64,000 nt of DNA from an uncultured Candidatus Saccharibacteria bacterium (GCA_964507855.1 CAZDQS010000001.1:230121-294120); one strand, 5' to 3'; shown: positions 1-64,000, numbered from the stretch's first letter. A program made the numbers and translations. The notes: a model not told the origin generated them from the sequence alone.

Positions 1-303
1 TAAAAGCAGTAAGTCATTGATACCGGATGCACGAATCTGTTCGAGACGCTTACTGTAAGCAATCTCGAGGCCTCTGGCGTTGAGTAAGCCTGTTAGGTCA
101 TCATGGGTCGCCATATAATTGAGTCGTTCGTTTTCTTCTCGCAGCTGCAAGTTTTCCCAGGCTCTTTTGCCGGCGTTGTAGGCCGTCTTGTAGACCGACT
201 GCTCGATGTGTGAAGCTCCAGGGAATGGCGTAGAGCTATCAAGCTCCTTGGGAGACTGAACGAAGGGCTGGTTGTCTGGATTAGGGATATGTTGTTCGGG
301 CAT
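1..303 (-). CDS. GGDEF-domain (diguanylate cyclase-like) protein, N-terminal 101 codons; continues past window start
   Basis: Own minus-strand translation from ATG at 303: MPEQHIPNPDNQPF...RAWENLQLREENERLNYMATHDDLTGLLNARGLEIAYSKRLEQIR. The DxLTGLxNRR block is the canonical start of GGDEF domains. Not in the ORF track because it is open at the window edge. Confidence 0.55.
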   Translation of the reverse strand, partial: MPEQHIPNPDNQPFVQSPKELDSSTPFPGASHIEQSVYKTAYNAGKRAWENLQLREENERLNYMATHDDLTGLLNARGLEIAYSKRLEQIRASGINDLLLL

Positions 304-729
304 ACTGTAAATTATAACAATATTAAATACTTGACTATGGTTTTAGATAATAAGGCGCGGGCAGCACGAGGCTTTCTTGATATAGGAACTGTATAGTAAA
401 CCAGACTGAGAGCTATCATCAAAGTCGTACTCGCCAGGCTCGGGTAGGGGCTCAAGATTGTACCGTGATGGGATATCGGACATAAATTTTACTATACAAA
501 ATTAAACTGAATAGCCAATAATCTTAAGAGATTTGCAAGAGATGTGAGTATGGCGTTAACATCATTACGCTATAATCTAATTATAACATAAAAGTTATGT
601 TTATGTCAACATATTAAGTGTATTGATGGCTTCAAAGAGTCTTAAACAAACAAACGTGCGCCTAACAGATGCGTTAGATGGAAAGCCTGCAGGTTCTGTG
701 AATTTTCTGTTGTGGTATAGTTGTGCAGA

Positions 730-1563
730 ATGAGGATAGCTATAATCTCGAAGCGCAAGTCGCCCAATACACTTGATCTGATACATGCAGCAAAGACACG
801 GAATATAACCGCCAAGGTGCACCCGCTGCGCGAACTGGCACTTGAAATTGAACAGCTACCTGAACATGAATTCTTCTCATATGACGCATATATATTTCGC
901 GGCTACAATAAGAATTACGCACTTGCCCAGGCGCTCGTACAGCTACTTATAGCACGCGGAAAAATTGTTCTCGACGGCGTATTAGCCAAAAACTTCATCC
1001 CTTCCAAGCTGCATGAAGCATTGGTGTATAAACAAAATAATATACCGCATATCCCCACCTACTACGCAGGAAGCGTCAGCGCTTGGCAGGCCTCGAATGT
1101 ACGATTAGCTTTCCCGGTTATTGTAAAAGACGTTGATTCACAGCAAGGCAAAGGTGTGCGGCTCTGTCGGAACGAAGCAGAGCTTTTGTCAGAAATTGAG
1201 GCAAAAAACACGAAAATAATAATCCAGCAATTTATCAACATGCAGTTTGATATACGGGTTATTTGTGTAGGGGATAAAGTCATAGGGGCTATAAAGCGTG
1301 AATCGGCAGGTACTGATTTCCGTACAAATATTTCCCAGGGCGGAATTGCGCAAGCATACACGCTCAGCGATGAGGAGCGTTCGCTTGCGTTTCGGGCTCA
1401 CAAGAGTCTGGGTTATGATGTTTCTGGAGTAGATATTACGCGCGATAACGACGGAAACCTCTGCGTAATAGAAACCAATATTACACCTGAATGGCAGGGA
1501 TTTAAGCAGGCCACAGGTATTGATGTGGCAGATATAATAATCCAACACACTATGGAGAAATAA
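730..1563 (+). CDS. RimK-family ATP-grasp ligase, paralog 1
   Basis: ORF 721..1563. ATG at 730 (MRIAIISKR) preferred; it lies 8 nt after TGgTATAGT. ATP-grasp blocks PVIVKDVDSQQGKGV, IIQQFI, DIRVICVGDKV, RTNISQGG, GVDIT..VIETN. Confidence 0.8.
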   Translation: MRIAIISKRKSPNTLDLIHAAKTRNITAKVHPLRELALEIEQLPEHEFFSYDAYIFRGYNKNYALAQALVQLLIARGKIVLDGVLAKNFIPSKLHEALVYKQNNIPHIPTYYAGSVSAWQASNVRLAFPVIVKDVDSQQGKGVRLCRNEAELLSEIEAKNTKIIIQQFINMQFDIRVICVGDKVIGAIKRESAGTDFRTNISQGGIAQAYTLSDEERSLAFRAHKSLGYDVSGVDITRDNDGNLCVIETNITPEWQGFKQATGIDVADIIIQHTMEK

Positions 1564-2498
1564 TGGCAAAATTACGCATTGGATTTTTTAAAGCAGTACA
1601 GGGCTCTTTTACGGCAGAGCGAATAGCCGACATAAAAAGACGTCTCGCTGAAGACTACGGTCACGAAATCGTTGAAGCTGACTTTAGGGAAGGAGTACTT
1701 ATCGACGGTAAAGTATACGTCGGAGAGGTGTGCCTTAATGAAGTGGACGTGTATTTTTGGCATGATACAATCTGGCCTTCGCGTACCGGGGCAGACAGTT
1801 ACTATCTGCATCTGCTGCGTGCTTTAGAGCATGATGTCAAGGTTATAAATACAGCTGCTGGTACAGAGGCAGCTAATGATAAACTTCGCGCACACTCTCT
1901 ACTTCGTGCCGCTGAGCTGCCAGTGGCAAGGTTTGCGCTTGTGAGGAGTGATGACCGTGACGGCATGCAGCGGGCATTCCGGGAACTCGATAGCAAGGTA
2001 TTGATCAAGCCTCGATTTGGTGGCTGGGGGACGGGTATTGTCAGGTGCCAAACCCTTGATGACTTATACGGATTTACCGAGCTCTCAGCAGCTATGAGCG
2101 GTCAGCACCAACAGTTTCTTCTTGAACAGTTTTACGATAATGACCCATCTGGCTGGATATCAATCAGTATGATTGGGCAACAGCCCGTGATTGCCTACAG
2201 GAAGCCACTTTCGCTGGGCGGATCCGACTGGAAGGTGTACGACCCTGACAAGCAGGATGGTAAAGGCGCACAGTCTGAGTACGTTGAGCCGCCGGAAGCG
2301 CTGGTTGCAGTAGCGCAACGTGCGCAACAGGCAATAGGGAAAGATATAATCGGTTTTGACCTTATCAATACGGCCGAAGGTTACAAGATTGTTGACGAGA
2401 ATGGCCGGCCTGGTCTGTATGAGCATTGTCTCCAGCAAGCCAACGCTAGCATTGTTGATCTGGTTACTGAGCTGATCATAAACAAGATAGAAGAATAA
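1563..2498 (+). CDS. Divergent ATP-grasp ligase, paralog 2
   Basis: 311 aa ORF. Start overlaps the upstream stop (TAATG). Blocks LIKPRFGGWGTGIV, LLEQFY, GFDLI..IVDENGRPG fit an ATP-grasp fold. Confidence 0.7.
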   Translation: MAKLRIGFFKAVQGSFTAERIADIKRRLAEDYGHEIVEADFREGVLIDGKVYVGEVCLNEVDVYFWHDTIWPSRTGADSYYLHLLRALEHDVKVINTAAGTEAANDKLRAHSLLRAAELPVARFALVRSDDRDGMQRAFRELDSKVLIKPRFGGWGTGIVRCQTLDDLYGFTELSAAMSGQHQQFLLEQFYDNDPSGWISISMIGQQPVIAYRKPLSLGGSDWKVYDPDKQDGKGAQSEYVEPPEALVAVAQRAQQAIGKDIIGFDLINTAEGYKIVDENGRPGLYEHCLQQANASIVDLVTELIINKIEE

Positions 2499-2547
2499 GC
2501 ATACATAGTATTGAAATTAGTCAAGTAAAATGTTATAATATATAGTT

Positions 2548-2982
2548 ATGGTCTATAGTTCCGAAAAAAAACATATCGGCCCCGTAGAGAAAGTATCTTT
2601 TCCAGATCTTGGCGAAGATATTATTACTGCGCGTATTGATACGGGTGCACAGACATCTGCAATCTGGGCAAGTGAAATAGGTTTTGAGAAAGACCAGCTT
2701 CGCGTGGTATTTTTTGGAGAGGGACACCCCGCGTACACGGGTAAAAGTTTGTATTTTGATCAATTTTCACGCACAAAAGTTATCAGCTCTAACGGCCAGT
2801 CCGAATTGCGTTATAAGATTCCATTGCGCATAGTAATAGGTGGAAAAATAATTCGCAGCCGCTTTACGCTTGCAGATCGCAGCGCACAGAGATATCCGGT
2901 TCTCGTGGGTCGGAATACATTGCGCGGAAAGTTCATCGTGGATGTATCAAAAGATTCACCGCTGCTTAATCGAGGAGAATAA
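2548..2982 (+). CDS. Retropepsin-like aspartic protease of the RimK-associated (DUF785 / RimB-like) family
   Basis: 144 aa. ARIDTGAQTSAIW carries the D-T-G aspartic protease signature. Ends YPVLVGRNTLRGKFIVD. Sits directly upstream of rimK, as in known rimB-rimK pairs. Confidence 0.7.
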   Translation: MVYSSEKKHIGPVEKVSFPDLGEDIITARIDTGAQTSAIWASEIGFEKDQLRVVFFGEGHPAYTGKSLYFDQFSRTKVISSNGQSELRYKIPLRIVIGGKIIRSRFTLADRSAQRYPVLVGRNTLRGKFIVDVSKDSPLLNRGE

Positions 2983-2985
2983 CGA

Positions 2986-3888
2986 ATGAATATCATAATT
3001 TTATCGAAAGGCCCGGGGAATTACTCCACCAAGCGGCTGAAGGAAGAAGCCAAAAAGCGCGGACATAATGTGCGCATTGTTAACTATGCCCGTTGCTATG
3101 TGACGCTGGAAAGCGGCAACCCTGTTGTCAGGTATGAAGGTGAGGAAATCCGGGACGTTGATGTCATCATCCCGCGGATTGCCGCCAGCCTGACCAAGTA
3201 CGGCTCATCCATTGTGCGGCAGTTTGAGATGCAGAATGTTTTCACGACGACAAGCTCGATTGCGATTGTCCGTTCCCGTGACAAGCTGCGGAGCATGCAA
3301 TTGTTTTCAAAGGCCGGGGTCGGTATCCCGAAGACGGTGTTCGCGCGTGAAACTGACGAAGTAGATGACCTTATCGAACAGGTTGGCGGTGCGCCGGTGA
3401 TTATCAAGGTTGCCCGCGGCACACACGGCAAGGGTGTGGTCTTGGCTGAGACCCGCAAGGCCGCCAAGGCGGTAATGCAGGCCTTCTACGTGGAAGGCGT
3501 GAACTTCCTGGTCCAGGAGTATATCGAGGAATCTGCAGGTACTGACATCCGTGCCTTTGTGGTGGGCGGCAAGGTTGTTGCCAGTATGAAACGGCAGAGC
3601 CTTGACGATGACTTCCGCTCTAATCTTCATCAGGGCGGCGAAGGTACACCAGTCAAACTGACGGACGAAGAGCGCAAGACAGCACAAAAGGCTGCCAAGG
3701 CCATGGGTCTATCAATCTGCGGTGTTGATATGATGCGCTCCAGCCGCGGGCCGCTGGTGCTTGAAGTCAATGCCAGCCCTGGATTTGGTATAGAGAAAGT
3801 AACCGGGCGGAATGTTGCTGAAAAGATTATTGACTATGTGGAGCAGAACGCGAAAGGCAAGCGCAAAAAAGACAAAGTCGGTGCGTAA
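2986..3888 (+). CDS. rimK: Ribosomal protein S6 glutamate ligase RimK (ATP-grasp)
   Basis: 300 aa. MNIIILSKGPGNYSTKRLKEEAKKRGH.., PVIIKVARGTHGKGVVL, LVQEYIEES.GTDIRAFVVGGKV, RSNLHQGG, GVDMM..LVLEVNASPG. Confidence 0.9.
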   Translation: MNIIILSKGPGNYSTKRLKEEAKKRGHNVRIVNYARCYVTLESGNPVVRYEGEEIRDVDVIIPRIAASLTKYGSSIVRQFEMQNVFTTTSSIAIVRSRDKLRSMQLFSKAGVGIPKTVFARETDEVDDLIEQVGGAPVIIKVARGTHGKGVVLAETRKAAKAVMQAFYVEGVNFLVQEYIEESAGTDIRAFVVGGKVVASMKRQSLDDDFRSNLHQGGEGTPVKLTDEERKTAQKAAKAMGLSICGVDMMRSSRGPLVLEVNASPGFGIEKVTGRNVAEKIIDYVEQNAKGKRKKDKVGA

Positions 3889-4315
3889 GTACACACAAAC
3901 TCTCTTGAAAATTGCCGCAATAACGCTTGTTGTTGGGGCAATTTTTGTTATCGGCAGTCACCATGATAACGGGGTGCGGTTTGGTACTCGTACTTTGCAG
4001 CTTGAGCGGGTCGATACGGAGGCAGCACGTATTCGTGGCCTATCCGGACGGCAGGGCTTACCAGAGGGACAGGGAATGCTCTTTGTCTTTGACGGGCCGG
4101 GACATCACTGCATGTGGATGAAGGACATGAATTTTGCTATTGATATTGTGTGGCTGGACGGCCATAAGAACGTTGTGCATGTTGAAGAGCGCGTTACGCC
4201 GGAAACATACCCCGAGTCATTTTGCCCGCCGGTTCAGGCGAAGTATGTTATCGAGGTCTCGGACGGCTTTGTCCAGGAATCCGGTCTGGCAACCGGCCAA
4301 CATGTAGATTTTTAG
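3881..4315 (+). CDS. DUF192 family protein with N-terminal membrane anchor
   Basis: ORF 3812..4315. A GTG at 3881 overlapping the rimK stop is the more likely start. GMLFVF..HCMWMKDMNFAIDIVWLD..V matches the DUF192 core. Confidence 0.65.
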   Translation: MRKYTQTLLKIAAITLVVGAIFVIGSHHDNGVRFGTRTLQLERVDTEAARIRGLSGRQGLPEGQGMLFVFDGPGHHCMWMKDMNFAIDIVWLDGHKNVVHVEERVTPETYPESFCPPVQAKYVIEVSDGFVQESGLATGQHVDF

Positions 4316-4316
4316 C

Positions 4317-6560
4317 TCAATTGCCGTAACGAGAAATCACGATGCTAAGGTCAATACCGTTGATACTTCCGTTGCCGTCCAGGTCGCCATTACCTGAGGT
4401 CTTGCCATAGTTTCTGAGCACAATATTTAGGTCGGTAGCATCGACGTGGCCGTCTCCATTGACATCGCCGCTGTATTCTTGGGGCGGTGGTGTAGTGGTG
4501 TCAGGGTAGGATAATTCGTAGTAGCGGGGAAGTTCGACCTCTTTGAGCGCAGTAGGAGTGGAGAAGTCAAATTGCGGTATTGTTGTTACTTTGCCGGTAC
4601 CGTCAATTTTGTAGGCGCTACCGTCACGGCGCTGGACCTCGATGAGCATACCCGGCTGTAATACCGACAGGTTGAAATCGCTTGGCTCGAGGTCGCGTGT
4701 ACCATTGACGAGCACGCGGATAAATTGATGATGCAATGGGTGGTTGGGGTTGTTCTTTTCGTTGATGGCGATTGGTTCCAGTCGTGATCCGCCCACCCAA
4801 GAATCTTTGACGACGCGAGGGTGTTTGCCGTCTGCATTGCCACTGCCCAGGAGTACTGAATGGTCGTTGACCCCATTGGCATTAAACACGACCCGTTCGT
4901 AGCGCTGGTAGAAGCCGTTTGCGTCAGGGGCTTTGGAGTTAGCGACAAACTCTATGTCCATCTTGGCGTTACCAAATGTGATTGAATCCTCGTGGGCGTA
5001 TGAGTTGCTGTAGGCGCCTTGCCGGATGCCCTTGTTGTTGTGGTAGTACGCAGCGTGCTTGATGACTGGCGGTGGCCCGACGTTAGACCAGATAAAGGTA
5101 CCAAGCGCGGCGTTATTGTGGGATATGGTTCGCTCTTGTTCCCATTCACCGAAGTCTGCGGACGGTGTCCACCAGATGCCGGAAGCGTCTACCGTGCCTT
5201 GGACGCCGACGGCTACGGAGTCACGTAGCATAAGGCCGGTGCCCTTGGTCAGCTTAAAGCCGGTGACCGTAAATTTATCGCCGTTTGGATCATCAATGTC
5301 CGGGCCGCCTGGTGATACCTTGGCAGCGACAGCTCGCTCATAGGTTATGTCGTGGCTCTGCTCTTCTACTCCTTGATCCCACCAATATGCATCAGCCTGG
5401 ACGTCAAAGGCTATGGTGTTACGGAACGTGATACCATGGCTGGCGTGGGCCACGAAGGTGTGCGAGCCAAAATCGCGCCCGACTACGCCTTCTACGATAG
5501 AGCCGCGGCTGCCATCCATAGCATGGTGGAAGTGAATACCCCAACGACCTAATATTTTGCCGTCTTCACCAGGCTTGCCTTCTCTCCAGACCTGGAATTT
5601 ACGTGGTCCGAAGTGCCGGGCGGTGAAATATTTCAGACTTTGCGGCTTGGTAGAGCGCATGAACAAGTGCGAGCGCTTGCCGGGAGTCCCCTCGATCCGG
5701 ACATTCCGTGAGAGGTTGAGGACTTCGGCTGTCCACTTGTTGTTTACTTTGGGGTGGGGATATGACACGCCTTGGTTGAGAGTTATGGTCGCACCGTTGA
5801 CAGCAGTAATGGTTCGCGTGTCAAAGCTTTGGGTGTAGGATCTGTCATCTGGGTTGCCTGGATCTGGTGATTGAGTCGGCGTAATGGTGATTTCGTCGCC
5901 AACTTGCCAGCCTACCGGGGCATTCTTAAGTGTAATTTGGGTTGCTCCCTGCGGTATGCTCTCCGCTGCCCAATCCCACGAAGTTTTGGTGGTGCCGTGG
6001 ATGTCCAGTTCGCCATTGCCCATGACCCACACGCCAACGTCATCCGGTATGGGATCCATGCCGCCGCCAACTACTTTATTTTCGTCAATATTGACTAGCT
6101 GGATAAAGTGTTCGACATCTGCGCTCGCCGGCCGCATGACCATTGTGCCTGTAATAATGATGTTACGTTCGGTAATTAACTTTACGTCTTTGTTGGGCGC
6201 AAATACCAATGTGCCCATCACATGCATTTCGCCAAGTGTTGGGCTTTGCGGGAGGTCGTAAGTGACGGTGTGGTTGGTGTTGATGCCTATGGTTTCCCCG
6301 GCTTTGGGGACTTGACCGGTGCTCCAGACACTCGCGTCACTCCAGTTGCCGCTCTTGACGGTCGTGAGTGAAAAAGCAGCTCGAGTAGAAGCAACCCAAT
6401 ATCCGATACCGGTTGCGACTGTCAGTACAAATAGTAGAGTTATCAGGCCATAGTGGCGCCGAGACCAGGATGGTGATCGTGGTAGCAAGCCAAAAGCCGA
6501 CTGTGTTTGTCTGCCGGAGCGTGCGTTACGCCTGCGCTGCGGGCCTGTGTTTATGTTCAT
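4317..6560 (-). CDS. Membrane-anchored/secreted G8-domain, beta-helix protein with C-terminal type I dockerin repeats
   Basis: ORF 4317..6608. ATG at 6560 (MNINTGPQRRR, AAGGA 8 nt upstream) preferred. TM helix LITLLFVLTVATGIGYWV. G8-like start SGNWSDASVWSTGQVPKAGETIGI. C-terminal GDVNGDGHVDATDLNIVLRNYG..GDLDGNGSINGIDLSIVISRYG is a dockerin pair. Confidence 0.65.
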   Translation of the reverse strand: MNINTGPQRRRNARSGRQTQSAFGLLPRSPSWSRRHYGLITLLFVLTVATGIGYWVASTRAAFSLTTVKSGNWSDASVWSTGQVPKAGETIGINTNHTVTYDLPQSPTLGEMHVMGTLVFAPNKDVKLITERNIIITGTMVMRPASADVEHFIQLVNIDENKVVGGGMDPIPDDVGVWVMGNGELDIHGTTKTSWDWAAESIPQGATQITLKNAPVGWQVGDEITITPTQSPDPGNPDDRSYTQSFDTRTITAVNGATITLNQGVSYPHPKVNNKWTAEVLNLSRNVRIEGTPGKRSHLFMRSTKPQSLKYFTARHFGPRKFQVWREGKPGEDGKILGRWGIHFHHAMDGSRGSIVEGVVGRDFGSHTFVAHASHGITFRNTIAFDVQADAYWWDQGVEEQSHDITYERAVAAKVSPGGPDIDDPNGDKFTVTGFKLTKGTGLMLRDSVAVGVQGTVDASGIWWTPSADFGEWEQERTISHNNAALGTFIWSNVGPPPVIKHAAYYHNNKGIRQGAYSNSYAHEDSITFGNAKMDIEFVANSKAPDANGFYQRYERVVFNANGVNDHSVLLGSGNADGKHPRVVKDSWVGGSRLEPIAINEKNNPNHPLHHQFIRVLVNGTRDLEPSDFNLSVLQPGMLIEVQRRDGSAYKIDGTGKVTTIPQFDFSTPTALKEVELPRYYELSYPDTTTPPPQEYSGDVNGDGHVDATDLNIVLRNYGKTSGNGDLDGNGSINGIDLSIVISRYGN

Positions 6561-6646
6561 GGATATAATCCTTAAGGTTAAAGTACGCTTACGTACATCA
6601 ACTGTCAAGAGAGGTCGAGAAAAGGTGCTTATGCTATCATGAGCAT

Positions 6647-7132
6647 ATGATTGGCTATGTAATCCTCGGCCTGGTGCTGGGCTTGCCGCTGCTCCTTGGT
6701 ATTCTCCTGCGGGTTAATGTTTCATATCTGTTTTTTGCCCTCATGGCGGGCGAGTTGCTGGCCCGTTACTTTGGTGATGATGCCGAAGTGGTCATGGGGC
6801 TGGTGACCAAGGATGAGGTGGTGCTACGGTATGCGGAAGTGGTGGTGTTGCTCCTGCCGATAGTCCTGACGGCGCTCGTGCTCAAGCACACTATTTCGCA
6901 TGGCAAGCTGTTTGTTCAGCTGATACCGATGGTTGTTACCGGTGTCGTGCTGGCGGCATTCCTGCTGCCGATGCTGCCGGACGGATTACAGACCGAAGTC
7001 CGTTCTACCCAAATTGGCGGGCAATTATTGAAAGACAGTGATTTCATCATCGGTGCGGTGGTGATGCTCCAGATTGTCTCTCTCTGGTTGCTTCAGCGGA
7101 GCAAAGAGGGGCACGGGAAGAAGAAGCATTAG
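6647..7132 (+). CDS. Hypothetical polytopic membrane protein
   Basis: 161 aa, 4-5 hydrophobic helices. ATG lies 6 nt after TGcTATCAT. Confidence 0.6.
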   Translation: MIGYVILGLVLGLPLLLGILLRVNVSYLFFALMAGELLARYFGDDAEVVMGLVTKDEVVLRYAEVVVLLLPIVLTALVLKHTISHGKLFVQLIPMVVTGVVLAAFLLPMLPDGLQTEVRSTQIGGQLLKDSDFIIGAVVMLQIVSLWLLQRSKEGHGKKKH

Positions 7133-7166
7133 CCGTAAACTACTTTGAAGTGAAACTGGGTATGAA

Positions 7167-7300
7167 TGGGCCCACTGGACTAGCGCACATCTGCACTCGT
7201 CCTCGAAGCAGGCTTCTGCGGGCGAGCTTGAAGACCGAACCCAGGACTTGCAGATTTTCTAAAGAAAATCCGCGTCCTGATTTCGAGGCACAATAGACTG
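7167..7300 (-). repeat. Degenerate tRNA-Lys 3' third with a 57-nt T-loop insert (type II module)
   Basis: Minus strand reads ..CAGGACGCGGATTTTC TTTA GAAAATCTGCAAGTCCTGGGTTCG[57 nt]TCCAGTGGGCCCA. Homologous to 62666..62804. Confidence 0.55.
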
Positions 7301-7338
7301 CCAATGAAAAAGCCCCACCGTTGGTGAGGCATTTTCAT

Positions 7339-7497
7339 TGGAGGGCCCACTGGGATTCGGTCACCTTTGGCGACCCCGGAACTTCACGATTGGCAGCGTA
7401 GCTGCCATCGGAAGATTCCCTTGCGACATGTCACCGGCACGTCTCACCCAGGACACGCGCACGCGTCCTGATTTTGTATCTCGAGTAAGTGCTCCAC
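7339..7497 (-). repeat. Partial tRNA-Lys copy (12 nt + 21 nt exact) split by an 86-nt three-hairpin core (type I module)
   Basis: 7446-7457 and 7339-7359 are identical to tRNA-Lys positions 7552-7563 and 7530-7550. The 86-nt insert at 7360-7445 is homologous to 42316..42434 and 34866..34972. Confidence 0.6.
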
Positions 7498-7498
7498 G

Positions 7499-7523
7499 AA
7501 AAAACTCCACACAAGGTGGAGTT
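7499..7523 (-). terminator. Rho-independent terminator after tRNA-Lys(UUU)
   Basis: Minus strand CTCCAC CTTGT GTGGAG followed by TTTTTT. Confidence 0.7.
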
Positions 7524-7529
7524 CATTCG

Positions 7530-7606
7530 TGGAGGGCCCACTGGGATTCGAACCCAGGACACGTGGCTTAAAAGGCCACTGCTCTAACCAACTGAGCTAT
7601 GGGCCC
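7530..7606 (-). tRNA. tRNA-Lys(UUU), CCA encoded
   Basis: Minus strand GGGCCCA TA GCTC AGTTGGTTA GAGC A GTGGC CTTTTAA GCCAC GTGTC CTGGG TTCGAAT CCCAG TGGGCCC T CCA; clean cloverleaf. Confidence 0.95.
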
Positions 7607-7718
7607 ATGATGAGACAAACCTACGGTTTTTCTCATCGCTCGTCGGCGAAGCCGAGTCGCTGAAGCGACCAAGCTCGCTGCTCTTTTCCCCTTAAGCGAG
7701 CTTCCGAAAACTCCGTAT

Positions 7719-7747
7719 ATTATCTGGTTTTTGGGGTAAAAAGTCAA
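7719..7747 (-). promoter_or_regulatory. Candidate promoter of tRNA-Lys(UUU): TTGACT-17-GATAAT
   Basis: Minus strand TTGACT (7747-7742), 17-nt spacer, GATAAT (7724-7719). This leaves a hairpin-rich leader of about 105 nt before the tRNA. Confidence 0.45.
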
Positions 7748-7807
7748 TTTCTCTTGTAGCCAAGTTTATGATTGGCATTTATAAAGTATATTAACTATTA
7801 TTCAGGT

Positions 7808-9244
7808 ATGGAAGGTCTGATTCATCATAAGTTCCGGCGCACGACACTGATTTCGGTGGGGTTGGCGGCATTCTTGCTTGGACTTGTCGCTGCTCGGCAT
7901 GTGGTGGTGCCCGGCTTCTCTTGGCTGTTTTTGCTTCTGCCCTGTGTCGTGATAGTGCGCCGGAAGACGTTGGTTGCGTTGATGGCGGTTTGTCTCATTG
8001 GCCTATCACTCGGTGTGGCGCGCGGTAGCACGGTGATGGTGGCGGTGTCCGAATACCAGCAGTTCTATAATCAGGAAATTGCGGCGCAGGGTGTGGTGAT
8101 TGATGATCCGGTGTATGACGATAATGGGCAATTTGACTTTCGGGTGGGCCGCGTTAGGATTGATGACACAAAACTGCCGGGCCAGGTGCGGGTACGGGGG
8201 TTTGTCACTGATATCCGTCGTGGTGATGCGGTGCGGGTGGCGGGGAGGCTGCAAGACGGGTTTGGCAATTACCAGGCGGAAGTGCGGTTTGCTGATATAG
8301 CTGTTGTCAGCCGGTCGGGTAGTTGGCTGGAGAAAACCAGGCGGGAATTTTTTGCCTCTACCTATAATGTGTTGCCTGAGCCTCAAGCGAGTTTGGGTTT
8401 GGGGTTTCTGGTTGGCTTGCGTTCGGCGCTGCCGGAAGATTTTGATGAGCAGTTGAGGATTGCCGGACTGACGCATATAGTCGTTGCATCCGGCTACAAC
8501 TTGACTATTCTCGTGCGATTGTCCCGGCGGCTTTTGGTCAAGCACTCCAAGTATCAGGCCTTCATGGGTTCCGTGCTGCTCGTATTGGGGTTCTTGGTTA
8601 TTACGGGCGCTAGTCCGTCAATTACGCGTGCGGCTGTCGTGACGCTGCTCAGTCTCGGGGCATGGTACTACGGGCGACGGATTCATCCGATACTGCTGAT
8701 TTTACTCGGCGCGGCGCTGACAGCTGGGGTCAATCCGCTCTTTATCTGGCATGACCTTGGCTGGTGGTTATCGTTCTTGGCATTTACCGGTGTGTTGGTG
8801 CTCGCGCCGTTACTAACGAAACGTTTATGTGGAGATAAGCAGCCAAAGTTGCTTGCGCAAGTGGCTATTGAAACAATTGCCGCGCAAGTTATGGCGACGC
8901 CACTTATCATGTTTGTATTCGGTGAATTTTCCCTTGTGGCGCTGCTTGCCAACCTGGCGGTTGTGCCATTTATCCCGCTAGCGATGTTGTTTACTTTTGT
9001 TGGCGGCTCGGTCGGGTTCGTCTCGCCGGTACTTGGCAGTTGGTTGGCGTTGCCTGCGCAGTGGGTTCTTGGATATATCGTCTCAATTACCCGGCTGCTC
9101 GCCTCGCCCTCGTGGGCACAGCAGTCTGTTGCGCTAGGTGCCGGCGGTCTTGCTGTTTTGTATGGGGTGGTGGCTATGGTGGCTGTTGTTTTGTACCGCA
9201 AGACAAAGCTTCGATTTCACCACGTGCCGGCTGTCGTCGAATAG
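7808..9244 (+). CDS. comEC: ComEC/Rec2 DNA-uptake channel (DUF4131 + competence domain, no C-terminal metallo-beta-lactamase domain)
   Basis: ORF 7772..9244. ATG at 7808 lies 6 nt after TATTAT. Many TM helices; GLTHIVVASGYNLTIL and SPSITRAAVV blocks are typical of ComEC. Confidence 0.8.
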   Translation: MEGLIHHKFRRTTLISVGLAAFLLGLVAARHVVVPGFSWLFLLLPCVVIVRRKTLVALMAVCLIGLSLGVARGSTVMVAVSEYQQFYNQEIAAQGVVIDDPVYDDNGQFDFRVGRVRIDDTKLPGQVRVRGFVTDIRRGDAVRVAGRLQDGFGNYQAEVRFADIAVVSRSGSWLEKTRREFFASTYNVLPEPQASLGLGFLVGLRSALPEDFDEQLRIAGLTHIVVASGYNLTILVRLSRRLLVKHSKYQAFMGSVLLVLGFLVITGASPSITRAAVVTLLSLGAWYYGRRIHPILLILLGAALTAGVNPLFIWHDLGWWLSFLAFTGVLVLAPLLTKRLCGDKQPKLLAQVAIETIAAQVMATPLIMFVFGEFSLVALLANLAVVPFIPLAMLFTFVGGSVGFVSPVLGSWLALPAQWVLGYIVSITRLLASPSWAQQSVALGAGGLAVLYGVVAMVAVVLYRKTKLRFHHVPAVVE

Positions 9245-9298
9245 GAAAAGCATGGTATAATAACAGATATAGAAACGTGTTTTTGAAGGATTTTTATT

Positions 9299-10024
9299 AT
9301 GGCAGGTCACAGCAAGTGGGCGCAGATCAAGCGCCAAAAGGGAGTTAATGACGCCAAGCGTGGTGCTCTATTCACGCGCCTTGGTAACCAGATAGCTATT
9401 GCAGCGCGTAGTGGTACTGATCCGGCCATGAATCCATCACTTGCTATGGCCGTCGAAAAGGCCAAGGCGGCCAACATGCCGCTGAGTAACATTGAGCGGG
9501 CAATCCAGCGTGTTAAGGATAAGTCGGCAGCGGATCTCCAGGAGGTCATGTACGAAGGATATGGTCCGGGGGGTGTGGCGATTTTGGTTGAGTGCGCGAC
9601 TGATAACTTAAACCGCACGTATCCGGAAGTACGCCTTGCTTTCAGCAAGCACGGCGGCAGCATAGGCGAAAAGGGCTCGGTTGCCTTTCAGTTTGAGCGC
9701 AAGGGTATGATCCGGGTGAAGGGCAGCGGTGATGAGCTGGTGCTGACAGCACTCGATGCCGGCGCGGAGGATGTGCAGGAGGAAAGTGAAGAATCAGTTG
9801 TCTACACCGACCAGAAGGAACTGGCTCGCGTCCGTGACGGGTTAAAAGAAGCGGGCGTTGAAGTGGTCGAGGCGGAGCTTACCTATGTCCCGAACAACAC
9901 GATAGAGGTCACCGATAAAGAAACAGCCGGCAAAATCATGCGCCTTATGGATGCGCTTGATGATCTGGATGATGTCACTGCGACACACACAAACTTTGAC
10001 ATAAGCGACGACATTACGCTGTAA
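9299..10024 (+). CDS. yebC: YebC/PmpR family DNA-binding regulator
   Basis: MAGHSKWAQIKRQKG.. N-terminus and full-length YebC-like sequence. TGgTATAAT at 9251-9259. Confidence 0.95.
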   Translation: MAGHSKWAQIKRQKGVNDAKRGALFTRLGNQIAIAARSGTDPAMNPSLAMAVEKAKAANMPLSNIERAIQRVKDKSAADLQEVMYEGYGPGGVAILVECATDNLNRTYPEVRLAFSKHGGSIGEKGSVAFQFERKGMIRVKGSGDELVLTALDAGAEDVQEESEESVVYTDQKELARVRDGLKEAGVEVVEAELTYVPNNTIEVTDKETAGKIMRLMDALDDLDDVTATHTNFDISDDITL

Positions 10025-10043
10025 GTATTCTATAACCAGCATT

Positions 10044-10072
10044 TTGACGTGAATAAAACCTAAGCGTATTAT
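10044..10072 (+). promoter_or_regulatory. Candidate promoter TTGACG-17-TATTAT placed 7 nt before the ATG at 10080 (leaderless)
   Basis: TTGACG 10044-10049, 17-nt spacer, TATTAT 10067-10072, ATG at 10080. Confidence 0.5.
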
Positions 10073-10079
10073 TCACATT

Positions 10080-11636
10080 ATGAACAGGTTGTTCTGTTTG
10101 GTGCTGCTATTTGGAGGGACATTGTTGTTGCCTCTTGTGCCGCAGACAGCCTACGCCGCAGATGAACCGCGGCTATTTATTAGCACAGTCAAGACAAGCG
10201 GTGGGAATACGAGCGAGAAAACAGTTGAGTATATTGAGCTGTATAACGCGGGGCTTGCGGACGTTTCTCTGGATGGGTGGTTCGTTGAGTATGCCAAGCC
10301 GTCAAGTGGGCGAGGGCCAGAAAGCTGTGGTACTGATCCGTGGGATAGTCCGGATCTTACGGTAACAGAAGTCACGTTAAGCGGGACGGTTTTTTGGCAC
10401 GATGCTTTGCGGGTACCGCTCAGAATGAATGACAATGTAGCCGGTAGTCTCCGCCTGGTGCGGCGGGTTACGGACGATTCGGTAGTCGTGCATGATGTTG
10501 TGGGGTGGGGGAGCGAAACGTCGGTTGCTTACTGCTTTGAAGGGACTGCTGCTGTAATTCCAAAAGGCGATACAGCGCTCATGCGCTGCACGGTGGATGG
10601 CATCCCAGACGATGTAAATGATAACTCGAGAGATTTTCAGCTTATTGCAGTGGGCGATGGCCCAGAGCCGTGCGAGCCGCCGCTTGTTGATGAATCGGAT
10701 GAAGACGAAACGCTCGATCCTATTGTGTACTATCCAGTTGAGATTACAGAGCTACTACCCGATCCTGGCGCAGGGTTGCTCGATAGCGAGGATGAGTTCA
10801 TTGAGCTGTATAATCCGAATGAATTTGCCGTCAACATAGAAGGTTACAGACTCTTTACAGGGAGTGCCAGCAAGTCGTATGAGTACGCGCTGCCGGATCT
10901 AACGCTGGCGCCGAAAGCCTATGTAGCCCTCTACGCACGCGATACGAAATTATCGCTTGTGAATACAACCGGCTATGCGTGGATTGAAGCGCCTGACGGG
11001 ACGCTGCTGTCCGAAACGCATTGGTATGAGAATATAAAATCCGATATCGCGTGGGCGCTGATTGATAACGCATGGGTGGCAACCAATCAGCCGACACCCG
11101 GTGCTGCAAACAAAGCATCTCTTATCGATGAAGCGGCGGCAAAAGCGGCCAACACCGAGTTGCCACCATGTGGCGAGGGACGATATCGTCATCCTGAAAC
11201 CAACCGCTGCCGGAATATCGAAACAGCTACCAGTGAACTGGTGCCATGCCGCGAAGGTCAAGTCCGCAATCCCGACACCAACCGGTGCCGCGCTATCACG
11301 ACAGCAAGTTCTGATCTAACACCGTGCCGCCCTGGCCAAGAGCGTAATCCTGAAACCAACCGCTGCCGAAACGTGGCGGCTGCCACGACCGAGCTGAAAC
11401 CCTGCCAGGAGGGGTATGAGCGCAACCCCGAAACCAATCGTTGCCGCAAGATAGCCGTGAACACAGCTGCGGCTTTGGCGGGTGAAACCACCCAAGCAAG
11501 ACCCGACTATACACTTATCGGTATCGGCTTGGCGGCTGCCTTTGGCTACGCTGCATATGAGTACCGGCAAGACTTTGGCAATGCACTTCATAAGATTCGC
11601 ACCCAACGCACTATCAACAAAAGTGCAGGCAAGTAG
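10080..11636 (+). CDS. Surface protein with two lamin-tail (LTD) domains, four Cys-rich 26-aa repeats and a C-terminal TM anchor
   Basis: Signal peptide MNRLFCLVLLFGGTLLLPLVPQTAYA. LTD-like EYIELYNAG..DVSLDGW and EFIELYNPN..NIEGY. 4x PCxxGxxRNPETNRCR. TM helix LIGIGLAAAFGYAAY. Confidence 0.7.
   Translation: MNRLFCLVLLFGGTLLLPLVPQTAYAADEPRLFISTVKTSGGNTSEKTVEYIELYNAGLADVSLDGWFVEYAKPSSGRGPESCGTDPWDSPDLTVTEVTLSGTVFWHDALRVPLRMNDNVAGSLRLVRRVTDDSVVVHDVVGWGSETSVAYCFEGTAAVIPKGDTALMRCTVDGIPDDVNDNSRDFQLIAVGDGPEPCEPPLVDESDEDETLDPIVYYPVEITELLPDPGAGLLDSEDEFIELYNPNEFAVNIEGYRLFTGSASKSYEYALPDLTLAPKAYVALYARDTKLSLVNTTGYAWIEAPDGTLLSETHWYENIKSDIAWALIDNAWVATNQPTPGAANKASLIDEAAAKAANTELPPCGEGRYRHPETNRCRNIETATSELVPCREGQVRNPDTNRCRAITTASSDLTPCRPGQERNPETNRCRNVAAATTELKPCQEGYERNPETNRCRKIAVNTAAALAGETTQARPDYTLIGIGLAAAFGYAAYEYRQDFGNALHKIRTQRTINKSAGK
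11163..11470 (+). repeat. Four tandem 78-bp coding repeats (PC..G...RNPETNRCR units)
   Basis: Units start near 11163, 11241, 11319 and 11397. Each carries a conserved cc(t/c)gaaaccaaccgctgccg core. Confidence 0.8.
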
Positions 11637-11668
11637 CATACGGCGTGCGAATAGGCGATAATAAGGCG

Positions 11669-12139
11669 ATGAGAATTCTTGGCATTGATCCGGGCACTGG
11701 CATATTGGGGTTTGGGGTTATTGACGCTCAAGGACCAAAAGCACAATTGGTAGACGCCGGTGTCATCCGTACACCGGTAAAGGAAGATGACGCGGTGCGG
11801 CTGGTGACCATTTATGATGAACTGACGGAAATTATCAAACAGACCAAACCGACAGAAATGGCCGTCGAAAAACTGTTCTTCGCCCAGAACGTCACAACTG
11901 CGATGACCGTGGCGCAGGCCCGAGGGGTGGTGTTGCTCTGCGGCATGCAGGCTGGACTCAAGATAGCTGAATACACACCACTGCAAATCAAGCAGGCGCT
12001 GACTGGCTACGGCCGGGCAGAGAAGCGGCAAATCCAAGAAATGGTCCGCGTCATTCTGCAGCTCAAGGATGTACCGAAACCTGATGACTGCGCCGACGCG
12101 CTGGCCGCTGCCATCTGCCACTCCATGACTGTGCGATAA
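11669..12139 (+). CDS. ruvC: Holliday junction resolvase RuvC
   Basis: MRILGIDPGTGILGFGVI.., EKLFFAQNV.. ATG at 11669 lies 6 nt after GATAAT; the ORF track starts at 11645. Confidence 0.9.
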   Translation: MRILGIDPGTGILGFGVIDAQGPKAQLVDAGVIRTPVKEDDAVRLVTIYDELTEIIKQTKPTEMAVEKLFFAQNVTTAMTVAQARGVVLLCGMQAGLKIAEYTPLQIKQALTGYGRAEKRQIQEMVRVILQLKDVPKPDDCADALAAAICHSMTVR

Positions 12140-12191
12140 CTACAACAGGCGCTCATGGCGTCCGCAAGAGGAGTACGGTACAATATTGCTA

Positions 12192-12779
12192 ATGATTGCA
12201 ACACTTACTGGCGTCGTAAGCGAAAAATTGGGGGAATTAGTTATCCTCGATGTCCGAGGCGTGGGCTACGGTCTGCTGGTGACTGCCGAGGATTATGGCC
12301 GGCTGAATGTTGGCGAGAGTGCTAAAGTCTATGTGTATGAACATCTTCGAGAGAATATGCATGACTTGTTTGGCTTTGTGAATCTTGATACGAAAGCGCT
12401 GTTTGAGCAACTGCTGAGCGTGAATGGCGTGGGGCCAAAAATGGCGCTGAGCATCCTGAGCGTTGGCAACACCGGCGAAGTACGAACGGCAATTGCTGGT
12501 GGTGACACCAAATACATCCAACGGGCATCAGGCGTTGGTAAACGGGTAGCCGAGAGAGTGGTAGTTGATCTCAAGGACAAAGTAGGCCTTGCTGGTGTTG
12601 ACCTCAGCCTGTCAAGCATGCTGCAGTCCGACGCGGTGCTTCGACAAGATGAAGCGGTCGAGGCACTTGTCGCACTTGGGTATTCTCCCCAGGATGCAGC
12701 GCACGCCTTAAGCAGTGTTGATGACAGTCTGCCGACTGAAGAGCGTATTAAGCGGGCGCTCAAAGGAGTGGTGAAATAA
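12192..12779 (+). CDS. ruvA: Holliday junction branch migration protein RuvA
   Basis: [17 protein letters not shown].., [16 protein letters not shown] (HhH). ATG at 12192 lies 7 nt after TACAAT. Confidence 0.9.
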
Positions 12780-13813
12780 TGGCGATTGAGCGCATTGTAA
12801 ATACCGGTGCAGACGAGGGCGACGTCCAGGAGCAGGAGTTGGAAGTAACACTTCGGCCGCGTGATTTTGCCAATTATATAGGCCAGGAGCGGCTCAAGAA
12901 AAACTTGCAACTGGCCATAGCCGCTGCCAAAAAACGCAGCGAGCCGCTGGACCACGTCTTGCTTTATGGACCACCGGGGCTGGGCAAGACGACCATGGCA
13001 AGTGTTATTGCGAATGAAATGGGTACGAGCATCCGGATTACCAGTGGACCGGCAATCGAACGGGCCGGCGATCTGGCCAGCTTGCTGACCAACCTCCAGG
13101 ACGGTGACGTATTATTTGTGGATGAAATCCATCGCCTAAGCCGCACCGTAGAAGAGGTGCTGTATAGCGCGATGGAGGATTTCAAGCTGGACATTATGCT
13201 TGGCAAGGGGCCATCCGCCCGGAGCCTGCGGCTTGATTTACCAAAGTTTACGATAATTGGCGCGACAACCCGAACCGGTGCGTTGGCAGCGCCATTGCGA
13301 GACCGGTTCGGTATGATACACCGGCTGGAATTCTACTCGCCTGAGGAGGTGCAGCATATTATCAAGCGGGCAGCTTCAATCCTTAATATCAAAATCGACG
13401 ATGAGGCTGCGGCTGAGCTGGCTCGTCGGGCGCGCCTGACGCCCCGAATCGCCAACCGGTTACTGAAGCGCGTTCGGGACTACGCTGATATTAACGGCGA
13501 CGGCATCATCGATACGCAAATCAGTACGCAAGCTATGGCCCTCCTGGAAATTGATGACCTAGGGCTTGATCCGGGTGACCGTATGTTGCTTGAGGCGATT
13601 ATCGAGCACTACGAAGGCGGCCCGGTAGGGGTGGAGACGCTGGCTGCCATTACAGCCGAGGAACGCAGCACCATTGAAGATTTTTATGAACCGTATCTCA
13701 TGCAAATAGGCTTACTGGAGCGTACATCGCGCGGTCGCAAAGTTACCCACAAGGCCTACGAGCATCTCGGAAAACCCCGCAAAAAATCCTCCTCCCAAAC
13801 CCAGATTATCTAA
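12779..13813 (+). CDS. ruvB: Holliday junction helicase RuvB
   Basis: [39 protein letters not shown]; start overlaps the ruvA stop. Confidence 0.97.
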
Positions 13814-13998
13814 AAGTCAGTAGTCCCGAGCTAGAGCTCTCCGCTTGAGCGTAGTATCGTCGTTCTTGCCGCAGCCCGCAACGAGCCGTACAAAAGTACG
13901 GTGAGTGAGGACTACAGGCAAAACGGCGATAATGCGCCAAGAGGGCTTTGGAAAGTTTTGGGCTTTGCCCAAAAGTTGGCAAAGCCTGGCGGAGTGCT

Positions 13999-15405
13999 CT
14001 AGTCGAAGACGCGCATATAGCCACGCTTCACCCAGGTCGTCACGAGATTATCACTCCCTGGCACCGAAGCGGTAAAGTTGATGACCGCATTGTTGCCAAG
14101 GTCAATCGTCTGCCCGGTGACGGCGCCAATCGCCCCATTGTTGGCGACGCGCACCCTTGACCAGTGTGACCAGAGGATAGTATGTGAGGCGCTGCCGTTA
14201 TTATCGAGGCTGATGGTTAGTACATTTTGGCTGTTAGCCAGATCAGGGCCGGTGACGGTCGTGCACTCCGGCGAACATGCGGCAGCACTCCAGAAGGTGA
14301 CAACCTGCACCCCGGTATTGCTGGAGTTGGGAACAATTTGTGCATTGTTACCAAACCTAAAGCCGCCCGTACCGGATGTATTGCCGCCATCAACCATAAT
14401 TGTCGGACGCGTTGTTCCGAGCGTGTTCGAAACAATAAACCTCGAGTTATTACCCATATTCACGTTGCCGGTAATCCATACGTCACCGGTAATGGTTATC
14501 CGACAGTTATTGCCCATATTCACGTTGCCAACAATCTTTACGTTTGCTGGCCAGGTTTTATTGCCGTTATTGCCGCAGGAAACGGAGCTATGGTTAGAAG
14601 CGACCGTGGTTGCGACGGCGTTTTTGTGCGCGGTACGGTCATAAGCGGGGAGCGTTATGGGTGCGACTGTTTCGCCAGCAACAAGACCAGGATTGTACAT
14701 CCTTGTGCCATTGGTTTGATTAGTGGCTCGAACGTCAGCATAAATTTTGGCATTATTTCCCATGCTGATTGGCTGACCATTGCCCGGCCCGCAGGCTTGG
14801 GGGTAAGAGGCATCCGGCGGTTGCGGACAGCTCTGATGCGCAACCCGGACGTTGACCGGGTTAGTCGTCAGGCCAATCTGGGAATTATTTCCCATGGTTA
14901 TCTTACCGTTTACGACGACATCACCGCCTGAAATCTTGGCATTGTTAGACAGGATTAAGCCGCCAACACCAGTAACGACGGACGAAGCGCCGGTGCCAGA
15001 CGTTACGGCCTGGATGTCGACCTCGTACTTACGGGTGAGTTTAGGGGTAGGTGCATCGACCGGCGAGTACGTACGAGCCGTGACGGCAAGGATTTTATGA
15101 TCGTCTGAATTACCAGAAAGTACTTCCGTTTCGTATGTTGTCTTTATATTGCTGGCATTCATGAGCTCAATTTCGCCCCCGGTACCCGTCCAATCAGGGT
15201 CTATGTTGAGCTCGGTAAGGCCGGCATCGAGGCCAGCATCGGCAGCCAGTTGGGCATTTACCCGGTATGTTTCTCTTGTCGCAAGGTTGTAGGTGGTTAG
15301 CGACAGTGAGCCAACAAGCGCAATAAGCGTCACAATGAATATAACAGTAAAAAGTAGTACGGGGAGAATGTAGCCTTGTTGGTTAGCTGCGTGTGAACGT
15401 CTCAT
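13999..15405 (-). CDS. PilX-N-like pilus-associated protein with beta-helical GNN repeats (putative tip/adhesin subunit)
   Basis: N-terminus MRRSHAANQQGYILPVLLFTVIFIVTLIAL..TYRVNAQLAADAGLDAG resembles PilX N-terminal domains. Repeated xMGNNxxI motifs. Last gene of the pilin block. Confidence 0.6.
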   Translation of the reverse strand: MRRSHAANQQGYILPVLLFTVIFIVTLIALVGSLSLTTYNLATRETYRVNAQLAADAGLDAGLTELNIDPDWTGTGGEIELMNASNIKTTYETEVLSGNSDDHKILAVTARTYSPVDAPTPKLTRKYEVDIQAVTSGTGASSVVTGVGGLILSNNAKISGGDVVVNGKITMGNNSQIGLTTNPVNVRVAHQSCPQPPDASYPQACGPGNGQPISMGNNAKIYADVRATNQTNGTRMYNPGLVAGETVAPITLPAYDRTAHKNAVATTVASNHSSVSCGNNGNKTWPANVKIVGNVNMGNNCRITITGDVWITGNVNMGNNSRFIVSNTLGTTRPTIMVDGGNTSGTGGFRFGNNAQIVPNSSNTGVQVVTFWSAAACSPECTTVTGPDLANSQNVLTISLDNNGSASHTILWSHWSRVRVANNGAIGAVTGQTIDLGNNAVINFTASVPGSDNLVTTWVKRGYMRVFD

Positions 15406-15407
15406 CT

Positions 15408-16094
15408 TTAGTAATTCCTCAGCGTCGTTTGGATAGAATTATTAAACGTAATGGTGCTGCCGAATGTCCGCCGAGACATGCTCACGGTGACTAATGCAGA
15501 CCGGGCCTGGGTCGGGTCGGCGGTTTCGTCGTTATTCTCATCATAGAAGGTAAAGGTAAGGTCATCTATGTCGGCGGTGTAGTTGCGGTCCGTCGGACAC
15601 GAGCCACTTGCCGAGGCAGCGGGACAGGTTGTAATGGCGTCATTGTCGGGGGCGTTTTCATTCTTGAGAATACGCTTGTGGAGTGTCCTGTCCTCGATGA
15701 AGTAGATAAGATGGTTGCGGTAAGGGTAGCCTGTTAGCGGGTCATAGATGATCCTATCGCTGCTATCAGTTGCGGGTGAATCGATGATGAGCACATTGTT
15801 GTCATCGCTTGTTGCCCAGCCGCCAGCTGGAGCATTGGCATCCTCAAGGGCGCTAACTTGGCTTAATCCGTCGGCCAGCCGCATATCTTCGACGATGGTG
15901 CGAAGCACAAAATGCGACTCGACTGCCAGTTCGGCCGTAACGCGGCTTCGCACGGTTTCACCGAAGTAAAAGAGCGATATCGTGACCAATACGCCAGACA
16001 ATACTGTCGCGATGCCAATAGATACCATGAGTTCGACCATAGTGAACCCGGCTTGGGCGCGGTTACGGAGGGGTGAGACACTACGGTCGGTCAT
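15408..16094 (-). CDS. Minor pilin (prepilin-type N-terminal cleavage/methylation domain)
   Basis: Leader ..NRAQAG|FTMVELMVSIGIATVLSG. Confidence 0.8.
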   Translation of the reverse strand: MTDRSVSPLRNRAQAGFTMVELMVSIGIATVLSGVLVTISLFYFGETVRSRVTAELAVESHFVLRTIVEDMRLADGLSQVSALEDANAPAGGWATSDDNNVLIIDSPATDSSDRIIYDPLTGYPYRNHLIYFIEDRTLHKRILKNENAPDNDAITTCPAASASGSCPTDRNYTADIDDLTFTFYDENNDETADPTQARSALVTVSMSRRTFGSTITFNNSIQTTLRNY

Positions 16095-16489
16095 TGGCCT
16101 ACTCCTAGTTCGCTGATGATGGTTTTGTAGGTTTGCGTGCGAGGCTCTCCATAATCTTGGTACGTGATGGTGATGACCGCCTCGAGGATGCCCGCCGAAG
16201 GATTAGAGATTGTATAGGTGGCACTTTTCGGCGCGGCAAGTTCAGGTGGAAGTTCGGCCGTAAAATCAACTGTGCCGACGCTAAGGCTATTGAATCCTGC
16301 ACTTCGTATCTGTTCGGCCTTACTCTCGGCAATAAGATTTGTCAGGGCCAGGTCGCGCGAGCGATTATTGATGCTCATAAGGTTCTGGACACCTGCCGTA
16401 AGAGCAGTAATAACAACCGCAAAGACACCGATTGCAATCAGAAGTTCTAACAGGGTAAAACCGTGCTCATCCCTTCGAGCGTGTAGCAT
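16091..16489 (-). CDS. Minor pilin (prepilin-type N-terminal domain)
   Basis: MLHARRDEHG|FTLLELLIAIGVFAVV. ATGs at 16495 and 16507 are alternative starts. The track ORF to 16672 is an over-extension into the divergent gene. Confidence 0.75.
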   Translation of the reverse strand: MLHARRDEHGFTLLELLIAIGVFAVVITALTAGVQNLMSINNRSRDLALTNLIAESKAEQIRSAGFNSLSVGTVDFTAELPPELAAPKSATYTISNPSAGILEAVITITYQDYGEPRTQTYKTIISELGVGQ

Positions 16490-16535
16490 AAGCATATTGT
16501 ACAGCATTGCGGGCGAGAAGGGGCGCCCCAAGAGC

Positions 16536-16544
16536 TGGTATAAT
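16536..16544 (+). promoter_or_regulatory. Extended -10 (TGgTATAAT) 6 nt before the ATG at 16551
   Basis: tggtataat at 16536-16544, then ggcgat, then ATG. Confidence 0.45.
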
Positions 16545-16550
16545 GGCGAT

Positions 16551-17141
16551 ATGCAGCAAAAACCACCATCCAATCTCTCGGGTATTGGCCGACGTTTCTT
16601 TGAACTTATTGAGTTTGATGAAGATGAGCAGCTTATTACTGAGATCCGAAAACACCCGTTTGGCCTTGCCATAACCTATATAACCGGAGGCTTGGTCATC
16701 GCTGCGATACTCCTCATTGCCGCAGTGCTTGTCTCGTCATCGTCAGTCAATAGCGTGACAGGCATGGTGGGTGGCGGCAATCTCGATGCACTTGTCATTA
16801 TCGCGGCGACTGTGCTAGTGCTGCTGACCGCCGGTGTGACTATAATCGGCGCCATCCTTTATGAAAGTAATGTTGTTTTCGTGACGAATGAGAAAATTGC
16901 CCAAGTTCTCTACACGAGCATATTCAACCGCAAAATCTCGCAGCTCAATATTGGCAACGTGCAGGATGTTACGGTGGATCAGAACGGATTTTTTGCTCGG
17001 ATTTTTGACTACGGAACGCTCACAATTGAGACAGCCGGGGAGCAAGTAAACTACGTATTTACGTTTGCGCCCAAGCCCTACCTCTGTGCGCGGCACATTA
17101 TATCGGCGCACGAAGCATACGAAGAGAAGTACGGAAACTAG
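16551..17141 (+). CDS. Membrane-flanked bacterial PH domain (bPH_2/DUF304, YdbT-like) protein
   Basis: MQQKPPSNLSG..FDEDEQLITEIRKHPFGL + 2 TM helices + ..VTVDQNGFFARIFDYGTLTIETAG. Opposite strand, inside the pilus cluster. Confidence 0.65.
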   Translation: MQQKPPSNLSGIGRRFFELIEFDEDEQLITEIRKHPFGLAITYITGGLVIAAILLIAAVLVSSSSVNSVTGMVGGGNLDALVIIAATVLVLLTAGVTIIGAILYESNVVFVTNEKIAQVLYTSIFNRKISQLNIGNVQDVTVDQNGFFARIFDYGTLTIETAGEQVNYVFTFAPKPYLCARHIISAHEAYEEKYGN

Positions 17142-17169
17142 CTGCGTTTTACTCGGAAGGTAGAACTCT

Positions 17170-17469
17170 CTATTCCTGGAAGGGGTTCTCGCGGCCGTTG
17201 TCAAAGAGGGCTTCAAGTGTAATGTTGCGGTCCTCTAGCTCTTGTATCTGTCGGATAGCATCCTCGTCGATTTTGACGCGCTTGACCTCTTGGACTTTCT
17301 CGTCAATCTGCATTTGGCTCGGCTCTATGTTGGCAAGTACGTTAATGCGGTGGAGCATGAAGCCGAATACACCGGCGCTAACCACGATAAAAAGTATTAC
17401 CCTGTGTCGGTACGCGAGGCGGCGGAGCGGTGCAATTTTCTCGAGGTAAGTAACTAGTTGGTCTTTCAT
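17170..17469 (-). CDS. Small single-TM protein of the pilus operon
   Basis: 99 aa with one TM helix (VILFIVVSAGVFGFML). Start overlaps the upstream stop. Confidence 0.55.
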   Translation of the reverse strand: MKDQLVTYLEKIAPLRRLAYRHRVILFIVVSAGVFGFMLHRINVLANIEPSQMQIDEKVQEVKRVKIDEDAIRQIQELEDRNITLEALFDNGRENPFQE

Positions 17470-18119
17470 GGTTTTACAAAGATAGTTAGGTTAACGCTAA
17501 AGTCAAATTCGCCCTCACCTTGGTTGGTTGGGGTTATGGTAACTTGGGAAACTTGCATGGTGCGGCGGTTGAGTTCGAGTTTTTGCAGGAATTGCTGGAA
17601 CCGCTCAAAGGTAATCGGCTGGTTTGGCGCTGCCTTATCGAACCCAACAGAAGCGGAGATGCCGAGTACTCCACTGATGCCTTCGACTGGTTTGGCCTGG
17701 GTCACGGCATTGGTAGCTTGCGATTGTGTTTGCGGCTGCGCGCCTTCAGTGGTTGTCTGCGGCTTGGCAGTTTGTGTCTTGCGGCCAAGTTCAGAGGTGG
17801 GGAAAGTGATGTTGGTGATGCGAATGCCGCTTTCCTCGGCAATAGCAAACAGTTCTCGTATGGCACGAGCTTGATCTTTGTCCTGGGGCAGGATGCGATC
17901 AATGCTGGCTTTGAGTTCTTCGTGCTGTTTCAGCTCATTGCGGGAGCGGACAAAGGTGCTTTCTTTGGCTTCGACGCCGGCAAGCTCTGCTTTGATACTG
18001 GCAACATTAGCGGCTTTTGTTTGAAGATATTGGTTAGAGAAGTAAGCAACCGCACCGCCCGTGACAACGAGCAGCGCCAGAACGCCCATCATCAGATAGT
18101 TAAATCGTTTTGCATTCAT
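17466..18119 (-). CDS. pilO: PilO-like pilus assembly protein
   Basis: N-terminal TM helix plus coiled coil; position after pilN; overlapping stop/start. Confidence 0.6.
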   Translation of the reverse strand: MNAKRFNYLMMGVLALLVVTGGAVAYFSNQYLQTKAANVASIKAELAGVEAKESTFVRSRNELKQHEELKASIDRILPQDKDQARAIRELFAIAEESGIRITNITFPTSELGRKTQTAKPQTTTEGAQPQTQSQATNAVTQAKPVEGISGVLGISASVGFDKAAPNQPITFERFQQFLQKLELNRRTMQVSQVTITPTNQGEGEFDFSVNLTIFVKP

Positions 18120-18721
18120 TGGGCGTTATCTCCAAGTGAATTGAGGAACAGGAAGGTAGCATCTTTCTTATATAAAGCTCGGATGCTGACTTCACATGGA
18201 TAGGCGGTTGTGGCGGTCTCGCCTTCAGCCGCACAGGTTAGGGAAACAATGTCAGCTTCTTCAAACAGTTGATTGGCGGGGTCGGTGAAGTTGACTTGGG
18301 TTTGGGCGGCGGTTTTTTCATCGCGCGTGCCTACCATGAGATCGAGGGCAACATCCTCAGGTGTTAACGTCAAACCAGTCAGTACAGCGCCTTCCGGCAA
18401 GGCCGCTCCCAGGTGCGGGATAAGTTGCGAGAATAGCACCTGCTTGGACAATATCTGCATAACGGTGCGGACGCCGTTTGCAAGCTCTGTGTATTCCTTC
18501 TGGCTCTCGGGTAGTTTTTCGCGTTCGATTCGTTGGTTGGTCGAGTCGACTGTCAGGCGCAGGTTCTTCTCGCTGTTGCTGATATAGAAATGCCCGAAAA
18601 ACGCCGTTACGCACAGGCCGGCAATCACGCAAAATACCGCAACACACCAGTGTAGCAGTATGCGGTTACGGCGGGCGTAGCGCATTTGCTCTTTCAGGTC
18701 GGTCGGTATGAGGTTGATCAT
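18116..18721 (-). CDS. pilN: PilN-like pilus assembly protein
   Basis: MINLIPTDLKEQMRYARRNRILLHW + TM helix is the typical PilN N-terminus. Confidence 0.7.
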   Translation of the reverse strand: MINLIPTDLKEQMRYARRNRILLHWCVAVFCVIAGLCVTAFFGHFYISNSEKNLRLTVDSTNQRIEREKLPESQKEYTELANGVRTVMQILSKQVLFSQLIPHLGAALPEGAVLTGLTLTPEDVALDLMVGTRDEKTAAQTQVNFTDPANQLFEEADIVSLTCAAEGETATTAYPCEVSIRALYKKDATFLFLNSLGDNAQ

Positions 18722-19782
18722 TGCATCTCCTCTCCCGGTTCTAACATAGCGAGTCCAGCCACAGTAACATACATGGAGCGCTCGACTGCGTTTGGCGGCT
18801 GCAGGTCGTGGAACTTGATGGCTCTCCAGGGACTGGCCATTCGCGTGGGAAGGCGCAATTGGTCGGTGATGTAGTCGCTGAGCCCCGGCATGTTTGCGCC
18901 ACCACCGAGGGTGATAACCTGGCCGATTTTACTTTGGGAATTTTCGCGGTCGTCGTAGTACCGCACCATTTTTCGGATTTCTTTGACGAGCCGGTCGAGT
19001 GAGGGCTTGAGTGTCTCGATGATTTCTGCCTGTTTCTTGCTCTTGTCAAGACCGTATTTTGTCTTGATGGTGTGGGCAACTTGTCGTGAGACGCCAAGTT
19101 TTTGAGCGATGAGGTCGGTGAAGTTATCTCCGCCGCCTGCAACCGTACCGGTGACAATAATGGTTTTGTCGATAATTGTTATGTCAGCCGAGACCGATCC
19201 GAAGTCAATCAAAATTGTAGGGGTATCGCCCGGTTCTGTATTCTTGACTAAGCGACTGGCGGCACTAATAGTTGTCTCGAGTGAACACAGCTCCAAACCC
19301 ATAACATCACAGAGGGCGACGTATGAATCAACGAGCTTCTTTGGTGCTGCGACGACAAGTAGCTCTAGCTCCTTCCCGTTGTCAGCCGTGATTTCATAAT
19401 CTATGTAGAGGTCATCTACGGGCATGGGGATATATTGCTCTGCTTCGGAGCGTACTGCGGCGTCAATGTCCTTTTTGTCGAGCTTCGGTAACTTCATGGT
19501 CCGGCTAAAGACTCGGGCCGCCGGTACCGTTAACGCGACGCGGCGGGTGCTGATGGTGCCGATAAGGCTGTGCTCGAAAAGCTCCTTTGTTGCTTTGGCG
19601 ATAATTTCAGGTTTCACAATGACGCCGTTATTAACTGCGCTTGGGTCAAAACTGGCAATACCGTAGCCGGCTACCGCGGCCGAGGCCGCACCCATGTCCT
19701 CGATCTGCATCACTTTGACAGTGCTAAAGCCCAGGTCAAGGGCGAAAATGGGCTTGTCTTTATACAGAAGCGGTATATTCAT
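18718..19782 (-). CDS. pilM: Type IV pilus assembly protein PilM (actin-like ATPase fold)
   Basis: 354 aa; ALDLGFSTVKVMQ.., IDFGSVSADITI, TLGGGANMPGL. Confidence 0.85.
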   Translation of the reverse strand: MNIPLLYKDKPIFALDLGFSTVKVMQIEDMGAASAAVAGYGIASFDPSAVNNGVIVKPEIIAKATKELFEHSLIGTISTRRVALTVPAARVFSRTMKLPKLDKKDIDAAVRSEAEQYIPMPVDDLYIDYEITADNGKELELLVVAAPKKLVDSYVALCDVMGLELCSLETTISAASRLVKNTEPGDTPTILIDFGSVSADITIIDKTIIVTGTVAGGGDNFTDLIAQKLGVSRQVAHTIKTKYGLDKSKKQAEIIETLKPSLDRLVKEIRKMVRYYDDRENSQSKIGQVITLGGGANMPGLSDYITDQLRLPTRMASPWRAIKFHDLQPPNAVERSMYVTVAGLAMLEPGEEMQ

Positions 19783-19863
19783 ATGAAATTTATATTCCCG
19801 AGCTCAAATCTTATGTTCAGTATAGCAAAATGCTCACGGTTATCCCAATCTATTCGACGTGGT

Positions 19864-19897
19864 AAAACGAAACCGCCCCCAGGAGTTGAGGGCGGTT
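19864..19897 (-). terminator. Rho-independent terminator after pilA
   Basis: Minus strand ACCGCCC TCAACTCCTGG GGGCGGT followed by TTCGTTTT. Confidence 0.65.
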
Positions 19898-19918
19898 TTG
19901 GTAATCATGCTGAGCAGA

Positions 19919-20407
19919 TTAGTTATTGTTCAGACCAAGCTTGACGTACGGGTTCGTTGTCGTTCCGGACGGACGCTCAATGTACGTCTTGAGCACGTAA
20001 CCGGTACAGCTTGTGCCGTCACAGCCGTATGGCACGTACAGGTAGCTTGCACCACCGTCGGTGTCGCTGGCTGGTGCAGCAACTGCATTGGCTGCATCTT
20101 CGTCAGCTACAGCAGCATTGATGCTAATGCTGTCACCACCTGTTGGGTCTGTCATCGCACCTGCATCCATACCAGGGAAGGTGTCAGCAGTGAACGTGCT
20201 TGGATAGTGACTGTTGTCGTTGTAATACTCTTCCAGCTTGCTATGCAATGTGTTGACATCGGTTACGCGCTGTGTGTCGCGTGCCTTCGCCTGTGCACCC
20301 TGGAAGTTGTTGAGCACAAGCATTGCCAAAGCAATGATGATGGCGATCACGATAAGAAGTTCGATAATCGTGAACCCTTCTTTTGCTTTCTTGATTTGTT
20401 GAAACAT
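19919..20407 (-). CDS. pilA: Major type IV pilin PilA
   Basis: ATG at 20407 preceded by AAGGAGGG. MFQQIKKAKEG|FTIIELLIVIAIIIALA. Track ORF to 20551 is over-extended. Confidence 0.9.
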   Translation of the reverse strand: MFQQIKKAKEGFTIIELLIVIAIIIALAMLVLNNFQGAQAKARDTQRVTDVNTLHSKLEEYYNDNSHYPSTFTADTFPGMDAGAMTDPTGGDSISINAAVADEDAANAVAAPASDTDGGASYLYVPYGCDGTSCTGYVLKTYIERPSGTTTNPYVKLGLNNN

Positions 20408-20568
20408 AGAAGCCCACCCTCCTTGTTTTAGTGAACTGAATAAAGCCTGTTTGTTAATGTTTTTTATATATGGCTTATGCTTATACACTATCATAAGCTC
20501 TTTAAGATGCAATAGTTTGCGATGAAAAAATACACTGACAAGATAGAACAAAAATGTATAAAAAGCGT

Positions 20569-21792
20569 CTAGAGCTGTGTAGAGAGATTGCTGATTGGCC
20601 CAATGACGGCAGCAGCGATGAGCCCAACCATACCACCCATAACGACAATCATGATGGGCTCAATAATGGAACTCATACTGTCCACGATGGCATCTACTTC
20701 TTCCTCGTAGAAGTCAGCGACTTTTACGAGCACGGTATCGGTTTTACCGGTTTCTTCGCCAATGGAGAGCATCTGACTGACGATTGGGGGAAAGGTGGGG
20801 CTGCTGGCGAGTGGCACGGAGAGCTGTTGGCCGTTCGCGACTGCCTTGGACGCGCTCATGAGCTCGTCCTCAATAACAGAATTACCGATGGCCTTTGCGG
20901 TTACTTCAATTGAGTCCAGGACTGTCACGCCGGCGCTCATCAGGGAGGCGAAGATACGGGCAAACCGGGCGATGGCGACCTTCTTTATAACAGTTTTCAG
21001 TACGGGGATTTTTAGCAAGAACTCGTCTTTTTTGCGTCTCCCGCCCGGGGTCTTGATGTAGCGGCGAAGGAAAAAGCCGCCGATGAGTGCACCGCCAACG
21101 ATGATGTACCAATGTGAGGTCATGAAGCCACTAATGCTGAGCATGATTTTGGTCAGGGTTGGCAGTTCGGCGTCCGGGCCGGCCAGATCGGTAATCATAA
21201 CGCCGATGCGCGGCATAGCGATAAGCATCAGGCCGAAGAACACCGCTGTTGTGATGGTAAGTAGTACGATCGGGTATGTCATGGCGCTCTTGAACTTGCC
21301 GCGGATGTGGGCGTCTTTTTCTTGCTGGGTTGCTAGTTTGCGCAAGATTTCATCCAAAATACCGCCAGCCTCGCCAGCTCGGACCATGTTGACGTAGATG
21401 GGCGAGAAGACGTTCGGGTGTTTCTCGAGCGCATCGGCGAACGCGCTCCCACCCTCGACATCTTTGGCGACTTGATTAATGTGCTCGCGGAGCGTTTGGT
21501 TCTCGGTTTGGGCCTGGAGGGTGGCAAGTGAGCGGGCCAGGGGTACGCCAGCATTAATCATAGTAGCCAACTGCCGTGTAAAGATGACGAGGTCTTTGAG
21601 CTTTACTCTATTGCCGCCGATATTAAGGTTCAAGTTGCCGAGCATACCGCCCCCCTTGGAGGCGCTGATAGTGAGCGGCCTGAGTTCACGACGTTGGAGC
21701 GTCTGGCTGGCGGAGAACTGGCTCGAGGCGTCGATAGTACCGGTAACGCGCTTGCCTGATTTGTCGAGAGCGGTGTATACGAATTGGGCCAT
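20569..21792 (-). CDS. pilC: Type IV pilus platform protein PilC (GspF family)
   Basis: 407 aa; duplicated GspF domains, FTRQLATMINAGVPL. Confidence 0.9.
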   Translation of the reverse strand: MAQFVYTALDKSGKRVTGTIDASSQFSASQTLQRRELRPLTISASKGGGMLGNLNLNIGGNRVKLKDLVIFTRQLATMINAGVPLARSLATLQAQTENQTLREHINQVAKDVEGGSAFADALEKHPNVFSPIYVNMVRAGEAGGILDEILRKLATQQEKDAHIRGKFKSAMTYPIVLLTITTAVFFGLMLIAMPRIGVMITDLAGPDAELPTLTKIMLSISGFMTSHWYIIVGGALIGGFFLRRYIKTPGGRRKKDEFLLKIPVLKTVIKKVAIARFARIFASLMSAGVTVLDSIEVTAKAIGNSVIEDELMSASKAVANGQQLSVPLASSPTFPPIVSQMLSIGEETGKTDTVLVKVADFYEEEVDAIVDSMSSIIEPIMIVVMGGMVGLIAAAVIGPISNLSTQL

Positions 21793-21795
21793 ATC

Positions 21796-23550
21796 CTATT
21801 CCCTCGTAACCCTTAGGATTTCTTCTATGCTTGTCATACCCAAGAAGGCTTTGACAAGCCCGTCCAGCTGCATTGTGGACATGCCTTCCTCTATGGCTTT
21901 GGTCTGAATTTGCTCACTGGTGCCATTGGAGACTATCAATTTTTGGATTTCCGGCGAAACATCCAATACCTCATAGATACCCATGCGTCCCTTGTAGCCA
22001 GTGTGGCCTTCACCGAGATCACCCTTTGGTCGCCAGAGCGTGAGCTTGCTTGATTTTGGCTTGCCGAACGCTTCTTGGGCTTCACCGACAAGCTCTTGGA
22101 CACGCTTCCATTCAGCGTCGGAGTCAATGCCGAAAACACGGGCAAGCTCCTTCAGCTCTTTGTCGTCGGGGGTGTACTCTTCGCACTCTTCCGGTACGAG
22201 GCGGCGAACGAGGCGCTGGCCGATGACGACACGTACAGTGCTGGCAATCAAGAACGGCTCAATACCCATGTCTAAAAGACGCGGCAGACAGGTTGCGGCA
22301 TTGTTGGTGTGGAGCGTTGAAAAGACCAGGTGGCCGGTTAACGCAGCCTGGACGCCCAAGCCTGCGGTTTCACCGTCGCGGATCTCACCAACCATGATGA
22401 TGTTCGGATCTTGGCGCAGCAGTGCACGCAGGCCGTTTGCGAATGTCATGCCGGCGATTGGATTTACCTGTGTCTGATTGACGCCCTCCAGCTTGTATTC
22501 GACGGGATCTTCGACGGTAGAGATGTTGACGTCCGGTTTGTTGAGGATGTTGAGCACGCTGTGCAAAGTTGTTGACTTACCGGAGCCGGTCGGACCGGTG
22601 ACGAGAATCATGCCGTGTGGTTGGACGATGGCATTGTTGATATTGCGGAGCGCCAGACCCCAGAAGCCCAGCTGCTCCAAGGAGAGTGGCTCGCTTGATT
22701 CGTCGAGCACGCGCATGACGACTTTCTCGCCGTCGGCTATTGGGAGCGTAGAGACACGGAAGGCAAACACGCGGCCGTTCATGTTGATCTTGAAGCGGCC
22801 GTCCTGTGGCGCGCGTCGTTCGTCAATCTTGAGGTTGGAAAGGATTTTGATGCGCGAGACGAGTGCCGCCATGGTGCGCTTCGGCAGCTTATTGGCTTCG
22901 CGTAACACGCCGTCGACACGGTAGCGTACCAGGACAAATTTGGCGCGCGGCTCGATGTGGATATCGCTGGCGCCGGATTTTACGGCATATTCGATAATCA
23001 GGTTGACCGTCTGAGCGATCGGCGAATCTTCGCTGAGGTCTTCTTCGTCGACTTCTTCTTCGTCAATGCCTTCGCCGTCCTCATCAGTCATGACTTTGCT
23101 GATTTCGCTTGAAATGTTGCCGCGGTACTGGTCCAGCGCTGCAAGGATATTTGTCCGGGTTGCCGCGGATATCTTCAGGTCCGCACCAAGCTGTTTCTGC
23201 AGGAAGCTAATTGCCTGGACATCATCCGGATCGAGCATGGCGATCTGGTGCGAACCGTTCTCGGCGATGCCAAAGACGACAGCGTTGTACTGACGGGCGA
23301 TGCGCTCGGGAATGAGCTTGAGGATATCGCGCGGGATAGATTTAGGGTCCAGCTCGACAAAGGGAACGTCAATTTCTTTGGCGTAGGCTTTGGTGGCTTC
23401 AGTTTCCGACAGCAAGTTTGAAGCAACAGCTAACTCAAGCAGCGGCTTCTTGTCACTTTTAGCCTGCGCCTTGAGGTCTGCAATTTGCTCTTTTGTGACT
23501 TTGTCATTCTTATCGAGCAATTGCTCCACAAAAGTATCGGATATACGCAT
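21796..23550 (-). CDS. pilB: Type IV pilus extension ATPase PilB (GspE family)
   Basis: ATG at 23550 (MRISDTFVEQLL). Walker A GPTGSGKSTT, VGEIRD, HLVFSTLHTN. Confidence 0.9.
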   Translation of the reverse strand: MRISDTFVEQLLDKNDKVTKEQIADLKAQAKSDKKPLLELAVASNLLSETEATKAYAKEIDVPFVELDPKSIPRDILKLIPERIARQYNAVVFGIAENGSHQIAMLDPDDVQAISFLQKQLGADLKISAATRTNILAALDQYRGNISSEISKVMTDEDGEGIDEEEVDEEDLSEDSPIAQTVNLIIEYAVKSGASDIHIEPRAKFVLVRYRVDGVLREANKLPKRTMAALVSRIKILSNLKIDERRAPQDGRFKINMNGRVFAFRVSTLPIADGEKVVMRVLDESSEPLSLEQLGFWGLALRNINNAIVQPHGMILVTGPTGSGKSTTLHSVLNILNKPDVNISTVEDPVEYKLEGVNQTQVNPIAGMTFANGLRALLRQDPNIIMVGEIRDGETAGLGVQAALTGHLVFSTLHTNNAATCLPRLLDMGIEPFLIASTVRVVIGQRLVRRLVPEECEEYTPDDKELKELARVFGIDSDAEWKRVQELVGEAQEAFGKPKSSKLTLWRPKGDLGEGHTGYKGRMGIYEVLDVSPEIQKLIVSNGTSEQIQTKAIEEGMSTMQLDGLVKAFLGMTSIEEILRVTRE

Positions 23551-23775
23551 AGTGTTCCTACGAATTATACATAAATAACCATAAACACTACAGGACTTAC
23601 GCACCAGCCAGCTTTCCAATTTGCTTAGTTGCCCTAATTGTAAAAGACACGGGTGTTTACCAGGAAAAGCTGGAAGGGTTGTCAAGTAGGTTGTACACTA
23701 CTTTTATCATAGCCGCAAAGTTGATATACTGGCACTTGAAGCATGAGAGTGCTAACGAAAGAGGGAGGATAAGGT

Positions 23776-24795
23776 ATGGCTGAGGCAAAAGACAGCAAGC
23801 AGGGTGTGTCCGAGGGTAAGAGCAAGGCATTAGGGCTAGCACTCGACCAGATAGAAAAACAATTTGGCAAGGGCTCGATTATGAAGCTCGGTGAGGCCCA
23901 CAAGGTCAATGTCGAGACGATTCCGACTGGCAGTATCTCGCTTGATTTGGCGCTGGGCGGCGGTATTCCAAAAGGAAGGATTGTTGAAATTTACGGCCCG
24001 GAAAGCTCCGGCAAGACAACGTTGACACTGCACGCTATCGCTGAAGTGCAACGTAACGGCGGTACGGCCGCGTTTATTGATGCCGAACACGCCCTTGATC
24101 CTGCCTATGCCAAGCGCATCGGCGTAGATGTCGAAAACCTGTTGCTTTCACAGCCGGACAATGGTGAGCAGGCGCTGGAAATTGTTGAGACGCTGGTGCG
24201 TTCCAACGCCGTTGATTTGATTGTCGTTGACTCGGTAGCTGCGCTGGTGCCGCGGGCTGAAATCGAAGGCGAAATGGGCGATAGCCACATGGGGCTCCAG
24301 GCGCGGTTGATGAGCCAGGCGTTGCGCAAGCTGACCGGTATTATCAACAAGTCCAAGGGCACAGTCATATTCATTAACCAGATCCGTATGAAGATTGGTG
24401 TGATGTTTGGCAACCCGGAGACGACGACCGGCGGTAATGCGCTGAAGTTCTACGCTTCGGTTCGCATGGATATTCGCCGTACCTCGCAAATCAAGCAGGG
24501 CGAGGAAGTCATCGGTAACCGTACGCGAGTGAAGGTAGTCAAGAACAAGATTGCGCCGCCATTCCGCCAGGCTGAATTCGACATCATGTACAACAAAGGT
24601 ATTAGCCGCTCCGGCGATGTGCTGGACATGGCCGTGGATCGGGGTATTGTTGAGAAGTCCGGCGCCTGGTTTGCCTACAATGACGGCAAAATCGGCCAAG
24701 GCCGCGAAGCCGCCAAGAACTATCTAGAAGAAAATCCCAAAACCATGGAAGAAATAGCCAAGAAAGTAGCCGAAGCCGCCGCCAAGGAGGAATAG
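23776..24795 (+). CDS. recA: Recombinase RecA
   Basis: [19 protein letters not shown]; SD GGGAGGA upstream. Confidence 0.98.
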
Positions 24796-24797
24796 CA

Positions 24798-25178
24798 ATG
24801 GACAAACCAAGACCACATATACCGGAATGGTCAGATCGGGGCGCAGATATAGCAGATATAGAGGAGAGATCCGATCCGCCCATGCCGCGTGAGTATCGGG
24901 AAGATTACACGGGTACAGGCACCTATGTGGCTATTGCTCCATCTCCTGATACGCCATCATGGGTTCGGGAGACCTTAACTGGACCTACTGAAGAAGTAGA
25001 GGCATCTACGAGAGTCAATGAGTATATTGCCGGCACTCCCGAAGTGAGGGCCCCACGACCATTTCCACTAGACGGTACCGAAAAGCCAGGAGAAGTCTAT
25101 GCCTTTTCTTTACCTCCACAACTTCCAGCGGCATGGATGCGTAAGCGTATTGAAGAGATTCGCAACAGATCTAAGTAA
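24798..25178 (+). CDS. Hypothetical Pro/Glu-rich protein co-transcribed with recA
   Basis: 126 aa ORF starting 2 nt after the recA stop; no recognisable domain. Confidence 0.5.
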   Translation: MDKPRPHIPEWSDRGADIADIEERSDPPMPREYREDYTGTGTYVAIAPSPDTPSWVRETLTGPTEEVEASTRVNEYIAGTPEVRAPRPFPLDGTEKPGEVYAFSLPPQLPAAWMRKRIEEIRNRSK

Positions 25179-25222
25179 GGCTCTAAGGCCGAGAATTGCC
25201 ACGAAAGAGTAGAATGTAAGCC

Positions 25223-25684
25223 ATGACTGGCATAAACCATGTGATGACGGGTGCAGTTATTGCACTGGCAGTAAAGCAACCCGCGGTGGCACTACCCTTG
25301 GCATTCCTTTCTCATTATGCCCTTGACGCCTTACCGCACTTTGGATACGACAGGAGTATTTTTGAGCGCAATAAAAAGAAGCTTTTCTGGACTGTTTTAG
25401 GATTCGATGCCGTTCTTACTGTGGTCGTCATGGGTATTGCATTCTTTCAGGTCTTAACGGGCGAGTTAGCATGGCCGGTACTTGCGGGTATGCTTGCGGC
25501 ATTTGCACCAGACGGGGCATGGATATATAGATTCGCGGTAGAAATTCGCACTAAAAAGTTCGCTCCTCCCAATCGCATTAACGCTTTCCATGCTTGGATC
25601 CAATGGTGTGAGCGGCCCTGGGGACTGGTTGTTGAAATAGTGTGGCTAGTATTAGTGGTCTTTTTCTTCAAACAGCTTGCTTAA
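25223..25684 (+). CDS. YdjM/DUF457-like inner-membrane putative metal hydrolase, copy 1
   Basis: MTGINHVMTGAVIAL..LSHYALDALPHFGY + TM helices; paralog of the next gene. Confidence 0.55.
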   Translation: MTGINHVMTGAVIALAVKQPAVALPLAFLSHYALDALPHFGYDRSIFERNKKKLFWTVLGFDAVLTVVVMGIAFFQVLTGELAWPVLAGMLAAFAPDGAWIYRFAVEIRTKKFAPPNRINAFHAWIQWCERPWGLVVEIVWLVLVVFFFKQLA

Positions 25685-25717
25685 AAGTAAACACGCGCCA
25701 CCTGTTAAACTAAGCAT

Positions 25718-26167
25718 ATGACGACCGCCAACCACATTATTTCGGGCGCAGTCATCGCTGTCGCTATCCAGCAGCCGTTGCTTTCTATACCACTTGCGTA
25801 TGCCTCCCATTTTGTATTGGACGCTATCCCACATTTTGGTTACGAGCAGAAAGGCTACGGGGCGGCACTTCGGCAAAATTTAACATACTTCTGGATGCCA
25901 ATAAGCGTTGCTGGCATGGTTTTTGTGCTGTTTTTGCTAAGAGACCAAGGGTTCTTCGTATGGTTGGCAGGTTTATTAGCTGTTTCGCCAGACCTGCTGT
26001 GGCCGTATCGGTACTTGTTTTACGAAAGGCGAGGCACGGATCCGCCGCCAGCTGGTCCAATTACACAATTTCATCAAAGGATCCAATGGTGTGAGCGGCC
26101 GTGGGGGCTGATTGTCGAGGCTGTCTGGTTCGTCGCGATGCTCGCCATATTGCAAAGGCTAGTATGA
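25718..26167 (+). CDS. YdjM/DUF457-like inner-membrane putative metal hydrolase, copy 2
   Basis: MTTANHIISGAVIAV..ASHFVLDAIPHFGY. Shares a 20-nt exact block atccaatggtgtgagcggcc with copy 1. Confidence 0.55.
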   Translation: MTTANHIISGAVIAVAIQQPLLSIPLAYASHFVLDAIPHFGYEQKGYGAALRQNLTYFWMPISVAGMVFVLFLLRDQGFFVWLAGLLAVSPDLLWPYRYLFYERRGTDPPPAGPITQFHQRIQWCERPWGLIVEAVWFVAMLAILQRLV

Positions 26168-26766
26168 AAATAACTGACATCAAGCAACAGGTTAAAAACC
26201 AGAGTCGATACTCAATTTTTGTTGATGGAAAATATAGCTTTTCTTTGAGCGAGCTGGCGCTTATTAATAGTGGCTTGCATACCGGGCAGGAAGTTACCAA
26301 AGAAGAGCTGGAGAGCCTGAAAGACACGGCCAAGCTTGATAAGGCATACAACCGCGCGTTGGCACTGGTTGCCAGGCGGTCCAGGAGCGAATGGGAGCTG
26401 CGTGATTATCTGAAGCGCAAAGAATATGATGAGCCAATCATCACAGAAATACTTAACAGGTTAAGTAATTATGGTTATGTGGATGACGAAGCATTCGCGC
26501 GTATGTGGGTGGAAAACCGCCGCTTATTAAAATCCACAAGTAAACGTCGGCTGGCACAGGAGTTGCGGCAAAAACGTATCAGTTCTGAAATCATCGATAA
26601 AGTCTTGGCCGAGGATGAGACGGACGAACTGGAGGTCCTGCGCGAGCTTGTAGCCAGCAAGCGCAAACTTCCCCGCTATCAAGACGACCTAAAGCTCATG
26701 CAATACCTCGCCCGCCAGGGATTCTCCTATGACGACATAAAAGCCGTATTGCATGGTCCTGAGTAG
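26164..26766 (+). CDS. recX: RecA regulator RecX
   Basis: ATG at 26164 overlaps the upstream TGA (ATGA). MKITDIKQQVKNQSRYSIFVDGKYSFSLSE.., three-helix repeats, ..LMQYLARQGFSYDDIKAVL. Confidence 0.85.
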   Translation: MKITDIKQQVKNQSRYSIFVDGKYSFSLSELALINSGLHTGQEVTKEELESLKDTAKLDKAYNRALALVARRSRSEWELRDYLKRKEYDEPIITEILNRLSNYGYVDDEAFARMWVENRRLLKSTSKRRLAQELRQKRISSEIIDKVLAEDETDELEVLRELVASKRKLPRYQDDLKLMQYLARQGFSYDDIKAVLHGPE

Positions 26767-26848
26767 GGGAGAGCAGCCGGAGCATCCGGCTTTGCCGGTG
26801 CGCCGCGCGATGAGAGGGGATGTTCCCCTCTCATAAGGCGTAGCCGCC

Positions 26849-26914
26849 CTTATGCAATACCTCGCTCGCCAAGGGTTTTCGTACGACTTGATTAAGCAGG
26901 TGCTTAATGATTAA
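26849..26914 (+). pseudogene. Displaced second copy of the recX 3' end (last 21 codons plus stop)
   Basis: Encodes LMQYLARQGFSYDLIKQVLND*, compared with LMQYLARQGFSYDDIKAVLHGPE* at 26695-26766. Differences are mostly synonymous third-position changes. Confidence 0.7.
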
Positions 26915-26925
26915 ATCCGTTTACA

Positions 26926-27330
26926 ATGACAGAGACTAGTGAGGGCGTGAGACCTGCTGAGCGGTTCGAGATTTCTGATGAAGACCGTGATAGAATTCTG
27001 CGCGATTTAGGGGGCTTTACGCTAGCAATGAGCAGCTTTGAGCGTAGAATAGCCGCCAACTATCCTCAGGGGTTTCTGGGCAAAATCAGACACCCTCGTC
27101 AGCATCGTCATGCTCGCAGGGAAGAGGCATTACTCCGGGTCGCCGGGCTAGACAAAGTGGAGTCCTTGAGCCGGGCGGCTGAACTTGCAGTTAAGGGGCA
27201 AATAGATGTGCATTTCTATGATTCGTTCCTGCGTACTACGAACTGGCCGTGGCTTCAAACATTGGCTCGGAGTTTAGATCCGGCCTTAGAGTCTGCAGCA
27301 CAAACGCAAGAAGAAACGGCGACTCCCTAG
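26926..27330 (+). CDS. Hypothetical protein
   Basis: 134 aa ORF; no recognisable motif. Confidence 0.5.
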   Translation: MTETSEGVRPAERFEISDEDRDRILRDLGGFTLAMSSFERRIAANYPQGFLGKIRHPRQHRHARREEALLRVAGLDKVESLSRAAELAVKGQIDVHFYDSFLRTTNWPWLQTLARSLDPALESAAQTQEETATP

Positions 27331-27893
27331 GTAGCCGGCGCAGCCTCGATTGCCGGGGTGTTCTCGGCTTCCCCGGCTTTAAGCGGCTGGAGGGGATCGT
27401 TGATGACGATTTTCTTGTCGGTTATCTCAACGATTTGGTTTCTGTCGACAGACAGTGATCCGCCGCTAATGCTCTTGAGAAAGGACTGAGCAACGTAGAG
27501 TTTTTGAATGTAAAAGGTGTTCATCTCCACAGCATAGTCATTGACTTTACCAAGCTTCTTTTTGTTAACCGTGACAACCTGCTTGCCAAGCGGGTCGAAG
27601 GCAATTTCAATCGGCTCCTTGAGGCGCACCAGCTCTTCGGGGTCGGACAGGACTTCATAATCATTGACGACAATACCTTGCGGCAGAATGTCGCGGACGT
27701 CTTGCGTTTGGAGGATAAGAGTAGTGTTTTTCTTGAATTTGTCGGCGCAGAACCAGCCCTCAATCTTGAGGTTGTTAGGGTTGATGAGCGGCTGCAAGGC
27801 GGTTGCAACCGGCCCTCCAGTCCGCAGGCTCATGACTGGTCGATCCATGAATGTCTTACTGAGCTGAAGCATACTGCTTGTAGTATAAGCCAT
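27327..27893 (-). CDS. PRC-barrel domain protein (two barrels)
   Basis: 188 aa; ..RPVMSLRTGGPVA.. and ..LGKVNDYAVEMNTFYIQKLYV.. resemble PRC barrels. Confidence 0.5.
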   Translation of the reverse strand: MAYTTSSMLQLSKTFMDRPVMSLRTGGPVATALQPLINPNNLKIEGWFCADKFKKNTTLILQTQDVRDILPQGIVVNDYEVLSDPEELVRLKEPIEIAFDPLGKQVVTVNKKKLGKVNDYAVEMNTFYIQKLYVAQSFLKSISGGSLSVDRNQIVEITDKKIVINDPLQPLKAGEAENTPAIEAAPAT

Positions 27894-27955
27894 CCGAGAA
27901 CGCGCTGCAGCTTACGATGTTGCAAACAGGGGTGGTGCAGAGTAGTATACGGGGG

Positions 27956-28426
27956 ATGCATACGAAAAAGACGCTGGAAATTCGTTCCAATAGCCCTCAT
28001 CAGACCGAGCAGGTAGCCGAAGAGATTGGCACGCGGCTTAAAGGCGGTGAAGTCATTGAACTCGTGAGTGACCTGGGTGGCGGCAAGACGACGTTTGTGC
28101 GCGGCTTGGCGCGGGGCATGGGGAGTGACGACCGGGTCGCGAGCCCAACGTTTACGGTAAGTAAGGTGTACCAAGCGGATGAGCGGGAGTTGCACCACTT
28201 TGACTTTTACCGCTTACATGAGGCGGGCGTGGTCGCCCATGAGCTGGCTGAGATGACCCAAGACCCACATGTCGTCACCGTTGTTGAGTGGGGTGAAATT
28301 GTGGCCGATGTATTGCCGCCGGAACGGTTGACAGTCAAGATATCACGCACTGGCGACGAGAGCCGCCAGCTTGTGCTGCAGTACCCCGAAAACTTGGAAT
28401 ATCTGATGGAAGGAGTGCGGATATAA
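27956..28426 (+). CDS. tsaE: tRNA t6A biosynthesis ATPase TsaE
   Basis: GEVIELVSDLGGGKTTFVRGLARG, SPTF.., HFDFYRL. ATG at 27956 lies 7 nt after TAGTAT. Confidence 0.85.
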   Translation: MHTKKTLEIRSNSPHQTEQVAEEIGTRLKGGEVIELVSDLGGGKTTFVRGLARGMGSDDRVASPTFTVSKVYQADERELHHFDFYRLHEAGVVAHELAEMTQDPHVVTVVEWGEIVADVLPPERLTVKISRTGDESRQLVLQYPENLEYLMEGVRI

Positions 28427-28818
28427 TGCTCGTGCTGACAATTCGTACCGACAAGCCGGAAGCAGAAATAGGATTGTTTGAGAACGACAAGCAGCTGGCG
28501 TATGAAACATGGGAAGCCCATCGGCAGTTGTCGGCGACGGTACATACCAAAACTGACTCGCTGCTGCAGGGTAATAACAAAAAGCTGCAGAACATCGGCG
28601 GCATCGTGGCCTTCAAGGGCCCGGGTAGTTTTACGGGTCTGAGAATTGGTTTGAGCGTCGCCAACGCGCTTGCCTACGGGCTCAACATTCCGATAATCAG
28701 CCAAGAAGGGGATGGTTGGATCGAAGCGGGCATTAAGCGCCTGCTTGAGGGGGAGTCGGAACCTGTTGCGTTGCCGTCATATGGCGCGCCGGTTTTCACG
28801 ACCAAGCCCCGAAAGTAA
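28426..28818 (+). CDS. tsaB: Short TsaB-like protein (N-terminal domain only)
   Basis: MLVLTIRTD..IVAFKGPGSFTGLRIGLSVANALAY; 130 aa. Confidence 0.75.
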   Translation: MLVLTIRTDKPEAEIGLFENDKQLAYETWEAHRQLSATVHTKTDSLLQGNNKKLQNIGGIVAFKGPGSFTGLRIGLSVANALAYGLNIPIISQEGDGWIEAGIKRLLEGESEPVALPSYGAPVFTTKPRK

Positions 28819-28981
28819 CATTGACCTTTTGACAACTGAAAGCGTATATTAAGGCTTAGGATTTTGAGTTTTTGGGAAATCAATCCTGTCAATAAGTTAA
28901 TGCGTATGTCGGATATGGCACAGGCTAATGAAGTGATAGTGATTGCCGCTGCCACATCTGTTCGGAATAGAAAGGAAATCT

Positions 28982-30496
28982 ATGGAACCGATTACCATCC
29001 TGCTGGTACTCGCCGGTGGTGCTGTTGGCTTTGGCGCCAATACGGTACTGACCAGGCAAAAAATTGGCTCAGCAGAGGAGCAGGCTGAGAAGGAACTAAA
29101 GAAAGCCAAAAGGGAAGCTGACAAAATCGTCGGCGAAGCTCGGGAGCAGGCTGCGGAAATCGCAGAAACAGCCCGCAAGGAAGAGGCTACCCGTCGCCGT
29201 GAATTCAAAGAAGTTGAACAGCGATTATTGGGACGCGAAGAGGCGCTTGATAAGAAGCTGGACGACCTTGATAAGCGTACCGAAAAACTGCGTAGTGCCG
29301 AGGATGAGGTTGAGGCGCTGAAGCAGGAGATCCGTGACATTCGCGGCAAGCAGCAGGAGAAGCTGGAGAAGATTGCCAAGCTTTCTAAGACTGAAGCAGC
29401 CGAAAAGCTCATGCAGATGACAGAACGCGATATTAAGGGCGACCTAACTAATCTTGTCGCCAAGCTGCAGAATGAAGCCCGCGAAAACGCTGAAGATCAG
29501 GCGGCATATATTATCACCGCTGCTATGGAGCGTATGGCTAGCGAAGTGACAGCCGAGCGCACCGTGACGGCCGTTAAGCTTGAAGATGAGGAAATGAAGG
29601 GCCGCATCATCGGTAAGGAAGGCCGCAACATTCAGGCGCTGCAGCGTGCGACCGGCGTGGATATCCTGGTTGATGACACGCCCGGCTACGTGGTGCTCTC
29701 CAGCTTTGACCCGGTACGCCGCGAAGTAGCTCGGCAAGCGCTTGAGATGCTGCTTAAGGATGGCCGTGTCCACCCAGGGCGGATTGAAGAAGTTGTCGAG
29801 AAGGCACAAAAGAATGTACAGAAAGAAGTCTTGCGCGCCGGTGAAGATGCTGCCCGTGAAGTGGGTATCATCGGTATTCCGAAAGAAATCTTGCAGTTAC
29901 TTGGCGAACTGAAGTTCCGTACTTCATACGGCCAGAATGTGCTCAAGCACAGTACCGAGATGGCGCACATCGCCGGTGTTATCGCCGAAGAGCTGGGTGC
30001 GAATGTCAAGGTCGCCAAGTACGCTGCACTGGTGCATGATCTCGGCAAAGCCTTGACGCACAAGATCGAAGGCAAGCATCACCACATCTCTGGTGAGATG
30101 CTGCGCAAATACGGCGCACCAGAAGAAATTGCCCATGCCGCCGAGGCGCACCATGATGATATGGAAGCAACGACGGTCGAGGCGCTCATTGTTCGTGTGG
30201 TTGATGCTATCAGCGCTGCCCGGCCTGGCGCCCGCAACATTAGCGCTGAAAATTTTGCTGAGCGCATGAAAGATCTCGAAAATGTTGCGACCAGCTTTAA
30301 CGGCATTGAGAAGGCTTACGCCATCAGTGCCGGCCGCGAAGTACGCGTCTTCGTCAAGCCAAGCCAGGTTGATGACCTGACGGCTATCAAGCTTGCCCGT
30401 GACATTGCTACCAAGATTGAAAGTACGATGCAGTATCCCGGCACCATCAAGGTAAACGTCATTCGCGAAACCCGCGCAATAGAGTTCGCCAAATAG
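28982..30496 (+). CDS. rny: Ribonuclease Y
   Basis: N-terminal TM helix, long coiled coil, KH (GRIIGKEGRNIQAL), HD (LVHDLGKA). ATG at 28982 follows AAAGGAA. Confidence 0.95.
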   Translation: MEPITILLVLAGGAVGFGANTVLTRQKIGSAEEQAEKELKKAKREADKIVGEAREQAAEIAETARKEEATRRREFKEVEQRLLGREEALDKKLDDLDKRTEKLRSAEDEVEALKQEIRDIRGKQQEKLEKIAKLSKTEAAEKLMQMTERDIKGDLTNLVAKLQNEARENAEDQAAYIITAAMERMASEVTAERTVTAVKLEDEEMKGRIIGKEGRNIQALQRATGVDILVDDTPGYVVLSSFDPVRREVARQALEMLLKDGRVHPGRIEEVVEKAQKNVQKEVLRAGEDAAREVGIIGIPKEILQLLGELKFRTSYGQNVLKHSTEMAHIAGVIAEELGANVKVAKYAALVHDLGKALTHKIEGKHHHISGEMLRKYGAPEEIAHAAEAHHDDMEATTVEALIVRVVDAISAARPGARNISAENFAERMKDLENVATSFNGIEKAYAISAGREVRVFVKPSQVDDLTAIKLARDIATKIESTMQYPGTIKVNVIRETRAIEFAK

Positions 30497-30512
30497 GTGT
30501 AGAATGGTAGGT

Positions 30513-30821
30513 ATGGCAGATTCCGTAACAAAAGCAGATGTTCAAGAGATTGTTGACAAGGCCGTTGCCCGGGTTGTTGACGACTTGTCTGAGGTGATTC
30601 ATTCTTTTGCAGGGCAAGTAGACGAGCGGTTTAATCGGATCGAGGAAAGAATGGATCGGGTTGAGAAAAACCTTGATCGTCTGACAAACACGATAGATGG
30701 TTTCGTAAAACGGCTTGATGATATCGAAGCTGACAACACAGCCCGTGACGCCCAGTTGGCGCGTCTCGAGCGATGGATAGAACAGGTTGCTAAAAAGGCG
30801 GGCGTCAAACTTGAGTATTAA
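30513..30821 (+). CDS. Hypothetical coiled-coil protein
   Basis: ORF 30504..30821. ATG at 30513 lies 7 nt after TAGAAT. Confidence 0.5.
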   Translation: MADSVTKADVQEIVDKAVARVVDDLSEVIHSFAGQVDERFNRIEERMDRVEKNLDRLTNTIDGFVKRLDDIEADNTARDAQLARLERWIEQVAKKAGVKLEY

Positions 30822-30857
30822 CGATTCTAAAGCCCGCGCGATCGAGTACGCCAAGTA

Positions 30858-31349
30858 ATGCCGGTATACTCCTTGGATGAACAGCGGCGGTGGCATAACG
30901 GCCTGCCCTCAAAGCGGATGGGCGCGAGCGTGCTGCTGCATGACTCCGAGGGGCGGCTCTTGATTGTTAACCCAAACTATCGCGAGCAGTGGTCTTTGCC
31001 GGGTGGCGTAGTCGACGAAGCGGAGTCGCCGCGAGATGCGGTCATGCGTGAAGTCCGGGAAGAGCTAGGACTGACAATCGCGCCGGAGCGGTTGAAGCTA
31101 CGCCTCATTAATTATCATTGTGCTGATGATGGATTCCAGGATTCGGTGTATATGATTTTCGACGGCGGTAGGTTGACCGAAGAAGAGATAAGCGGCATTA
31201 CGCTGGCTGAAGACGAGCTTGATGAGTACCGGTTTGCATCTATGGAAGAAGTGGAGCAGTTGCTGGCCGGATGGCGGGCGCATTTGGTGAAGCTGTGCGA
31301 AGATGATCCCGATAAGGTGTGGTACACCGAAAACGGAGTCCCGGCGTAG
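30858..31349 (+). CDS. NUDIX hydrolase
   Basis: Nudix box GGVVDEAESPRDAVMREVREELGL. Confidence 0.85.
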   Translation: MPVYSLDEQRRWHNGLPSKRMGASVLLHDSEGRLLIVNPNYREQWSLPGGVVDEAESPRDAVMREVREELGLTIAPERLKLRLINYHCADDGFQDSVYMIFDGGRLTEEEISGITLAEDELDEYRFASMEEVEQLLAGWRAHLVKLCEDDPDKVWYTENGVPA

Positions 31350-31382
31350 CGCTAACCTGCACAACTCCGCTACAATACGTCC

Positions 31383-32018
31383 ATGAAGCTTACCAAATTT
31401 GTCCACGCCTGCGTGCTTGCCGAAGAGAATGGCCATACTGTTTTATTTGACCCGGGTAACTTCAGCTGGGATGCGGGGCTGTTTAAGGTAGACGACATAG
31501 AGCGTCTGGATACGACTGTTATTACGCACGAACATACCGACCACTTCCATCTGCCGTTTGTCCAAGCCTTGGTAGCAAAATTCCCCGAAGCCACAATCGT
31601 AACAACGCCGAGTGTCGCGCATAAGCTTCAGGAAGCCGGTATCCAAAATGCAACGACGACTTCACGTGATGATGTACAGATATTTTCGGCTGCTCAGCAT
31701 GCACCGCTTGAGCCGCTCGGTGAGGCGCCGGAAAATATCGCTGTGCATTTCGCGGACCGGTTGACGGTTGGCGGTGATCGTCATGATCTTGAAGAATCTA
31801 AGGAGATCCTCGCGCTGACTGTGACCGCACCGTGGGGCTCGATGATGGCGGCCGTGGATATGGCACTTCGCCTTCAGCCGAAGACAATTTTTCCGATACA
31901 TGATTGGCATTGGAGTGAGGCGGCGCGCCAGCAGGCATATGAGCGGCTGGAGGCATTCTTTGCCCAGCATGCAATCCGGTTCATTAAGCCGCGTGACGGT
32001 GAAACGGTTGAGGTGTAG
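31383..32018 (+). CDS. MBL-fold metallo-hydrolase
   Basis: VITHEHTDHF motif. ATG lies 6 nt after TACAAT. Confidence 0.75.
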   Translation: MKLTKFVHACVLAEENGHTVLFDPGNFSWDAGLFKVDDIERLDTTVITHEHTDHFHLPFVQALVAKFPEATIVTTPSVAHKLQEAGIQNATTTSRDDVQIFSAAQHAPLEPLGEAPENIAVHFADRLTVGGDRHDLEESKEILALTVTAPWGSMMAAVDMALRLQPKTIFPIHDWHWSEAARQQAYERLEAFFAQHAIRFIKPRDGETVEV

Positions 32019-32021
32019 CCA

Positions 32022-32819
32022 GTGAACATTCTCTACATCGGCGATATTATGGCCAGGCCCGGGATTGAAGTAGTTGCCCGTGTGCTGCCGGACTTGCGCC
32101 GTGAGCATGCGATTGATCTGGTGATTGCCCAGGGCGAGAATGTCAGCGGCGGCAAAGGACTGAGTAAACAAGACTACACACATTTAAAAGAACATGGCGT
32201 TGACTGCTTTACTGGCGGCAACCATACGCTTGCGAATGAGGAGCTGCATCCGTTTTTGGATGATGCTAACGAGCCGGTCGTGCGTCCGGCAAACTATCCG
32301 GACGATGTGCCCGGTCAGCGCTGGAAGTATGTCTTAACACCACACGGAAAAGTTTTGGTTGTGAGTCTGCTGGGTTCAATTGTTGGCAAGGACGCCGGTC
32401 GGGAAATGCATAACCCTCTCCAAGTTATCGATGAAATCTTAGAAGAAAACAAAGGCATTGAGCGAGCGGCGACAATCGTTAACTTCCACGGGGATTATTC
32501 GAGCGAAAAGGTCATTGCCGGGTACTATCTCGACGGCCGGGTGACGGCGGTCATTGGCGATCATTGGCATGTGCCCACAGCTGACGCAAAAGTGCTGCCG
32601 CAGGGCACGGCCCATATAACGGATGTCGGTATGTGCGGTGTATTGCACTCCAGTCTCGGTGTTTCGTTTGACGCGGTCATTCCACGCTGGCGGGATGGCA
32701 AAGTCACGCCGAATGAGCTGGAAACTTCAGGGCCGTTCCAGTTCAACGCCGTACTTATCAAGTCCACCACTTCCGGCCTCGCCCAATCAATCCACCAGAT
32801 CCAAAAGATTTTAGATTAG
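32022..32819 (+). CDS. ymdB: YmdB-family metallophosphoesterase (2',3'-cyclic nucleotide phosphodiesterase)
   Basis: (GTG)NILYIGDIMARPG.., AQGENVSGGKG, GNH; classic rny-linked synteny. Confidence 0.85.
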   Translation: MNILYIGDIMARPGIEVVARVLPDLRREHAIDLVIAQGENVSGGKGLSKQDYTHLKEHGVDCFTGGNHTLANEELHPFLDDANEPVVRPANYPDDVPGQRWKYVLTPHGKVLVVSLLGSIVGKDAGREMHNPLQVIDEILEENKGIERAATIVNFHGDYSSEKVIAGYYLDGRVTAVIGDHWHVPTADAKVLPQGTAHITDVGMCGVLHSSLGVSFDAVIPRWRDGKVTPNELETSGPFQFNAVLIKSTTSGLAQSIHQIQKILD

Positions 32820-32829
32820 GGAAGCCTAA

Positions 32830-33018
32830 TTAGATCTCTTTTTTGCCGGTGAAGCCGATGGCGGCCAGAAGAACGCTGGTGAGCATGTTGATGATGACGA
32901 TGCGGATGAGCGGCAGATCAGGCTCGATAGCGAGCAAGATGGCGCTGCCGATCCAGATGATGGCGATGATGCCAGCAGTGTAGGGGTATTTGATAAAAAG
33001 GATTACTTCTTTAAACAT
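32830..33018 (-). CDS. Small two-TM membrane protein
   Basis: 62 aa; overlaps the stop of the ABC1 kinase gene by 8 nt; ends ..AIGFTGKKEI. Confidence 0.5.
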   Translation of the reverse strand: MFKEVILFIKYPYTAGIIAIIWIGSAILLAIEPDLPLIRIVIINMLTSVLLAAIGFTGKKEI

Positions 33019-34552
33019 TGGTACTCTCCTCGACGACCGGAATGGTCTTTGCTTTTAGATTAATACGAGATGTGAGTTGGCGAAAGAGGGCCGGGTCACG
33101 GTCGGCGACACGCTCCAGCCAATTGCTGACCGTCTCTAGCGCATCGGAAATGCTGATGGAATCTTCTTGCTCATGCATCAGGTGCGGATGGTCGTGCCGG
33201 ACTTGTGCGACGACATCACCAAACACGCGGGGCAGAACGGTACTGCGTCGGCCGAGGCTGTCTACAAGTGTGAGGTACGTTTGGGCGGCGCGCAGGATTT
33301 CTGATGCCTCAAGCCGCATGACGAGGCCAAAACGGTTGTCTTTGTTGATCATTTGGTTCAGTAATTGGAAAATGCGGCCGTCAGCGAGGATGGCCCGCAC
33401 ATCACTTTCACCGACAATCTTGACGAACGATTCTTGGGCGACTTTGCCGACTTCTGTAGTGAAGTTGGCCTGTGCCTCTGGCTTATGAGCGAGGGCGCTG
33501 AGCCGCTTGAGCGAACGGTAGAGGTCGCTCACAAAGAACCGGATAAACTGCTCGAAGAGCGCGGTGATGTTGTCGCTGTTGGTGTACATGCGGTTCCATT
33601 CTTCAAGCAGGCCGAAGAACGCGGATTTGTCGTGCGGGGTGCGGGCGGCAATACCAAAGTCAATCAGGCCGACTTTGTTATCCGGCATGAGCTTGATGTT
33701 GCCAGGATGCGGATCGCCCGGGATGCGGTGGAGGTTGAAGATGCCGTTTAAGGCCTCAAACCCGAGGGTGTAGAGCTGCTCGTCCAGGTCTGATCCCAGC
33801 TGATCTTTGACGTATTGGTATGGATTGACGCCCTGTTCCTGGAGCTTGACCAGGTAGGCAACCGAGATGCCGTCGACATATTCCTGGACAATGATGTGCG
33901 ATGTACACAGTTCAGTGAACGTTTCCGGAATGACGAGGTGCGGATGGTCTTTGTAGGTTTCGTATAGCTCGGCGGCAAATTCTGCCTCGGCATTGTAGTC
34001 GGTCTCATGCAGGGTTGCTTCGCGGAATTCTTTGATAGCGCCGTTAATGTTCACATCCATGTTTTTGTACAACTTGACGAAAAAGCTGCGGGTGAACGCG
34101 CTCAAGAGTCGCAAATCATAGCGAAGCAGTTCCCGCACCATTGGCCGCAGCACTTTAATGATAATCGGTTTGCCGCTAACATGCTGGCCGTAATACACCT
34201 GCCCAAAACTGCCCGCGGCGAATGGCTGCGGCTGAACCATGGTGATTTGCGCCAGTTTTTCAGGCGGTAGTTCTTTTCTGAGGATGCCAACGACGTCGAG
34301 CGGTTCGGTCTCCAGGTTTTCGAATATCTTCAGCCGTTCCGGGTTGTGCCACCGTCGCATAATTTGGCTCTTGAGCATAACACCCTGGAGGAACTTGATG
34401 TACACGCCGCCTAGGCTCATGAATTCATTACAGACAATGGTATACATTCGGTCTTCACGGCCGCGGCGACGCAGGTAGTAAGCTCGGGTAATGAGCTTCG
34501 CGAGGCGCGCGGTCCGGTTCCGTTTGATCGCGTTGATTGAGCTGGCGCGCAT
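33011..34552 (-). CDS. ABC1/UbiB (AarF) family atypical kinase
   Basis: 513 aa; AAGSFGQVY, IIKVLRP, PGDPHPGNI, LIDFG. Confidence 0.85.
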   Translation of the reverse strand: MRASSINAIKRNRTARLAKLITRAYYLRRRGREDRMYTIVCNEFMSLGGVYIKFLQGVMLKSQIMRRWHNPERLKIFENLETEPLDVVGILRKELPPEKLAQITMVQPQPFAAGSFGQVYYGQHVSGKPIIIKVLRPMVRELLRYDLRLLSAFTRSFFVKLYKNMDVNINGAIKEFREATLHETDYNAEAEFAAELYETYKDHPHLVIPETFTELCTSHIIVQEYVDGISVAYLVKLQEQGVNPYQYVKDQLGSDLDEQLYTLGFEALNGIFNLHRIPGDPHPGNIKLMPDNKVGLIDFGIAARTPHDKSAFFGLLEEWNRMYTNSDNITALFEQFIRFFVSDLYRSLKRLSALAHKPEAQANFTTEVGKVAQESFVKIVGESDVRAILADGRIFQLLNQMINKDNRFGLVMRLEASEILRAAQTYLTLVDSLGRRSTVLPRVFGDVVAQVRHDHPHLMHEQEDSISISDALETVSNWLERVADRDPALFRQLTSRINLKAKTIPVVEESTNV

Positions 34553-34564
34553 AAATTAGATCCG

Positions 34565-34723
34565 TTACTTCTTGGAGAATCCAATTAAGAATAAAACAAC
34601 AGTAGAGCCCGTAACGGCCAGGTAAAGTTCAAAGACTTCTTTGGCTTCTCGCCGGGTCAGCGCCATGAGGATAATGGCAAACCATATCAATAGGATGGTA
34701 AAGAAGATGGAAGCATACTTCAT
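34565..34723 (-). CDS. Small two-TM membrane protein
   Basis: MKYASIFFTILLIWFAIILMAL..VVLFLIGFSKK. C-terminal tail resembles that of 32830..33018. Confidence 0.45.
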   Translation of the reverse strand: MKYASIFFTILLIWFAIILMALTRREAKEVFELYLAVTGSTVVLFLIGFSKK

Positions 34724-34842
34724 TAGGAGTCTAATTATATCATATTTACATTTTATATCCACATTACTAACAGAGGTAGCTTTTTGCAAGAAAATACGGT
34801 ATAATTTTCCAGTCGTATCCCTTATTGAAGGGAAAAGAGCAG

Positions 34843-34865
34843 CGGGGATTGGCGCAGTTGGCTAG
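34843..34865 (+). pseudogene. Orphan 5' 23 nt of tRNA-Pro (acceptor 5' strand + D arm)
   Basis: cggggattggcgcagttggctag is identical to 35017-35039. Confidence 0.8.
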
Positions 34866-34972
34866 TGTGAGAACTGCCAGTGGCAGTTCGGAAACGAATC
34901 TTCTCTTGCAAACTTGTTTGCAAAGATGAAGTTCGGGGGTCGCGGAACGTGACCGCGGGTACCGCGCGCAGA
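34866..34972 (+). repeat. Type I three-hairpin module fused to the tRNA-Pro 5' fragment
   Basis: TGTGAGAACTGCCAGTGGCAGTTCGGAAACGAATCTTC[TCTTGCAAA CTTG TTTGCAAAGA]TGAAGTTCGGGGGTCGCGGAACGTGACCGCGGGTACC. Collinear with 42316..42434 and 7360..7445(-). Confidence 0.6.
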
Positions 34973-35016
34973 CATTCCGACAGTACTTTAAAATATAGAC
35001 AGTCAGTTACATACGA

Positions 35017-35093
35017 CGGGGATTGGCGCAGTTGGCTAGCGCGCGCGGTTTGGGACCGCGAGGTCGGAGGTTCGAGTCCTCTATCCCCGACCA
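35017..35093 (+). tRNA. tRNA-Pro(UGG), CCA encoded
   Basis: CGGGGAT TG GCGC AGTTGGCTA GCGC G CGCGG TTTGGGA CCGCG AGGTC GGAGG TTCGAGT CCTCT ATCCCCG A CCA. Confidence 0.95.
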
Positions 35094-36751
35094 CGTTCGA
35101 AATTTTTAGATTTAAGGAACTCTGCATAGGGTTCCTTAAGTTTTATATCGACTACTTTCCATCTGGTAATCTTGTTTTTTGGTGGTACAAATTCACCCTC
35201 TACAACAAGGTTCGAGATGAACTTTTCAAGGATTTTATTAAAGACCGTAACGCTCGTTGTTGACCGAAGTAAATCAGCTACATTATCGAATAGTTCGAGA
35301 TACTTTTCGTAAGTAGGTATGACAGTCTTCAAACGTTCTCGTTCAGCTTTAGCAATTTTATGAGCGTTCCTGAGTCTCTTTAGTTCAGCCCTGTAATCTT
35401 TCAGGTCTTCTTTGTAATGCTCTGCCAGCTCCTTATCTTCACCTGATACTATTAGCTTGGCTCTATTGTAATCACGTTGTGTATCTGTAATTTGTTTATT
35501 CAATGAACTGATTATGGAATAAAGCTGTCTAAGTCGAGCTTCTCTACTCTCTGCTACTTCTACGGCATAATTATCATAGTTGCTCTTAGTTGTGAAACGG
35601 TATTTATCTAGGTAGTCGATTGCATAGTCTGTAATCACTTTAGCTCTAGGTCCCTTGTCTTTCATAATACAACCGTCTGTCTCGCACCTATATCGGTAGT
35701 AGTTGACATCTTTCTTAACAGTGATGCCCGAAGATAAGGATTTACCACAAGCCTTACAGAATACTTTTCCAAGCAGAAGGTTGGCTTTTACTTGATCGGA
35801 GGGGGCTGTTATCGATGACTTAAATTTACTCGACATAAAGTCTTTGGCTTGATTGATTTTCAGGAAGTCTTCGGCACCGATTGCAGGTGTAAATCCATAC
35901 TTCTCGATTATATTGACGACACCACCACTGTATCTAATTATTCCTGCATAAGTCGGGTCGCTTAAAATATTGGAAACACTGTCTTTATCCCACTTATATG
36001 CAAAATGACCATCTTGTTTGTATTTGAATACTCTGTAATCACTTCTACCGTTCAAGTAACGCAAAATGTTAGCCTGAGACTTGCCCTCAATACGCATGTC
36101 AAAAGCATGCTTAATAATATTGTAGTTTTCGCCATCAGGGTACAGTTTGCCTTTCTCGGTTTTTAGATACCCGTGCAAAAAGCTACGCAAGAACTTGCCA
36201 CTAAGCGTCTTACGTTTGTTCCCACGAGTAACTACTTCACTCTGGTGTTCTGAAAATTGTTTAGCAAGTACGAAGGACATGCCCAGCAACATCTTACCTG
36301 CTGGATTGTTTTCAAAAGTTGATGTGGCGAAACGTAAATCTTTGATAATACCCTTGTCGAGCAGGTCTATGATTTCGCCAGCTTCTTTCATGTTTCTTGC
36401 AAGCCTGTCGGGGTGATACGAGATTATGCCGTCGTACTTGCCACTAATGACATCATCAAGCATCTTACGAAATAAAGGACGTATATCAGGCTCTTTAGCT
36501 GAACCATCCTCTTTAATAATGTCATTCTCGTCAAGTGATATACCGTCATATCCGACTACTCGTTCTTTACATTCGGCTATCTGGTCTTCTTTAGATTTTG
36601 CTTGCCGAGTTTCGTCAGTCGTTGATTTACGAGCATATAAGACATAGCGCAGGTTTTCTGGTTTGTAGAACTCCTCCTCAGCTTGAGTAGAGGATTGTAG
36701 CATTTCAAAGAGTTGTTCAAGAGGAGTACTGTTTGGTGCTAAGTCTGACAT
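35081..36751 (-). CDS. Large serine recombinase (resolvase catalytic domain + recombinase domain + zinc ribbon + coiled coil)
   Basis: YVLYARKSTTDE (catalytic Ser), ..HPDRLARN.., CKACGKSLS..YYRYRCETDGC zinc ribbon, long C-terminal coiled coil. The last 4 codons and stop lie inside the tRNA-Pro 3' end. Confidence 0.9.
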   Translation of the reverse strand: MSDLAPNSTPLEQLFEMLQSSTQAEEEFYKPENLRYVLYARKSTTDETRQAKSKEDQIAECKERVVGYDGISLDENDIIKEDGSAKEPDIRPLFRKMLDDVISGKYDGIISYHPDRLARNMKEAGEIIDLLDKGIIKDLRFATSTFENNPAGKMLLGMSFVLAKQFSEHQSEVVTRGNKRKTLSGKFLRSFLHGYLKTEKGKLYPDGENYNIIKHAFDMRIEGKSQANILRYLNGRSDYRVFKYKQDGHFAYKWDKDSVSNILSDPTYAGIIRYSGGVVNIIEKYGFTPAIGAEDFLKINQAKDFMSSKFKSSITAPSDQVKANLLLGKVFCKACGKSLSSGITVKKDVNYYRYRCETDGCIMKDKGPRAKVITDYAIDYLDKYRFTTKSNYDNYAVEVAESREARLRQLYSIISSLNKQITDTQRDYNRAKLIVSGEDKELAEHYKEDLKDYRAELKRLRNAHKIAKAERERLKTVIPTYEKYLELFDNVADLLRSTTSVTVFNKILEKFISNLVVEGEFVPPKNKITRWKVVDIKLKEPYAEFLKSKNFERGRG

Positions 36752-37013
36752 AACTTAATTCTACATGTCTTAAGCAGTAAGCTGAAAAGTCAAAATAAGA
36801 CCATGCTTATAGTTGTAAGGATTACATCAATAATTGGCCAAAAATTATAAAGGTGCCAGCATATACGTCAAATAGTGAAAAAGATGAACAGAACTCATTG
36901 CTAAAAGCCCCTTTGGACGCATTTCTAGCGGGCTGGACGAGCTCTTATGTCAAATTTGATGACTATAACCCATCCTTGTGGCTAATGCTATTTATCCCTG
37001 TTATGATATAGCT

Positions 37014-37646
37014 ATGAAACTCCCCGAAATTAGAATTAGCTTTGCTTGGTTGCTCTTTTATGGCGAATCACAATCCTTAGCTGAAGCTCACGACTTTAAG
37101 CTTGAGTCATACGACCATTATGACCAAAAGACGGCAGAGTACAGAAAGGCTTGGAAGAAGCATGAGAAACAAATAATTCACGGGCTTCAAACATCATTGG
37201 GAGTGGAATTCTATAAGCCTGTTATTGACGTAAGTTGTACACCTTATTTCATACCAAAAAGTGATCCGCTAATTATGAACTTCAAGGAAACGCCTGACCA
37301 GTTTATTGACGTTTTGACCCATGAGCTTTGCCATGTATTGCTTACGGACAATAATAAGCACCAGAGTAATGGTGAAAATCCTAAAATGGATTTGATTGCA
37401 GTATGGAAGAAGATGTTTAACGGCGAAAAAGACTTCAATGTACTAGCACACATTCCAGTTCACGCTCTATGTAAATATATTTACCTTGACGTGCTTAAAG
37501 AGCCTTCACGATTAGAGCGAGATAAAAAAGCTGTAGAGGAATGGGACAATAGTGGTGCTTACAAAACCTCATGGGCTTACGTGGAAAGTCACGACTATAA
37601 GGAAATTATTGAAAAGCTAAAAGAATCTTACGAGGTACATAAATAA
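37014..37646 (+). CDS. Hypothetical HExxH-motif protein (possible zinc metallopeptidase)
   Basis: DVLTHELCHVLL. ATG at 37014 lies 6 nt after TGtTATGAT. Confidence 0.5.
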   Translation: MKLPEIRISFAWLLFYGESQSLAEAHDFKLESYDHYDQKTAEYRKAWKKHEKQIIHGLQTSLGVEFYKPVIDVSCTPYFIPKSDPLIMNFKETPDQFIDVLTHELCHVLLTDNNKHQSNGENPKMDLIAVWKKMFNGEKDFNVLAHIPVHALCKYIYLDVLKEPSRLERDKKAVEEWDNSGAYKTSWAYVESHDYKEIIEKLKESYEVHK

Positions 37647-38266
37647 TGTCTCTACCATGTGATATTGTTTTGCTGCCCTCAATAGAACTAGCGAACAAGG
37701 CTATTGAAGCTAGTAAAGCAACCAATAAATACGAGAGCTTCTTCACGCTAGAAGATGGTAAGTTCTATCCCCACATGTCTCTGTATATGTTCCAGCTTGA
37801 TGAGACTGATATATCTAAGGTCGAAGAAGTACTTACAAGAATTGCTAATGATACGAAAGTTATTACAGCTAAGGCAACAACTTACAGTTTGGGTACAGGG
37901 TTTGGTGTTGGTTATGTTGATCCTGAGTACGAAGTAACTGAAGGACTAAGCAGCTTACAAGATAAAGTAGTAGAAGCGGTCAATCCAATTCGAGCAGGTA
38001 TGCGTGAAAGTGATATTAAGAAAATGCAGGACGCCGAAGGTATTAAGCTGGAGAATCTACAAAAGTATGGGTATCCAGCAATCGGTGAATTGTTTAGACC
38101 CCACATTACCCTTACTAGATTGAAAGAACATAATCCTAAGGTCTTAGAGTTATTACCGCAGGATGTAACTTCATTTAGTGGTGTCTTTGATAGACTAGGG
38201 TTATTTGAAATGGGCGAGAACGGCACTTGTATAAGGAAAATAGCAGAATTCCCACTCTCAAATTAG
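37646..38266 (+). CDS. 2H phosphoesterase superfamily protein (LigT / cyclic phosphodiesterase-like)
   Basis: Two HxS/TL motifs about 105 residues apart: YPHMSLYMF and FRPHITLTRL. Start overlaps the upstream stop (TAATG). Confidence 0.65.
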   Translation: MSLPCDIVLLPSIELANKAIEASKATNKYESFFTLEDGKFYPHMSLYMFQLDETDISKVEEVLTRIANDTKVITAKATTYSLGTGFGVGYVDPEYEVTEGLSSLQDKVVEAVNPIRAGMRESDIKKMQDAEGIKLENLQKYGYPAIGELFRPHITLTRLKEHNPKVLELLPQDVTSFSGVFDRLGLFEMGENGTCIRKIAEFPLSN

Positions 38267-38414
38267 ACCAAAACCCATTATTGTATAATATGTTTTCTAA
38301 CAGGGGTCGGCGAAAATAACACTAGCACTTGACAGGCCCATATGTCGCTAAAAATCAGGGCCTACCCCTGTTAGGGTATGACCGACAACGTACATTGTGC
38401 GACACAAATTTAAC

Positions 38415-39197
38415 TTACTTTACTTCAGGAAATTGAAGATTGTCGTATCTTTCTGACTTAAAAGTAAATGATTCTAGCGGATAAATCTTAAATGACTTTT
38501 GGACTTTATCTTCACTAATTTCAGCAGTCAGTACTTTGTCTGATAATACTTTAACCACCAATTCTTTTCTGTCATTTGTAAGATAGACGTTGTCCCGCTT
38601 AAGAGCTGTACTCTGTCCTAAATAGTAAACACCCTGTAATAAAAAGAGGAATATGAATAAGTAGGTAACGAACCCACCTGGCAATTTGGATATGTAGCCA
38701 CCTATAATATTTGGCGTTTTGTCGTTTGAAAATGCTTGCTGGTGTCTTTCTTCTTCGGCAGCAACTTTGTTTAGATAACCCTTTACTTTGCGTTGGGAAG
38801 CTATGGGCATAATAAAGTCAGCAATAAGCACAGTTGCAAGTAATATAACGCCAAATGCAGGTATTGCACCCGACCTTTGCGTATCAGCAAATATTAGCTT
38901 CAGAAATATAAAGTAAAGCAAAGCCATAAAGAGACGAATCAATGGATATTGTAGGGATTTCCTGGCTAAGGTATGGAGCTCATAGAATTTAATGATAACG
39001 ACAACAAAGACTAACAATATAGACATTGCTGCTAAAGATTTAAGTACTGACTGTATGGTTATCTCAATAAAGTCATTTGATAACCCAAAGACGCTGTTGT
39101 AGCCCTGCTCGTACAGAAAGACCAGACCGTATGCAATTAAAGGCACGATGGCAACTGCAACATTAAATCTATCAAAAAAGACAGGTTCTTTTTTCAT
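38415..39197 (-). CDS. Hypothetical polytopic membrane protein
   Basis: 260 aa; about 6 TM helices plus a soluble C-terminal tail. ATG lies 6 nt after TGtTAGCAT. Confidence 0.6.
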   Translation of the reverse strand: MKKEPVFFDRFNVAVAIVPLIAYGLVFLYEQGYNSVFGLSNDFIEITIQSVLKSLAAMSILLVFVVVIIKFYELHTLARKSLQYPLIRLFMALLYFIFLKLIFADTQRSGAIPAFGVILLATVLIADFIMPIASQRKVKGYLNKVAAEEERHQQAFSNDKTPNIIGGYISKLPGGFVTYLFIFLFLLQGVYYLGQSTALKRDNVYLTNDRKELVVKVLSDKVLTAEISEDKVQKSFKIYPLESFTFKSERYDNLQFPEVK

Positions 39198-39298
39198 ACC
39201 TATATGCTAACATCCGTGCTTATTAAAGGGTAAAGCTTAAGCTTCTGGGTCTATGCCGTTGTCTTCAAGCCAAGCGTCACCTCTACTATGATGAAGTG

Positions 39299-39841
39299 CT
39301 AAAGCTTCTCAATAATCTTGTTGAGTTTAGTGGGCGAAAGTTGGTATACGGCTTCGGTTCTTAAGTCGCCAGCGATGTCTATTGTAATTAGCTCAATTCT
39401 ATCAAACATGCTCGACGGTATATCCTTGTGATTGGCAGTCATGATAAGCATGTCGTTGTTCCTGTATTTGTAAGCAACTGAGCACAATAAAGCATCTGTG
39501 TAGCTTGGACCCTTGTCACCTTTTGCAGAAAAGGCTTTGGCATAAGCAATTCGGAATACAGGCTCCTTCTCTACCATCTCCTCTACTCTTGGTAGCACTG
39601 TTATATTAAGGGTTTTGATGAATTCCTGTCGTTCGTTGTAACCAGTAATTGTATTTGCGTTACGAGTAAATTCGTAGACAACGGAAGGTATAGTTACAAG
39701 ACCACATCCTGCCGATGACAATTCAGACATAAGAGCCAAGAACTCATCCGATTTCGAAGCGTTAATCAGTACAGTTGTATCAAGTAGTAAGTGTTTACTG
39801 CTAAGGTCTGCTGCCAGTGTAGAGGTGTGTTGAAGTTTCAA
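39299..39841 (-). CDS. PIN-domain nuclease (VapC-like toxin candidate)
   Basis: LLLDTTVLINASKSD (first acidic residue), ..EFTRNA.., ..YTDALLCSVAY.., ..IMTANHKDIP. Confidence 0.7.
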   Translation of the reverse strand: MKLQHTSTLAADLSSKHLLLDTTVLINASKSDEFLALMSELSSAGCGLVTIPSVVYEFTRNANTITGYNERQEFIKTLNITVLPRVEEMVEKEPVFRIAYAKAFSAKGDKGPSYTDALLCSVAYKYRNNDMLIMTANHKDIPSSMFDRIELITIDIAGDLRTEAVYQLSPTKLNKIIEKL

Positions 39842-40010
39842 TAGGATAGTCCTCGACGGTCTTTCGGATTTCTTTGGCTAGTTTTTTCAGTTTTGTAACG
39901 TCTGGCTTTGCAGCCTTTTTCTGATCCAGTGAATCTGAGTAATCAGGCTTACTAATCTGACGTTCAAGTTCTTTGATTTTCTTTTCGTTAATCATAGCGG
40001 TTATCTCCAT
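39801..40010 (-). CDS. Small charged protein upstream of the PIN gene (antitoxin candidate)
   Basis: 69 aa; overlaps the PIN start by 41 nt. Promoter TGtTATACT with a 7-bp inverted repeat AACAAAG-N9-CTTTGTT at 40023-40045. Confidence 0.45.
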   Translation of the reverse strand: MEITAMINEKKIKELERQISKPDYSDSLDQKKAAKPDVTKLKKLAKEIRKTVEDYPIETSTHLYTGSRP

Positions 40011-40122
40011 AAGTAGTATAACAAAGCTAAAATTACTTTGTTGATGATAATTCTCACACCACTTGAATAACTATAGTTCGAGGGGTTTATTCTTTATAGA
40101 TAATAACGTCGAAAATAAGAGG

Positions 40123-40395
40123 TCAGGAGGTCTTTTTCTTTTTGTCTTTGGCTTTCATTTTTTCGATTTGTTTCAACGTAAGCCCACCTTCTGCTTCGGG
40201 CCTAATTAGCTCAACATCTCTACCACTACTGTCTTTGAGTTTAGTTGGATTTGCCAGTTCTTCTGGCGACTTATCTAGCTTAATAGCATTACCGAACTCA
40301 TCAATAAGGGTGTCGCCGAAAACAACATTTCCCTCTGTTACGGCAATCTCACGTGCTTCTTCAAGTAGCTCGGCAGTCTCGCTATGATTACCCAT
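40123..40395 (-). CDS. Hypothetical acidic/lysine-tailed protein
   Basis: 90 aa ORF in the island. Confidence 0.45.
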   Translation of the reverse strand: MGNHSETAELLEEAREIAVTEGNVVFGDTLIDEFGNAIKLDKSPEELANPTKLKDSSGRDVELIRPEAEGGLTLKQIEKMKAKDKKKKTS

Positions 40396-40634
40396 TTTGC
40401 ACCCTGTTCATATAAGAAATTATAGCATTACAAGTGCTTCATCCTTTGGTTCAAAGCTACGTATTGCTTCAAGCTCTTTGCATAAATTACTGTAGTGGTC
40501 AGATGTATCAATGATAAAATTGTACAGTTCGAGGACACTCGGTTGCTCTCGACCAATGAAAGAAGCCTCTTTGTGGGGGCTTTTTTCATTCTAACTTCCC
40601 GGGACTACAATAAGAGTATTAAGAGGAGGGGGAT

Positions 40635-40781
40635 ATGAAGGACAAACTCATCAATGATTATTGGGTGGAGTATTTACGGTACTGGAAACAAAATCCCGGT
40701 GCTGGCGAAAAATACCCAACGGAAGATGGCTTTTGGCGTTGGTTTGCGGACGTACACATTGAAGTTGAATCAGACGATTAG
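40635..40781 (+). CDS. Small hypothetical Trp-rich protein (48 aa)
   Basis: Own translation MKDKLINDYWVEYLRYWKQNPGAGEKYPTEDGFWRWFADVHIEVESDD*. AAGAGGAGGGGG RBS 5 nt upstream. Below the ORF-track size cutoff. Confidence 0.4.
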   Translation: MKDKLINDYWVEYLRYWKQNPGAGEKYPTEDGFWRWFADVHIEVESDD

Positions 40782-40852
40782 CGAAGTTGTGAAGCGGGGC
40801 ATGCTTCACGCTGTTCGTTGAAGTAAAATTTGATAAAATACAGGAAAGTTAT

Positions 40853-40928
40853 CGGGGTGTGGCGCAGTTGGTAGCGCGCAGCGTTCGGGACGCTGAGGTC
40901 GTGAGTTCAAGTCTCGCCACCCCGACCA
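40853..40928 (+). tRNA. tRNA-Pro(CGG), CCA encoded
   Basis: CGGGGTG TG GCGC AGTTGGTA GCGC G CAGCG TTCGGGA CGCTG AGGTC GTGAG TTCAAGT CTCGC CACCCCG A CCA. Confidence 0.93.
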
Positions 40929-40964
40929 TTCCTTGTTTCATCGCCGAGTAGTACAATACTCCTT

Positions 40965-41600
40965 ATGATAATCGTGCTGCTATTTGCAGTTATTTTCGGC
41001 ATATTGTTGATTTCTGAACTTTTGTGGCGCGGAAAGTTTCTGCGCGGCGAAGCCGGCCGGAAGTTTGTGCACATTACGGTTGGGGCCTTTGTGGCCAGCT
41101 GGCCACTGTTTGTTGATATGCGAACCATCGTGCCGATGAGTGTGGCGCTCTTGGCGGTGGTATATGTATCGAAGCGATACCTTGTCTTCCATGGCGTACA
41201 CGGGGTGCGCCGTAAAACGTGGGGAGAACTGATGTTTCCCATAGGTATTGGCGCCGCCGCGCTCTTGAGTCCCAGTCCGTGGGTGTTTAGTGTCGCCATC
41301 TTGCATTTATCAGTTGCGGATGGTTTGGCGGCAGTGTTTGGTGAACGATATGGCAAAGGCAACCGCTACAAAGTGTTTGGCGAAACACGCTCGGTCATCG
41401 GAACCATGGTGTTTTATCTGGTGTCGCTTGCCATTGCCGGGGGCGTGGTGCTTCTGAAGCCCTCAATGTTTAGCCAAGCAGCGGTACCCGTACTGTTTGC
41501 ATTACCTGCCATAGCAACGACTGTCGAGAACCTGTCACCACGTGGTACGGATAATGTTACGGTGCCGCTTTTGGTGGTTGCCTGCCTGCGGTTAATTTGA
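40965..41600 (+). CDS. CTP-dependent polyprenol/phytol/diacylglycerol kinase-like membrane protein (CdsA/DolK superfamily)
   Basis: 6-7 TM helices; GRKFVHITVG and ADGLAAVFGERYG motifs. ATG lies 7 nt after TACAAT. Confidence 0.55.
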   Translation: MIIVLLFAVIFGILLISELLWRGKFLRGEAGRKFVHITVGAFVASWPLFVDMRTIVPMSVALLAVVYVSKRYLVFHGVHGVRRKTWGELMFPIGIGAAALLSPSPWVFSVAILHLSVADGLAAVFGERYGKGNRYKVFGETRSVIGTMVFYLVSLAIAGGVVLLKPSMFSQAAVPVLFALPAIATTVENLSPRGTDNVTVPLLVVACLRLI

Positions 41601-41601
41601 C

Positions 41602-41949
41602 CTACCGTCGGCGACGCTTGGTGACGACTGTCTCGGTTGCTTCATCATCGGTAGAATCTGCAGCTGAGCTGACCGCATTAATCACTGCGACGAGCAGGAG
41701 TGCCAAGATTGCGTACATGAGCATGGCAAACAATGTCGTAAGCTCGAGTACGTACCGGTTTTCAAACACCTGTGAGGGGAAGATACCGCGGAATGGCGCA
41801 AGCAGCGGCTGGCTCATTTCGTAGATCCAGTTCACAAACCCCGTATCATTGGCGCCAAAGAGTTTGAGCAAGAATCGCAGGCCAAGAATGCCTTCAACGA
41901 CAGCGGTAAATATATTGATGAGATTAACGGCCAGAGCTCTGATTCGCAT
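41602..41949 (-). CDS. YggT family membrane protein
   Basis: ILGLRFLLKLFGAN..FVNWIYEMSQPLLAPFRGIFP; AAGGAG RBS. Confidence 0.7.
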   Translation of the reverse strand: MRIRALAVNLINIFTAVVEGILGLRFLLKLFGANDTGFVNWIYEMSQPLLAPFRGIFPSQVFENRYVLELTTLFAMLMYAILALLLVAVINAVSSAADSTDDEATETVVTKRRRR

Positions 41950-42035
41950 AATATCTCCTTTAGGGTATTAACTATACGGTGAAGTATAAGTGCCGCCCAA
42001 TTGCTCGGCTGTAGGTTTTCTAACACATCTGTTGA

Positions 42036-42044
42036 TGGTATAAT
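42036..42044 (+). promoter_or_regulatory. Extended -10 (TGgTATAAT) upstream of the tRNA-Gly/tRNA-Arg pair
   Basis: tggtataat at 42036-42044, 20 nt before tRNA-Gly. Confidence 0.45.
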
Positions 42045-42064
42045 TGCATCTGTTTTCCCCTTAT

Positions 42065-42139
42065 GCGGGTGTGGTATAACGTTTATTATTCCTGCCTTCC
42101 AAGCAGGCGACGCGGGTTAGACTCCCGCCACCCGCACCA
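42065..42139 (+). tRNA. tRNA-Gly(UCC), CCA encoded, atypical D arm and T loop
   Basis: GCGGGTG..CCTGC CTTCCAA GCAGG CGAC GCGGG TTAGACT CCCGC CACCCGC A CCA. D region TGGTATAACGTTTATTATT lacks the GG dinucleotide. Confidence 0.7.
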
Positions 42140-42225
42140 CGTTTTGTGGCTGGCGCGTAGAAGCTTTACAGTTTTAATGTATGACGCTTCGCTTGTGGCT
42201 ACAAAACAGTTCACCGAACTGTTTT

Positions 42226-42302
42226 GCCCCGGTAGCTCAGCTGGATAGAGCAGAGGACTTCTAAGCCTAAGGTCGTAGGTTCGAATCCTACCCGGGGCGC
42301 CA
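42226..42302 (+). tRNA. tRNA-Arg(UCU), CCA encoded, weak anticodon stem
   Basis: GCCCCGG TA GCTC AGCTGGATA GAGC A GAGGA CTTCTAA GCCTA AGGTC GTAGG TTCGAAT CCTAC CCGGGGC G CCA. Pairs 27:43 and 31:39 are mismatched. Confidence 0.7.
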
Positions 42303-42315
42303 AGATACGATATCA

Positions 42316-42434
42316 AAGGTTGGGGTGAGACATGCCGGTGGCAGGTCGCAGGGCAATCTACTCTTCAAAACTTGTTTTGAAAGATGTAGTTGCGGGCCCG
42401 CCGGTAGGCGGGTCGAGTCCCTCCCGGGGTACCA
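42316..42434 (+). repeat. Type I three-hairpin module inside a degenerate tRNA-Arg-like 3' third
   Basis: AAGGTTGGGGT[GAGACATGCCGGTGGCAGGTCGCAGGGCAATCTAC..TGTAGTTGCGGGCCCGCCGGTAGGCGGG]TCGAGTCCCTCCCGGGGTACCA. The track ORF covering this region is an artefact. Confidence 0.6.
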
Positions 42435-42439
42435 GAATT

Positions 42440-42982
42440 ATGCAAGTAGTATTCGTAACCGGTAATCAGAATAAACTCCAGGAGGCCCAGGCGATTTTGC
42501 CAGGGCAGCTTACCTCTGAGAAACTTGACCTGACCGAAATCCAGAGCCTTGATATCGAGGAAATTGTCAGGCATAAGCTAAAAGAGGCGTACGCCATACT
42601 AAAGAAGCCGGTTATTGTCGAGGATGTCAGTGCTGAACTCGCTTCCCTGAACGGTCTGCCCGGGCCGTTTGTGAAGTTTTTTGAAGAGCGGCTGGGGAAG
42701 GGCGCGCTGCATAAACTCAGCAAAGTCGAGCATGATCGCGTGACGATTACGTGCTGTGCCGGATACTTCGATGGCGAGCGCGAAGAGATAGTGAAGGGTG
42801 TTATTGAGGGAACAATTGTGCCGCCGCGGGGTGAGGATGGGTTTGGCTTTGATTTTGTGGTCGTGCCAGACGGGCATACAAAGACCATGGCCGAGATGGG
42901 CCGGGCTGAGAAAAACACCCTGAGTCACCGGTATGTGGCATTTAAAATGCTTGCCAAAAAACTCAAAATGAATCAAGCTTAA
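42440..42982 (+). CDS. rdgB: Non-canonical purine NTP pyrophosphatase RdgB/HAM1
   Basis: MQVVFVTGNQNKLQEAQAIL.., GLPGPFVKFF, FGFDFVVVP, SHR. Confidence 0.9.
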   Translation: MQVVFVTGNQNKLQEAQAILPGQLTSEKLDLTEIQSLDIEEIVRHKLKEAYAILKKPVIVEDVSAELASLNGLPGPFVKFFEERLGKGALHKLSKVEHDRVTITCCAGYFDGEREEIVKGVIEGTIVPPRGEDGFGFDFVVVPDGHTKTMAEMGRAEKNTLSHRYVAFKMLAKKLKMNQA

Positions 42983-43139
42983 CGAACCCATCGTAAACCT
43001 TATTTCTGCACTGCAGTCTAAATTATCGGAAAACTAGCGGTTTTTTGCTTCGCTCCATAGCTTAAAGCTATGCTTTGTCGCAAGAAAACCGCTATTTTTC
43101 TCGTCAATTTAGTCTTCGAAAACCAGAAAAAGGTATACA

Positions 43140-43376
43140 ATGGATTCAGTGAAAACTTTTGCTCGTTGGTTTCTCGGTCTGCTCGTTGGCGTTGTTGCCG
43201 TCCTGATTGTGCAGGGCTTAGTGCGGCAGCAGATGCAGTATAGCTATTACATAGAATGTATGCGCGGTGAGGAAACAATTATAGACACAACGCCGCAGCA
43301 GTGCGTACCGGAAGGCGGCGGTCCACCAATAGAAGCGCCGTATCCATTTCGACACTATGTGTTACTCGGCCTCTAG
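43140..43376 (+). CDS. Small secreted/membrane hypothetical protein
   Basis: 78 aa; N-terminal TM helix, 2 Cys. Confidence 0.45.
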   Translation: MDSVKTFARWFLGLLVGVVAVLIVQGLVRQQMQYSYYIECMRGEETIIDTTPQQCVPEGGGPPIEAPYPFRHYVLLGL

Positions 43377-43399
43377 ATAGGGCTGCTTGATGTGTAGTA

Positions 43400-43855
43400 T
43401 CAGGTAGCAAGCGCTTTTTGGCGGCCGATTTTTTCGAGTTTTTTATCAATAATCTCCAGATAGCTGTTCATTACCCACATTGCTTTAGTGGCCGTAGCTT
43501 CGAGATGCTTGTCTTTTACCTTCTCGGTAGCGCCGCGGATAATCGACCAGTGCGCGGCCGATGCGGCGACAAAGAAGCTGAGCCATTCCAGAAGCTCTAT
43601 CGGGTTATCCCAGTGGTTACCCACGTAGGCTTCCATCATGCTACGTAGTTTTTTGGTGGACTTATCAGCCTTTTTATGTGTGGTATCCGTGCCTGCTCGG
43701 GCTGCCTCATCGGCAAAACTTTCCATGTAGTGTACGAACTCATCGCTTCTGTCGAGTGCCTTATCGAACGTTGTGCCGGCGCGTTCACGAAATTCTTTGC
43801 CTATTCGCGCAAAGGCGATGACCTCACCCAGTTTTTGTGCAACGAAATCATTCAT
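43400..43855 (-). CDS. Hypothetical helical protein
   Basis: 151 aa; GGGAGG RBS; no motif recognised. Confidence 0.55.
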   Translation of the reverse strand: MNDFVAQKLGEVIAFARIGKEFRERAGTTFDKALDRSDEFVHYMESFADEAARAGTDTTHKKADKSTKKLRSMMEAYVGNHWDNPIELLEWLSFFVAASAAHWSIIRGATEKVKDKHLEATATKAMWVMNSYLEIIDKKLEKIGRQKALAT

Positions 43856-43957
43856 ATCTATATACCTCCCAGTATGTATGGTAGTGAGTAGTGGAAATGT
43901 TTGCTGTTAGTTATTTATGTGCACCAGTGGACAAGAATCTACGTGACGCACAATACG

Positions 43958-43986
43958 TTGTAAAAAACAGAGGTAAATGATATAAT
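43958..43986 (+). promoter_or_regulatory. Candidate promoter of tRNA-His: TTGTAA-17-(TGa)TATAAT
   Basis: TTGTAA 43958-43963, 17-nt spacer, TG at 43978-43979, TATAAT 43981-43986. Confidence 0.5.
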
Positions 43987-44033
43987 CGCACATGTCGTTT
44001 CGCTGTTAAAACAGCAAAGCCCAATGAAAACAT

Positions 44034-44111
44034 GGCGGATGTAGCTCAGTTGGTTAGAGCGTCGGATTGTGGCTCCGAAGGCCGTGGGTTCAAATCCCAT
44101 CATTCGCCCCA
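44034..44111 (+). tRNA. tRNA-His(GUG) with encoded G-1 and CCA
   Basis: G GCGGATG TA GCTC AGTTGGTTA GAGC G TCGGA TTGTGGC TCCGA AGGCC GTGGG TTCAAAT CCCAT CATTCGC C CCA. Confidence 0.93.
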
Positions 44112-44147
44112 GTGAAAGTGCCGGTCTTTATGGCCGGCTTTTTCACT
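44112..44147 (+). terminator. Terminator hairpin after tRNA-His
   Basis: AGTGAAAGTGCCGG TCTTTATGG CCGGCTTTTTCACT. Confidence 0.6.
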
Positions 44148-44196
44148 GGGTAATGCGAGGGGGATTTGAACGGGAGCAACCCGGAAGGGTGTCTTT

Positions 44197-44205
44197 TGTT
44201 ATGAT
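44197..44205 (+). promoter_or_regulatory. Extended -10 (TGtTATGAT) 6 nt before the ATG at 44212
   Basis: tgttatgat, then gggtgc, then ATG. Confidence 0.45.
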
Positions 44206-44211
44206 GGGTGC

Positions 44212-46224
44212 ATGCATGAGCACCATCACCACCAAGCGGGGCATGAGGGACATCAAGAACATGACAAGCACGCTGGTCATTCGGTAGATATGTTCAAGAG
44301 CAAATTTTGGCTTTCGCTGGTGCTTACCATTCCTGTCCTCGCCTATTCGGAAATGATCCAGAGCTGGCTCGGCTTTGCACCGCCGGCATTTACCGGTTCA
44401 GAACACGTACCGTTCGTATTCAGCACCATCATTTTTCTGTATGGTGGGTTGGTTTTCCTCAAGAGTGCACGGCATGAGTTTGTGACCAGGCGGCCTGGCA
44501 TGATGACGCTGATTAGTATGGCGATCATCGTTGCCTATGGGTATAGCGTGGCGGTGCAGTTCGGCCTGCCGGGCGAGCCGTTCTTTTGGGAGTTGGCCAC
44601 GCTCATAACTATTATGTTGCTCGGACATTGGCTGGAAATGGCATCAGTAGCACGGGCGCAGGGAGCGCTCGAGGCCCTCACGAAGCTTTTGCCTGACAAG
44701 GCGGAAAGACTGGTGCGCGGCAAGCCCCAGCAGGTGTTGGTAAGCGAGTTAAGCGCCGGTGACCTTATCCTGATCCGTCCCGGCACCAGCGTTGCTGCCG
44801 ACGGGGTGGTGGTCGAAGGTGTATCGGCAGTCAACGAAGCGGCAATCACGGGTGAATCAGAGCCAGTGACGAAGGGGGAGGGCGATGAGGTCGTAGCCGG
44901 TACAATCAACCAAAACGGCTCACTCACCATTAAAGTCACCAAGACAGGTGACGACACAACACTTGCAGGCATCATGCGCCTGGTAGCTGAAGCGCAGGCC
45001 TCAAAATCCAATACCCAAGTGCTGGCAGACAAAGCGGCATTTGGACTAACAGTGATCGCGCTTGCGGCTGGTGCGGTAACCTTCCTGGCATGGCTGCTCC
45101 TCAGGGACGCTAACTTCGCACTGGAGCGCATGGTGACGGTACTCATCATTGCCTGCCCGCATGCACTCGGGTTGGCTATACCGCTGGTTGTTTCAATCTC
45201 TACGGCACTGTCGGCGCGTAACGGTCTGCTGGTACGCCAACGGCTGGCGCTTGAATCGGCGCGCGATGTTGAGTGGGTGCTGTTCGACAAGACCGGTACA
45301 CTGACCAAGGGTGAACACGGCGTGACTGATATTTGGCCAGCCAAGGGTTATTCTGAGGAGGAGATTCTCGGTATGGCCGCAAGTCTGGAACAGCACAGCG
45401 AGCATATAGTAGGCAAGGGAATCGTCAGGCATGCCGAAGAGAAGCAGCTCAGCCTACGTAAGGTTACGGGCTTCAGCATCCTGCCTGGTCTCGGAGTTAA
45501 GGGCAAGCTGGGCAGCAGCAACTTTGTCGCAGCCAGCCGTCGGTATATTACGGAACACAAGCTAAGCATACCGGCGGAAATCACTTCCCGCAGCAAGCGG
45601 GCAGCCAAAGAGGGTAAGACAGAGGTGTATCTTATCAAAGGTAATAAGGTCATCGGTGCAATTGCACTTGCCGATATTATCCGCGACGAATCTGTGCAGG
45701 CGATCGATACCTTGCAACTTCTTGGCATCAAGACAGCGATGATCACCGGCGATTCTCAGGAAGTGGCTGACTATGTGGCCAAAAAATTACAAGTGGACCA
45801 GTACTTCGCGGAAGTTCGCCCTGAGGATAAGGCAGCAAAAGTCAAAAAGTTGCAGGCCAGCGGCGCGCGGGTGATGATGGTCGGTGATGGTATCAACGAT
45901 GCACCGGCATTGACCCAAGCTGATATCGGTATTGCCATTGGTGCAGGCACTGACGTGGCTATAAAGTCAGCTGATATTATTCTCGTAAAGAGCGATCCGC
46001 GGGATGTCGTGAAGATAATTCGTCTGTCCAGGGCCGCCTACCGTAAGATGCTTCAAAATCTGGCGTGGGCAACTGGCTACAATATATTGGCAATCCCACT
46101 CGCGGCTGGCGTGCTGTACAGTGCGGGCATAGTTCTAGCACCGGCAGTTGGCGCCGTCCTCATGTCACTTTCGACAGTCATCGTGGCAGCCAATGCACAG
46201 CTGCTGCGCAGGCAAGTGCTGTAG
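44212..46224 (+). CDS. copB: Copper-translocating P1B-type ATPase, CopB-like (His-rich N-terminus, CPH motif)
   Basis: MHEHHHHQAGHEGHQEHDKHAGH, IIACPHALGLA, DKTGTLT, MVGDGINDAP. Confidence 0.9.
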   Translation: MHEHHHHQAGHEGHQEHDKHAGHSVDMFKSKFWLSLVLTIPVLAYSEMIQSWLGFAPPAFTGSEHVPFVFSTIIFLYGGLVFLKSARHEFVTRRPGMMTLISMAIIVAYGYSVAVQFGLPGEPFFWELATLITIMLLGHWLEMASVARAQGALEALTKLLPDKAERLVRGKPQQVLVSELSAGDLILIRPGTSVAADGVVVEGVSAVNEAAITGESEPVTKGEGDEVVAGTINQNGSLTIKVTKTGDDTTLAGIMRLVAEAQASKSNTQVLADKAAFGLTVIALAAGAVTFLAWLLLRDANFALERMVTVLIIACPHALGLAIPLVVSISTALSARNGLLVRQRLALESARDVEWVLFDKTGTLTKGEHGVTDIWPAKGYSEEEILGMAASLEQHSEHIVGKGIVRHAEEKQLSLRKVTGFSILPGLGVKGKLGSSNFVAASRRYITEHKLSIPAEITSRSKRAAKEGKTEVYLIKGNKVIGAIALADIIRDESVQAIDTLQLLGIKTAMITGDSQEVADYVAKKLQVDQYFAEVRPEDKAAKVKKLQASGARVMMVGDGINDAPALTQADIGIAIGAGTDVAIKSADIILVKSDPRDVVKIIRLSRAAYRKMLQNLAWATGYNILAIPLAAGVLYSAGIVLAPAVGAVLMSLSTVIVAANAQLLRRQVL

Positions 46225-46228
46225 AGTG

Positions 46229-46759
46229 TTAGGAAATCAGCCGGTCAAGGACGCTACCAGCACCGTACGAGATAACGGCGGCGGCAACACCAAGACCAAA
46301 TGATTCAAGCGTTGTACGCAAGCGGTTAACCTTGCTGACGTGGCCGCGTACGTAGCCGATGGCTGCAAAGGTGAGGAGCGTCAGAGTGACAGACAGCTCA
46401 AAGGTGTAGTCAATGTTCCAGCCCAAAGCGTAGTCAAGTGTATAGAGAGCGAGCGGTACGAATCCGACGAGGATGAATGACAAGAAGGTGGCTACGGCCG
46501 CACCGAGCGGTGACTCATAATCTTCCTCGCTCATCGTGCCTTTGCTGACCGCCAGTTGCTGGTCGCTCTTCTCGGACAGGAACGAGCCGACTGCCATAGA
46601 GAAGCCATCAGCCAGCACGTTGGCAAAGCCCAGGACGATAATGACATTTTCGCTAAAGCCGGCACCGACAGCACCGGTTACGACGGCAAATGTAGTAACG
46701 GCGCCGTCCATGCCGCCATAAACGAACTCACGTAGGTTGTTTTCAATTTTTTTAAGCAT
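46229..46759 (-). CDS. VIT1/CCC1 family Fe/Mn transporter (short form)
   Basis: EFVYGGMDGAVTTFAVVTG.. plus 5 TM helices. Confidence 0.7.
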   Translation of the reverse strand: MLKKIENNLREFVYGGMDGAVTTFAVVTGAVGAGFSENVIIVLGFANVLADGFSMAVGSFLSEKSDQQLAVSKGTMSEEDYESPLGAAVATFLSFILVGFVPLALYTLDYALGWNIDYTFELSVTLTLLTFAAIGYVRGHVSKVNRLRTTLESFGLGVAAAVISYGAGSVLDRLIS

Positions 46760-46819
46760 GTATATAGTATCTCAGAAATTATGAGTGACTGCAATTACAG
46801 GGGTAGTTGGAGCTACATT

Positions 46820-46852
46820 AAACGGGTACGCATTGTTCTCGCGTACCCGTTT
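46820..46852. terminator. 12-bp perfect hairpin downstream of the surface-protein gene
   Basis: AAACGGGTACGC ATTGTTCTC GCGTACCCGTTT. Confidence 0.5.
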
Positions 46853-46872
46853 GGTCTTTTGAGCGCTAAGCG

Positions 46873-48876
46873 TTATTGCTGCTTTGTCGCGTAGGTGACT
46901 GCACCGATGATACCGATCATGCTTAGTGCAGCAAAGATCGCCACGCTTGCTGAACTGCCGGTGTCAACGAGCGCCTTTACCTCGGCGGCCGGCTGTACTT
47001 TTGGTTGCTCGGGCTGCTTGGGGGGTGTGACCTCGCCGAGGACTTGCGGTTGGAAGTTGCCAAAGTTAGCGATGCAAATCTGGCCATTGAACGATATGAC
47101 CAGCTCATAGCAGTCGCTGCCACTAGGCAAGGTGCGGACCCATCCTTGTTGCTGGCTTTCACATACAAGATATGTGCCCGCAGCCAGGTCATCGAATAGA
47201 TATGCGCCGGAAATGTCTGTTTGGGTAGTAGCAACGAGATTGTTAGGATCGGTTTGTGCGCCATGACCGCCCCGGTATAGGGTTATAGTCCAGCCGGAAA
47301 GTGTGGGCTCGCCTGTGTCGTGCTTGCCGTCGCTGTCGCGGTCATGGAACTTCACACCTTTAATGATTCCTTTTACGGTAGGTAGCGGACCACCACCGCC
47401 TCCGCCATCTTTTTTGTCGTTCTCGAACTTACACTCGACATCTTCGCCCGCCTTCAGTTCTACCCGAAGCGTACGCTTATCAAGGTCGATCCAAACGCGA
47501 TCATCATCGATGTCATCACAGTCAATGTCGTCCAGCTCCCAGCCATCAACTTCTGACTCGGTAACGGTGTACTCGCCGGGTTGTAGGCCGGTGAAGGTAA
47601 TCCGGTCTTGGAGTGTGTCGTCATCGCCATTGTCATCGTCAAGGTAGAATTCGCTCGGGTTCAGGCCACCGGTAGTGGTGAAATGGAAGTCCTGGGGGTC
47701 GCTTGGGTCAGCGTCCTTGCGGATGGTTAATGTTGCTGGTTTTGGCTGCGGTTGATCCTTTTTCTTCTTGTTCACAAAGGTACAGGTAACATCCTGACCA
47801 GCTGCAAGGTTGATGGTCAGCTTGTTCTGGTCAATCTGTACGCCAGTCTGCGTGTCACACTTGATTTCTTTAAGCCTCCAACCGTCTGTTGGTGTTTCGG
47901 TTACGGAGTATTCGCCGGCCTGGAGGTTGCTGAACGTCTTGGTGTCGCTGAGTGCGTTTGTCGTGTCGCCATCGTCATCGAGCAAGAAGTTGCTAAGCCC
48001 GGAGCCAGTTGTAGTGAAAGAGAAGTCCTGTTCGTGATTGGTTGGCTTAGCTCGTTTCTTGATAGTAATTGAGCCGGTAGGCTGAGGGGTCGAGTCCTTT
48101 TGGTTGCAGAGCGTTATGCGGCGTGTCTGGTTTTTGACGATCGTAAAAGCAGCAGGCAGCGTCGTGCCGCTGGGGTTGTCACAGCTGCCCTGACCGGTGG
48201 TGTAGTACCAGCCGACGAAACTGTAACCGTCAACCGCCCCTTCAGTAACAGTATGGTTACCAACCGAAACGTCAGCGACGGTAGACCCCATTGCGCGATT
48301 CGGGGTTTCGCTGTCAAGCCCCCAGGTAAATCCATGCTGGTTGCCGTCGACCCAGCCATTGCCCTCGTTAACTTCTTTGTCGACTTTGAGCGAACCGGTA
48401 TCTGGTGCTGGCTCACCCTCGCAGTGTGAATCACTGATTGTCAGTACAAAATTGCCTTGTCCATTTCCAGTGTAGTCAAAGGTAACTGAAGCAGACGTTA
48501 CGGTGTCCGGCACCGGCCGGGTGACATTAAAGTGCATAGCACCGTTGCCACCACCGCCTGGGAAGGTGCCAGCCGTAGAGGTAGTTGAGCCGCTTTGGTA
48601 GGTGACATCCAGTTCGCCGGAGAGGAGCGTGTTATTTCCGCCAGGAGTGAGAATCCAGTGCCAATGAGAGGTTTGGCCGTCTTGGCAGCCTGGGTTGGCG
48701 TTCTCGGAGCCGTTGCCTGACCACTGTATAGTTTTGGTTGTTGGCGTATCGCTGCCGCCATCTGCTGACACAACAGGAGCTGCAAATACGAGTTGGCTGC
48801 TGGCCAGCAGGGCAGCCATAAATGCACTTACGATTCGTTTTGGTATCCTCGGCCGCTTCAGCTGGAACATAGACAC
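46873..48876 (-). CDS. Sortase-anchored surface protein with tandem SpaA/prealbumin-fold and SdrD-B-like domains
   Basis: Signal peptide. Two repeats of about 105 aa (..DFSFTTTG../..DFHFTTTG..). C-terminal LVDTG + hydrophobic helix + KQQ tail. AAGGAG RBS. Confidence 0.8.
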   Translation of the reverse strand: MSMFQLKRPRIPKRIVSAFMAALLASSQLVFAAPVVSADGGSDTPTTKTIQWSGNGSENANPGCQDGQTSHWHWILTPGGNNTLLSGELDVTYQSGSTTSTAGTFPGGGGNGAMHFNVTRPVPDTVTSASVTFDYTGNGQGNFVLTISDSHCEGEPAPDTGSLKVDKEVNEGNGWVDGNQHGFTWGLDSETPNRAMGSTVADVSVGNHTVTEGAVDGYSFVGWYYTTGQGSCDNPSGTTLPAAFTIVKNQTRRITLCNQKDSTPQPTGSITIKKRAKPTNHEQDFSFTTTGSGLSNFLLDDDGDTTNALSDTKTFSNLQAGEYSVTETPTDGWRLKEIKCDTQTGVQIDQNKLTINLAAGQDVTCTFVNKKKKDQPQPKPATLTIRKDADPSDPQDFHFTTTGGLNPSEFYLDDDNGDDDTLQDRITFTGLQPGEYTVTESEVDGWELDDIDCDDIDDDRVWIDLDKRTLRVELKAGEDVECKFENDKKDGGGGGGPLPTVKGIIKGVKFHDRDSDGKHDTGEPTLSGWTITLYRGGHGAQTDPNNLVATTQTDISGAYLFDDLAAGTYLVCESQQQGWVRTLPSGSDCYELVISFNGQICIANFGNFQPQVLGEVTPPKQPEQPKVQPAAEVKALVDTGSSASVAIFAALSMIGIIGAVTYATKQQ

Positions 48877-49044
48877 TCCTTCACGTTATTAATGTTAATA
48901 TTCCTAAACGTTGGCCTTTGCTTTTACTATAGAAAATCTCACACCACGGATATTTGTTTACTGAACTTAATTATTAACCAAAATAACAGCTGCGCAAGTA
49001 CTTTGTTTAAGTAAGCCCAAAGCGCAACGGCTTATAATAGTGGT

Positions 49045-49629
49045 GTGGCGAGACGTTTCCTCCGGCTAAAAGTCTTTAACGATATCCTGACGGTCCTGAA
49101 TATCGGGCTGGCAGTGTATATCTTAGTGTTTCCGTTTCTGCCAAACCTCAAGTGGTGGGTGCAGCATGACGCACCAATACGTATAGGTGCTCCGGCTCAG
49201 GTTACGGTGCCTACAAGCGGCAGCGTAGAGATTGATAATACGCTGTTTATCCCATCAATTGGCCTGACAGAAGTAGTCCATGAAGGAAATCATCCCAGCA
49301 TGTTGGACCAGGGCGCCTGGCGTCGGCCGCAGACCAGTATGCCGGATGGGGGCAGCAATACGGTAATTGTTGCTCACCGCTTTGCATACGGAGGCGGTGG
49401 CGGAGTGTTTTATCACCTTGATAAAGTAAATAAAGAAGATGCAGTCGCGGTGCATTGGGAGGGCAAAACGTACATGTATAAGGTTGTCGACAAACGCGTT
49501 GTGCCGGCCACAGCTGTCGAGGTAGAGGCGTCAACCGAGGAGCAAACACTGACGCTCTATACCTGCACACCGCTCTGGAACCCGAAAGACCGCTTGGTTA
49601 TCACGGCACGGCTAACGGAGGTTTTATAG
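49045..49629 (+). CDS. Sortase (transpeptidase)
   Basis: N-terminal TM helix; VIVAHRF (His), TLYTCTP (TLxTC Cys), VITARL (Arg). GTG start 6 nt after TATAAT. Confidence 0.8.
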   Translation: MARRFLRLKVFNDILTVLNIGLAVYILVFPFLPNLKWWVQHDAPIRIGAPAQVTVPTSGSVEIDNTLFIPSIGLTEVVHEGNHPSMLDQGAWRRPQTSMPDGGSNTVIVAHRFAYGGGGGVFYHLDKVNKEDAVAVHWEGKTYMYKVVDKRVVPATAVEVEASTEEQTLTLYTCTPLWNPKDRLVITARLTEVL

Positions 49630-49630
49630 G

Positions 49631-49744
49631 ATGAAAGAATGGCACCGGACGGTAGTATTAGTCGCAGTGCTTATCTTTGCGCTCGTATTCATCTACTGGA
49701 TGCAGCATTCGTACGACACAAACTTCGTCGACTCGTTACGGTAA
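49631..49744 (+). CDS. Small single-TM protein (37 aa)
   Basis: Own translation MKEWHRTVVLVAVLIFALVFIYWMQHSYDTNFVDSLR*. GGAGG 12 nt upstream, inside the sortase 3' end. Confidence 0.35.
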   Translation: MKEWHRTVVLVAVLIFALVFIYWMQHSYDTNFVDSLR

Positions 49745-49750
49745 GCCAGC

Positions 49751-51271
49751 TTACAGTTCGTGAATGACGGTGATGCGAGCCCCGAGGGAGTTCAGCCGGG
49801 CGGCCAGGTCCTCGTAGCCGCGGTTGATGGAGTAGACGTTCCGGAGCATTGAGACGCCTGGTGCGACCATCATGGCTATCAGCAGCAAGGTCGCGGGGCG
49901 CAGCGCTGGCGGACAGACGACGTCGGCAGCACTGAAACGGGTCGGGCCGTCAATATAGGCGCGGTGCGGATCGGCAAGTGTGATGTTGGCGCCCAGTTTG
50001 CGCAGCTCGGTGTAGTAGAGCGCCCGTTCTTCATACACCCAGTCGTGAATAAGCGTGCGGCCCTTGGCCACGGCTGCAATTGGGACAAAGTAGGGAAGAT
50101 TGTCGATGTTTAGGCCAGGGAAGGGTCGGGCGTAGATCTTCTCTTCAAGCGCGACGAGGTTGCCGTCGTGCTTGTGGATGGTGATGTCAGCCAGGTTGGT
50201 GTGGCCGTTGTCTGCCTTATAGTACGGCGAGACGTCGTGCTTCAGGCCCATTTTCGCAAGCTTCATGAGTTCCAGCTCGAGGAATTCAATTGGCGCCCGG
50301 CAGACGGTGATTTGCGAATTGGTCGTCACGGCCGCGGCAATGAAAGTCATCGCCTCGACTGGATCTTCGCTCGGGTAGTAGGTGACGTTTTTCTTGATCT
50401 CTTTGACGCCGCGGATACGGAGCGTGGTCGTACCGATGCCTTCGATCTTGACGCCGAGCTTTTTCAGGAAGAAGCACAGGTCCTGGACCATGTAGTTGGC
50501 GCTGGCCATCTTAATGACCGTTTCTTGCTCGAAGCGGGCAGCAGCCATGATAGCGTTTTCGGTTGTGGTGTCACCTGATTCATAGAGCACAATTTGTTCA
50601 GGGTGCTTTTTGTTGACGGATACATGGTAAAAGCCGGTTTTGGCAACAATATCGACACCAAATTCTTCCAATGCATAGAGGTGCGGCTTGACGGTGCGTG
50701 TGCCAAGCTTGCAGCCGCCCGCGTAGGGGATCTTGAAGTCTTTCATAAGGTGCATCATCGGGCCGAGCATCATGAGCACGCTACGGGTTTTGCGGGCAGC
50801 TGTGCTGTTTATCTTGGACATGGTAAATTCGGCCGGCGGCTTGATCTCAAGGTCGTTGCCGGGCAGCCACTTGGTATGGACACCAATGCTGTTCAGTACC
50901 TCAATAATGCGGTTGACTTCTTCAATCCGTGGCATTGATTTGAGCCGGGTTGTGCCTTTGTTCAGTAGCGAGGCGAAGAGCAGACAAACAGCAGCGTTCT
51001 TGGAGACTTTTGTCGTTATGGTGCCGTGGAGCTCCTGTCCGCCTTCGATCCGCAGGTTCACGGCCCCGCCGGAAATACTGATAATCTGCTTGTTGAGCGC
51101 ATCGCTGATGCGGGCGAGGGTCTCAAGACTGAGGTTTTGCTTGCCATGCTCAATGCGGTTGACGGCTGATTGGCTGGTGCCGAGACGGCGGGCAAACTCT
51201 GCTTGTGTCAGGCCACGTTCTTGCCTTATTTGATAAATTAACTGTCCAATTTTCTCATTCGTAGTGCTCAT
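49751..51271 (-). CDS. murA: UDP-N-acetylglucosamine 1-carboxyvinyltransferase MurA with N-terminal XRE-type HTH domain
   Basis: ATG at 51271 lies 7 nt after TATAAT. HTH IRQERGLTQAEFARRLGTSQSAVNRIEHG. MurA body KVSKNAAV.., catalytic-loop GGCKLGTRTVKPH. Confidence 0.85.
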   Translation of the reverse strand: MSTTNEKIGQLIYQIRQERGLTQAEFARRLGTSQSAVNRIEHGKQNLSLETLARISDALNKQIISISGGAVNLRIEGGQELHGTITTKVSKNAAVCLLFASLLNKGTTRLKSMPRIEEVNRIIEVLNSIGVHTKWLPGNDLEIKPPAEFTMSKINSTAARKTRSVLMMLGPMMHLMKDFKIPYAGGCKLGTRTVKPHLYALEEFGVDIVAKTGFYHVSVNKKHPEQIVLYESGDTTTENAIMAAARFEQETVIKMASANYMVQDLCFFLKKLGVKIEGIGTTTLRIRGVKEIKKNVTYYPSEDPVEAMTFIAAAVTTNSQITVCRAPIEFLELELMKLAKMGLKHDVSPYYKADNGHTNLADITIHKHDGNLVALEEKIYARPFPGLNIDNLPYFVPIAAVAKGRTLIHDWVYEERALYYTELRKLGANITLADPHRAYIDGPTRFSAADVVCPPALRPATLLLIAMMVAPGVSMLRNVYSINRGYEDLAARLNSLGARITVIHEL

Positions 51272-51351
51272 GCAAAACATTATATATCGCAAACGGTATT
51301 TTGCTAGTACTTTTTGGGGTTTTGCCTGTGGATAGGTAGAATGAGATTATG

Positions 51352-51391
51352 TTGTAGCACAGCCAAACGATTAGACGTATTGTAGCACAGC
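51352..51391 (+). promoter_or_regulatory. Perfect 12-nt direct repeat TTGTAGCACAGC x2 in the glyA 5' region
   Basis: Copies at 51352-51363 and 51380-51391 (28 bp start to start), downstream of a TAGAAT box at 51336-51341. Confidence 0.3.
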
Positions 51392-51429
51392 GAATACCAG
51401 TTATGTGGCGTAATGACAGGAGCAGGTCA

Positions 51430-52707
51430 ATGGCAGATACGAAAATACAACAGTTGATCAAAGACGAAGAACAGCGGCAGCGCGAAGGATTGGAGTTGAT
51501 TCCAAGCGAGAACTACGTGAGCCGGCCGGTGCTTGAGGCGCTCGGCAGCGTGTACACCAATAAATATTCCGAGGGCTATCCGGGCCGGCGGTACTACGGC
51601 GGCCAGGAATTTACGGACCAGGTAGAGCAGCTGGCGATTGACCGGGCTAAGCAGCTCTTTGGTGCAGACCATGCCAATGTGCAGCCGCACTCCGGCGCAC
51701 CGGCAAATGTCGCCGTGTACTTCGCTTGGCTTGAGCCAGGGGATACGGTCATGGGCATGAAGCTCGATCAGGGCGGGCACTTGACGCACGGTCACCCCGT
51801 GACGACGATGGCCAAGCTTTATAACTTTGTGCGTTACGGCATGAAGGATCCGGAGACGGGCGAGATTGACTATGACGAGATGCGCGAGATTGCGCTTAAA
51901 GAAAAGCCGAAAATTATTCTTGCCGGCTTCAGTGGCTATCCGCGTAATTTGGACTATGCCAAGTTCGCTGAGATTGGCAACGAAGTTGGGGCGATGCTGA
52001 TGGCTGACATGGCGCATATCGCCGGGCTGATTGCGGGCAAGGCCTTGCCAAATCCGTTTGACTACGGCTTCCACGTAATAACAACAACGACGCACAAGAC
52101 CTTGCGCGGTCCGCGCGGCGGCATGATTCTTTCTAAGGGTAAGGTGGGTAATCCGTTGAAGGCGCCAGATAAGACGCTGGAAAACTTGCCAACACTGATT
52201 GACCGCGAAGTCTTCCCAGGCTTCCAGGGCGGGCCGCACATGAATAATACGGCTGCCAAAGCAGTTGCTCTCGGCGAGGCGCTGCAGCCGGAGTTTCAGG
52301 ACTACGCACAACAAGTATTGAAGAACGCCAAACGGCTAGCTGACGAGCTGATGAAGCGCGGGTTCAAGCTGGTCACGAACGGCACAGACAACCACCTGAT
52401 CCAAGTTGACATGATGACGTCTTACAAGGTCAACGGGCGAGAAGCGCAAGACGTGCTCGACAAGATTGGCCTCAGCGCAAACTGCAACTCCATTCCTGAT
52501 GATCCGTTGCCGCCGTTTAGGCCAAGCGGGCTGCGACTCGGTACGCCGGCGATTACCACACGCGGCCTGCGCGAAGAGCATATGGATATACTTGCTGAGT
52601 GGATGCAAAAGGCTATAGAGGGTCGAAATAATGAGAAAGTACTTAACGCGTTAAGTAAAGAAGTAAAAGAACTTGCGACGCAATTCCCGCTCCCGAGTGA
52701 CAGCTAA
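51430..52707 (+). CDS. glyA: Serine hydroxymethyltransferase GlyA
   Basis: LELIPSENY, TNKYSEGYPGRRYYGG, TTTTHKTLRGPRGG. Confidence 0.97.
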   Translation: MADTKIQQLIKDEEQRQREGLELIPSENYVSRPVLEALGSVYTNKYSEGYPGRRYYGGQEFTDQVEQLAIDRAKQLFGADHANVQPHSGAPANVAVYFAWLEPGDTVMGMKLDQGGHLTHGHPVTTMAKLYNFVRYGMKDPETGEIDYDEMREIALKEKPKIILAGFSGYPRNLDYAKFAEIGNEVGAMLMADMAHIAGLIAGKALPNPFDYGFHVITTTTHKTLRGPRGGMILSKGKVGNPLKAPDKTLENLPTLIDREVFPGFQGGPHMNNTAAKAVALGEALQPEFQDYAQQVLKNAKRLADELMKRGFKLVTNGTDNHLIQVDMMTSYKVNGREAQDVLDKIGLSANCNSIPDDPLPPFRPSGLRLGTPAITTRGLREEHMDILAEWMQKAIEGRNNEKVLNALSKEVKELATQFPLPSDS

Positions 52708-52753
52708 AATTACTTAACAAGTTAAGTTTCTTGGGCGACCGAAATTCCCAAAC

Positions 52754-53836
52754 TTATTCAGCTGGGATATAAACAGGCACAGATGCCTCACATTCAAAGT
52801 GGGATGGTTGTTCCCAGGCATCGAGATATGCTGGTGTTGTTACTAACTGCGCCGCTCCCGTAGTGAATCCTGTACCTTTATTTACCATAGTGCCTTGTTC
52901 ATCCTGGTCGATAATCTCGTCATACTCTTCGCCATCGGCAGAGCTGCCGGTAATAGTCAGATAGAGGTCACCGGAAGTAGTATCAAAAGCATAGCTTTTC
53001 TGAAGCTCATCCGTACTCGTACGGAAGGAAGACCCCTCGGTGACGACTGCTGCCACTTTGCCCTCTGGCGTTACTATCGGTGCGCCGCTCATGCCGGAAA
53101 CGACGTCATCGTGCTCGTCTTCTCCTATGCCAGTAATCAAGTGAATGCGATCGCCCATTCTGTGCTGAACGATTACAGGGAAAACAACAGCCTCATCGAA
53201 GCTCGTTCCGTCCTTTGGCGCGACTACGTAGAGTACATCGCCAGGCTCTGTGAAGCTCGAGTCGAACTCATACTCAAGCGAAGTCTGCTTGGGTGATAGA
53301 TTGTCAACGCTGATGTTGGCAATATCTGTCGTTGGGGAGACTACTTCATCTAGCTCGATCTTGCCCCTGCTATAGAGTTTGCGGGTGATATCAAAATCAC
53401 CGTCGTACGCTGCACTTCGTCCGAATACCTCGACATCTCCGTGGCGAGGGAAAACAAATATATCCGAACATGGCGGTAGGTATGCACCGTCAGGCCAAAG
53501 CTCAGATATGACATGCCCGGCCGTCAGCACGCTACCGATACGATCCCGCGTCTCGCCCGCCATAACTCCACTACCTTGGTGGTAGTCTGCGGTGGCTATT
53601 CGTACCAGCGAAGCCACGGTGCGTTGTGCTATTTTTTCGGCAAGCGGGGGAATGGCGCTAATATCAACCTGGACTTCTGGCATGGAGGAGATTGATACGT
53701 CGTCGTAGTCGTAACTATCTGCACCAACTTCATAAAGAGCAGGCTGGCTGGTCCCGCCTTCTCGTTCAGCGCCCATGCAGCCCGTGGATAGAAGCGCAGT
53801 TGCAATAACAGAGGCAGAACCTCGTCCAAAACGCAT
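52754..53836 (-). CDS. Lipoprotein-type trypsin-like serine peptidase
   Basis: LLSTGC lipobox-like signal; TAGHV (His), SGMSGAPIV (Ser). ATG lies 8 nt after TGgCATAGT. Confidence 0.6.
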   Translation of the reverse strand: MRFGRGSASVIATALLSTGCMGAEREGGTSQPALYEVGADSYDYDDVSISSMPEVQVDISAIPPLAEKIAQRTVASLVRIATADYHQGSGVMAGETRDRIGSVLTAGHVISELWPDGAYLPPCSDIFVFPRHGDVEVFGRSAAYDGDFDITRKLYSRGKIELDEVVSPTTDIANISVDNLSPKQTSLEYEFDSSFTEPGDVLYVVAPKDGTSFDEAVVFPVIVQHRMGDRIHLITGIGEDEHDDVVSGMSGAPIVTPEGKVAAVVTEGSSFRTSTDELQKSYAFDTTSGDLYLTITGSSADGEEYDEIIDQDEQGTMVNKGTGFTTGAAQLVTTPAYLDAWEQPSHFECEASVPVYIPAE

Positions 53837-53900
53837 AATCCGTTACTATGCCAATATCTATACGTATTGTCAATAATTAAGGGAGATATATCTAGGCTAG

Positions 53901-62857: not shown

Positions 62858-63319
62858 ATGAACTCGCCTACATTGTTTCAGTACTGTCAAAAACTTATAG
62901 TACTTTCAGATGACAAAACAAAAGTTTTATTAGCAAAACGCAAGGGTGAAGCTGATTACGATGGTGTTTACTCATTCATTGGCGGAAAGATGGAAACGAC
63001 AGATGAGACACTTTTGGCAGGTATGAAGCGGGAAAAAGATGAAGAAATCGGCAAAGATGCAAAAATAGCAGTATTGCCCAATGAAACGTACAATCTGCTT
63101 TTTCGCAAAAAAGATGGAAATTGCATGGTCTTACCTCACATTGCTAGTATTTTTGTTTCAGGCGATATTAAACTGAACGAAGAATACAGCGACTACAAGT
63201 GGATTACATTGGACAAACTTGAAGAATTTCAGCCAAAGATCGAAAATATCCCTGAGCTTGCAAAATGGGCTCATAAGAAGCTACAAAACCTAAAGATTGA
63301 TCAGCTGGTACAAATATAA
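62858..63319 (+). CDS. NUDIX hydrolase (low-GC cassette)
   Basis: Nudix box GGKMETTDETLLAGMKREKDEEIG; about 38% GC by eye. Confidence 0.8.
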   Translation: MNSPTLFQYCQKLIVLSDDKTKVLLAKRKGEADYDGVYSFIGGKMETTDETLLAGMKREKDEEIGKDAKIAVLPNETYNLLFRKKDGNCMVLPHIASIFVSGDIKLNEEYSDYKWITLDKLEEFQPKIENIPELAKWAHKKLQNLKIDQLVQI

Positions 63320-63410
63320 CTTCTTGGATTACTCATAAGATTAGTAGAGACTGAATCTACTACAGCCCTCCATACAAAATGCCTCACGATAAGTGGGGCT
63401 TTTTGTATGG

Positions 63411-63553
63411 CAAGACTACAAGCTGGGATTCGAACGGGTTTGCCGGTGGCAAACCCCGGACCCGAAGCCACAAAGTTGCTGGTAGCAAGTTTGCGGTGGA
63501 GTAGGCCAGCACATTTTGTGCTCGGCCCCAGGCGAATCCCATATGGCCCTCCA
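63411..63553 (+). repeat. tRNA-Lys-derived module with an inverted T-arm copy at the 5' end and a direct 3' end copy
   Basis: CTGGGATTCGAAC.. (reverse complement of the T arm) ... hairpins ... GGCGAATCCCATATGGCCCTCCA. Confidence 0.5.
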
Positions 63554-63614
63554 AATTGATTCATTTAAATTATACGAGTTCCCAAAATGGCCCTCCAGGC
63601 ATAAGAACTATGAA

Positions 63615-63638
63615 TACCTCGTCTCTGAGGTATTTTTG
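63615..63638 (+). terminator. Terminator hairpin after the last GGCCCTCCA copy
   Basis: ACCTC GTCTCT GAGGT ATTTTTGTTT. Confidence 0.55.
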
Positions 63639-63655
63639 TTTGCTACCATATACGT

Positions 63656-64000
63656 ATGGTAGATATCTTTGTAGAGGAAAATTGCAACAACGCACCAAAA
63701 AAGCAATTTGTGAAAGACTTCTTAATCGCTATTGCGACCTCAGACCTTGAAGCAGTCGCGAATATGCTTGATGATAATGTCACCCTGGAAGCGGTGGGCC
63801 ATAAGATGATTAGTGAAAAAGAATCTGTAATGCGGGCATTGGTTGAAAATAATACATTGAGAGGGGTATTTAAGCTGACTGTTCGCAACATACTCAGTCA
63901 TGGTAACAAATGCGCAGCCGAGGGTGTCATGAGTTATAAAGATGGTAGTGAAGTTGCGTTCTGTGGCATTTACACATTTACGAGCCACAGTAAAGATGCA
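63656..64000 (+). CDS. SnoaL/NTF2-like fold protein, N-terminal 115 codons; runs off the window end
   Basis: Own translation MVDIFVEENCNNAPKKQFVKDFLIAIATSDLEAVANMLDDNVTLEAVGHKMISEKESVMRAL..AAEGVMSYKDGSEVAFCGIYTF. ATG lies 6 nt after TGcTACCAT. Confidence 0.5.
   Translation, partial: MVDIFVEENCNNAPKKQFVKDFLIAIATSDLEAVANMLDDNVTLEAVGHKMISEKESVMRALVENNTLRGVFKLTVRNILSHGNKCAAEGVMSYKDGSEVAFCGIYTFTSHSKDA

Follow-up and report, generated by a model that had tools for sequence, protein, structure and literature searches.

REPINs and REP sequences, which RAYT transposases move, and PATEs, the short palindrome-associated derivatives of IS200/IS605 insertion sequences, are non-coding, multi-copy sequences of ~100 nt in which hairpin structure is kept over sequence. 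Terminal inverted repeats and target duplications are absent, insertion is specific for strand and orientation and occurs by a short motif, a single distant gene acts in trans to mobilise them, and the copies are long-lived in the genome. The non-canonical tRNA introns of archaea (Thermoproteales), for which transposition between tRNA positions has been proposed, reside in functional genes and are excised at a bulge-helix-bulge by the splicing endonuclease. [quoted passage not shown] Full-text literature searches and Rfam yielded no prior description of the element itself.

We analysed a 64,000-nt window from an uncultured Candidatus Saccharibacteria bacterium (GCA_964507855.1, CAZDQS010000001.1:230121-294120), in which a sequence-only reading had flagged positions 42316-42434 as one of several three-hairpin modules embedded in tRNA gene fragments. 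The results identified the flagged sequence as a copy of an uncatalogued, folded Saccharibacteria element of 88 bases, which is abundant and has no reading frame or coding capacity. A degenerate pattern of the first hairpin matched exactly four sites in the window, three of them perfectly (7424-7447 on the minus strand, 34867-34890 and 42325-42348 on the plus strand) and one with 3 mismatches (57683-57706, plus strand), against a chance expectation of 0 (100 shuffles), which confirmed the three full copies and one partial copy first proposed. When scored with a covariance model made from copies of other genomes, the full copies reached 102.7 (Pro), 97.9 (Lys) and 89.7 bits (Arg), and the partial copy, a stub, reached 11.6 bits for its first hairpin only. 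The module length of ~110 nt given earlier had to be shortened, since the element proper measures 87-89 nt (TGAGA...GTGAC(C)) and the remaining length is tRNA-derived flank. Nine tRNA genes were detected in the window by ARAGORN, and by Rfam at gathering threshold, and every copy adjoins an intact one called by ARAGORN, a point that the earlier reading had missed. For the three full copies, the anticodon of the neighbouring tRNA matches that of the copy: tRNA-Lys(ttt) and tRNA-Arg(tct) lie upstream of theirs and tRNA-Pro(tgg) downstream of its copy, while tRNA-Arg(tcg) lies upstream of the stub.

The flagged Arg copy occupies 42326..42414 on the plus strand (covariance-model match 42324-42414, E 1.5e-19) and contains three helices, P1, a long P2 and P3. 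A truncated tRNA-Arg copy surrounds it: directly 5' lie its variable loop and T-stem 5' strand (aaggttgggg, 42316..42325, plus strand), and 3' follow the rest of the T loop, the T-stem 3' strand, the acceptor 3' strand and CCA (TCGAGTCCCTCCCGGGGTACCA, 42413..42434, plus strand), the final two bases of the element (TC) also serving as T55 and C56 of the interrupted T loop. The intact tRNA-Arg(tct) lies 23 nt upstream of the element (42226..42302, plus strand; ARAGORN, and 64.3 bits with the Rfam tRNA model). [quoted passage not shown] The 5' piece matches the tRNA-Arg(tct) T stem of L032 and L096 (...aggtcggggg) and not that of the adjacent functional gene; the fragment has the T stem GGGG/CCCT and the resident gene has GTAGG/CCTAC, shared with L123, so the fragment is old or imported.

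The Lys copy occupies 7359..7446 on the minus strand (covariance-model match 7448-7358; fold z = -3.22). On the same strand, the intact tRNA-Lys(ttt) (7530..7606; ARAGORN and Rfam), which lies 83 nt upstream of the element, is followed by its terminator hairpin, whose stem is extended by CCA..TGG pairing (7497..7529), and then by two tRNA-Lys-derived pieces that jointly form one hairpin (7447..7496). These are a reverse-complement-like tRNA-Lys 3' third (TGGAGCAC...CAGGACGCG, 7496-7462) and a forward variable loop with the T-stem 5' strand (cgtgtcctggg, 7457-7447), a layout that recurs in 51 loci of the downstream type described below, among the matches listed. On the other side of the element, a forward copy of the 3' T loop, T-stem 3' strand, acceptor 3' strand and CCA (GAATCCCAGTGGGCCCTCCA, 7339..7358) is identical to the adjoining tRNA-Lys, and a second terminator follows this truncated copy (7303..7338; terminator-scan match 7330-7312). 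The earlier reading had correctly put the Lys and Arg cores in the T loop of a partial tRNA; the insertion lies between T54 and T55/C56 of the 3' fragment.

The statement that no copy has a 5' acceptor strand did not hold for the Pro copy (34868..34954, plus strand; covariance-model match 34866-34955), which is a "young" variant with the sequence TGAGAACTGCCAGTGGCAGTTCGGAAACGAATCTTCTCTTGCAAACTTGTTTGCAAAGATGAAGTTCGGGGGTCGCGGAACGTGACC. It is preceded by a truncated tRNA-Pro copy that consists of the acceptor 5' strand and D arm to ..GGCTAG plus 2 extra bases, TG (34843..34867, plus strand), and that is identical to bases 1-23 of the tRNA-Pro(tgg) at 35017. Because cggggattggcgcagttggctag at 34843-34865 is a perfect tRNA-Pro acceptor 5' strand and D arm, the insertion point of this copy is the D arm and not the T loop (mapped site p5 = 25). 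The intact tRNA-Pro(tgg) lies at 35017..35093 on the plus strand (ARAGORN and Rfam), the start of the element being 149 nt upstream of the gene. The stub (57684..57711, plus strand) retains the first hairpin and junction only (TGAAGACTGCCAGTAGCAGTTCGTGAAA) and is preceded by aagaggtcggggg, a short variable-loop/T-stem copy that is the sole tRNA piece there. Upstream of it lie, in this order, the intact tRNA-Arg(tcg) (57524..57600, plus strand), a terminator and a reverse-complement-like version of the 3' third of that tRNA.

The element had not been recognised as any named RNA class, and the Rfam check agreed, as no family matched it. A search of the whole window with Rfam 15 at gathering threshold returned nine tRNAs only, and sensitive scans (E <= 10) of three copies returned nothing over the element better than E = 0.15; the sole partial overlaps were YrlA at 15.6 bits (threshold 69) and JPX_2 at 17.7 bits (threshold 48). 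A self-cleaving ribozyme or an intron core was rejected on the same lack of an Rfam match and on size, which is too small.

On comparative sequence evidence, a three-helix structure under constraint is strongly supported. P1 is modelled as an 8-bp hairpin with an NGU loop, P2 as a long bipartite hairpin with a bulged U, and P3 as a 7-8-bp hairpin with a purine-rich triloop; single-sequence folds of the full copies gave three hairpins with z from -1.8 to -3.2. The fixed or unpaired parts are UGA 5' of P1, the UGCC-NGU-GGCA tip, the GNAAR junction, the bulged U and 1-2 G before P3. In a 109-sequence alignment, paired cells amounted to 93.4% under the three-helix model, compared with 24.7-44.2% when partners were slid by 1-3 columns. 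The covariation score was 0.459 (control: ~0.06), two-sided changes were present in 23 of 33 pairs, and the observed pairing and covariation values were attained in 0 of 500 column shuffles. RNAalifold, unaided, returned the same helices with compensation in 21 of 30 pairs. The covariations originally quoted between window copies (CTTC/GAAG versus CTAC/GTAG; GCAAA/TTTGC versus CAAAA/TTTTG) are real and generalise to the 109 sequences, and the swap of the middle hairpin in one copy is equally real. A G·U pair at columns 85-94 was kept in 96 of the 109 sequences, and another G·U in 34. Because the complementary strand would put A·C at the conserved G·U, the fold belongs to the tRNA-sense strand only, as RNA or DNA.

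Further copies, for which a search of other genomes had been proposed, were abundant. A scan of species-representative genomes with the P1 pattern plus the base of P2 returned at least 116 stretches, almost all from Saccharibacteria. Among the matches listed, two were chance matches (L016, L020) and two were short contigs in other bins (L082, L089); the labels were those of MAGs of Saccharibacteria/Saccharimonadia or Patescibacteria, with a few given just as "bacterium". A profile built from 49 copies and run on the listed loci plus the window gave at least 147 matches, at least 136 of them full length. The pattern was absent from 2.9 million viral contigs, and a phage origin was rejected on this result.

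We mapped the insertion sites by aligning the 11 bases 5' of the element to the neighbouring tRNA. Among the matches listed, 62 sites were in the T loop, usually between T54 and T55, 17 in the D arm (after base 17 or 24/25), 6 in the anticodon loop at 37/38 and 1 in the variable loop. Orientation was equally regular among the matches listed, with 118 copies co-oriented with the nearest tRNA and 1 opposite. The base 5' of the element was always G at the mapped sites, and the ends were sharp (G/TGAGA...GTGAC/, where slashes mark the junctions). Junctions in T loops, D arms and nested copies showed no duplicated bases, and 1-2 target bases were lost or shared. Integron-like G/TT crossovers, serine-recombinase dinucleotide crossovers and IS608-like guide pairing were compared with the junctions by eye, and none fitted exactly.

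The host tRNA copies were truncated and adjoined an intact tRNA of the same identity, in two arrangements. In the downstream type (51-56 loci among the matches listed; Lys and Arg in the window), the intact tRNA with CCA is followed by a terminator with a CCA/TGG stem, a reverse-complement-like tRNA 3' third, a forward variable loop and T-stem 5' strand, the element, the rest of the tRNA to CCA and a second terminator that resembles the first. The gap from tRNA to element was 67-93 nt in most of these cases. Family-wide, the forward copy 3' of the element was 80-98% identical to the neighbouring tRNA at all positions but T55, and the acceptor part of the reverse copy kept only ~50% identity; on the latter figure we rejected a tRNA-like gene whose 5' acceptor strand would be hidden. 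In the upstream type (35-39 cases among the matches listed; Pro in the window), the 5' part of a tRNA, with its own upstream region, extends to the D arm, anticodon loop or T stem and is followed by the element, ~10 tRNA bases, often a short T-loop fold-back, an AT-rich stretch and the intact tRNA.

Among the 137 tRNAs of the matches listed, no spare tRNA 3' copy without an insert was found. Seventeen spare copies gave no match to the element pattern; 14 of them held another structured insert of 50-130 nt, and the remaining 3 a divergent or nested copy of the element. The element-bearing tRNA copies were not called as tRNAs by ARAGORN or Rfam, and after removal of the element a tRNA became detectable in 3 of 136 copies among the matches listed (L012, L112 and L094). 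In L012 and L112 an intact tRNA gene lies next door to the interrupted one. In L094 (JACDBH01), the tRNA-Gly(gcc) is complete and has its own TATAAT box; the element splits its T loop, and no further tRNA was present within 8 kb. This is apparently a fresh insertion in a complete gene.

Copies of the element are distributed in ways that are independent of their flanks. One truncated tRNA may hold 2-3 copies in different loops (L043, L069, L113, L058), and at five loci (L065, L085, L098, L103, L113) the element is nested in the third hairpin of another copy, after GGG. L038 and L045, from different species representatives, each hold a copy that agrees with the Pro copy of the window (34868-34954) at 100% or 98.9% identity. 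The hosts of these three copies are the D arm of tRNA-Pro(tgg) in the window, the T loop of a tRNA-Leu in L038 and the T loop of tRNA-Pro(cgg) in L045; similarity stops exactly at TGAGA and GTGACC, and the flanks are unrelated. Genome JAPUFB carries four copies (Lys, Leu, Leu and Gly loci) that are 91-98% identical. The mean identity between copies was 0.73 within a genome and 0.71 between genomes, so most of the family is old.

We fetched syntenic regions with Ham1, which is encoded 3' of the Arg copy. Three related regions (L123-L125) have tRNA-Gly(tcc), tRNA-Arg(tct), the ham1 region and tRNA-His in the same order, with Ham1 only ~58-64% identical, and contain no copy of the element, no spare tRNA copy and no reverse-complement copy; in L123, 38 unrelated bases separate tRNA-Arg from ham1. 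The comparison of occupied with empty tRNA loci, which had been proposed as a check, thus yielded empty syntenic loci in related genomes, and no polymorphism between close strains, as the same-population contigs carrying two window proteins were 100% identical to the window. In the public annotation, ham1 starts inside the element, which extends the reading frame through it. A D-arm copy upstream of tRNA-Gly(gcc) is orthologous in five genomes, with the fold kept by compensatory changes, which hints at selection in place or gene conversion and not pure parasitism.

ORF clustering over the 116 loci among the matches listed (~4-8 kb) revealed no enriched protein family, and in particular no enriched recombinase, transposase or reverse transcriptase; the largest cluster, an ABC ATPase, was present at 12 loci. 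No Y1/HUH transposase was found when 30 window ORFs were compared with Pfam (10 nearest Pro/Arg; 10 near Lys and the stub). A large serine recombinase of 556 aa is encoded on the minus strand at 35081-36751, in overlap with the tRNA-Pro(tgg) 3' end. It has homologues in L045 (32% identical, same arrangement) and L039 (partial), making 3 of 117 sources including the window, and this association with the element is too thin to assign a role. Autonomous longer versions of the element were also sought; the truncated copies in L046 and L059 were simply cut off, with no ORF inside, and this candidate was rejected. No promoter was predicted between the tRNA-Lys terminator and the element, the sole one of the region, ~110 nt upstream, driving tRNA-Lys, and no shared -10 element was present in 56 tRNA-element spacers; an independent sRNA gene was rejected on both results. 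Arrays of units lie behind one tRNA in L091, L046 and L032, and in L080 a 4.2-kb copper-resistance cargo is flanked by two 230-bp units with no integrase.

The element is best explained, with a probability that we place a little above even, as a non-autonomous, non-coding mobile insertion element of 87-89 nt that inserts strand-specifically. The three origins suggested at the outset were partly supported, and the best fit was a miniature insertion element that targets tRNA loops, given the sharp ends, the three kinds of loop, the nesting, the identical copies at non-homologous sites across species and the empty syntenic sites. A distant enzyme or host nucleic-acid machinery would recognise the folded single strand together with a tRNA-type hairpin loop and would join them strand-specifically; the single strand could be lagging-strand-template DNA or RNA. 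Where a cell has just one functional copy of a tRNA gene, insertion into it would usually kill the cell, and counter-selection of such events would leave nearly all copies in redundant truncated copies beside an intact gene. The spare copies themselves, with their forward/reverse-complement/forward order around a palindromic terminator, could arise by two routes, namely an inversion-duplication seeded at the terminator hairpin or a rescue recombination coupled to insertion. That no spare 3' copy lacks an insert points to a coupling of duplication with insertion, in a manner that the mobile-element model leaves unexplained. A version of mobility at the RNA level, which we consider very unlikely, would have the element, as a minimal structured RNA, become part of a tRNA transcript at an exposed loop, either through chemistry of its own or through enzymes that process or ligate tRNA, and then be carried back to the genome; return beside a tRNA gene would proceed by copying and recombination, with the snap-back forward/reverse/forward copies as its footprint.

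The mobile insertion element has to be weighed against larger units and against host functions. The element could be part of a ~200-bp miniature integrative element, or its scar, composed of the tRNA 3' end, terminator, reverse-complement copy, variable loop/T stem and the element, and recombining with the T loop of a tRNA by means of a site-specific recombinase that acts in trans; the tRNA would be regenerated, the old 3' fragment displaced, the element would be the arm by the crossover, and repeats would lead to arrays. We regard this as unlikely, although the forward/reverse/forward layout and the ever-present insert keep it alive. Williams reportedly described the T loop and anticodon loop in 2002 as classic integrase crossover sublocations. 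The gap from tRNA to element is very uniform, the forward 3' copy is close to the neighbouring tRNA, arrays stand behind single tRNAs, the L080 cargo lies between two units in the manner of an island, the T stem of the Arg cassette differs from that of the resident tRNA, and tRNA-Pro is directly adjoined by a large serine recombinase both in the window and in L045. The downstream layout itself reads as a regenerated tRNA plus a displaced 3' fragment, as in island mapping (PMC4383910). The suggestion that the modules are the conserved arm of a tRNA-integrating family shares this geometry, and both meet the same objections. Placed between T-stem 5' strand and T loop, the element interrupts the presumptive core and would destroy the recombinase site. 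Identical copies at different tRNAs and loops, with flanks that match locally, mean that the element moves without the unit, and the nested copies are clean insertions of the element only. RNA-type covariation with G·U is unexpected for double-stranded arm sites, recombinase homologues are confined to the few sources given above with no recombinase family or integrase standing out in the 116 loci listed, and viral matches are absent.

A host-beneficial structured RNA domain, either a small RNA or a cis leader or trailer of tRNA operons, with the attached tRNA pieces acting as processing handle, decoy or pairing partner, would account for the retention of many copies in highly reduced genomes and for a fold held by compensatory change. 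The upstream D-arm copy of tRNA-Gly(gcc), with a peculiar CCTTGCCAGGCCAAGG hairpin common to five genomes, points in the same direction, as do the position of downstream copies between two terminators, their 3' tail that closely mimics a tRNA 3' end, and the position of upstream-type copies in the 5' leader of an intact tRNA. We nevertheless judge it distinctly unlikely, and the sRNA with a tRNA-like 3' end was the least supported of the three original suggestions: the spacers offer no promoter and no conserved -10, the position within the tRNA fragment varies, the fragments decay, the element is missing from the syntenic loci of related genomes, and the same slot is taken by other, unrelated inserts. 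The putative 5' acceptor partner has decayed as well, and with the acceptor complement only ~50% preserved, no tRNA-like acceptor helix is maintained. It is most improbable that the element is a new kind of tRNA intron, removed from RNA so that the interrupted genes are functional. tRNA introns of other lineages also use 37/38 and the T loop, the complete, promoter-bearing tRNA-Gly(gcc) of L094 carries the element with no intact copy within 8 kb, and the boundary G/GUGAGA...AC is loosely like splice-site motifs. However, removal restores a tRNA in so few copies, two of which adjoin an intact twin, and the remaining hosts lack a 5' or 3' tRNA part; Rfam gave no match, not even among its intron families, and 88 nt is far short of the size of a self-splicing intron.

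If the mobile insertion element is the right reading, Saccharibacteria, whose genomes are among the smallest known, carry dozens of copies of a tiny structure-defined mobile element that targets tRNA gene architecture, with apparent recent moves between sites and species. Such an element would explain the many broken tRNA copies and repeat-induced contig breaks near tRNA genes. It would also offer a clean system for studying how a non-coding element recognises a folded tRNA loop on one strand, and the putative enzyme could be a site- and structure-specific single-strand integrase or ligase of practical interest. If mobility at the RNA level were true, the element would represent a new class of bacterial RNA parasite or an intron precursor, specific to tRNA architecture. 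The element flags annotation errors, of which the extended ham1 frame is an example, and can serve as a marker for gene flow among uncultured episymbionts.

Compared with known mobile elements, hairpin elements moved by HUH enzymes (REPINs and IS200/IS605 derivatives) are probably the nearest mechanistic analogues, by resemblance in behaviour and not by membership. Like REPINs and PATEs, the element has covariation-supported first and third hairpins at its ends and no inverted repeats or target duplication. Where those insert at a fixed motif, the element is fixed in orientation (118 versus 1 among the matches listed) and only the preceding G is constant. Its target, unlike theirs, is a tRNA loop and not an extragenic site or a fixed tetranucleotide, and its three hairpins begin 3 nt from the left end and reach the right end. 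It shares with MITEs its small size, non-coding nature, multiple copies and non-autonomy; in contrast to MITEs, its ends (TGAGA.../...GTGAC(C)) are not inverted repeats, no target-site duplication is present, and the inverted repeats around it are tRNA-derived and locus-specific.

Among systems tied to tRNA genes, genomic islands (Islander, PMC4383910) share the intact tRNA and the displaced 3' fragment from T loop to CCA as a direct repeat, and the tandem unit arrays and the one cargo case (L080) are also island-like. Unlike islands, the interval is only ~70-90 nt plus the element, no integrase is nearby, and the element splits the fragment at the presumed crossover and also occurs in the D arm or anticodon loop of 5' fragments and in nested form. 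Related short sequences at the D arm, 37/38 and T loop in sense orientation recall the archaeal tRNA introns, and this analogy suggests that the element, too, spread between tRNA sites. In contrast to them, it resides almost solely in truncated, redundant copies and in a bacterial host, no bulge-helix-bulge was apparent on inspection, and because its hosts are truncated, an archaeal-type spliced intron is unlikely. [quoted passage not shown] Among small hairpin-defined non-coding mobile elements, it has an unusual target, the loops of tRNA genes.

The T-loop slot of truncated tRNA copies held inserts other than X, the 88-nt three-helix folded element. Downstream of tRNA-Lys(ctt), a truncated tRNA-Lys 3′ end followed the terminator (window 62632-62830, plus strand), and its T loop carried, after GGGTTCG, an insert of ~65 nt that had in common with X only TCGCAAG and a AGCTTGCT-tipped hairpin. 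At least three more insert families occupied the same slot in other genomes, one of which, GGGAATGTCCAGTGGACATTCCC..., was present in L008, L017 and L031. Downstream of tRNA-His (window 44112-44200, plus strand), the 3′ third of this tRNA recurred after a terminator as a reverse-complement-like copy (TGGGTAATGCGAGGGGGATTTGAAC...), and neither X nor a forward tRNA copy was present in this region. The syntenic tRNA-His genes of three related-genome loci (L123, L124 and L126) had a plain terminator only. The reverse copy behind the window tRNA-His may be a trace left by a unit since lost.

X was also found inserted into itself. All five inner copies (L065, L085, L098, L103 and L113) belonged to one subfamily, with a first hairpin of TGAGATGAKCC...GGMTCAT and an altered AAUCU region, and each was inserted after GGG in the third hairpin of the outer X. 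This pattern hints either that target choice is written in the element sequence or that the composite form itself has propagated.

Two further observations concern loci from other genomes. In L080, two 230-bp direct repeats (723-952 and 5117-5346), each consisting of a tRNA-Lys end, terminator, reverse copy, X and tRNA-Lys 3′ end, enclosed a 4.2-kb block encoding a CsoR-type metal repressor, a P-type ATPase and two further proteins; the 8-kb locus contained no intact tRNA. In L094 (2720-2880, minus strand), X interrupted the T loop of a tRNA-Gly(gcc) that was complete and had a TATAAT box, and there was no spare intact copy nearby. L094 represents either a recent, lethal-looking insertion, tolerated since every GGN codon is readable by tRNA-Gly(UCC), or a case in which X is removed or tolerated.

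A second conserved element formed the ~95-nt 5′ leader of tRNA-Lys(ttt) (window 7607-7700, minus strand), which read aaggggaaaagagcagcgagcttggtcgc...gatgagaaaaaccgtaggtttgtctcatcat. In L019, from another species, a truncated tRNA-Gly had a near-identical leader, and the first 15 bases of the leader were also found 5′ of the truncated tRNA-Pro (window 34825-34842, plus strand). The leader region gave a weak antisense match (15.8 bits) to the covariance model of X.

The public annotation of ham1 (ITP pyrophosphatase; window 42332-42982, plus strand) gives 216 aa with a start ATG inside X, and ham1 homologues of 177-185 aa favour the start ATG at 42440. The 216-aa call is an artefact of annotation brought about by X. 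Contigs of publicly available short-read assemblies from the window's own population (L117-L122) ended at or near tRNA and X repeats, with ends corresponding to window positions 35064-35066, 7294, 7401 and 7639, showing that the units fragment Saccharibacteria genome assemblies.

Several protein genes of the window were also noted. The ComEC competence channel gene (window 7772-9244, plus strand) adjoined tRNA-Lys(ttt), and the gene for a stand-alone 135-aa GIY-YIG nuclease-domain protein (56508-56915, minus strand) had a tRNA-Arg gene on either side. At 35081-36751 (minus strand), a gene for a large serine recombinase with Resolvase and Recombinase domains had its stop codon within the 3′ end of tRNA-Pro(tgg), and in L045 a 32%-identical homologue overlapped tRNA-Pro(tgg) in the same convergent manner. 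The gene may represent either an integrated element that has been conserved or a recombinase that has been domesticated. A 2H-phosphoesterase/LigT-like protein (DUF1045, 2′-5′ RNA ligase superfamily), for which no connection with X was found, was encoded two genes away from the recombinase, at 37646-38266 on the plus strand. This fold is that of enzymes acting on RNA ends.
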